A stretch of 25,873 nucleotides of DNA, from the NCBI GenBank assembly GCA_024648655.1, contig JAGGDZ010000423.1:1-25873 (forward strand). The letters run 5' to 3'. The translations under genes were made by a program, and so were the position numbers. The notes below the pieces were generated by a model. It was not told the DNA's origin, ran no database searches, and saw nothing but the letters and a program-made list of their open reading frames with translations. Below, piece after piece: positions 1 through 25,873 of this stretch. The DNA comes from Chloroflexota bacterium. GTDB taxonomy: Bacteria > Chloroflexota > Dehalococcoidia > Lucifugimonadales > JADFKI01. Every line of letters begins with the position of its first letter. The first letter of the stretch is position 1.

Positions 1-973
1 TCAGTATCACTGACATCCCATGCGGCACGAGCGGCGCATGTTGCGGATACCCCTCCGGGCAGAACTCGCGCACCATCCCCGACACCGGATACGACATCCC
101 GTGCGGCAGGTGGCAGCCCGCATTCCCGAATCCGACCCCTGCGAATGTCGCCGCGAGCATCATCTGGCTTCGAGCCTCGAAGTCCTCCGCGTCATCGTAT
201 GCCCGCACCATGTTCCCGGCAACCATCTCGATAGCCCGCGTCGCCCACACATCGCTGATCGGGTTCGCCCCCTGGTACGACGGGCGCGCTCCGGGGTTCT
301 CCGGCGCTTCCCGCTCGCTGAATGGCAGAGCGGTGTACGACTCCAACCCGTGGCAAAGCACATCGAATCCGCTGCACGCTACCACCGTGCTCGGCAGAGT
401 CCGCGAGTGCATCGGATCGACTATACCCATCACCGGACGCAGCGCCCTGTGTGCTATGCCCGTCTTCGCCTCCATCTCCAGGAAGTCGAAAATCGCAACC
501 CCCGTAGTCTCGCTTCCCGTTCCCGATGTTGTCGGAATTGCGATTAGCGGCTTCAACGGCCCCGGCACAGGGATACCTTCGCCTATAGGCGCGTTCACAT
601 ACGCCAGGAAGTCCGCAGGCCAGGTCGCATACAGATTCGCAGCTTTCGCCGTATCTATGCTCGAACCACCGCCAACAGCCACGAACCCGTCGAATGCGCC
701 CTTCGTGGCGAACGCAATTGCCTCCTTGAACGACACATCCGTAGGCTCGACGTGCACCCTGTCGAATAGCACCGCATCGATCCCTTCATCCCGCAGCGAA
801 TCTAGCGTGATCGCAACCGCCTCGCTGTTCGCCATTCCGGGGTCTGTAACCACCATCACGCGCCGTGCGCCAAGCCGGTTCATCTCGTAGCCCACCTCGC
901 GCGTAACCCCCACCCCGAACTTGATGCTCGACGTATCTATCGTGTATGCCGTCTCAAGGCTATGCGTAGTCAT
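1..973 (-). CDS. Hydroxyacid-oxoacid transhydrogenase (iron-containing alcohol dehydrogenase family), 3' end outside the window
   Basis: Not in the ORF track because it runs off the edge. Manual translation from ATG 973 (RBS AGAAGGA) gives MTTHSLETAYTIDTSSIKFGVGVTREVG...GGGSSIDTAKAANLY...IPTTSGTGSETTGVAIFD...GCHLPHGMSYPVSG...LVPHGMSVIL, with the Fe-ADH GGGS and His motifs and HOT-type inserts. Confidence 0.9.
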   Translation of the reverse strand, partial: MTTHSLETAYTIDTSSIKFGVGVTREVGYEMNRLGARRVMVVTDPGMANSEAVAITLDSLRDEGIDAVLFDRVHVEPTDVSFKEAIAFATKGAFDGFVAVGGGSSIDTAKAANLYATWPADFLAYVNAPIGEGIPVPGPLKPLIAIPTTSGTGSETTGVAIFDFLEMEAKTGIAHRALRPVMGIVDPMHSRTLPSTVVACSGFDVLCHGLESYTALPFSEREAPENPGARPSYQGANPISDVWATRAIEMVAGNMVRAYDDAEDFEARSQMMLAATFAGVGFGNAGCHLPHGMSYPVSGMVREFCPEGYPQHAPLVPHGMSVIL

Positions 974-1102
974 TTGCCGTCCTTCTATACTGAGTTAGTG
1001 GGGTGTTTGTGAGACGCTAATTCTTGCTCATGCCGTGGCGGTGGAGTATATTCCACACCCTGCTCAAGTCCCTGCTCATGCATTTTCATAATCCACTTAT
1101 TC

Positions 1103-1406
1103 TCAGAATTCTTGAATATCATACCCCTGAGATTCTCCCCCCTTCTTCTTCAGTATCCTCACTCCGTCCCACGCCGCTTTCACCAGAAATATGGAAGCGG
1201 GAATCCCAGGCGCCATGGGCATAAACATGCTGTAAGCGATGTCCAAGGACGATTTCCAGAAGGGCGGATTGGCAGGCTCAGCATATCACCAGCCTTTGAG
1301 GACGCGCGCACCATGCACCATAAAGTACGCTATCCACAGAGGATACGCGCACAGATACGAGCCGCGCCTTGACTGCAATATAATCCCCAAAGCCCTCTCG
1401 GTTCAT
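1103..1406 (-). pseudogene. Probable degraded small membrane-protein gene
   Basis: AGGAG RBS and ATG at 1406 lie downstream of a strong promoter. The ATG frame stops after 42 aa (1278). A shifted frame reads LGIILQSRRGSYLCAYPLWIAYFMVHGARVLKGW*YAEPANPPFWKSSLDIAYSMFMPMAPGIPASIFLVKAAWDGVRILKKKGGESQGYDIQEF*, with two hydrophobic stretches and an internal TGA at 1288-1286. Family not recognised. Confidence 0.35.
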
Positions 1407-1486
1407 ATCTCCTATTCCTGCGCGGAGGGCAAATGGACGACTGGCGGCAGGTTGGTGAATTACTTTCATTTCATGCTACTTGGGTC

Positions 1487-1515
1487 ATGCTACTTGCGCG
1501 CTGGATGGCTGTCAA
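1487..1515 (-). promoter_or_regulatory. Sigma70-type promoter upstream of the degraded ORF and the transhydrogenase
   Basis: TTGACA (1515-1510), 17 nt spacer, TAGCAT (1492-1487). Confidence 0.65.
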
Positions 1516-1749
1516 TTCAGCGATAACACGGTAACCGTCCCAAAGGCGGTGTGGAGTTTCGGGAGGATTGAACAAGGCACGGCAGCCTGCGATTTCAGAC
1601 GCCGGACGACTACGCCGCCATCAACTCGCCCGGCGACAGACCGTCATCATCACTCCACACCCACTGCGTCAAGCATAAACTATTTAGCATACCCTCTATG
1701 CTCTTGTACTCTCTGGCGCTTGTCTGCTGGCGTCAGTGGATATAATCCA

Positions 1750-2751
1750 TTATCTGCACAAGTTGAGAATACCCACTATGAGCGCGTCCAGCGCCGTATC
1801 CTCATCGGTTGCCCCAGTCTTGATTGACAGATCCGCTTCAAGCAGTCTCCGATGTATTTCTACTAGCCGTTCTGCGCTGAAACGCCCTTCCTGCTGCATC
1901 GTTTTCGTCAGGGGATATCCGCGTATGGACAGCCTGCGACCGATTTCGTCCTGCTGGAAGCCGCGCGACTTCATGTCTTTGGCGACGATGAGGAAGCGCA
2001 CTTGCCGCGCCAGCATGGTGATGACGTAGGTAGATGACCTGCCCTCCGACAAAAGTTGATGCGCCAGGCGCAGCGCGACGCCTGTTCGACCCTCCAGCGC
2101 GGCATCGACCGTGGCAAAGATGTTCGCCTCCCGCACATAGGACACCATCGCCTCGACATCCTGCCGGCGAATGGTCCCGCCGGAGTGCCCATCCGAGCGA
2201 TAAAGCGCGAGCTTCTGAAGTTCCATGTCAATAAGTCGGGTGTCGTTGCCGATGGCATCCACAAGGGCGGATACGGCGCTCGGCTCTATGGCGACGCCCA
2301 GCTTGTCGGCGCGCCGGCGCACCCATCCCGGCATATCGCGCACCGACGGCAGCCGAAATTCATGCACCTGCGAGAGCGGCCGAATAGCGTTCAGAAGCGG
2401 GTTGCTCCGGCTAACGGCAGCGTCCACAAAAATCAACTCTGTGGAATCAGGCACATAAGTGAGACGCGCTCCGATGTCCGCCCACTCTCTATCCATGCTC
2501 CGTGGGCGAGAGGATCCGCCGCCGCGCCCTTGTTCCATGCGAGCAAGCAAACCGCGAACCACTACGATGCGCTTATCCGCTAAGAACGGTATGGTACTCC
2601 ACGCCGCTTCAAGCTCAGCAAGGCTCACAGTCGCTCCGTTGAGCGTGGTCGTATTCATATCGTGCAGGTCGTCGTTGCCTGTATGCGAGCTGACGGACGC
2701 CAGCGTCTCTTCGACTGAGAGCGAGTCCTCGCCGTAAATCAAGTATATCAA
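1750..2751 (-). CDS. holA: DNA polymerase III delta subunit
   Basis: IYLIYGED N-terminus, PFLADKRIVVV, 'IDMELQKLALY', 'LLEADLSIKTG' C-terminus; 333 aa. Confidence 0.92.
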   Translation of the reverse strand: MIYLIYGEDSLSVEETLASVSSHTGNDDLHDMNTTTLNGATVSLAELEAAWSTIPFLADKRIVVVRGLLARMEQGRGGGSSRPRSMDREWADIGARLTYVPDSTELIFVDAAVSRSNPLLNAIRPLSQVHEFRLPSVRDMPGWVRRRADKLGVAIEPSAVSALVDAIGNDTRLIDMELQKLALYRSDGHSGGTIRRQDVEAMVSYVREANIFATVDAALEGRTGVALRLAHQLLSEGRSSTYVITMLARQVRFLIVAKDMKSRGFQQDEIGRRLSIRGYPLTKTMQQEGRFSAERLVEIHRRLLEADLSIKTGATDEDTALDALIVGILNLCR

Positions 2752-2758
2752 CGCTCGC

Positions 2759-2787
2759 TTACCTTAACTGTGCCAAGCGGCTATAAT
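2759..2787 (+). promoter_or_regulatory. Sigma70-type promoter for the DUF1232-ychF-hemW genes
   Basis: TTACCT (2759-2764), 17 nt spacer, TATAAT (2782-2787). It favours ATG 2818 over GTG 2770 as the next start. Confidence 0.5.
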
Positions 2788-2817
2788 GAGAATGGAACAT
2801 ATCGAAGGTACATTTCA

Positions 2818-3159
2818 ATGCTTAGACCCTCACTGCTAATGATGTTGGCGCGCTCAGGCATCGGCCGCCTGATTTTGCGGCTAATGCTCGATAGGCGCGT
2901 GCCTATATGGTCGAAGTTGATCATCCCCGGCGGCATAATCTACATGCTTTCGCCCTTTGACATCATACCCGACTTCCTGATTGGTTTGGGCTGGCTTGAT
3001 GACATTTTCGCCATTGTCGCCACCACTACTCTGTTCCTGTTGTCGATTCCGAGTGACATATTGCGCGAGCACTTATCCGGCGGCAGAGCGTCATCAACCG
3101 AGCAGGACGGCAACATTATCGACGGTTCGGCGCGCGTTGTGGACGAAAACGAAAAGTAA
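2818..3159 (+). CDS. YkvA/DUF1232 family small membrane protein
   Basis: D.RVP.W.K...Y.LSPFDIIPDFLIGLGWLDD signature. Confidence 0.85.
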   Translation: MLRPSLLMMLARSGIGRLILRLMLDRRVPIWSKLIIPGGIIYMLSPFDIIPDFLIGLGWLDDIFAIVATTTLFLLSIPSDILREHLSGGRASSTEQDGNIIDGSARVVDENEK

Positions 3160-3210
3160 AGCCCCGATCCCACTCGCATTCTGAGTAACTGAGAGACTGA
3201 CAGACTTTCT

Positions 3211-4305
3211 ATGGAAATCACGATCATCGGACTGCCCCAAAGCGGAAAAACCACTATATTCAACGCAGCGACAAGAGGCTCGGCACAAGTCGCGACATTC
3301 GCCAATCGAATGAATCTGGGTGCCGCAAAGGTTCCTGACGACCGCCTTGATGTACTTAACGGCATCTTCAGCCCAAAGCGCAAGGTCAACGCCGAGGTGA
3401 CCTACGCAGACCTGCCCGCCGCTCCCGAGGGGCTAGGCAAGACGCATAGCATTGGCGGCGAGTACCTAAACACCCTTCAGCGCGCAGACGCCATCCTTAT
3501 GGTTGCGCGCGCCTTCGAGGACCCGTCCGTGCCGCATGTTGCTAACAGCATCGACGCCTTCCGAGACATCGACACGCTGCTATTCGAGCTTACAATTTCC
3601 GATCTCGACATCCTGGAACGCCGGCTCCGTCGAGTTACCGAGAGTTTCAAGGCAGCGAAGACCGCCGAGCGAGACGCGCTGAACAAGGAACAGGAGATGC
3701 TGTCTCGCGTCAAGGACAGCCTTGAAGCGGGCGTTCACGTGCGCGACCAGTCTCTGGCTGAAGACGAACTGCGCCTCCTTTCCGGCTTCCAAATGCTCAC
3801 CGCTAAGCCGCTCGTTGTTGTCGTGAATGTAGGCGAAGACCAACTCGACGAGATTGGAACAATCGAAGCCCGTCTCACCGATGAGATTCAGACGGCGAGA
3901 ATCCGCACCGCCGCTCTCTGCGGAAAGCTGGAAATGGAACTAGCACAGATGGACTCCGAAGACGAGTACGAATTCAGGGAGTCGCTCGGTGTCGTAGGGG
4001 AGTCCGGTCTGAGCCGCGTCATCAATCTCTGCTACGAGGCGCTGGACCTCATTTCCTTCATGACCGTCGGCGATGAAGAAGTTCGAGCTTGGCCCATTGA
4101 GCGTGGCACTCCGGCGGTGAAAGCCGCGGGCAAAATCCACTCCGATCTTGAGCGAGGATTCATACGCGGCGAGGTCGTAACATTCGAGAATATGGTCAGT
4201 TGCCGCACGCTCGCGGAGGCGCGCAAGAACGGTGTACTGCGGCAGGAAGGCAAGAGCTACATTGTACAGGACGGCGACATCATGCATGTGCTGTTCAATG
4301 TCTAG
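3211..4305 (+). CDS. ychF: Redox-regulated ATPase YchF (Obg family)
   Basis: GLPQSGKTT P-loop, VPDDRLD, LTAKP, AAGKIHSDLERGFIRGEV, EGKSYIVQDGDI. Confidence 0.95.
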   Translation: MEITIIGLPQSGKTTIFNAATRGSAQVATFANRMNLGAAKVPDDRLDVLNGIFSPKRKVNAEVTYADLPAAPEGLGKTHSIGGEYLNTLQRADAILMVARAFEDPSVPHVANSIDAFRDIDTLLFELTISDLDILERRLRRVTESFKAAKTAERDALNKEQEMLSRVKDSLEAGVHVRDQSLAEDELRLLSGFQMLTAKPLVVVVNVGEDQLDEIGTIEARLTDEIQTARIRTAALCGKLEMELAQMDSEDEYEFRESLGVVGESGLSRVINLCYEALDLISFMTVGDEEVRAWPIERGTPAVKAAGKIHSDLERGFIRGEVVTFENMVSCRTLAEARKNGVLRQEGKSYIVQDGDIMHVLFNV

Positions 4306-4316
4306 GCAGAGTTACG

Positions 4317-5507
4317 ATGCTGTCTTCCGAGCCTATCTCCCTGTATGTCCATATACCGTTCTGTGAGACGAAATGCCCATACTGCGACTTCAATACTTAT
4401 GCCGCTATTGAGCCGCTTATGCCCAGTTATGTCGCAGCGCTCAACACGGAAATCGCCCTTTGGGGCGAGTTGCTCGGCAGTCCAAAAGTTCACACCATAT
4501 TCTTCGGTGGCGGCACCCCTTCTTACCTACCATCCGACGACATTCGCCATACGATGAAGACCATTCACGCCGCCTTCAACGTGGGGACGGACGCAGAGGT
4601 AACGCTCGAAGCAAACCCCGGCGACTTCACCGCTGAAAAACTTGACACTTACTTGGATTGCGGAATCAACCGCCTGAGCATTGGCGTGCAAAGTTTCGAC
4701 GATGATTTGCTGAAGATGCTGGGACGTCGCCATAACGCTGCCGATGCGGTGCAGGCATACCGTCACGCTCAAGATGCCGGATTTCACAACATCAGCATCG
4801 ACTTGATGTATGGGCTGCCATATCAGAGCATGGGACACTGGCAGAACACACTCCGGCAAGCCCTGGAACTGGCGCCGCCGCACATCTCGATGTATTGCCT
4901 GACATTAGAAGGCGGGACGCCGATGGAGCGCTGGGTGGAGCAGGGCAGCATGCCCACGCCTGATGCCGACCTCGCCGCCGATATGTATATCGCGGCGCAG
5001 AACGATATGAAAGCCTCCGGCTACCGCCACTACGAAATCTCCAACTGGGCGCTCAGCGACAAGCTCAGCCGTCACAACCTCACATACTGGCGCAACGAGC
5101 CGTATCTCGGCGTTGGACCAGGCGCTCACTCTTACCTGCAGGGCTGCCGCTTCAGCGCCGTCAGACCACCGCGCGAATACATACGCAGAATGCGGGAAGG
5201 GTCCAAAGGCGCAGGCAACAATTCCATGCCTGAAGTGATTTGCTGTGTCCCCGTCGTGGACGAGATTGAACAGATCGACAAGTCTTTGGAAATGGCAGAA
5301 ACAATGATGATGGGACTCCGCCTCGATGAAGGCATAAGCGTTGAGAAATTCACCGAGCGATTCGGAACGCCGCTCTCGCATATCTATGGTGACACGCTCA
5401 GAGAACTAGAGGAACTTGCTCTGATCCAAACGCGGGACGGTGCAATCCGGCTCACGCATCGGGGCCGTATGCTCGGCAATGAAGTCTTCAGCCGCTTCTT
5501 TTCCTGA
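4317..5507 (+). CDS. hemW: Radical SAM heme chaperone HemW (HemN-like)
   Basis: LYVHIPFCETKCPYCDFN (CxxxCxxC), FFGGGTPS, EANP, RLSIGVQSF, YEISNWA, YLGVGPGAHS. Start set at ATG 4317, just after the ychF stop. Confidence 0.92.
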   Translation: MLSSEPISLYVHIPFCETKCPYCDFNTYAAIEPLMPSYVAALNTEIALWGELLGSPKVHTIFFGGGTPSYLPSDDIRHTMKTIHAAFNVGTDAEVTLEANPGDFTAEKLDTYLDCGINRLSIGVQSFDDDLLKMLGRRHNAADAVQAYRHAQDAGFHNISIDLMYGLPYQSMGHWQNTLRQALELAPPHISMYCLTLEGGTPMERWVEQGSMPTPDADLAADMYIAAQNDMKASGYRHYEISNWALSDKLSRHNLTYWRNEPYLGVGPGAHSYLQGCRFSAVRPPREYIRRMREGSKGAGNNSMPEVICCVPVVDEIEQIDKSLEMAETMMMGLRLDEGISVEKFTERFGTPLSHIYGDTLRELEELALIQTRDGAIRLTHRGRMLGNEVFSRFFS

Positions 5508-5523
5508 CATTGTTACACTCACT

Positions 5524-5552
5524 TTGACCGACCAGATAGCCCGTGCTAAGAT
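5524..5552 (+). promoter_or_regulatory. Sigma70-type promoter of the yebC-ruvC-ruvA operon
   Basis: TTGACC (5524-5529), 17 nt spacer, TAAGAT (5547-5552), with an extended -10 TG. Confidence 0.65.
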
Positions 5553-5595
5553 GAAACATGCTGAAATATAGATTCTCTTTCGCAGGAGTTGGCTT

Positions 5596-6351
5596 ATGTC
5601 AGGTCACTCTAAATGGTCCACGATAAAGCATGCAAAGGCAGTAACCGACGCTCGTAGAGGCAAACTCTTCACAAAGTTGACTCGCGAAATTATCGTTGCG
5701 GCGCGTCAGGGAGGTGGCGACCCTAGTATGAACATCCGGCTTCGGATGGCAATACAGAAGGCGAAAGACGCCAACATGCCGAACGACAACATCGACCGTG
5801 CCGTAAAGCGGGGAACGGGCGAGGGCAGCGAGCAGGACCAGATGGTAGAGTCCACCTACGAAGGCTACGGTCCCGGCGGCGTGGCGATAATGCTGCAAAC
5901 TCTGACCGACAATCGCAATCGAACCGTCTCCGCCATTCGCTCTACCCTCACCAAAGCAGGCGGGAATTTGGCACAATCCGGAGCCGTGGCGTGGCAGTTC
6001 GAGCCTAAGGGTATAGTTGTAGTGGACGCAGAGCCTGACGATGCGGAGGAGTTCGCGCTGGTTGCGATTGATGCGGGCGCCGATGATTTCGAGACATTCG
6101 ATTCTACGCTGCAGATTTTTTCACCCGTAGAGCGGCTCGAAGCCATACGGCAGACTCTTACCGACACGGAGGCGTCCATCGTCTCTTCTGAGCTGTCGAT
6201 GATCCCGAACAGCACCATAACGTTGGACACAAGGGCAGCAACGCAGACCTTGCGCCTGCTTGACCAGCTAGAAGAACTGGACGACGTGCAAAAGGTCTAT
6301 TCCAACGCCGATTTCCCTGACGAAGTCCTTGAGCAATACCGCGACGAATAG
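5596..6351 (+). CDS. yebC: YebC/PmpR family protein
   Basis: MSGHSKWSTIKH, YEGYGPGG, TDNRNRT, DDVQKVYSN; RBS AGGAG. Confidence 0.95.
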   Translation: MSGHSKWSTIKHAKAVTDARRGKLFTKLTREIIVAARQGGGDPSMNIRLRMAIQKAKDANMPNDNIDRAVKRGTGEGSEQDQMVESTYEGYGPGGVAIMLQTLTDNRNRTVSAIRSTLTKAGGNLAQSGAVAWQFEPKGIVVVDAEPDDAEEFALVAIDAGADDFETFDSTLQIFSPVERLEAIRQTLTDTEASIVSSELSMIPNSTITLDTRAATQTLRLLDQLEELDDVQKVYSNADFPDEVLEQYRDE

Positions 6352-6355
6352 TTCC

Positions 6356-6856
6356 GTGCGAACACTAGGGGTTGATCCCGGAACGTACAACATGGGCGTA
6401 GGTGTTATCGGGTCAGATGATGACAATCTCACGCTCGTTGATGCGGACGTACTGAAGGCGGCTAGGCGCACACCACTTGAGGAGCGGCTTCACATACTGT
6501 ACACAAAACTGCTGGCATACATCGGTCAGTATAAACCGGATGAAGTCGCAATAGAGGAACCATTTGTGGCGCGTAATGTGCGTTCAGCTATGGCGGTCGG
6601 GCAGGCACAAGCTGTAGCGATGATCGCGGCGGCAGCATCAGGTATAAGCGTTAAGTCCTATGCGCCTCGCGAAGTAAAGTCGGCAGTGACGGGATTCGGC
6701 GATAGTACCAAGGAACAAGTGCAAGAGATGGTAATCCTCTCACTCGGCCCAAATGCCGACCCAATGCCACTCGACGCCTCTGATGCCCTTGCCGTGGCTA
6801 TTTGCCATATCAACTCCAGGCGCGCGGAGTCGCTCATCTCAAACGAGCGGTATTAG
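6356..6856 (+). CDS. ruvC: Holliday junction resolvase RuvC
   Basis: LGVDPG, AIEEPF, VK.AVTG.G...KEQVQ.MV, DASDALAVAICH. GTG 6356 chosen as start. Confidence 0.93.
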   Translation: MRTLGVDPGTYNMGVGVIGSDDDNLTLVDADVLKAARRTPLEERLHILYTKLLAYIGQYKPDEVAIEEPFVARNVRSAMAVGQAQAVAMIAAAASGISVKSYAPREVKSAVTGFGDSTKEQVQEMVILSLGPNADPMPLDASDALAVAICHINSRRAESLISNERY

Positions 6857-6859
6857 ATT

Positions 6860-7444
6860 ATGTCATCATTGATTTCGTCTGTGAGTGGCGTTCTGGAAGG
6901 CACAGGGGCCGATTGGATGGATGTGGCAATCGGCGGAATAACTCTGCGGGTAAACGCTCCGTCCCCTTGTATCGAAGCGATCGGACAGGTTGGCAGTTCC
7001 GTTCGACTATTCACATCACTACAAGTCAGAGAGGACAGCCTAAGCCTTTACGGCTTTAACACTCCGGAGGCGCGTCAGACATTCGAGACTCTGATAGGTA
7101 TTAGCGGAATCGGGCCCCGCGTAGCTCTCAGCATTCTCTCGATCTTCAGACCGGACGCTCTCGCCGCCGCGGTAGAATCCGGTGATGTGAAGAGCTTCAT
7201 CGCTGTGCCCGGAGTGGGCCGCAAGACAGCCAGTCGAATTCTGCTTGAACTGAAGGGCAAGCTGGAGTTAGACTGGGGTGAATCGAGTGTTCCGACTTTA
7301 GATTCCAACGCAGTTGACGCGCTGACCGCCCTGGGTTACACGCCTCTGGAAGCGCGTGAAGCGCTCTCCGTCCTTTCCGAGAACGGCAACGACCTCACCA
7401 CCGAGGATCAAGTTCGGCTGGCGCTTCAGCAACTGGCAGGTTAA
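6860..7444 (+). CDS. ruvA: Holliday junction branch migration protein RuvA
   Basis: QVREDSLSLYGF, ISGIGPRVAL, VPGVGRKTASRILLELKGK, ALTALGY. Confidence 0.95.
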   Translation: MSSLISSVSGVLEGTGADWMDVAIGGITLRVNAPSPCIEAIGQVGSSVRLFTSLQVREDSLSLYGFNTPEARQTFETLIGISGIGPRVALSILSIFRPDALAAAVESGDVKSFIAVPGVGRKTASRILLELKGKLELDWGESSVPTLDSNAVDALTALGYTPLEAREALSVLSENGNDLTTEDQVRLALQQLAG

Positions 7445-7452
7445 CCGCCACA

Positions 7453-8223
7453 ATGGACATCTCACCCTACGACGCATGGGCAGAGATCTACGACTCCGTG
7501 TTCTCCTATGTTGTTGACGACATTCCCTTCTATGTCGAAGAATCTACCCTTGCTGGCGGCACGGTGCTGGAATTGGGCTGTGGAACCGGGCGCGTTTCTA
7601 TTCCAATAGCGCAAGCAGGCGTAAATGTAGTTGGGATTGATTCATCGTCCGCGATGCTCACAAGAGCTAGAGAGAAATCTCGAGAAGCAGGCACTCCAAA
7701 TCTGAAGCTCTTATGTGCAGACATGCGTAATTTCAACATATCAAGTAAGTTCGACTTGGTAATAATTCCCTTCAGAGGATTACTGTCTCTACTGTCAGTT
7801 GATGACGAGATTCGCACCCTGATGAACATCAAGCGCCACCTTGCGCCGGGCAGCAAGCTCATATTCGACATATTCGTGCCTGACCTCAACATGATGGTGC
7901 AGGATGGAGATGTTCCCTACCACTTCCGCGACGTAATCGACAGGGAGACAGGCAAGCATCTAATCATTTGGAACCAGGCAAACTATGATGCCTTCAGCCA
8001 AGTCATGAGTATTCGCACCACTATCGAACAACTCGACGATTCGGGGCGCGTGTCGAGTAAGATGTATCGTGACTTTGCGCTACGGTACATCTTTCGATGG
8101 GAAATGCACCATCTGCTTGGCATTTGCGGATATGACGTGCGTGCGCTATACGGCGACTATGAGCGCGGTCAATTCCGCGAGAACAGCACGGAAATGGTAT
8201 GGGTGGCGTCCCCGCAAGGGTGA
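7453..8223 (+). CDS. Class I SAM-dependent methyltransferase
   Basis: VLELGCGTGR motif I, GIDSS, ADMRNF. Confidence 0.88.
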   Translation: MDISPYDAWAEIYDSVFSYVVDDIPFYVEESTLAGGTVLELGCGTGRVSIPIAQAGVNVVGIDSSSAMLTRAREKSREAGTPNLKLLCADMRNFNISSKFDLVIIPFRGLLSLLSVDDEIRTLMNIKRHLAPGSKLIFDIFVPDLNMMVQDGDVPYHFRDVIDRETGKHLIIWNQANYDAFSQVMSIRTTIEQLDDSGRVSSKMYRDFALRYIFRWEMHHLLGICGYDVRALYGDYERGQFRENSTEMVWVASPQG

Positions 8224-8407
8224 TTCCACTGCGCCGCGAACCGCCAACGGTTTTCTATAGACAAACCATCGTTAGATTTCGTAGAGCTACGAGCTATCCA
8301 ATAAAGCCTCAGTGCGTTATATTCATAGCATAGCCACAGACACCTCGACGGGCTTAGACTGATAACCGTGAAGCATCAAAGCGGCACTTAGATTGCGCAG
8401 GTTTTGT

Positions 8408-9757
8408 ATGACACTTCAATTCGGACGGGTTACGCTTCTATATTTTATCGTAGTATTCGCGGTAGCGCTCATATCTTGCACGGGGGCGCCGGCGGCTCCA
8501 ACAAGCCAGAATGATGCTCTCTCCATAACTAATGGCGTCGCCGACACGGAGAGTATGCCGGCAGTTAATGCTTCTTGGCAGGTGCCGCCCGACATCGATT
8601 ACTCCAGGCAGAATCTTGCCAATTCCGGCCCTAATCCAAATGCCGAGCTGTCCTTTCCTTCTTCTTCCGAAATCAACGCAGACGAAATAGTGGCGGCTTA
8701 CGAGAGTGTCATAGGCGATGTCCACGAGAATGTTCTGCCTTCGGTCGTAAGCATCTTCGTGCTCAACCGTGCCCAAGTTTCGGGCTCGATTCCGGGTTTC
8801 ATTTACCCATTTCCATTCGGGCAGAGGGCACCACAAGGCGGCGAATCTCAACAGGAATTCTACTACAGAAATGGGCAAGGCTCAGGTTTCGTATGGGACA
8901 CACAAGGGCACATAGTCACAAACCACCACGTGGTAGTCGATGCAGAACGAATAAATGTTCAATTCTCGGACGGTAGCGCTTATGCAGCAGAAGTAGTAGG
9001 GTTGGACCAAGATTCGGACTTGGCAGTAATTAAAGTCGAAAGGAATCCCGAAGAGCTTACGCCGGTAACTCTGGGTGATAGCAACGAGATACGAGTGGGG
9101 CAGCTCGCAATCACAATTGGTAATCCGTTCGGCCAGGAGTTCACGACCACGACCGGTATCGTAAGTGCCATCGGGCGGACGATCCGTGCCGGCGACTCTC
9201 ACTTTTCATTGCCTAAAGTAATTCAGACGGATGCTCCCATGAATCCCGGGAACTCCGGCGGCCCACTGCTCGACCGACAGGGACAAGTTATCGGGGTTGA
9301 CGCTCAGATTATCACGCGCTCCGGCTCCAATACCGGGATCGGATTCGCCATACCCGTCAACATCGCAAAGCAAGTCGTTCCCGCCCTCATAAGCAAAGGC
9401 TCGTTCACATACTCATGGTTAGGGATTCAAGGCACTAGAATAACACCTGAGGTCGTGGACTTGATGCGCGCTCCGAAGGGCACACGCGGCGCGCAAGTAA
9501 TTGCGGTCTCAGAGAATGGACCGGCTCATGTTGGCGGCTTGATAGGAAGCACTAAAGCCAAGCGGACGTCGCGAGGCAACATCAGGTACGGCGGCGACGT
9601 AATAACGGCAATTGACGGCAAGCCAGTACTTGGAATGACCGACCTGATCGTTTACCTTCTGGAGAATACGAGGCCAGGTGACACTGTGGCGATGAAAGTT
9701 GTGCGAGAAGGAGGAGAAATCGCGGAAATCAAGGTGACTCTGGATGCCCGTCCGTAG
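8408..9757 (+). CDS. htrA: HtrA/DegP-family serine protease with one PDZ domain, probable lipoprotein
   Basis: Catalytic triad contexts TNHHVV, DSDLAVI and GNSGGPL; C-terminal PDZ (GDVITAIDG); signal peptide ending in LISC. The start could instead be TTG 8393. Confidence 0.9.
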   Translation: MTLQFGRVTLLYFIVVFAVALISCTGAPAAPTSQNDALSITNGVADTESMPAVNASWQVPPDIDYSRQNLANSGPNPNAELSFPSSSEINADEIVAAYESVIGDVHENVLPSVVSIFVLNRAQVSGSIPGFIYPFPFGQRAPQGGESQQEFYYRNGQGSGFVWDTQGHIVTNHHVVVDAERINVQFSDGSAYAAEVVGLDQDSDLAVIKVERNPEELTPVTLGDSNEIRVGQLAITIGNPFGQEFTTTTGIVSAIGRTIRAGDSHFSLPKVIQTDAPMNPGNSGGPLLDRQGQVIGVDAQIITRSGSNTGIGFAIPVNIAKQVVPALISKGSFTYSWLGIQGTRITPEVVDLMRAPKGTRGAQVIAVSENGPAHVGGLIGSTKAKRTSRGNIRYGGDVITAIDGKPVLGMTDLIVYLLENTRPGDTVAMKVVREGGEIAEIKVTLDARP

Positions 9758-9779
9758 CTCTGAATCAAGCGCGCTCCAA

Positions 9780-9801
9780 TGCCAATTCTCTGCCAATTCT
9801 C
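9780..9801 (+). repeat. Perfect 11-bp tandem repeat (TGCCAATTCTC x2)
   Basis: Copies at 9780-9790 and 9791-9801, between htrA and the redoxin. Confidence 0.9.
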
Positions 9802-9873
9802 TTGCGCTACTTCCGCAGCAACGACAAAGCCTATGGTAAGTGATGCGATCTGATAGTGTTATGGTATGCAACA

Positions 9874-10443
9874 ATGAAGACAGCAATAATACTAACTCTG
9901 CTACTCGGACTCGCTGCTGCATTAGCGGCGCAAATTGGCTGTGGAACCGCCCCAGCCGCACAAGCCGATAAGACCGCATCGGTGGCTCGGGCTGAAAAGG
10001 AGGTAGGCTACAAGAAAGGGATGCACATTCCGGAATTCGGGATGAGCTTGCTTGACGGCACAAGGGTTACTTCGGCAAAGCTCGTTGAAGAAGGCAAGCC
10101 GACTTTCATCTATTTCCACGCCACCTGGTGAGGAACCTGCCGCGTCGAGTTGCGGCGCATCAAGGAAGAGATTGGTAGCAGATACAATGACCGGGTAACC
10201 TTTTACATAGTTGGCACCGATCCATCCGAGAGCATCGACATACTCGAAGCGGATAGAAAACGCGAAGGATTACCTTGGCTCACCGCTTACGCGGATGAAG
10301 GCATGTTGGAGAAACTGCAAATCTACACTCAACCATCGAAGGTGGCGCTCAGCGGAAATGGAATAATCACCCACCGATACGGATTCGGCAAAGGAGACTT
10401 CGAGAGTTGGAGCGACCTTTTCGATGACATCGGCGCCAATTAG
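9874..10443 (+). CDS. TlpA/thioredoxin-like redoxin, probable selenoprotein (U86xxC89), exported and possibly lipid-anchored
   Basis: ORFs 9856-10131 and 10150-10443 are in the same frame, separated only by TGA 10129-10131. Read-through gives KPTFIYFHATW-U-GTCRVELRRIKEE...FYIVGTDPSE...QPSKVALSGNG, a continuous thioredoxin fold with TGA at the first Cys of CxxC. Hydrophobic N-terminus ending in QIGC. Confidence 0.88.
10151..10159 (+). promoter_or_regulatory. Candidate SECIS apical hairpin (UGC-GGC-GCA) after the redoxin UGA
   Basis: TGCGGCGCA lies at +20 to +28 from the UGA. It extends to GA(GU bulge)UGC-GGC-GCA-UC (10147-10161). A competing stem GCCGC/GCGGC (10139-10156) is also possible. 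Confidence 0.55.
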
Positions 10444-10547
10444 AGGCATTTCTCGCTTTTCGTCGTTATGGAGCGCGGATCAGTGAGTGATTATTGATGG
10501 CAGCAAGGACTTACTTTCGCTGCTTCGCTGCGACGACGATCAGGCAG

Positions 10548-12008
10548 TTACGCCCCCTCCTTGCCCTGGTACACAATGGTGTCAGGCTTGAACACCGCCC
10601 AAGCAAACCAGAAATGACTGCCATGCACAACGGGAGTAAGGCTCTTGCCGGTAAGGGGACCTTCAACCGCGTTGCCTAGAATATCCCAGGTGCTCTCTGT
10701 CTGCTCATCTACAATTTTCCCGTCATTCACACTGAAAGACAGCTTCTGATCGTCAAGATGAGAGTCGAACACCCCCGCGGCGCCGACATCACGAGACTCG
10801 GCAATTGAGCTTCCGTCTAGCGCCGATGTCGTACCGAACTTGTGGAAAACAACGATACTGCGTTCTCCTAAATCATAGTTGATCGCTCCCTCGTCCTGCA
10901 GAATCGTCAATGGGAATGCCACATCCACATCGCCCAAGGTTACGGCTATGACGCGCTCGACAGGGAGTAGTCTTCCGTCGAGATCGCCTCTGAACAGGAA
11001 CGGATTACCATCCGCTGTGTCATAGCCGGCATAAGGATTGCGGCCGTACTGCCGGGCGTATCCGGTGTCTCGCGACAACACCTTACCTTGAGGATGCGCC
11101 TCTGCAAAGTCCGCGAACGACACGATCGATGCGGGCAGATGTTCCAATGTTCTCCCGGCATACTTCCCCACAATCCCCTCTCCTGTAAACTGCTGCCACC
11201 AGGAATGCGACTGACGATCGTACATAATCAGATCGGAGTTGCGAAGATTTCCTGATACTCCAAATTCGAGCAAGTCGCCATCCAAGCGCCTGTCAAAAGC
11301 GATCGCCGAATTGCACAGCGGGCAGAACGTAACTGCGATTGGCACATCGCCGACGTCGTCGTTGACTATCTCGTGCCATGTGAGAATCTGAAGTGGATAG
11401 GCTCGGGAATCGCCATTGACTTGCAGGGCGACCACCGGCTCGACATCCTTGAGCCACACCGATGCTTCGGACGGCGCAATGAATTTCGGCTCGTCGATCG
11501 ACGGGATATTGTCGCGCGGAATCACGAACTTTATCTGGCTATAGGGCACAGTATGCAATCGAAAGTCAGTATCCCATCCGCTAGTGCTGAGTCGCGCGGC
11601 ACTCAACGCCCTCTCATAGTCTGGATCAGGCTCTATCCCGTTTTCCCCGTCACCATTTGCTTCCAGCGTAGAGGTGGCAATAGGCGTTTCGACTGCAATG
11701 GAATTGGTGTCCGTCGGCATCTTTGCCAGCACAGTGGTCGCCACTTCCGCAGGAGTCGGAATGTCTGTTGACATAGATGGTTTCCCTGCGCCTGGAACGG
11801 GTGTAGGCGATACGGACGATGCAGTAGGAGGAATGCCGGACGACTGTATTGCTGTGGACTTTGGCGCCCTGTTCTGTTCCTGCACGACATACGGTTCCTC
11901 CGACGTGCTGCCGCACGCTCCCAGTAATCCTGCAACGAGAAGTAACGCGATAATCGACAAGGTAACCAACTTTGTAGTTGTAAGTCTGTTCCGCAAATGA
12001 TTCTCCAT
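10548..12008 (-). CDS. DUF3179-domain lipoprotein with a Pro/Thr/Ser-rich linker
   Basis: Lipobox LLGAC, low-complexity linker, then DNIPSIDEPKF, AYPLQILTWHEIVND, TFCPLCNSA, FGVSGNLRNSDLIMYDRQSHSWWQQFTG, HFWFAWAVFKP. Confidence 0.88.
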   Translation of the reverse strand: MENHLRNRLTTTKLVTLSIIALLLVAGLLGACGSTSEEPYVVQEQNRAPKSTAIQSSGIPPTASSVSPTPVPGAGKPSMSTDIPTPAEVATTVLAKMPTDTNSIAVETPIATSTLEANGDGENGIEPDPDYERALSAARLSTSGWDTDFRLHTVPYSQIKFVIPRDNIPSIDEPKFIAPSEASVWLKDVEPVVALQVNGDSRAYPLQILTWHEIVNDDVGDVPIAVTFCPLCNSAIAFDRRLDGDLLEFGVSGNLRNSDLIMYDRQSHSWWQQFTGEGIVGKYAGRTLEHLPASIVSFADFAEAHPQGKVLSRDTGYARQYGRNPYAGYDTADGNPFLFRGDLDGRLLPVERVIAVTLGDVDVAFPLTILQDEGAINYDLGERSIVVFHKFGTTSALDGSSIAESRDVGAAGVFDSHLDDQKLSFSVNDGKIVDEQTESTWDILGNAVEGPLTGKSLTPVVHGSHFWFAWAVFKPDTIVYQGKEGA

Positions 12009-12185
12009 TCCTTCGTTGGATCTCTCCCGCTACAAGTTTCTGTACCGAGAGACAACAGGATGTCTTGGATATATGAACCGGCATGACGCCAAGGCAACAC
12101 CATTTTCATTTTAGATGCTCGTTTCCGGTATAGGATGCCTACGTTTAGACAAGCTGCTATCAGGGTTCCTTAAGAGCTGAATAAC

Positions 12186-12239
12186 AGGTTAGAGGCGATT
12201 CGCCGGCAAGAGAGGTGCAAGCTTCGGAGCCTCTAACCT
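12186..12239. repeat. 11-bp perfect inverted repeat with a 32-nt spacer
   Basis: AGGTTAGAGGC (12186-12196) and GCCTCTAACCT (12229-12239). Confidence 0.85.
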
Positions 12240-12516
12240 TCAAGCCGCCAGCGAAGCGCAGGCTCGAAGAGACAGGACACGAAAGATAGGTAGAACAGCC
12301 AATATGTGTGTATATGGTTGCCGCCATCAAGTTGTTAGAGTCTCGGCTTAGATATCCCTAGTCTGTCGCATTCACCCAGATTTCCGCGGATGTAGTCGAT
12401 ACGCCGGACAAGCTCATCTACTCAAGTTCAAAGAGAGCGGGTACGAACTTGCACAGCGCAAGATCGCAGGCACCGTCAAATATGACAATACTCGTACTTT
12501 CCTGGTGACTCGCGAT
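12233..12516 (-). pseudogene. zwf: Eroded glucose-6-phosphate 1-dehydrogenase (5' fragment)
   Basis: 12516-12418 reads IASHQESTSIVIFDGACDLALCKFVPALFELE*, versus the canonical IVIFGASGDLARRKLVPALF. A second frame reads DELVRRIDYIRGNLGE...*...WLFYLSFVSCLFEPAL, versus RL.Y..GD and RLFYLS.PP.LF. It lies directly downstream of gnd on the same strand. Confidence 0.75.
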
Positions 12517-13421
12517 TAAGTCTTCCTTACGCTGTGCCCACCGAATTGATTTCGCATTGCCGCCAGCAATTTTGCGCCAAAGGGAGATTCCTGCCTAGAG
12601 CGAAAGCGCGCTTGCAAGGACGCCGCTATAACCGGCGTGGGAACCGCAAGGTCGATAGACTCCTCAAGCGTCCATCGGCCTTCGCCTGAATCTTCGACAT
12701 AGGCTTGGATTCCTTCGAGTTCACCGTCCTCATCGAGGGCGGCTGCCGTCAGATCGAGTAACCATGATCGAATTACGCTGCCATATCGCCAGATATGGGC
12801 GATCTGCGCCATGTCCAAGCCCAAGTCTTGCTTGGCGTTCATCAGCTCGAATCCTTCGGCGAACGCCTGCATCATGCCGTATTCAATGCCATTATGCACC
12901 ATTTTGACAAAGTGTCCTGCGCCCGAAGGGCCCACGTGGCCGTAACCTATGCTCTCACCTGGCGCAAGAGTGCGGAATACAGGTTCAAGCCGTGAGTAGG
13001 CATCAGCATCGCCTCCAACCATAAGGCTATATCCCTCAGTCAGGCCCCAGACACCTCCGCTTGTGCCTGCGTCCAGCATTGTGATGCCATCCTCCAACAA
13101 AGTGATGGCACGACGAATGGTGTCCCTGTAGTTGGAATTGCCGCCGTCGATTATTATGTCTCCCTCCGACAGTGCATCAGAGAGCGCATTTACTGTAGTA
13201 TCCGTGATCTCCCCGGCCGGAACCATAATCCAGACCGCGCGGGGAGGCGTCAGAACAGACACAAGCTCTTCGATGGAGTTTGCACCGGTAGCGCCAGCGT
13301 TCACGGCTGCACGACGTGCTTCAACGTCCGGGTCGAATGCAACTACGGTATGCCCATCATTCAGCAGACGCTGGGTCATATTGCCGCCCATTCGACCGAG
13401 ACCAACCATTCCTAATTCCAA
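12516..13421 (-). CDS. gnd: 6-phosphogluconate dehydrogenase, decarboxylating (short form)
   Basis: GMVGLGRMG, IIIDGGNS, DAGTSGGVWG, GAGHFVKMVHNGIEYG, RNQFGGH. TTG 13421 has a GGAGG RBS; the ORF track start is 13442. Confidence 0.93.
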   Translation of the reverse strand: MELGMVGLGRMGGNMTQRLLNDGHTVVAFDPDVEARRAAVNAGATGANSIEELVSVLTPPRAVWIMVPAGEITDTTVNALSDALSEGDIIIDGGNSNYRDTIRRAITLLEDGITMLDAGTSGGVWGLTEGYSLMVGGDADAYSRLEPVFRTLAPGESIGYGHVGPSGAGHFVKMVHNGIEYGMMQAFAEGFELMNAKQDLGLDMAQIAHIWRYGSVIRSWLLDLTAAALDEDGELEGIQAYVEDSGEGRWTLEESIDLAVPTPVIAASLQARFRSRQESPFGAKLLAAMRNQFGGHSVRKT

Positions 13422-13444
13422 CACGCCACCTCCATAGTCCATCT

Positions 13445-15064
13445 CTATTCCGAATGTCGGATGATTTCGCCTGTCATCTCGTCTAGCATCCGTACAGCGT
13501 CATCTCCAAGATCGACGCGAGCAACGCGGCGGCCCAAGGCGGTTAGCTCGTCCAGATCACCTTTTGCTTGTGCCGCTGCGAGAACACGAAAAGTGAATGC
13601 CTCGCCCGGTATTCTAACATCGGCATCTCCCAACTGAGTCAACTGGAAAAACAGACCGGACTCCGTTCCTCCTTTGTGTAATTGACCGGTGGAGTGCAGG
13701 TATCGAGGGCCATAGCCAAATGTAGTCGCAATGCCGAATTCGCGATTCACTCGACTGCGCAAGCGCGCGACCGCGTCCTGAAATTCCTGAGTTGGCTGGA
13801 CGTACGCAGTGATGGCAAGGTAGTCGCCCTGCTTCGACTGTGCAATCAATTGGGGAAGAGAGCTGATAGGCGGGAGCGGCGGTACAATCTCCGTTCGATA
13901 GTAGTCGGTGAGTAGTCGTGTGGTGTTGTCCTTAGCGCGTTGAACGTCAGGCTGGTCGAAAGGATGAATACCCAATATATTGCCGGCAACAGCGGTTGCG
14001 AACTCCCACCTGAAGAACTCCGCTCCCACATCGTATTCGTCTGAGAGGCGCAATCTGATCGTTGGAATGCCTGCGCCTTCGATAAGATTGATGTAGCCGT
14101 CCAGCTCATCCGTAGTATCGCCGTCAAGCCTCACATATACTACCGTCCTGTCGCTTCCAAGGTTATCAGGGTCGCACGGCGGCTCGCCCACAATCGGGAT
14201 AATGCCCTTGCCCTCTTTGCCGGTACTCTCAGCCAATAGCTGCTCGACCCAGAGTGCAAATCCCCACAATGACTCAGTTGTAATTATCGTGAGCTTGTCA
14301 CGACCTCGCAACGCGAGTGAAGCGATTGAAGCTCCCAGCCAAGCGCCGGGATTATCTCCGGACGGCGCCGCTTTTTTGCAGGCTAGACTCATCGCCTCCA
14401 CGCGAGCGAGCAATGTATCAATCTCGACTCCGGTCAGAGCCGCAGGCACCATACCGAAGAGGGATTGGACCGAGTAACGACCTCCAATGTTCGCCAGGTT
14501 CAAAAAGACTCGTCGGAAGCCATCCTCATGCGCCAAATCTTCAAGCGCGGTTCCACGGTCGCATATCGCAACGAAGTGATTGCCCGCCTTATCAGATCCG
14601 GTAACTTGTTCGACGAGCCTCCTGAAAAACTTGTACAGCGTATTCGACTCGACGGTCGCCCCGGACTTGGACGCAACGATAAACAGCGTTTTGTAACAGT
14701 CCACTTCGCGGACGACGGAGTCAATAGCATCCGGGACAGTAGTGTCCAGCGCAATAAGTTTCGGGTATCCTTTCGAGCTGCCGAAAAGACTGTGTATCGC
14801 AAGAGCTCCGAGGCTGCTGCCCCCCATCCCAAGCAAGACAATGTGCCGGTATCCTTCGTCCCTGACCGTGGCCGCGAATGCCTTTATTTCAGCGATACCC
14901 TCGCGCATGTCGCCCGCAACCGTGAGCCAGCCGAGCCTATCGCTAATCTCCGTTGGATCCGGCTTCCAGACAGTGTGGTCCAGTTCCCAGATTCTTCTCG
15001 GAACTTCGTTGCAGTCGAGGTCGGCAAGGGCATCTTTTACGGAATTTTCATACTGGTCGAGCAA
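13445..15064 (-). CDS. pgi: Glucose-6-phosphate isomerase (stand-alone form of the Tal-Pgi-type PGI domain)
   Basis: RLGWL, LLGMGGSSLG, IVASKSG.TVE, IGGRYS, EQLLAESTGKEGKG, FDQPDVQRAK, YGPRYLHSTGQLHKGG. Confidence 0.88.
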   Translation of the reverse strand: MLDQYENSVKDALADLDCNEVPRRIWELDHTVWKPDPTEISDRLGWLTVAGDMREGIAEIKAFAATVRDEGYRHIVLLGMGGSSLGALAIHSLFGSSKGYPKLIALDTTVPDAIDSVVREVDCYKTLFIVASKSGATVESNTLYKFFRRLVEQVTGSDKAGNHFVAICDRGTALEDLAHEDGFRRVFLNLANIGGRYSVQSLFGMVPAALTGVEIDTLLARVEAMSLACKKAAPSGDNPGAWLGASIASLALRGRDKLTIITTESLWGFALWVEQLLAESTGKEGKGIIPIVGEPPCDPDNLGSDRTVVYVRLDGDTTDELDGYINLIEGAGIPTIRLRLSDEYDVGAEFFRWEFATAVAGNILGIHPFDQPDVQRAKDNTTRLLTDYYRTEIVPPLPPISSLPQLIAQSKQGDYLAITAYVQPTQEFQDAVARLRSRVNREFGIATTFGYGPRYLHSTGQLHKGGTESGLFFQLTQLGDADVRIPGEAFTFRVLAAAQAKGDLDELTALGRRVARVDLGDDAVRMLDEMTGEIIRHSE

Positions 15065-15081
15065 AGCTTTCCTCTCTCACA

Positions 15082-15103
15082 GTAATATACAGGGTAATAT
15101 ACA
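15082..15103 (-). repeat. 10-bp direct repeat with a 12-bp period immediately upstream of the pgi RBS
   Basis: GTAATATACA at 15082-15091 and 15094-15103 (TGTATATTAC on the minus strand). Confidence 0.85.
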
Positions 15104-15272
15104 AAGGCGCCTGCACCAATAGACGAATCATATTTTTCCGCGCCAGCTGCCCACTTTGCCTATACATTATGCCGATATGCATGCATGCCGATATGCGCGC
15201 GCGGATGACAGGACGCGTGGCCCAGACTATTTTTACGCCACTTACGCCAGCACGCTTGAGCGCTTTTCCCTT

Positions 15273-15301
15273 TTGCCACTTGAAGCACAAGCAAGTATAA
15301 T
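15273..15301 (+). promoter_or_regulatory. Sigma70-type promoter for the MFS gene
   Basis: TTGCCA (15273-15278), 17 nt spacer, TATAAT (15296-15301). Confidence 0.65.
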
Positions 15302-15350
15302 CTGACGCAATGTTAAGATTAAACCCTACCCCTCTCACACTGAGCGACCG

Positions 15351-16646
15351 TTGGCATTAGGCATCCCTAGCCGACAAGGAAGTGCCAAGCCCGATCGCGA
15401 GCGACCCTCCAACAGGAAGAGCCTGCGACCTTGGTCGGCGCTCGCATTCCGCGACTACCGCACACTTTGGCTGTCGGGTGTCGCCCAGATGGTTACTATG
15501 CAGATGCGGACGCTTGTAAGCGCCGTATGGCTGTACGATGCCACGGGTTCAGGATGGCAACTCGGGCTGCTCGGCGGCGTGCAACTCCTGGTGCAGCTAC
15601 CCGCAATCCTGTACGGCGGCGCGCTTGCCGACCAGATAGACCGCAAGAAACTAATGGCGTACACGCAGCTTGTCAGCGTTGTACTTATCGGCGCAATGAC
15701 TGTGCTGGCGGCGAGAGACAGCCTGCTCCCCTGGCATATCTACACCGCTACCGCCATCCTAAGCGTGTCCAGCACTCTCGGCAACCCGTCGCGCTCTGCT
15801 CTTACGGCGAATGTCGTGCCACGCTCACACCTGATGCACGCCGTCGCGCTGAACACCGCGACATTCCAGATTGGGGCGGTCGCAGCGCCGCTTGCCTTTT
15901 CCGGCGCAGTCGAGCTTTTCAATGAAAACTACGCCTATATATTCGGCATTACCACACTCATCGCGCTGCCAAGTGTGGTAATGCCACTGCTGATTAGAAC
16001 TTCGGGCGTGCCGATTAACCGTCAGCAAGATGGTTCTGTAATAAGACGCATTATCGACGGCTTCCTGTATGTCAAAGGGCACCCGATACTACCCGGATTG
16101 TACATAATGGACATTGGGGTAACCATCGTGAGCCACTACCGCCAGATACTGCCGCTCTTCGCGGACAGGCTGTTCAAGGGCGGCGCGGCTACTGTGGGCA
16201 TATTGAACGCCGCGAACTCGGCGGGCGGCATACTCGGAACTTTCTCCGTACTGTTCCTCACACGCTTCCGGCGCAAAGGCATGATGGTCGTGTTCGCCAC
16301 GTTGATTTACGCCACGTTGCTTATCGCGCTTGGCTTCACGACCGCACTGTGGCTGGGCGTCATCATACTCGCCGGGCTGGGTGCGTCGGACGCAGTGGGC
16401 ATGGCGACACGCCAAACGACCGTGCAGCTCACCACATCGGACAATATGCGCGGCCGCGCCGTCAGTTTTTCGTCGGTGTCTGCCATGACCGCAAACAACC
16501 TTGGAACATTTGAAGTGGGTCTAATGTCGGATCTAATCGGCGCCGACAAGACTCTTATTTTAGGCGGCACAATCGGCATCGTCGTCGTGCTAGTCGTCTG
16601 GGCAACCGTGCGAGGAATCAGAGACTATCGCTATCCGGAGGATTGA
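15351..16646 (+). CDS. MFS transporter (EntS/DHA3-like)
   Basis: About 12 hydrophobic segments, motif A GALADQIDRKK, RDYRTLW N-terminus, MRGRAVS. Confidence 0.9.
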   Translation: MALGIPSRQGSAKPDRERPSNRKSLRPWSALAFRDYRTLWLSGVAQMVTMQMRTLVSAVWLYDATGSGWQLGLLGGVQLLVQLPAILYGGALADQIDRKKLMAYTQLVSVVLIGAMTVLAARDSLLPWHIYTATAILSVSSTLGNPSRSALTANVVPRSHLMHAVALNTATFQIGAVAAPLAFSGAVELFNENYAYIFGITTLIALPSVVMPLLIRTSGVPINRQQDGSVIRRIIDGFLYVKGHPILPGLYIMDIGVTIVSHYRQILPLFADRLFKGGAATVGILNAANSAGGILGTFSVLFLTRFRRKGMMVVFATLIYATLLIALGFTTALWLGVIILAGLGASDAVGMATRQTTVQLTTSDNMRGRAVSFSSVSAMTANNLGTFEVGLMSDLIGADKTLILGGTIGIVVVLVVWATVRGIRDYRYPED

Positions 16647-16726
16647 CTCTCTCTTGCAACGGTGAGTCTGGTATAGTGTGAAATAGAGAAGAGTTCTGGA
16701 ATCGTGAGAACGATGAGGTGGCAGAA

Positions 16727-17572
16727 ATGACGACTCACGGATACACCAACCCCGACATTCTGGTTGAAGGAGACTGGTTAGAGGAAGTAATTGACGATTC
16801 CAATATACGCATTGTCGATTGCGACCCTTACGACGCCTATGGGCGCGCTCATATCAGAAATGCCATAGGGATCCCGGTTCACCATTACATCAAGGAGCCT
16901 GGCTACGACGACTCCCCCCGTGGCTATCCGCTAGTTGCTCCGCCCGACACGATGAAGGAAGTAATGGAGCGTATGGGCATCGGCGACGACAATCTCGTAG
17001 TTGCCTATGACAGCAACGGCGCTCTCTGGTCAACACGACTGTGGTGGGTGCTCAACTATTACGGACACACGAATGTGAAAGTGCTCAACGGCGGCTGGAA
17101 GAAGTGGTATGACGAGGGCCGGCCAACGTCAATAGACATTCCGACCCCCGAAGACGTCACATTTACACCTAAAGCGGACTCCAGCCTTGTATGCACATTA
17201 GGCTATGGAGTGTCCAATGTCGGCAATGAAGATGTGGTCTTCCTTGACGTACGCTCTGACGGCGAGTGGGACGGCAGCAACTCACGGGGCAATACCCGAT
17301 CCGGGCGCATACCGGGCGCGGTTCATCTGGAATGGCTAAACTTCATAACCGACGACAAACATCAGACCATCAAGTCCGCCGATGAACTCCGGGCGATGCT
17401 CGAAGAAGTTGGGGCAACTCCTGACAAGGAAATCGTAACTTATTGACAGGGTGGTATCCGTGCGGCGCACGGAGTTTTCGTACTGAAGCTGCTCGGCTAT
17501 GAGCGCGCGCGAAACTATGATGGGTCAATGGGAGAGTGGGCAAACCGCGAAGATACACCTCTCATTGCATAA
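16727..17572 (+). CDS. Tandem-domain rhodanese/sulfurtransferase (SseA/CysA-like), probable selenoprotein (U240)
   Basis: The ORF track stops at TGA 17444-17446. The frame continues as IVTY-U-QGGIRAAHGVFVLKLLGYERARNYDGSMGEWANREDTPLIA* to TAA 17570-17572, supplying the active-site loop and the C-terminal YDGS.xEW signature. ATG 16727 has a GAGGT RBS. Confidence 0.92.
17457..17473 (+). promoter_or_regulatory. Candidate SECIS hairpin after the sulfurtransferase UGA
   Basis: Perfect 7-bp stem UCCGUGC/GCACGGA with a GGC loop, starting at +11 from the UGA. It contains TGCGGCGCA (17461-17469). Confidence 0.7.
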
Positions 17573-17615
17573 GTTCATACAAAGATTAAATCTGCAAAAT
17601 CTCCCAATAGAATCA

Positions 17616-17648
17616 ACAGCGTTTCCCTTGCCGAGAGGGAAACGCTGT
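17616..17648 (+). terminator. Strong stem-loop between the sulfurtransferase and metH
   Basis: 13-bp perfect stem ACAGCGTTTCCCT/AGGGAAACGCTGT with a 7-nt loop. There is no clear U-tract on the + strand, so the terminator role is uncertain. Confidence 0.5.
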
Positions 17649-17695
17649 CTGCTCAATTAGCGCAAACCTTGCTTAGCAAATTCCCGGACTTTCCG

Positions 17696-20600
17696 ATGAC
17701 CAAAGCATCTACCGAGACATTCCTGACTGCGGACTGCACCGCTGAAATCGAACGCATCCTTGAAGAGCGAGTTATGGTACTGGACGGCGCCTGGGGCGTG
17801 ATGCTTCAACGCATGCCGTTATCCGAGGAGGATTACAGAGGCAACCTCTTCGCCGACCATCAACACGACATCAAAGGCTGCATAGACGTACTTTGCCTTA
17901 CGAGGCCGGACATCGTACTAGACGTCCAGCGGCAGTACCTGGATGCCGGTGCAGACATCTTGACGACCAACACTTTCACGGCGACGCAGTTCGGATTGTC
18001 CGAGTTTGGCATTGAAAGCTACGCCTATGAAATAAATCGCGCAGCTGCGAAGTTGGCTAGAATAACCGCCGATGAATACACAGAGCGTCAGCCGGAAAAA
18101 CCAAGGTTCGTTGCAGGCAGCATAGGTCCGACCAATAAGACGCTGTCGCTTTCGCCTGACGTTAACGACCCTGGGTATCGGGACGTAAGTTTTGATGAGT
18201 TGGTTGATGCTTATTCGGATGCTGCGCGTGGTCTTCTTTCAGGAGGCGTTCACATCCTGCTTGTGGAAACAGTCTTCGACACTCTCAATGCGAAGGCGGC
18301 GCTCTATGCCATTGATGCCGTCTTCGAAGAGATTGGCACCCGAGTTCCGGTGATGGTCTCTTTCACTGCCGTTGATTTGAGTGGACGCAACCTTTCCGGA
18401 CAGACCGCAGAAGCATTCTGTGCCTCCGTGTCTCACATTCCTTTGTTAAGCGTCGGTATCAACTGCTCCCTGGGCAGCGACCAGATTAGACCCTTCCTCG
18501 CATCCATTGCCGGCACCGCAACTCAGTTCGTTTCTTGCCATCCTAACGCAGGCCTCCCGGACGAATTCGGAGAATACAACGAGTCCTCCGCGCACATGTC
18601 CGCAAACTTGCGAGAGTTCGCAAAGAGTGGGCTTGCGAATATAGTAGGAAGTTGCTGCGGTTCGACACCGGGGCATACGAAGGCGATAGCCGATGCCGTG
18701 GAAGGTATTATCCCGCGCCAGCGTCTAGCAGCAGGTGCAAACACCGTCCTCAGTGGGCTTGAGGCTCTCGAATTACGTCCGGATTCCAATTTCACAAACA
18801 TCGGCGAACGAGCCAACGTTACCGGCTCCGCGCGATTCAGGCGACTCATACGTCGTGGCAAATATGAAGAAGCCATATCCGTAGCTCGTGAGCAGGTAGA
18901 AAATGGCGCGCAGATTCTCGACATCAACATGGACGAAGGCCTCTTGGACTCCGAAGCCGCAATGGAGCGCTACCTCAAGTTGATTGCTGGCGAACCCGAT
19001 ATTTCGCGGCTGCCTATCATGATTGACAGTTCCAGATTCGGAGTCATTGAAGCTGGCTTGAAGTGCCTTCAGGGAAAAGGAATAGTCAACTCTATCTCGC
19101 TCAAGGAAGGCAAGGACGAGTTCGTCAGGCAGGCGCGCATCGTGAAACGATATGGCGCGGCAGTTGTCGTGATGGCATTCGATGAGGAAGGACAAGCGGA
19201 CACGCTGCAACGCAAAATCTCCATTTGCACACGCTCGTATAACATCCTCACGGAGGATGTTGGATTCCCTCCTCAAGACATTATTTTTGACCCCAATATC
19301 TTTGCCATTGCCACCGGAATTGAGGAACACAGCGACTACGCTGTGGCATTCATCGAAGCGACTAGAGAATTGAAGCGTCTGTTCCCGCTGTGTCATGTAA
19401 GCGGTGGCGTAAGCAATGTATCCTTCTCATTTAGGGGAAATGAACGAGTCAGAGAAGCGCTCCATTCGGTCTTCCTGTATCACGCAATTCAAGCAGGCAT
19501 GGACATGGGGATAGTGAATGCCGGTCAATTGGCAGTCTATGACGATGTAGATGATGACCTGCTCACAGCGTCGGAGGATGTAATACTCAACAGGAGGGCT
19601 GATGCTACGGACCGACTGCTAACGCTGGCTGAAAGCGTTGAAAAGGGCGGGCGCAGTAATGTTCAAGGAAACTCATCGGAGGATAGCGGAAAGTGGCGCA
19701 CCCTCTCCGTTGAGGAGCGAATCCGTCACGCTCTGGTCGCCGGAATCGACTCGCACATCGAGAGTGATGTCGAAGAAGCGCGCTTGAAGTCGGACCGTGC
19801 GCTCGAAGTCATCGAAGGGCCTCTGATGGAAGGAATGAACACGGTAGGCGACCTGTTCGGATCTGGACGGATGTTTTTGCCACAGGTGGTCAAGAGCGCT
19901 CGCGTTATGAAAAAGGCTGTAGCGGTACTTGTTCCACATATAGACGCAGAGAATGAGAACGGTGAACTCTTCCGGTCCAATGGCAAGATTGTCATCGCCA
20001 CCGTCAAGGGAGACGTTCACGACATCGGCAAGAACATCGTTGGTGTGGTTCTTGGCTGCAATAACTATGAAGTAATTGATTTGGGTGTAATGACACCCTT
20101 CCAGCAAATTCTTGATGTCGCAAAGGACGCGAACGCGGATGTCATCGGTTTGAGCGGACTGATAACACCGTCGTTGGATGAGATGATCACAGTCGCCAGC
20201 GAAATGTCCCGCCAGGGATTCGACATTCCCCTGCTCATAGGAGGGGCTGCTACTTCTCCGGCGCATACAGCCGTCAGAATCGCGCCCGAATATCAACATG
20301 GCGTCATACATGTAAGAGACGCATCGCGCTCGGTGACGACCATGAACGCCTTAGTTGGCGAAGACACAAGCCGAGAGTTCATAGCACAGACTAAAGAACG
20401 CTATGACAAGGTGCGTGCCGACCGAGCTTCACGCGATGCTCAGGCTCAACTGCTTTCATTGAGTGACGCGCGTTTGCGGCAACAGAATTTTGACTGGCAA
20501 TCCACAGTTGAGCCTCCTCCGACGTTCACTGGGCTAAAGGTGTTGGAAGACTACCCGCTAACCGAGCTAAGAGATTACATCAGCTGGACACCGTTCTTCG

Positions 20601-21439
20601 GCGCCTGGGAGCTACGCGGGGCGTATCCGGCAATTTTCCAAAGCCCAATCTATGGTGAACAAGCTAAAAGCCTCTTCAACGATGCTCAGTCTCTTTTGCA
20701 AGAAATGATTGATCGCAAAGTCCTGGAGGCGAGAGCAGTAATAGGCTTCTTTCCCGCAAATTCAGTTGGCGACGATGTTGAGCTATACGGAGACGATAGG
20801 CGAAACGAGACTGTAGCCACTTTCCATTTCTTGCGGCAGCAGTGGGACAAGTCGCGTCAGCGGGCCAATTTGCCGGTGGAAGACTATTGCCTTGCGGACT
20901 TTATCGCGCCAAAGGAGTCCGGCATTGCAGACTACATCGGCGCATTTGTAGTTACTGCGGGAATCGGTTCCGAAGAATATGCAGCTTCTTTAGAAGCCAA
21001 GAACGACGACTACAATGCCATAATGTCCAGGGCTATCGCCGACAGGTTGGCAGAGGCATTCAGCGAGCGACTGCACGAGCGCGTTCGGAAAGAGTTCTGG
21101 GGATACGCGCCGCACGAAAACTTCGACAGTTACAGTCTGTTGAAGGAAGAATATCGGGGTATTAGACCGGCCTTCGGATATCCGGCATGTCCGGACCACA
21201 CCGAGAACGAGACACTCTGGAAGCTTCTCGACGCCGAAAATCTCATTGGAACGCGGCTCACGGAGAATTACGCTATCTTGCCTACGGCGTCAACGGCAGG
21301 ATTATACTTTTCGCACCCGGGATCTCGCTATTTCGGAGTAGGACGCATTGGTCGCGACCAGATAGAGAACTATGCTCTCAGAAAGGGAATGTCAGTCTCA
21401 GAGATTTCACGCTGGCTGTCTCCTAACATTGTGAATTGA
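17696..21439 (+). CDS. metH: Cobalamin-dependent methionine synthase
   Basis: [37 protein letters not shown] (DxHxxG B12-binding motif), [14 protein letters not shown] 17696 preferred to TTG 17669. Confidence 0.97.
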
Positions 21440-21491
21440 TATGCTCGAATTGCCGTAGCCCCCGAACAGTTTGGACGATTGCAGGCAGACT

Positions 21492-23801
21492 TCACATTGG
21501 AAGATTTGTCGCAATTCTCTGACTGCTACTTACAGAGGCTTCCACCGTGAGAGTGAATTTCATGCCGTCCGGGTCGCTGCACTCATTTTCGTCATCGCAC
21601 GCGATTACTGCTATGGTAGTTGTGCCAGACTCAGAGCCATGCAGCATCAGGACTCCGGTATTGGTAATGCTACTTCCGGCTGCCACCGCAGGATTACCAA
21701 TTATGTATTTGTAATCGACAATGGACTCGCCATCAGGGTCACTGAAAGCACTGGAAATGTCCATCGTAAACGATTCCCCTACTTTTAGGCTGCGACTAAA
21801 CACTCCTCCTACGACTTCAGGTCTTCGATTCACAAGTCTATCCGAGTCTGTAACCACCAAGACGAAGGATAAGTCCGAAAAGTTGCTGCAACCAAGGCGA
21901 CTGCAAGCCCTTGCCGAAACCCAGCTTTTGCCCACCGCAGATCCGCGAAGTGTTAAGACCCCACCCCTGGATATTTCGCTATCCACCGCCACTTCTCGGT
22001 CTTTAGCCAGAAAGTCGTACCGAATTATTCGGTACCGTGATGGAGAGTCGAAAGCATGAGCAATCGGCACTCTAATCGAGTCCCCCAGTTCAACCGTTTG
22101 ATCGGATACAAAGCCCACAACGCGCGGAAGATCCGGAATAGGTTCGGTAACCTCCAAATTAAAGGTCAGATCGGATACTTCACTCGTGGAGTTACCATCA
22201 CTGGCATTTACGGTAATTCTGGTAGTGCCAACAGCTACTCCCTTGATGTTCAGAATGCCCTTCTGGGAATCGATAGTGCCATCTGCGACACCATCTTCAG
22301 TCTGTGAGAAACGATACTCCTGGATTTGGTCGCCATCAGGATCGTCAAAATAGGACGATGTGTCCAGCTGAATTACCTCGCCTACTAAAACAGATTGAGC
22401 GCCAACACTTCCTGTCACTACCGGAGGGCTATTAGGCGGAGCAATAATTTCGAGGCCGAAGCGCAGTTCAGAGGTATCACTTCCACAGATTTCAAAATCG
22501 CAAGCACTCATTGAGACTGTAGTTGACCCAATTCGTAATCCTGTAAATCTCAGAATGCCTCTGGCGGCATTCACTGTCACTCTTGCCAGCCCATCATCCT
22601 GTAGTTTGACTTCATAGTTCACAATGGGGTCGCCTTCAAAATCCCTGAATGCGGAACGCACAGAGACGGATTGGGATTTTCCCACAGTTACTTGCAGATC
22701 TTCAATGTCATTTACTACCTGAGGAGGATGATTTGGGGGAGGCTGGACGGTCAGGCGGAAGGTCAGTTCTTCCGGTGCCGAACAGCCAGAGTGGTCGCAC
22801 GCTTTGAGAGCGACCGTAGATGAACCTATCTGCAATCCCGTAAGTGTAAGGCTTCCCTCTGACGGATCAGCCGTTCCATTTGCGACTGTAGTGTTGCTAA
22901 AAATGACCACGTACCGCTCCAATTGGTCGCCGTCCGCGTCAGAAAATACGGGAGCGATATTCAAGAAAATCGATTCGTCAACCGTTACTGTCTGATCTCC
23001 GATATTTCCGACAATCTGTGGGGAACGGTTCTGATGGCGAGTTGGCATTTCCCTTTTCAATACCGTTGAATCTGCTGATTCTGTGCCGTCGGAAATCGCC
23101 GAAATCGGTTCATGAACCGACGGCAACTCCGACGTAGGTGTTTCAACGGGAGGCTGACGCACAGGCACAACATCGGACACTTGTTCAAGAGACGACGTTT
23201 TCTCGGCAACCGAGGTGAGGGATACGGACACAGGCTCAAGGATGCCCGAATTTCCGGCGGGAGACGACAAAGGGGGACGTTCTTCCTGTATTACCACTGG
23301 TTCCGCGCTCACGGCAGAAGATGTTGAATTGTCAGCAAGCGGCATAAGGTCGGACACCCTAATGACATTCACTGAAGTCCCGGCAGATTCGATAACCCAG
23401 TCTCCATCGTCCTGTCTCCGGGCGGAAAAGTCATAGTTCTGACCATTGATATTGGCGTTCCGGGCACTGATGACAGCAGTTGCAGTGAAGAATAGAAAGT
23501 GCCCTTTGCCCTCGGCATCGACGCGGAACTCGTCGGATGTACCCGGATATGTACAGATGTCTCCTAGCGTCAAAGTCTGACCTATCCAGCAGTTAGCGTT
23601 GCTTTGTTCAGTCAAAATCACCGCAGACGCGTAAGAGCTGACTATCGTGGGCGAAATAGGAACGGCAGGTCCGCCATCTGCCGGCGGCGAATCCGTAAGC
23701 GTTGATGACTCAAGTGCAAATGATTCTTGCCAACAGGCAGCATTGACGTATATTGCAATGAACGCCAAGTATAAAATAGTAACGCGAATTAGCCCATCCA
23801 T
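21492..23801 (-). CDS. Surface or secreted protein with five cadherin-like/bacterial Ig-like repeats, possible lipoprotein
   Basis: Signal peptide ending in NAAC. Repeats of about 100 aa start at 23030, 22733, 22433, 22133 and 21830, with consensus N.PP.VV.....Q.V.VG......I...F.D.DGD....Y. Confidence 0.8.
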   Translation of the reverse strand: MDGLIRVTILYLAFIAIYVNAACWQESFALESSTLTDSPPADGGPAVPISPTIVSSYASAVILTEQSNANCWIGQTLTLGDICTYPGTSDEFRVDAEGKGHFLFFTATAVISARNANINGQNYDFSARRQDDGDWVIESAGTSVNVIRVSDLMPLADNSTSSAVSAEPVVIQEERPPLSSPAGNSGILEPVSVSLTSVAEKTSSLEQVSDVVPVRQPPVETPTSELPSVHEPISAISDGTESADSTVLKREMPTRHQNRSPQIVGNIGDQTVTVDESIFLNIAPVFSDADGDQLERYVVIFSNTTVANGTADPSEGSLTLTGLQIGSSTVALKACDHSGCSAPEELTFRLTVQPPPNHPPQVVNDIEDLQVTVGKSQSVSVRSAFRDFEGDPIVNYEVKLQDDGLARVTVNAARGILRFTGLRIGSTTVSMSACDFEICGSDTSELRFGLEIIAPPNSPPVVTGSVGAQSVLVGEVIQLDTSSYFDDPDGDQIQEYRFSQTEDGVADGTIDSQKGILNIKGVAVGTTRITVNASDGNSTSEVSDLTFNLEVTEPIPDLPRVVGFVSDQTVELGDSIRVPIAHAFDSPSRYRIIRYDFLAKDREVAVDSEISRGGVLTLRGSAVGKSWVSARACSRLGCSNFSDLSFVLVVTDSDRLVNRRPEVVGGVFSRSLKVGESFTMDISSAFSDPDGESIVDYKYIIGNPAVAAGSSITNTGVLMLHGSESGTTTIAVIACDDENECSDPDGMKFTLTVEASVSSSQRIATNLPM

Positions 23802-23847
23802 AGTTAAAAACACTTAATATCAGCAGCATTATTGGCTAAATGCAGAT

Positions 23848-23877
23848 ATTATAGACGCTTAACTTCGGAAAATTCAA
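23848..23877 (-). promoter_or_regulatory. Sigma70-type promoter for the repeat protein
   Basis: TTGAAT (23877-23872), 18 nt spacer, TATAAT (23853-23848). Confidence 0.55.
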
Positions 23878-23948
23878 TAAGGATGTGCAGAGAACGGAAG
23901 CATTGAATATTGGGCCAATTAGGTCTCCGTCCCGTCAGACAACGAGCA

Positions 23949-25049
23949 TCATAGCCGCGCAACAAACTCAGATAGCGATGCAGAGAACTCTTGGCGCTGC
24001 CAACGCCTCACGCTGGATTCGTGGAGTTCGGCTTGGATGCAGCAGGGGTCTGCAGAAATGCGCTCAAGGCTCTTTGCAGGCCATAATAGAGCGGGGTCGA
24101 GATTGACAGCTGATGCCAGATCAAAACGCCACTGCTTTAGCCTGCGCAACCTCTCGCGAACGGCTTTCTTTTCTCCTGCTCCGAGCCTAGGACGATCTTT
24201 TCTTTTATTACGCGGGCGTCTGAATGGCTTGGCGTTCAACCCTTCCCGTATTGCCTTACGCACACCGGAGGCACGCCTGCCGTAAGCATATCTTCCTATG
24301 CCCTTAACTTCTGAAAGGTCACGATCTTGATTGGCGGCGAGTGTCACCATCGTCGCATCGGAGAAAATCTTGAAGGGCGGCCTGTCGCGATTCCGGGCTT
24401 CACGCTCTCTGAAACCATGAAGTGAGCGTAGGATCGCCAGCCCCCTGCCGTCCAAGTCTTTGCTTCCCTTCACCGTTAGGAAGGCGGCATTGACATCCGG
24501 CGGAACATACTTCACATTCGCGAGGCGTTCGCACTCTTCCCTCACCCACTCAGTCCTGCCAAGCTCGTCAAGTCGTTCGCGTAGCATTGAGGCAATCCGA
24601 TGTAGATAGCGGACATCCGCAGCGGCGTACTCTTGCAGTTCAGCCGAGATGGGACGAATCGTCCAGTCGGCGCGCTGCAATCGCTTCGACTTGGGGATAT
24701 CAACACCAAGGCACTCCTTTAGTAGAGAAGCCAGCCCCAGACTTCTGTACCCAACGAATGCGGCTGCGATGCTCGTGTCAAAGAGCGGAGTGACTTGAAA
24801 ATGCCAGTCACGGTCCAGGCTTCTTATGTCATGAGAAGCAGCATGAAATATCTTCTCCACTGAGGAAGATGCCATTAGCTCGCCAAGTGGAGCAATGTTC
24901 TTAAGGGCAAGTGGGTCTATGAGGAATATATCGCCGCCCGTCGCAAGTTGCACAAGGCAAACCCGTTCAGGGTACCGATGGAAGCCGTTAGACTCAACAT
25001 CCAACGCGACATGAGACTCACTCAATGCGGACGCTACGACTGCCTCCAA
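23949..25049 (-). CDS. rnd: Ribonuclease D (DEDDy exonuclease plus HRDC domain)
   Basis: VALDVESNG, LVQLAT, KIFHAASHDIRSL, FDTSIAA, QRADW..RP, YAAADV, HRDC ARNRDRPPFKIFSD. The true start is probably upstream of 25049 (see findings). Confidence 0.9.
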   Translation of the reverse strand: MEAVVASALSESHVALDVESNGFHRYPERVCLVQLATGGDIFLIDPLALKNIAPLGELMASSSVEKIFHAASHDIRSLDRDWHFQVTPLFDTSIAAAFVGYRSLGLASLLKECLGVDIPKSKRLQRADWTIRPISAELQEYAAADVRYLHRIASMLRERLDELGRTEWVREECERLANVKYVPPDVNAAFLTVKGSKDLDGRGLAILRSLHGFREREARNRDRPPFKIFSDATMVTLAANQDRDLSEVKGIGRYAYGRRASGVRKAIREGLNAKPFRRPRNKRKDRPRLGAGEKKAVRERLRRLKQWRFDLASAVNLDPALLWPAKSLERISADPCCIQAELHESSVRRWQRQEFSASLSEFVARL

Positions 25050-25141
25050 TTGCGAGGCAGTTGTGACAATCTCGGCGTTGCGGATATTGTGCTGCTTTTG
25101 AATCTGGGCTTACATCCCTATAGGAAGGGGTTCGGATGTAC

Positions 25142-25216
25142 TGGCTCCGCAGGTAGGATTTGAACCTACGACCGATCGGTTAACAGCCGATTGCTCTACC
25201 ACTGAGCTACTGCGGA
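25142..25216 (-). tRNA. tRNA-Asn (GTT), CCA encoded
   Basis: TCCGCAG TA GCTC AGTGGTA GAGC A ATCGG CTGTTAA CCGAT CGGTC GTAGG TTCAAAT CCTAC CTGCGGA G CCA; a complete 75-nt cloverleaf. Confidence 0.98.
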
Positions 25217-25315
25217 GCGTTCCTGTGCGTACCGCAAGTATTCTTTGCGGCGAGGGTACACCAGTTCATATTAACATCAGCGCAACCCACTGGACAAGTA
25301 TTGCTGAGAGGTAAC

Positions 25316-25846
25316 CAGGGTCTTTCGGTTATTTTGTAGAAGTATTAGACTAGGTCTATGAACACGGAAGGATTGGGAAAGAGCCTGCTTGAAGCGTTTG
25401 AGCAAGTACCCGATCCCCGCTCGACGCACGGACGCCGCCATCCATTGAGCGCGATACTGGCGCTCAGCGTATGCGCGATGCTCAGCGGCGCCCGCAGTCT
25501 TTACGCCATAGCCCAATGGGGAAGGACGCAGCCTCCGGAGACGCTCAAAGAACTGGGTTTCAGCAGGGATAGGACGCCTGCGGTGTCCACGCTGCACAGC
25601 GTGTTTACAAGGATGGACGCCGATGCGTTCGAGTCTGTGCTGGGAGGTTGGATAGAGACCCGAATGGGAGCGGCGGAGGCAGCGATAGCGATAGATGGCA
25701 AGTCGTTGAGGGGGATACATGGGGAGGAGTTGCCAGGAGTTCGTCTTGTGGCGGCATACACTCACGAAGGAAGCCTGGTGTTGGGTCAAAAAGGGGGTTG
25801 CGGTAGCAATCAGGAAGGTAGGATGCGACCTAATGGCGCTCTCTAA
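25316..25846 (+). mobile_element. ISAs1-family insertion sequence: left end and truncated transposase
   Basis: ORF 25358-25846 has DPR...GRRHPL..IL.L...AML.G, R.P..ST...VF, IAIDGKSLRG and VAAY...LVLGQ. CAGGG at 25316-25320 matches the ISAs1-family terminus. Similarity ends at QKGG. Confidence 0.85.
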
Positions 25847-25873
25847 CTGCTTGGGCTAACTCCGTCTCAATAA

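Follow-up and report, generated by a model that had tools for sequence, protein, structure and literature searches.

A split open reading frame in a Chloroflexota genome as the probable gene of an exported, selenocysteine-containing thioredoxin-fold protein

One frame interrupted by a conserved TGA

The question raised by this locus is whether two small open reading frames that follow each other on the forward strand of a 25,873-nt stretch of DNA (the window) are two genes, the remains of one, or a single gene in which an internal UGA is read as selenocysteine (Sec). Genetic code table 11 splits the region into ORFs at 9856-10131 (91 aa) and 10150-10443 (97 aa, with a TTG start). An earlier note on this DNA had taken both for one frame cut by a single TGA at the position of an attacking cysteine, and the translation of 9874-10443 confirms it: the frame runs from ATG to TAG over 189 codons and has exactly one internal stop. 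The TGA (10129-10131) is assigned, from the homologue column and the structural model, to Sec86, the N-terminal attacking residue of a U-G-T-C motif (...FIYFHATW-U-GTCRVELRR), and the TGC at 10138-10140 to Cys89, its resolving cysteine, invariant in the family alignment. On the strength of the frame, the Pfam matches, the homologues and the fold, we consider 9874-10443 (forward strand) a complete selenoprotein gene for a UxxC thioredoxin-fold (TlpA/CcmG-like) predicted lipoprotein. The wider proposal of the note, a TlpA-like oxidoreductase that contains Sec and works outside the cytoplasm, is supported by the conserved TGA column, the Sec machinery, the fold and the signal peptide ending in Cys23. 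To the explanation preferred here, a single gene whose exported, Sec-containing product is a thiol-disulfide oxidoreductase like TlpA, ResA and CcmG, we give a probability of about 0.85.

Public annotation does not recover this gene. The gene calls of a closed genome from this genus list products of 123 aa and 97 aa, each without a Pfam match, and in a collection of 5.8 billion proteins all 43 matches are unnamed and 107-154 aa long; since each covers at most 45% of the query, they are truncated halves. The statement that gene callers split such selenoproteins is borne out by the public products here. A whole family, conserved across an order of marine, sponge-associated bacteria that are probably Dehalococcoidia of the SAR202 type, is thus systematically mis-annotated, as two unnamed fragments in all public gene calls examined. 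The downstream half had been said to lack a start of its own, which we judge reasonable (the only candidate is the TTG, which has no visible GGAGG-like sequence 5' of it), but the missing start is not needed for the selenoprotein argument. A promoter and terminator scan of the locus gave nothing above shuffles.

All 49 TGA-bearing homologues (38 of 41 related genomes) place the TGA in one and the same alignment column, as the U of UxxC, far beyond what chance would give. These 49 sequences, often two or three paralogues per genome, are about 29-88% identical over the domain, and the orthologue is also present in closed genomes of the genus. Full-length metagenomic homologues with the same lipoprotein architecture and 38-43% identity have ATW-C-P-x-C at the U86 column, so that the column holds TGA in relatives and Cys in more distant relatives, as expected for a Sec/Cys pair. 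Metagenome contigs from an independent study show TGA at this position, and not TGC or TGT; around the redox motif and the hairpin they differ by synonymous changes (CAC to CAT, TTG to TTA). The Cys codon in the back-translated pattern of a contig search limited its matches to unrelated CxxC thioredoxins of other phyla. The dN/dS values, 0.10-0.16 on both sides of the UGA, indicate purifying selection on each half. We therefore give next to no credence to a nonsense pseudogene or to two independent small genes as annotated, a reading that could lean on the table 11 split, the two products of the public calls and the possible TTG start at 10150, but that is effectively refuted by one TGA column kept down to about 29% identity, by the selection acting downstream of it, by the Cys found there in other homologues and by two halves that have no Pfam domain and together make a complete thioredoxin domain.

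Decoding of the UGA

The genome has the machinery that the earlier note had pointed to, with selA (542 bits), selB (340 bits) and a selD of the Sec form (387 bits, motif SCAGU) all above their curated cut-offs in the genome search, and a tRNA-Sec of 66 bits with anticodon tca that ARAGORN also calls tRNA-SeC (tca). The source is a metagenome-assembled genome of 533 contigs with 6.4% estimated contamination, which is why these genes sit on contigs other than that of the selenoprotein gene. The window contains a second gene with an in-frame TGA, a rhodanese (16718-17572, motif YUQGGIR) with a GC-rich hairpin at the same distance from its UGA.

Downstream of UGA-86 we have located a SECIS-like hairpin (10142-10158, nt 14-30 from the U of UGA), assigned by covariation. 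It has 6 bp and begins 13 nt past the U of UGA, with a 5' arm GCGUCG (10142-10147), a loop AGUUG (10148-10152) in which GUU is invariant, and a 3' arm CGGCGC (10153-10158), the stem being formed by nt 14-19 and 25-30. Such a stem-loop soon after the UGA, with G or GU in the apical loop, is what is found in bacterial SECIS elements. Double compensatory changes occur at all six pairs and the observed covariation score was reached by none of 500 shuffles; 87.7% of the hairpin cells are paired, vs 20-58% with the partner slid. In one compensated pair, one partner changes synonymously at a third codon position and the other turns Arg into Gln. In this register at least five of the six pairs form in 41 of the 49 Sec forms, but only two or three in the Cys-form loci (n=3, two of them near-identical), and a bulged variant is required in about eight homologues. 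Nucleotide conservation alone would be confounded here, since the hairpin lies within the codons for the conserved peptide CRxELRR. The single-sequence folding energy is not better than that of shuffles (z -0.7 to -1.7), RNAalifold retains three of the six pairs, and the Rfam search matched tRNA only and no SECIS family. Correctly annotated, the family would give a clean, covariation-supported example of a SECIS inside a strongly conserved peptide motif. The locus brings together the sequence features by which bacterial selenoproteins are recognised, i.e., a Sec/Cys pair, a conserved UGA with coding sequence downstream, a SECIS and selA, selB, selC and selD.

Open frames alone cannot show which residue enters at the UGA, and other organisms are known to misinsert at Sec codons when selenium is limiting. 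The codon might be read as something other than Sec, either in a reassigned code (Trp or Gly) or by near-cognate read-through (Trp or Cys). We regard this as very improbable. TGA terminates 6 of the 17 ordinary ORFs of the window, which indicates that UGA is not reassigned, and it is internal only in the two candidate selenoprotein genes; the genes of six family members end in TGA, as seen in the alignment, where they pass the shared C-terminus only through TGA read-through. The column matches moreover the catalytic Cys of the CPxC homologues, and the full Sec machinery, Sec-type SelD included, goes along with a covarying hairpin at SECIS distance. For a Sec codon, the hairpin 13 nt downstream would recruit SelB with Sec-tRNA(Sec), and Sec would be inserted at UGA-86.

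Fold, active site and export of the joined protein

That the joined 189 aa are needed for a thioredoxin fold had also been proposed, and the AlphaFold2 model agrees, the joined protein being modelled as a complete and confident fold of the ResA/CcmG/Etrx type. The mean pLDDT is 87.5, with 93-98 for residues 41-189 and 51-56 for residues 1-40. The thioredoxin-fold domain delimited by AlphaFold2 and Foldseek comprises residues 45-189 (10006-10440), and U86 just precedes the N-terminus of the first helix (87-100) in the model. The Foldseek matches at the top are all extracytoplasmic TlpA-like proteins: ResA (4nmu and 1su9, target-normalised TM 0.79-0.84), CcmG (2b1k), Etrx2 (4hqz), MPT53 (1lu4), DsbF, SdbA and StoA, and profile E-values against TlpA-like chains go from 1e-22 to 1e-14. 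The protein has the thioredoxin fold, the TlpA-type N-terminal extension and the central insert of the TlpA/ResA/CcmG-like group (cd02966). Its active site also corresponds to that group, with ATW(U)GTCRVE aligning with ATWCPTCRAE of E. coli CcmG (2b1k). Glu92 (GAG, 10147-10149), the third residue past Cys89, matches the Glu of the CcmG WCPTCRAE and is conserved at a level of at least 90% in the family alignment. Pro153 (CCA, 10330-10332) falls by alignment in the column of the CcmG cis-proline (Pro144), opposite the P of 2b1k and the A of the P144A mutant 2g0f; many family members have A, S or G here instead, and the adjacent Lys155 is nearly invariant.

The best Pfam match is AhpC-TSA (33.6 bits, cut-off 26), Redoxin is also above its cut-off, Thioredoxin matches as well and DsbE/ResA only weakly. 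Prx-like thiol:disulfide oxidoreductase selenoproteins have been defined by a PF00578 domain plus UxxC (PMC9312934), and the protein, with AhpC-TSA and UGTC, falls among them by this rule. A peroxiredoxin proper (PxxxTxxC/U, Sec form TxxU) was considered and rejected: in FHATWUGTC the Thr stands two residues before U rather than three, the position four residues before the Thr holds no Pro, and UxxC is a Trx-type motif. Among NCBIfam models down to E 0.01 no selenoprotein-specific redoxin was matched (NF053656 redoxin_TUGYCR, NF047660 HUIPC, NF040730 SaoT), the sole weak selenoprotein-related match being deiodinase_rel (16.9 bits vs a cut-off of 250).

Marine UxxC thioredoxin-fold and Prx-like selenoproteins have been catalogued from the Sargasso Sea (PMC1088965, 2005), from GOS (PMC2398784, 2008) and recently in Table 1 of PMC13188914 (2026); UxxC thioredoxin-fold and TlpA-like marine selenoproteins are already established by comparative genomics since 2004-2008. 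Compared by description, the protein shares with them the thioredoxin fold, Sec as the first residue of UxxC, AhpC-TSA and Redoxin matches above cut-off, the marine origin, Cys homologues and the apical-loop G of the SECIS, and differs from those families in that no selenoprotein-specific NCBIfam model matches it. The published accounts consulted mention no export or lipoprotein signal (the term 'signal peptide' is absent, and 'periplasm' is used only for selenite reduction) and describe no htrA or DUF3179 context (see below).

The export and possible lipidation signal of the earlier note is supported, with one correction. The N-terminus (9874-9942) reads, by pattern only, as a signal peptide, MKTAIILTLLLGLAAALAAQIG-C, ending in a lipobox-like AQIGC at Cys23 (TGT, 9940-9942). 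The hydrophobic N-terminus and the nearly invariant Cys point to export and tethering: Cys23 is kept in at least 90% of 33 aligned sequences, and the orthologues show [LIV][LIFV]G-C-G or LIAC-S. The lipobox of this copy, on the other hand, is imperfect, with an atypical Q at -3. A short, low-confidence linker (9943-10005, from pLDDT and orthologue lengths) connects the putative lipid anchor with the domain; it is about 40 residues longer in the nearest orthologues and longer and P/A/Q/T-rich in more distant relatives, and the protein has 189 aa here vs 228-285 aa in orthologues. The selenoprotein could conceivably not be a lipoprotein at all and be released by signal peptidase I (e.g., after ALA-A) or stay as an uncleaved signal anchor, given that an AxA-like site (A-L-A) precedes the lipobox and that the Q at -3, shared with the three nearest orthologues (AQIGC, VQIGC, VQVGC), lies outside [LVI][ASTVI][GAS]C. 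We find this quite unlikely against the family-wide conservation of Cys23, the good lipoboxes of most orthologues (LLGC, LFGC, LIAC, LAAC), which lead into a flexible P/A/T-rich tether of the kind usual in lipoproteins, and the lipobox-like N-termini of both neighbouring gene products.

To our knowledge, bacterial selenoproteins exported via the general secretory pathway have been predicted but not demonstrated, and biochemical proof of one would have some value. A precedent for an exported selenoprotein is offered by the SAO system, whose SaoB and SaoC are predicted to contain Sec and to carry a signal or lipoprotein signal peptide that would expose them to the outside of the cell; gene callers split them too (bioRxiv 10.1101/2022.07.06.499078). 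They differ from the redoxin here in having unrelated folds (a substrate-binding protein and a CC-COOH protein), the motif CU, anaerobic Firmicutes as hosts and a proposed role in metal handling. Correct annotation of the present family would add an extracytoplasmic selenoenzyme to the redox repertoire of these bacteria.

Gene neighbourhood and possible role

Upstream on the same strand, ending 116 nt before the selenoprotein gene, lies a gene (8393-9757; Trypsin_2, PDZ, degP_htrA_DO) for an HtrA/DegP-type serine protease that has a PDZ domain and whose N-terminus (..LISC) is of the exported type. Downstream and convergent (10548-12008, reverse strand) is a DUF3179 lipoprotein gene (PF11376, 350 bits; lipobox-like LLGAC) whose product has a CPLC motif and is a candidate partner or substrate of the selenoprotein. 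This order is conserved across the genus: htrA is kept in every genus-level locus examined, and DUF3179 in 17 of 18 of them (L026-L043) and also in three loci with shorter flanks (L057, L059, L064). None of the loci examined has CcdA, Msr or cytochrome c biogenesis genes linked to the selenoprotein gene. There is one CcdA-like candidate per genome, an unlinked membrane protein of 302 aa with FNPC and LSC motifs that scores 19-25 bits against PF02683, below the cut-off of 27.1. The loci of the Cys-form homologues, of the UPTC paralogue and of a distant triplet are uninformative on function, since they have no htrA, DUF3179, CcdA, Msr or cytochrome c biogenesis genes nearby. The samples in which the locus was found come from oxic seawater or sponges, and a search of RNA runs met with none that contains it.

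Among known systems, the protein resembles ResA (B. subtilis, B. anthracis), CcmG/DsbE (E. coli) and TlpA-type reductases (target-normalised TM 0.69-0.84), and as judged here by sequence and model it shares their extracytoplasmic, membrane-tethered location and aligns with CcmG in ATWCxTCRxE and in the cis-Pro column. Unlike them, it has Sec in place of the attacking Cys, a predicted lipid anchor instead of a transmembrane helix and no nearby cytochrome c biogenesis or ccdA genes, and many members of its family lack the cis-Pro. The Etrx proteins have a CxxC motif, act together with CcdA and MsrAB2 and protect surface proteins from oxidation. The likeness to Etrx1 and Etrx2 of Streptococcus pneumoniae (4hqs, 4hqz, 2yp6) is that of a lipoprotein-anchored thioredoxin-fold reductase at the outer face of the membrane of a cell without outer membrane; the differences are the lack of linked Msr or CcdA here and a sequence identity of 17-18%.

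As to the substrate, the electron donor and the direction of catalysis of the Sec86 redoxin, we infer the following. The N-terminal signal peptide would direct export of the redoxin and Cys23 would most likely be lipidated, a processing suggested by the conserved Cys, leaving the thioredoxin domain tethered at the outer face of the cytoplasmic membrane. There the selenolate of U86 would attack a disulfide (or a sulfenic acid or selenenylsulfide) of an exported client, and Cys89 would resolve the mixed Se-S intermediate with formation of an intramolecular Se-S bond. By analogy with ResA, CcmG and Etrx, this bond might be re-reduced by a membrane shuttle of the CcdA/DsbD type fed by cytoplasmic thioredoxin, for which the CcdA-like protein is a weak candidate. 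The conserved position between htrA and the gene of the CPLC-bearing DUF3179 lipoprotein suggests that the redoxin maintains the redox state of envelope proteins in an oxic habitat, marine or sponge.

The exported selenoprotein could also have a chemistry other than disulfide reduction, acting as a surface peroxidase, a sulfenic-acid reductase (with a Prx- or GPx-like Sec), an oxidase or an isomerase. AhpC-TSA as the best Pfam match, the many members with A, S or G for the cis-proline next to a nearly invariant Lys155, the lack of linked CcdA or cytochrome c biogenesis genes and the oxic habitat would all fit this possibility, which we take seriously but still hold to be unlikely: the motif is a Trx-type W-U-x-x-C with a CcmG-like Glu and not the Prx PxxxTxxC, the nearest structural matches belong to the ResA/CcmG/Etrx reductases, and this copy retains the proline. 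A more specific and rather doubtful idea is that htrA, the Sec-redoxin and DUF3179 form a lineage-specific envelope module of three lipoproteins, with the redoxin as a dedicated redox partner of the CPLC motif in the uncharacterised DUF3179 protein or as a surface selenol peroxidase. If such a module did exist, the replacement of the cis-Pro by Ser or Ala together with the invariant Lys, seen in most members, would mark a mechanism unlike that of ResA, CcmG and TlpA.

A thioredoxin-like gene interrupted by TGA

The gene at 9874-10443 (+) is a single frame of 189 codons running from ATG to TAG, with exactly one internal stop, the TGA at 10129-10131 (codon 86, within the peptide KPTFIYFHATW-U-GTCRVELRR). 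Under the standard bacterial code this frame splits at the TGA into an ORF of 91 aa and, from a TTG 19 nt further on, one of 97 aa, and neither half alone has a domain. The joined protein (with Cys at 86) exceeds the Pfam cut-offs for AhpC-TSA, Redoxin and Thioredoxin and gives weak NCBIfam matches to the DsbE, ResA and StoA models; no selenoprotein-specific NCBIfam model was matched. Each of the public products that we found for this gene is an unnamed fragment. An earlier note, made from the sequence alone, had read the two ORFs as one frame split by a single TGA and encoding an exported TlpA-like UxxC selenoprotein. The frame is as it described and we judge the reading to be correct: this is a real selenoprotein gene, in which Sec is presumably inserted at codon 86.

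Seven independent lines of evidence agree on this TGA as a Sec codon. The metagenome-assembled genome to which the window belongs (2.83 Mb, 533 contigs, 95.5% complete) contains selD (387 bits), selA (542 bits), selB (340 bits) and a tRNA-Sec (66 bits, anticodon tca by ARAGORN). Its selD (locus L001, G000:C349:860-1783, -) is itself a Sec form (SCAG-U-ASKF, in a longer reading ..SCAG-U-ASKFSP..), and Sec synthesis therefore depends on Sec. A reassigned UGA code is ruled out, since six of the window's 17 substantial ORFs end in TGA in the ordinary way. Internal TGA codons appear only in two candidate selenoprotein genes, the second of which (16718-17572, +) encodes a two-domain rhodanese with one in-frame TGA (17444-17446) at the active-site loop (Y-U-QGGIR) and has a 1256-aa ORF (17669-21439, +) directly downstream.

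Homologues of the thioredoxin-like gene turned up in 38 of 41 related genomes searched in six frames. The 49 extracted homologues with an in-frame TGA, often two or three paralogues per genome, go from ~88% down to ~29% identity over the domain, and in every one the first residue of the U-x-x-C motif is TGA, at the column of U86 (UGTC, UGSC, UPTC, URSC, UPxC). Among 1.84 billion representative proteins, full-length relatives at 38-43% identity have Cys at this column (ATW-C-P-x-C-R-x-E-L) and the same lipoprotein-plus-linker architecture; many fragments in the same search end exactly at query residue 85 or start at about residue 97-100, the footprint of gene callers halting at the TGA. Compared with the three closest orthologues, dN/dS (Nei-Gojobori) is 0.11-0.16 over 41 codons before the UGA and 0.10-0.16 over 103 codons after it, so the downstream part is translated. 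Both a strain-specific nonsense mutation and a sequencing error are excluded by independent Logan contigs from marine metagenomes of another study: these have 9-10 differences each across the locus, all accounted for and none at 10129-10131, where TGA is found and not TGC or TGT, and both changes in the redox-motif/hairpin region are synonymous (CAC to CAT, TTG to TTA). The locus is present in sponge, marine and coral-reef metagenomes. The family is rare: in a sample spanning the phylum, 5 of 251 genomes have it, with TGA in five of the six matches.

UxxC thioredoxin-fold selenoproteins are known, as the earlier note had held, and have long been catalogued, for example the Prx-like 1-3 and Trx-like 1-3 selenoproteins of the GOS catalogue (PMC2398784). 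The classification rule of the field is domain plus Sec motif (PMC9312934), and by this rule the protein falls in the Prx-like/Trx-like UxxC classes; it is an unannotated member (subfamily) of an already known kind. Extracytoplasmic selenoproteins, SaoB and SaoC, were predicted earlier (bioRxiv 10.1101/2022.07.06.499078), and the marine selenoprotein catalogues (including PMC2398784 and PMC9312934) do not discuss signal peptides.

The hairpin after the UGA

In the 49 Sec forms a hairpin pairs nt 14-19 with nt 25-30, taking the U of the UGA as nt 1 (10142-10147 and 10153-10158 in the window), around a loop of five bases, A-G-U-U-G/A, with G-U-U invariant. Loop and stem also encode the conserved peptide C-R-x-E-L-R-R; plain nucleotide conservation is thus confounded and the argument for the hairpin is one of covariation. 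Counted on the ungapped alignment of Sec forms, 87.7% of cells are paired; sliding the 3' partner by 1-3 columns lowers this to 20-58%. Each of the six pairs shows at least one double (compensatory) change, and none of 500 shuffles reached the covariation score. Five distinct sequences have U-A in place of the C18-G26 pair, through a synonymous third-position change (codon 91) together with Arg-to-Gln (codon 94), a switch that selection on the protein would hardly explain. In the fixed register at least five of the six pairs form in 41 of the 49 Sec forms and two or three in three Cys-form loci, two of them near-identical; this control is anecdotal. A subgroup of distant homologues (peptide RAELRTL, not RAELRRM) keeps the six pairs with one 3' base bulged. 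RNAalifold retained only the three innermost pairs, and the free energy of the hairpin in single sequences is indistinguishable from that of shuffles (z -0.7 to -1.7). The rhodanese gene has a GC-rich hairpin of 7 bp at the same spacing (nt 14-30 after the UGA). The SECIS of Escherichia coli fdhF has G23/U24 in its apical loop and a minimal stem-loop 11 nt after the UGA and, by this comparison, the geometry fits a bacterial SECIS.

Fold, export signal and proposed mechanism

An AlphaFold2 run with a 33-sequence family alignment gave a model with mean pLDDT 87.5 (93-98 for residues 41-189, 51-56 for the signal peptide and linker), in which the joined 189 aa complete a thioredoxin fold, as had been claimed. 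U86 lies after strand 77-82, just before the N-terminus of helix 87-100, the canonical CxxC position. The best Foldseek PDB matches of this model, which shows a TlpA-like fold, are all extracytoplasmic TlpA-like thiol-disulfide oxidoreductases: ResA (4nmu, 1su9, 1st9; target-normalised TM 0.79-0.84), CcmG (2b1k), the pneumococcal surface lipoproteins Etrx2 and Etrx1 (4hqz, 2yp6, 4hqs) and, further, MPT53, DsbF, SdbA and StoA. The sequence profile agrees with this assignment, and in a pairwise alignment ATW(U)GTCRVE matches ATWCPTCRAE of E. coli CcmG, with Pro153 at the column of CcmG Pro144 (Ala in the P144A entry 2g0f). Residues M1, G45, G49, P53, F81, U86, C89 and G163 are invariant in the family alignment; others, among them C23, E92, L93 and K156, reach at least 90% conservation. 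Whereas classical TlpA, ResA and CcmG carry a cis-proline, most members of this family, Sec and Cys forms, have Ser, Ala or Gly at the residue-153 column (10330-10332). According to alignment A2 (the family alignment), Pro is kept there in the window's copy and its closest orthologues, and the second residue after this column is a nearly invariant Lys (Q-S-[ST]-K-[IV]-A).

The N-terminus (MKTAIILTLLLGLAAALAAQIG-C23-GTAPA) has the pattern of a bacterial lipoprotein. Orthologues have lipobox-like motifs ([LIV][LIFV]-G-C-G-AAPA, LIAC-S or LAAC-G), with a P/A/Q/T-rich linker after the Cys that is ~40 residues longer in the nearest ones and longer still in more distant relatives. The export signal put forward in the earlier note is conserved, with Cys23 nearly invariant across the family, and its possible lipidation stands as a prediction: Gln at -3 of the lipobox, which this copy shares with its three nearest orthologues, is atypical, so signal peptidase I cleavage may occur instead. 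The host group, probably SAR202-type Dehalococcoidia, is not known to have an outer membrane, and the selenoenzyme would therefore face the environment directly.

If the enzyme works like ResA, CcmG and Etrx, the U86 selenolate would attack an oxidised thiol (disulfide or sulfenate) of an exported client, Cys89 would resolve the intermediate and a membrane electron shuttle would re-reduce the Se-S bond. We infer the reductase direction, electron donor and substrate. With Sec at 86, exchange could be quicker and the enzyme could resist irreversible over-oxidation in oxic seawater.

Gene neighbourhood and paralogues

Immediately upstream, across a gap of 116 nt, lies htrA (8393-9757, +), which encodes a protease of the HtrA/DegP type with a single PDZ domain. 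A DUF3179 gene (10548-12008, -; 350 bits) converges on the selenoprotein gene from downstream; its product, a possible redox partner, combines a long low-complexity linker with a CPLC motif that looks conserved (..VTFCPLCNS..). Both neighbours start with lipobox-like signals (VALISC and LLGAC, respectively). The genus-level loci fetched, in which selenoprotein identity goes down to 53%, keep the order of the three genes, with htrA upstream on the same strand in all of them and DUF3179 absent from one (L040); parts of this order recur in three loci with shorter flanks (L057, L059, L064). This synteny suggests that the selenoprotein may take part, alongside HtrA, in the quality control of envelope proteins, with DUF3179 as a possible target.

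The neighbourhood of the selenoprotein gene lacks ccdA, cytochrome c biogenesis and msr genes. The genome has a sole CcdA-like candidate, a polytopic membrane protein of 302 aa (L099 598-1506, -, on G000:C284). It carries FNPC and LSC motifs, matches DsbD_TM below the Pfam cut-off and is conserved across the genus in 18 of 22 genomes; it could represent a divergent thiol-disulfide transporter of the CcdA type.

Members of the genus usually have two Sec forms, a UGTC type beside htrA and a UPTC type elsewhere; of the latter, the window's own genome yielded only a 29-residue fragment, on contig C326. Some relatives in the order have at least three Sec-form paralogues, of which two lie side by side in tandem (G030:C1:138990-140441 and 69740-70177; G032:C4, three places). 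The metagenomic protein P0002 (274 aa) has a complete Cys-form domain (ATWCPICRAEL), a proline-rich linker and a second copy stopping at ..FFAATW, which suggests a two-domain fusion of a Cys form and a Sec form, cut at the TGA.

Follow-up and report, generated by a model that had tools for sequence, protein, structure and literature searches.

In the SECIS elements of E. coli fdhF and fdnG and in the SelB-SECIS system of Moorella thermoacetica, the smallest stem-loop that binds SelB begins about 11 nt past the UGA, and the G and U of the loop are the main contacts of SelB. The general bacterial SECIS consensus (the bSECISearch model of Zhang and Gladyshev; PMC13188914, section 5) describes a hairpin within the coding sequence, directly 3' of the Sec-UGA. 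Its apical loop has 3–9 nt, its upper stem 4–16 bp and its UGA-to-loop distance is 16–37 nt; the loop carries a G at position 1 or 2, often followed by G or U (PMC13188914). Two selenoprotein families are of concern here. The rhodanese-related sulfurtransferases (COG2897, UxxG) were described from the Sargasso Sea in 2005 (PMC1088965), with a predicted SECIS already figured for a Sargasso Sea member (Figure 3 legend), and appear as 'form 2/4' in PMC13188914. The thiol-disulfide isomerase-like or Trx-like UxxC selenoproteins are described in PMC1088965, PMC2398784 and PMC13188914.

We analysed a window (the whole stretch of DNA, 25,873 nucleotides) of a SAR202/Dehalococcoidia MAG of 57% G+C, which contains one gene of each family. 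An earlier note on this DNA had proposed that the 9-mer TGCGGCGCA, found after both in-frame UGAs, forms the same lineage-specific SECIS hairpin in both genes. The window very probably contains two independent canonical bacterial SECIS elements, each specific to its family, and the 9-mer is a chance overlap between them, not a common recognition element. Both families have been known since 2005 and the finding as such is ordinary; what is added is that the rhodanese hairpin is nearly invariant in four phyla and missing from the Cys forms.

Compared with the bacterial consensus the two hairpins show no structural difference and are further instances of it, from SAR202 Chloroflexota. They agree with it in every point of sequence and structure (rhodanese and redoxin, respectively: loops of 3 and 5 nt, stems of 7 and 6 bp, UGA-to-loop distances of 17 and 16 nt, loop sequences GGC and AGUUG). 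Both are retained in the Sec forms, lost in the Cys forms and conserved as structures with covariation. As in the E. coli and Moorella SECIS, both stems start at +11 and the redoxin loop contains GU, whereas the rhodanese loop has G-G in place of the G-U of the best-studied bacterial cases; the stem sequences also differ, and no bulged U is evident in either hairpin of the window.

Selenoprotein genes of the window

The redoxin selenoprotein gene lies at 9856..10443 on the + strand and starts with GTG at 9856 or ATG at 9874. Its translation (with TGA read as U), Pfam matches and homologues identify a thioredoxin-fold protein with a W-U-G-T-C redox motif, and its hydrophobic N-terminus resembles a signal or lipoprotein leader. 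The Sec-UGA (U92; ...HATW-U-GTC...) is at 10129-10131 (+ strand); 55 homologues have TGA at the aligned position, and five Cys homologues have TGC or TGT there. The latter read WCxxC, so that U takes the first position of the CxxC motif, and the Pfam AhpC-TSA, Redoxin and Thioredoxin matches span U. The same order yields over 100 homologous matches that contain a single in-frame TGA. The protein resembles the Trx-like UxxC selenoproteins in its fold, its motif, its marine metagenomic origin and its many Cys homologues. Its ELRR peptide is highly conserved.

The rhodanese-related sulfurtransferase gene (16718..17572, + strand; start GTG 16718 or ATG 16727) was identified by translation, Pfam and orthologues as a two-domain protein with the loop U-Q-G-G-I-R-A-A-H. 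Pfam Rhodanese matches it in two stretches (E = 1.3e-35). The Sec-UGA (U243; ...VTY-U-QGGIRAAH...) is at 17444-17446 on the + strand, at the catalytic Cys position of the C-terminal one of the tandem rhodanese domains. Its U aligns with the C of CQGGIRAAH or CRLGVRAS in the Cys homologues, where the codon is TGC or TGT. Orthologues with one TGA are present in most genomes of the order. No difference was found between this protein and the COG2897 UxxG family. The IRAAH peptide is highly conserved. Both UGAs are genuine Sec codons, as had been supposed, and in both genes the Pfam domains span U.

Selenocysteine machinery and other selenoprotein genes

The genome contains tRNA-Sec, selA, selB and selD. 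The selB match exceeds the curated cut-off and covers positions 2-580 of 581, and selD carries an in-frame TGA of its own. The FDH-alpha homologues of the genome have no in-frame stop, so the test on fdh genes that had been suggested is inapplicable here. With Rfam gathering thresholds the only match in the window was tRNA-Asn; no SECIS family matched. Besides redoxin and rhodanese there are 13 confident selenoprotein genes, which have hairpins of other sequences, with the exception of the DUF3179 gene, in which no convincing hairpin was found. In the 14 selenoprotein genes other than DUF3179 the loop lies 16-33 nt from the UGA and has G as its first or second base.

Selenoproteins were also screened for de novo by coding potential on both sides of a TGA. 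Many of the top matches proved to be neighbouring genes in one frame (NuoL with DUF4286, MiaB with NadA, ABC transporter genes); false extensions at the N- or C-terminus accounted for others (aminotransferase, luciferase-like, DUF3574). No Pfam match was obtained for twelve of the screened candidates (L022, L024, L031-L033, L035, L037, L039, L041, L043-L045).

Hairpins downstream of the Sec codons

The redoxin SECIS hairpin is located at 10142..10158 (+ strand) and consists of GCGUCG (10142-10147), the loop AGUUG (10148-10152) and CGGCGC (10153-10158). Across the 55 Sec homologues the family form GCGYCG-AGUUG-CGGCGC is paired in 87.9% of cells and shows 36 double-sided (compensatory) changes in five of the six pairs; none of 500 shuffles matched the observed values and slid controls reached at most 57%. 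Some of these changes even alter the amino acid (for example R to Q, A to S/T). RNAalifold recovered the inner four pairs and the AGUUG loop. The loop GUU is present in all 55 Sec homologues and in none of the five Cys homologues, which have CUC or CUU for the Leu; it is invariant despite synonymous options for Glu and Leu, and the loop G is itself a synonymous site (invariant, 55/55). A subset of the redoxin homologues has CGG-U-CGC variants, in which a U is bulged out of the 3' arm.

The redoxin mRNA can also be folded in a shifted register, UGCCGCG-UCGAGU-UGCGGCG, which starts at +7 and again has the 9-mer as 3' arm. For the window sequence this register has the minimum free energy and is the most stable perfect hairpin (-10.4 kcal/mol against -7.8 for the family-conserved one, 2.6 kcal/mol better), and 79.7% of its cells are paired across the family. 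That it is the functional SECIS is nevertheless improbable: among the 55 sequences not one of its pairs has a double-sided change, all measures are at or below those of the shuffle controls, its first loop G stands at position 3, outside the consensus, the invariant GUU would straddle loop and stem, and RNAalifold selects the AGUUG hairpin. It could compete with the family-conserved hairpin in vivo.

The rhodanese SECIS hairpin is found at 17457..17473 (+ strand) with the arms UCCGUGC (17457-17463) and GCACGGA (17467-17473) around the loop GGC (17464-17466). It has a perfect 7-bp stem and a GGC triloop with G first, just as the earlier note described it, and the hairpin alone has a free energy of -9.9 kcal/mol. 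In the alignment of its orthologues 96% of cells are paired, with double-sided changes in four pairs, and RNAalifold concurs. An extended lower stem (GGN GGN with downstream codons) appears in many single-sequence folds and was not recovered by RNAalifold. The hairpin is kept in 98/98 distinct Sec orthologues from four phyla and the 9-mer in 92 of them, counts that overstate the independent observations as orthologues are mutually related. Within the order, all 30 fetched orthologues keep both, as do 78 of the 80 best GTDB matches. Neither occurs in any of the 18 Cys homologues: stem pairs retained average 6.78/7 in Sec forms vs 3.0/7 in Cys forms, and four Cys homologues whose CQGGIRAA peptide is identical encode it with other codons and retain only 2-4 pairs out of seven. 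The hairpin accompanies the gene in MAGs of Chloroflexota, Binatia, Entotheonella and Desulfobacterota, and is therefore not lineage-specific, contrary to the earlier proposal.

The rhodanese gene is a clear example of an in-frame RNA hairpin that freezes synonymous sites. The third positions of the R-A-A-H codons have an entropy of 0-0.25 bit vs 1.7-1.8 bits for those of the neighbouring Gly codons: synonymous sites are frozen only within the hairpin, and the Gly codons beside it vary freely. A synonymous site, the third position of an Ala codon, provides the first loop base, which is G in each of the 47 aligned sequences. The stem core shows almost no covariation because each wobble base pairs with a base fixed by the protein; in the outer pair both bases change, from C-G to A-U (AUC...GGA to AUA...GUA).

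Occurrence of the shared 9-mer

Two exact copies of TGCGGCGCA are present in the window, both on the + strand, at 10151-10159 (+20 from the redoxin UGA, WUGTC) and 17461-17469 (+15 from the rhodanese UGA, YUQGGIRAAH), and there is none elsewhere in it. They are read in different frames (TTG CGG CGC ATC in redoxin vs CGT GCG GCG CAC in rhodanese), and a shared protein constraint does not account for the match. Positions, frames, the lack of further copies and this last point were all correctly noted before. The earlier chance estimate of about 0.002 was likewise close to the value for this genome, P = 0.003 for a common 9-mer between two random coding 30-nt windows. The 9-mer has 139 copies genome-wide, and at least two copies occurred in 13 of 100 dinucleotide shuffles of the window.

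According to the alignments, the first copy (10151..10159, + strand) covers bases 4-5 of the redoxin loop (UG), all of the 3' arm (CGGCGC) and a single A that flanks it, and the second (17461..17469, + strand) covers the last three bases of the rhodanese 5' arm, the GGC loop and the first three bases of the 3' arm. Both copies thus lie within genuine SECIS hairpins, as proposed, but these are not the same hairpin, since in the covariation-supported redoxin hairpin the GGC of the 9-mer belongs to the paired 3' arm. The bulged stem described earlier for redoxin is not the structure that folds; with minimum free energy, too, the 9-mer forms a 3' arm there.

The proposal that UGC-GGC-GCA is a common, lineage-specific GGC-triloop core, recognised by SelB in both genes at a variable distance from the UGA, is very unlikely to hold. 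It draws on the identity of the 9-mer after both UGAs in different frames, on the low probability (about 0.003) for a random pair and on the rhodanese copy, which truly is a GGC triloop. The bulged-stem triloop drawn for redoxin, however, is paired in only 42% of cells with covariation no better than in shuffle and slide controls, and competes with a hairpin with 36 compensatory cells; the 9-mer occurs in only 8 of the 55 redoxin homologues, and four phyla share the rhodanese hairpin. Nor is the spacing flexible, as both real stems begin at +11. Exact 9-mers are common to five non-paralogous pairs among the 45-nt stretches after the 15 Sec-UGAs of the genome, that is, to four independent pairs of unrelated selenoprotein genes besides redoxin and rhodanese (two near-identical Rdx copies were taken as one), so the match is not exceptional.

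The 9-mer had also been put forward as a simple probe for whole selenoproteomes, which it would be if it were a lineage-wide SECIS. It is absent from all 13 other confident selenoprotein genes, the very observation that the earlier note had named in advance as speaking against it. The probe TGA-N(10-25)-TGCGGCGCA had 33 matches in the genome vs 30.6 expected by chance; only the two known genes had an in-frame UGA with coding potential on both sides, and no new candidate appeared. What remains of use is for annotation: the two family-specific hairpins, both well supported, can mark Sec-rhodanese and Sec-redoxin genes in marine MAGs, those of SAR202 included, in which gene callers truncate such genes at the UGA.

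We give equally little credence to a convergence, in which the SelB of SAR202 might prefer a GCGGCGC-like tract, the two SECIS having arrived at the same 9-mer (once in the loop, once in a stem arm) and the frozen rhodanese hairpin having moved between four phyla as an unusually portable, strong SECIS.

Each of the two family-specific elements is a short hairpin that begins 11 nt past the in-frame UGA and has G as the first or second base of a small apical loop; SelB carrying Sec-tRNA(Sec) would bind this loop while the ribosome is on the UGA, with read-through expected at both. As TGCGGCGCA spans the loop of the rhodanese hairpin but the 3' arm of the redoxin hairpin, its identity is very probably a chance overlap of two G+C-rich stems; the structural evidence points to such a coincidence, although the a priori probability for this particular pair is low. 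That protein-sequence constraint or G+C-rich codon usage gave rise to the hairpins as a side effect with no RNA function, as the conserved IRAAH and ELRR peptides and the base composition of the genome might suggest, is almost certainly wrong, given that Cys homologues with the same CQGGIRAA peptide lose the hairpin, that synonymous sites are frozen only inside it and that compensatory changes in the redoxin stem alter amino acids.

Two different hairpins behind one 9-mer

The hairpins that follow the two in-frame UGAs of the window are ordinary, family-specific bacterial SECIS elements of known selenoprotein families. The 25.9-kb window has exactly two copies of the 9-mer TGCGGCGCA, both on the + strand, one at 10151-10159 and the other at 17461-17469. 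The first lies 20 nt past the in-frame TGA at 10129-10131, in a frame of 195 codons (...FHATW-U-GTCRVELRRIK...; 9856-10443, +), and the second 15 nt past the in-frame TGA at 17444-17446, in a frame of 284 codons (...IVTY-U-QGGIRAAHGV...; 16718-17572, +). According to Pfam, the former protein has an AhpC-TSA/Redoxin/Thioredoxin fold and the latter tandem Rhodanese domains, the match spanning U in both. The earlier note described this accurately, as one 9-mer after both UGAs read in different frames, and its chance estimate of 0.002 is close to the computed probability that two random 30-nt coding windows of the same genome have a 9-mer in common (P = 0.003). Two or more copies were found in 13 of 100 window shuffles, and the genome (2.83 Mb, 533 contigs, 57% G+C) contains 139. 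When the 45 nt after each of 15 confident Sec-UGAs in the genome were compared, an exact 9-mer was common to five non-paralogous pairs: the window pair, UGSC-a with each of two near-identical Rdx copies, DsbA-a with AhpC, and AhpC with SelD. Therefore, such sharing among unrelated selenoprotein genes is common in this set.

The two copies occupy different parts of their hairpins. In the redoxin hairpin (10142-10158, +) the 9-mer takes in the last two loop bases (4 and 5), all of the 3' arm and a single A that flanks it; in the rhodanese hairpin (17457-17473, +) it comprises three 5'-arm bases, the loop and three 3'-arm bases. Its 'GGC' is unpaired in rhodanese and paired in redoxin; the fold proposed in the earlier note (UGC-GGC-GCA) is only 42% paired in redoxin. 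The flexible spacing also proposed is not borne out: both stems start at +11 past the UGA, and the apparent 15-versus-20 difference arises because the 9-mer served as the reference point. What stands of the proposal is that each 9-mer is part of a SECIS element and that the rhodanese copy forms a G-first triloop hairpin; a shared, lineage-specific and variably spaced GGC-triloop SECIS that could serve as a probe is refuted.

The redoxin hairpin

Redoxin homologues with one TGA gave more than 100 matches in the same order, often as several paralogues per genome. The conserved element in the alignment of 55 distinct sequences is a 5-nt loop on a 6-bp stem (columns 14-19 and 25-30), of consensus GCGCCG-AGUUG-CGGCGC (GCGUCG-AGUUG-CGGCGC in the window). 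Its cells are paired in 87.9% of cases, versus 28-57% when the stem is slid, and 36 cells are changed on both sides, in five of the six pairs; 0 of 500 shuffles reached these values. Compensated variants include GCGCUG/CAGCGC, GCUCCG/CGGAGC, GGGCCG/CGGUCC, GUGCCU/AGGCAC and CCGCCG/CGGCGG, and one subgroup has a bulged U (CGG-U-CGC). Several of the compensatory changes are not silent (R to Q, A to S/T, E to S in the protein), so it is the RNA and not the peptide that is being kept. Independently, RNAalifold recovered the inner four pairs and the AGUUG loop. The loop GUU is found in 55/55 sequences, Glu being always GAG and Leu always UUR; in the five Cys homologues Leu is CUC or CUU and 2.0 of 6 pairs are kept. 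The 9-mer itself is present in only 8/55 redoxin sequences.

Two other folds were tried for this gene, the first rejected and the second a minor rival. The fold UGC-GGC-GCA with an outer G-C pair shows no more covariation than the controls. The shifted register UGCCGCG-UCGAGU-UGCGGCG, which starts at +7, has the lowest energy when the sequence of this species is folded alone (-10.4 vs -7.8 kcal/mol); it shows no double-sided change and scores at or below every shuffle control.

The rhodanese hairpin

Single-TGA rhodanese orthologues are found in most of the 150 same-order genomes searched. The stretch ATC CGT GCG GCG CAC GG(A) is present in all of an initial set of 30 orthologues (57-100% amino-acid identity), and the two Gly codons preceding it use all four synonyms in the same set. 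Based on the alignment of 47 distinct sequences, the third-position entropy of the R, A, A and H codons is 0.15, 0, 0 and 0.25 bit, and that of the flanking Gly codons 1.79 and 1.73 bits. For the 7-bp stem UCCGUGC/GCACGGA, 96% of cells are paired, versus 17-70% with the partner slid, and four pairs show double-sided changes, for example C-G to A-U (AUC...GGA to AUA...GUA). RNAalifold gave the identical helix, with the loop GGC. The near-invariance of the hairpin arises because each synonymous stem base pairs with a protein-fixed base: the Arg third position with the His second, the His third with the Arg second, and, between the two Ala codons, the third base of the latter with the second base of the former. 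The loop opens with the third base of the former Ala codon, which is unpaired and G in 47/47 sequences, and such an invariant unpaired G is the signature expected of a loop G contacted by SelB.

Concerning the Cys forms, 18 homologues keep a mean of 3.0/7 pairs and none has the 9-mer; the four with the identical peptide CQGGIRAA use CGG GCT GCT, CGA GCC GCT, CGT GCA GCA and AGG GCA GCT. The 98 distinct Sec sequences have a mean of 6.78/7 pairs, and 92 of them have the 9-mer. The best 80 GTDB matches come in part from MAGs with the labels Candidatus Entotheonella, Candidatus Binatia, Deltaproteobacteria and Thermodesulfobacteriota; TGA is present in all 80 and the 9-mer in 78. The GGC hairpin is a property of the rhodanese gene family and not of the lineage.

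Orthologues with an identical SECIS core at 66-76% amino-acid identity were seen in Entotheonella, Binatia and Desulfobacterota MAGs (loci L211, L212, L215-L217, L219, L220, L222, L223, L231, L242, L250 and L253), which suggests that the gene and its SECIS spread horizontally together. Some of the isolate names look sponge-derived. One divergent Sec paralogue, YUQGGARSAT (locus L128, G130:C2:717856-718865), no longer has the GGC hairpin; its sequence there is GCG CGG TCG GCG ACC GCG, from which another short hairpin (GCGGU-CGGCG-ACCGC) can form. This paralogue may illustrate SECIS turnover inside a single family.

Relation to known SECIS elements and proposed mechanism

The bacterial SECIS consensus has an apical loop of 3-9 nt, an upper stem of 4-16 bp, a G as the first or second loop base, with G or U often coming next, and 16-37 nt from UGA to loop (PMC13188914, section 5). 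Both hairpins agree with it in all four respects: rhodanese with the 3-nt loop GGC, 7 bp and 17 nt, and redoxin with the 5-nt loop AGUUG, 6 bp and 16 nt. No Rfam family matches the window hairpins at the gathering threshold. The Sargasso Sea selenoprotein families reported in 2005 include thiol-disulfide-isomerase-like UxxC proteins and the rhodanese-related sulfurtransferase (COG2897), for the second of which a predicted SECIS was drawn (PMC1088965, Table 1 and Figure 3 legend).

For SelB binding and read-through we rely on analogy with E. coli and Moorella. SelB with GTP and Sec-tRNA(Sec) would use its C-terminal winged-helix domains to dock on each apical loop while the ribosomal A site is occupied by the UGA, which lies some 16-17 nt upstream, and this docking would let Sec insertion outcompete release factor 2.

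Selenoproteome of the genome

The closest relatives among the GTDB genomes are Dehalococcoidia/'SAR202 cluster' MAGs. The genome contains one tRNA-Sec, full-length selB, selA, and selD with its own in-frame TGA. All TGAs with coding potential on both sides were screened and the top candidates examined with Pfam; a gene was called confident if a domain spans U or it matches a Sec family. At least 15 genes qualify: AhpD/CMD, a thioredoxin-NHL protein, DUF3179, four UGSC proteins, two DsbA-like proteins, an AhpC-like protein, two Rdx/SelW-like proteins, SelD, and the window redoxin and rhodanese (contigs C335, C173, C469, C470, C447, C293, C314, C387, C461, C491, C38, C238, C349 and the window). 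All 15 belong to families already published as selenoproteins (PMC1088965, PMC2398784, PMC13188914). No Sec formate dehydrogenase was found in the genome, the FDH-alpha homologues having no in-frame stop, and a literature search for SAR202 and selenocysteine returned incidental mentions only.

Within 60 nt of the UGA, the 9-mer is found in the two window genes and in none of the 13 others, the outcome that the earlier note had named first as refuting its proposal. Nor does it serve as a selenoproteome probe: TGA-N(10-25)-TGCGGCGCA has 33 matches in the genome against 30.6 expected from TGA frequency, and an in-frame UGA with coding potential on both sides is found only in the two known genes. 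The other selenoprotein genes have the hairpin loops GUU (or AGUUU), AGUU, UGG, GUG, GUG, UGUAU, CGGGCC, CGGGAU, AGUUG, UGGAU (twice) and GUA, at 16-33 nt from the UGA; unlike the rest of the 13, the DUF3179 Sec gene gave no convincing perfect hairpin.

The loop AGUU(G/U) occurs in four unrelated-looking hairpins, those of the redoxin (10148-10152) and the AhpC-like, thioredoxin-NHL and AhpD genes (C491, C173, C335), and in three of them is coded in frame by [E/Q]-L (GAG/CAG UUG). It is found in more genes than the 9-mer and has the G-U expected for SelB contact. Also, the two Rdx/SelW-like genes are nearly identical, with 28 nt identical past the UGA, and lie on separate small contigs (C38:451-741 and C238:881-1171); in a MAG with 6.4% contamination, they may stem from foreign sequence or from strain heterogeneity and not from a true duplication.

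Gene neighbourhood

The redoxin N-terminus (9856-9960, MKTAIILTLLLGLAAALAAQIGCG...) resembles a lipoprotein or signal leader, which suggests a TlpA/ResA-type thiol-disulfide oxidoreductase located outside the cytoplasm. Directly after the gene and convergent with it is a Cys-form DUF3179 gene (10548-12008, -; motif FCPLCNS), a neighbour also seen in at least one same-genus relative (locus L082); the Sec-form paralogue (AWUTLCNS) is on contig C469. The redoxin and DUF3179 may be functionally paired. The Sec-rhodanese is preceded by an MFS transporter (15351-16646, +) and followed by a full-length cobalamin-dependent methionine synthase (MetH; 17669-21439, +), with a predicted terminator-like hairpin at about 17625-17650 in the short gap before MetH.

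Follow-up and report, generated by a model that had tools for sequence, protein, structure and literature searches.

The window analyzed here is the whole of a 25,873-nucleotide stretch of DNA (GenBank assembly GCA_024648655.1, contig JAGGDZ010000423.1, forward strand), which belongs to an assembly of 2.83 Mb in 533 contigs that is 95.5% complete, and the host organism is a sponge-associated member of the Dehalococcoidia of the SAR202 type. Between an MFS gene and metH lies a plus-strand coding sequence that runs from an ATG at 16727 to a TAA at 17570-72 and contains a single in-frame TGA at 17444-17446. Read-through of the TGA gives a product of 281 residues, in which the TGA is residue 240 and is followed by 41 sense codons before the TAA. 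Homologues align starting at residue 1, in agreement with the ATG at 16727. The gene looks monocistronic, and a 14-bp inverted repeat beyond it may be a terminator. The features of the locus are as follows.

16715 to 16721, plus strand: Shine-Dalgarno-like GAGGTGG, 5 nt upstream of the ATG, read from the sequence
16727 to 17572, plus strand: full coding sequence of the predicted selenoprotein rhodanese, 281 residues, Sec at 240
16739 to 17131, plus strand: N-terminal, catalytically inactive rhodanese domain, about residues 5-135 (Pfam PF00581 and 1UAR alignment)
17219 to 17545, plus strand: C-terminal catalytic rhodanese domain, residues 165-273 (best Pfam stretch)
17444 to 17446, plus strand: predicted UGA codon for Sec at residue 240, aligned with the catalytic Cys of Cys forms and of PDB rhodaneses
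17444 to 17461, plus strand: active-site loop U-Q-G-G-I-R (Cys-form counterpart C-Q-G-G-I-R)
17447 to 17485, plus strand: possible extended SECIS, in which the core is enclosed by two further short helices below it, CAG/CUG and UGG/UCG (MFE structure)
17457 to 17473, plus strand: predicted core bacterial SECIS hairpin, 7-bp stem UCCGUGC/GCACGGA, loop GGC, within codons 244-249 (I-R-A-A-H-G)
17516 to 17539, plus strand: C-terminal rhodanese motif YDGSMGEW, residues 264-271, 3' of the UGA, with conserved residues and freely varying synonymous codons
17615 to 17649, strand not assigned (minus strand in the scan call): 14-bp inverted repeat between the rhodanese gene and metH, putative terminator

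Two rhodanese domains are recognized by Pfam (PF00581, 1.3e-35), and the alignment with the rhodanese of Thermus thermophilus (PDB 1UAR) spans residues 5-279 with an E value of 5.9e-44. Full-length alignments extend to other solved Cys rhodaneses, namely RhdA of A. vinelandii (1E0C), SseA of M. tuberculosis (3HZU) and the bovine enzyme (1RHD), the E values for the four ranging from 5.9e-44 (1UAR) to 1e-28, and it is this full-length correspondence that settles the fold. The features held in common are an inactive N-domain, a catalytic C-domain, a six-residue loop and a C-terminal motif of the YDGSW.EW type. Asp96 (in AYD) occupies the equivalent of the active-site Cys in the N-domain, as in inactive rhodanese domains, and the YD motif is kept across homologues. 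The tandem arrangement with the catalytic residue in the six-residue loop of the C-domain is therefore present, with Sec in place of Cys. The preliminary description had placed the TGA at the catalytic Cys of a two-domain rhodanese, and in the alignments it does coincide precisely with the catalytic Cys in both 1UAR and 1E0C and with the Cys of the Cys-form homologues (HCQGGIRAAH, YCQAGIRAAH). The differences from the solved enzymes lie in the predicted Sec nucleophile, in the loop, which reads QGGIR here and RIAER, QTHHR or RKGVT in them, and in the C-terminal motif, where this clade has M and they have W.

That last difference was also remarked upon in the preliminary description, which set YDGSMGEW against the usual motif. 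The motif is indeed present at residues 264-271, but it is a trait of the clade with no link to Sec: the position is M in 100, F in 9, W in 8 and Y in 2 of the Sec forms, and M is also found in three of eight close Cys forms, so that we rejected M as a Sec signature. Cys156, which is 81% conserved in Sec forms, was likewise rejected as a resolving Cys for Sec, since it is absent from deep-branching Sec forms and present in some Cys forms. Three named identities were considered for the protein and set aside. The 3-mercaptopyruvate sulfurtransferase of the E. coli SseA type (NF008557/PRK11493; PDB 1URH) has the same two-domain architecture and is the best NCBIfam match, but the score is 110.7 bits against a cut-off of 250 bits and the loop is UQGGIR rather than CG[ST]GVT. 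The single-domain CxU protein rhodanese_LYCAU (NF041203, form 3) scores 34.8 bits against a cut-off of 115, and the selenite/tellurite-reduction rhodanese ExtH (NF040901) scores 69.3 bits against a cut-off of 200.

The gene has many close relatives in databases and nearly all of them are annotated as ending at the UGA. Among the best 120 database relatives, 119 are 236-247 residues long, and where a name is given it is "hypothetical protein" or "thiosulfate/3-mercaptopyruvate sulfurtransferase". Public gene calls thus cut the Sec rhodanese short at the UGA, at about 239 residues and without the active site. Such calls would be correct if the TGA were a true stop, arising by nonsense mutation, by sequencing error or in a decaying gene, in which case the 239-residue product would lack the catalytic loop, and the hairpin together with the GUUUUC that follows it does fit a crude terminator pattern. 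The distribution of the TGA argues otherwise. When related genomes were searched in all six frames, 48 of 60 relatives (identity 35-95%) proved to share this single TGA, made up of 21/21 genomes of the same genus, 5/5 other genomes of the same family and 22/34 from other families of the order, and the form also occurs in other classes of the phylum. It is present in all of the best 80 matches among species-representative genomes and in 50/50 distinct coding sequences from relatives, and altogether the TGA stands in the same column in about 130 independent genomes of several phyla. The column alternates with Cys only, the Cys forms are interleaved with the Sec forms, and several of them have the identical loop CQGGIRAAH. 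The survey of TGA against Cys in homologues that had been proposed at the outset therefore bears out the selenoprotein reading, and conservation of the TGA over the roughly 130 genomes excludes two of the refuting conditions named there, namely that the TGA is an error of sequencing or a nonsense mutation peculiar to one strain.

The codons that follow the TGA also argue against termination. The preliminary description counted 41 sense codons after the TGA, including the loop and the C-terminal signature, and these can be read where it had located them. In a set of 50 distinct Sec-form coding sequences, the amino acids of codons 252-281 are kept while synonymous variation is near-maximal, with six codons used for Arg262 and four used about equally for Ala272. 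Protein conservation with free synonymous sites shows that the region is translated, and a product truncated at the TGA would be without both the active-site loop and the end of a fold that aligns to 1UAR through residue 279. As for the terminator-like pattern, in homologues the bases 3' of the hairpin change along with the codons for Val and Phe and form no conserved U-tract. Taken with the conservation of the column, these results make a true stop extremely improbable, and read-through of the UGA is by far the preferred interpretation.

The synonymous freedom seen downstream is lost in the five codons nearest the loop. Codons 244-248 (Ile-Arg-Ala-Ala-His) are nearly frozen, with ATC in 40/44, CGT in 48/50, GCG in 47/48, GCG in 45/45 and CAC in 47/48 sequences, and their normalized codon entropy is 0.31, compared with 0.83 +/- 0.13 in the remainder of the gene. 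These codons hold the perfect hairpin that the preliminary description had noticed at +11, and its claim stands: the hairpin UCCGUGC-GGC-GCACGGA occupies 17457-17473, with the C-G core beginning 11 nt 3' of the TGA and the U-A pair that closes the stem one nucleotide earlier, at 10 nt. Constraints described for bacterial SECIS elements are a loop of 3-9 nt, a stem of 4-16 bp, an MFE of -7.5 kcal/mol or below, and a G in the first two loop positions (G[G/U] at the loop start, flanked by a pair) at 16-37 nt from the UGA (PMC13188914). The rhodanese hairpin lies within all four, with a 3-nt loop, a 7-bp stem, an MFE of -15.2 kcal/mol, and a C-GGC-G context at 17-nt spacing. Just 0.57% of the 87,524 TGA triplets in the genome are followed by a similarly perfect hairpin with a stem of 7 bp or more. 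The element resembles the consensus bacterial SECIS (bSECISearch model; E. coli fdhF type) in being a coding-region hairpin just after the UGA, with the same 17-nt spacing and a small apical loop that opens with G and then G or U, and it differs from the consensus in being very short (7 bp with a triloop), nearly invariant across phyla and without an Rfam model; a scan of 17380-17600 against Rfam found no matching family.

The folding energy of the single sequence is indistinguishable from that of shuffled sequences (z = -0.98 and +0.51), so the weight rests on comparative evidence. Across 45 distinct sequences, 93% of the cells of the core helix are paired, and compensatory changes occur at four of its seven pairs (for example GUUCG...CGAAC and GCG...CGC). 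In 500 shuffles the values observed for the core helix were never reached, and controls in which the helix was slid dropped to 28-57% paired. In the lower helix of the possible extended element 86% of cells are paired and two-sided changes occur at three of six pairs, which is weaker than the core hairpin. The most telling control for selection on the hairpin is provided by the Cys forms that have the same IRAAH peptide, as these use varied codons (CGG GCU GCU CAU; AGA GCA GCA CAU; CGC GCC GCG CAU; and others) and form no hairpin. The RNA also seems to dictate a residue of the protein. Gly249 is 91% conserved in Sec forms and is replaced by Ala, Ser, Thr, Met or Val in Cys forms; it is specific to Sec forms because its GG (17471-17473) pairs with the CC of the Ile244/Arg245 codons (17456-17461), and in this way the predicted SECIS would fix an amino acid. 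In Entotheonella, AUA...GUA (Ile/Val) replaces AUC...GGA, a compensatory change that is visible in the protein. The near invariance of the hairpin sequence across phyla follows from its being locked to the IRAAHG codons.

The same short segment stands out in read data. Contig depth spikes 3- to 18-fold over 17414-17487 in metagenome runs X2, X3, X11 and X12, and many unrelated contigs from other organisms align solely to about 17441-17473, that is, to the UGA and the hairpin. Contigs from RNA libraries span the whole coding sequence; their source is a relative about 90% identical, and DNA carry-over is possible in such libraries.

A read-through product could in principle be made without Sec if the UGA specified a standard residue (Trp, Gly or Cys), either through a reassigned code or by near-cognate read-through. 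Nothing specific favors this, although sequence alone cannot tell read-through from Sec insertion. The TGA is an ordinary stop in this genome, as it ends the adjacent MFS gene (16644-46), and it is the terminal stop of the Sec rhodanese gene itself in several homologues. In addition, the genome has the complete Sec system that the preliminary description had proposed as a check, including a tRNA-Sec that scores 66.4 bits, above the Rfam threshold, and that ARAGORN reports as SeC(tca), together with selA (542 bits), selB (340 bits) and a selD (387 bits) that carries its own TGA at the known Sec/Cys site. With the TGA column alternating with Cys only and a SECIS-like hairpin under selection in the TGA forms only, we consider ordinary decoding to be very unlikely. 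Insertion of Sec remains the favored reading, and it accords with the distribution of selA, which was detected in 46 of 49 genomes with the TGA-form rhodanese, the three exceptions being 74-86% complete; selA was not found in two relatives, G041 and G042, both of which carry a Cys-form rhodanese.

Several other selenium-related sites were seen in the genome. The selD gene (genome G000, contig C349:860-1783, minus strand, locus L020) is itself a selenoprotein gene, with the context SCAG-TGA-ASKF and, about 27 nt 3' of its TGA, a hairpin whose loop is GUA and whose sequence is unlike that of the rhodanese SECIS. Within the window, an AhpC/TSA-like (TlpA-type) exported redoxin at 9874-10443 on the plus strand has an in-frame TGA at 10129 in the context W-U-G-T-C and is probably another selenoprotein; it matches Pfam PF00578 when X stands at the break, and its downstream fold is unlike the rhodanese hairpin. 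Next to it is an uninterrupted open reading frame for a DUF3179 protein (10548-12008, minus strand; PF11376, 1.1e-104), a name that is also present in the selenoprotein table of a 2026 review (PMC13188914). A match to the tRNA-Sec model at 25144-25218 on the minus strand is below threshold (30.5 bits) and is probably an ordinary tRNA gene. A genome-wide motif scan (GCG[GT]CGC after an in-frame TGA) was rejected as a selenoproteome finder, as most of its 20 candidates were spurious and the known sites in the redoxin and selD genes were not among them.

In terms of its distribution, the Sec rhodanese is near-universal in its Dehalococcoidia/SAR202-type order. Sec forms with the same hairpin and 69-76% identity are also found in Ca. 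Entotheonella (L146-L147) and in Ca. Binatia and Thermodesulfobacteriota/Deltaproteobacteria MAGs (L150-L168), and several of the sequences labeled Binatia, Thermodesulfobacteriota or Entotheonella sit on complete chromosomes. In a quick tree the rows from these three groups fall among the Dehalococcoidia rows with support of 88-90, which is not decisive but suggests horizontal transfer among sponge or marine symbionts. A second, divergent clade of Sec rhodaneses (YUGGGARAS/YUQGGGRSA), about 36% identical, is represented by L079 (G009), L080 (G001) and L094 (G352); its own in-frame TGA occupies the equivalent column, the hairpin is a different one, GCGCGGGCGUCGCUCGCG, and the clade was not found in the genome that carries the window. 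That genome also encodes a Cys-type two-domain rhodanese with the loop CRIGERS that is 31-33% identical (C47:7172-7975, plus strand, L084), and hence the Sec enzyme is an addition to, rather than a replacement of, the canonical sulfurtransferase.

Sec-containing proteins of this kind have been reported before from metagenomes, as the preliminary description had stated. Three sequences listed as "Rhodanese-related sulfurtransferase, COG2897" formed one of the 15 selenoprotein families newly described from Sargasso Sea data, with a SECIS predicted for it (Zhang, Fomenko and Gladyshev 2005, PMC1088965), the GOS survey added one further COG2897 Sec rhodanese (PMC2398784), and the 2026 review has an entry "rhodanese-like form 4, PF00581, UxxG" (PMC13188914). 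The present protein has PF00581, one Sec and UxxG (here U-Q-G-G), as form 4 does, and the two-domain, SseA-like alignment is the basis for placing it in COG2897. We infer from COG, domain and motif that it fits the COG2897/form 4 family, of which AACY01016424 and MCY3690685.1 are published representatives. It shares with the Sargasso Sea family the two-domain SseA-type fold and a bacterial SECIS close behind the UGA, and in both cases the origin is marine and homologues with Cys are widespread. The earlier reports comprised three Sargasso Sea sequences and one from GOS, whereas the Sec form described here extends across a whole order and into Binatia, Entotheonella and Thermodesulfobacteriota. 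Single-domain Sec rhodaneses (forms 1-3, COG0607) also have a rhodanese domain with Sec, but the context of their Sec is different.

We propose that the gene very probably encodes a genuine selenoprotein, a two-domain rhodanese-type sulfurtransferase with Sec as its catalytic residue, in view of the Sec/Cys alignment, the Sec machinery, the deep conservation of the UGA, the protein-level selection downstream of it and the selection on the hairpin. During translation the SECIS hairpin at 17457-17473, which lies within the coding sequence immediately 3' of the UGA, would recruit SelB and Sec-tRNA(Sec), and the UGA at 17444-17446 would be read as Sec so that the last 41 residues are made and the catalytic domain is completed. 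The resulting enzyme is predicted to be cytoplasmic. By analogy with rhodanese enzymology, its selenolate would act as the nucleophile on a donor of sulfane sulfur (either thiosulfate or a persulfide), and the Se-S(-) intermediate so formed on the enzyme would pass the sulfur on to a thiophilic acceptor in the double-displacement cycle expected by homology. The loop, with Q at +1 and R at +5 as in the CQTHHR of RhdA, is more suggestive of an enzyme of the thiosulfate or persulfide type than of one of the 3-mercaptopyruvate type. The suggestion in the preliminary description of a selenenyl-sulfide intermediate or selenium-carrier chemistry with altered substrates is plausible. The gene neighborhood gives no inference on substrate or pathway, as the MFS gene upstream and metH downstream are kept solely among close relatives and no neighbor recurs across 20 distant loci.

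A different role for the same Sec residue would be to handle mainly selenium, with Sec carrying a perselenide or selenotrisulfide-type adduct and the enzyme either delivering reduced selenium (e.g., to SelD) or detoxifying selenite. This would alter the substrate and not the recoding mechanism. Cys rhodaneses are able to bind selenium in vitro, the whole lineage uses Sec, and there is the weak, sub-threshold likeness to ExtH (69 bits against the cut-off of 200). There is, however, no conserved linkage between the gene and selD, selA, selB or any other gene, and Cys forms with the identical loop occur in G041 and G042, where selA was not found, which argues for a role independent of selenium metabolism. 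We therefore regard a primary role in selenium handling as unlikely, and transfer of sulfane sulfur by a Sec-dependent rhodanese as the better description of the enzyme.

Since 2005 the family has appeared in published lists, represented by only a handful of sequences. What is added here is that the Sec form is near-universal in one order and present in several phyla, that it is systematically mis-annotated, and the anatomy of its SECIS. The recoding of UGA is missed by standard gene callers, and with 119 of the 120 best database relatives ending at the UGA and losing the active site, both the function and the selenium dependence are under-counted in an abundant lineage of marine organisms and sponge symbionts. 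The SECIS is unusually small, lies inside the codons of the active-site helix and fixes Gly249, and it would therefore be a good model of overlapping RNA and protein constraints. To our knowledge, no Sec rhodanese has been characterized biochemically, and a comparison of Sec and Cys variants would inform on why selenium serves sulfur transfer. A broader and distinctly speculative view, which we think is probably not correct in full, is that the Sec rhodanese belongs to the core selenoenzymes of SAR202-type Dehalococcoidia from marine and sponge-associated settings, that it was passed horizontally with its SECIS to Binatia, Entotheonella and Thermodesulfobacteriota, and that it might be a dedicated selenium/sulfane-sulfur relay with Se-S or Se-Se chemistry beyond that of Cys rhodaneses. 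If that were true, it would be among the most abundant unannotated selenoproteins in the ocean.
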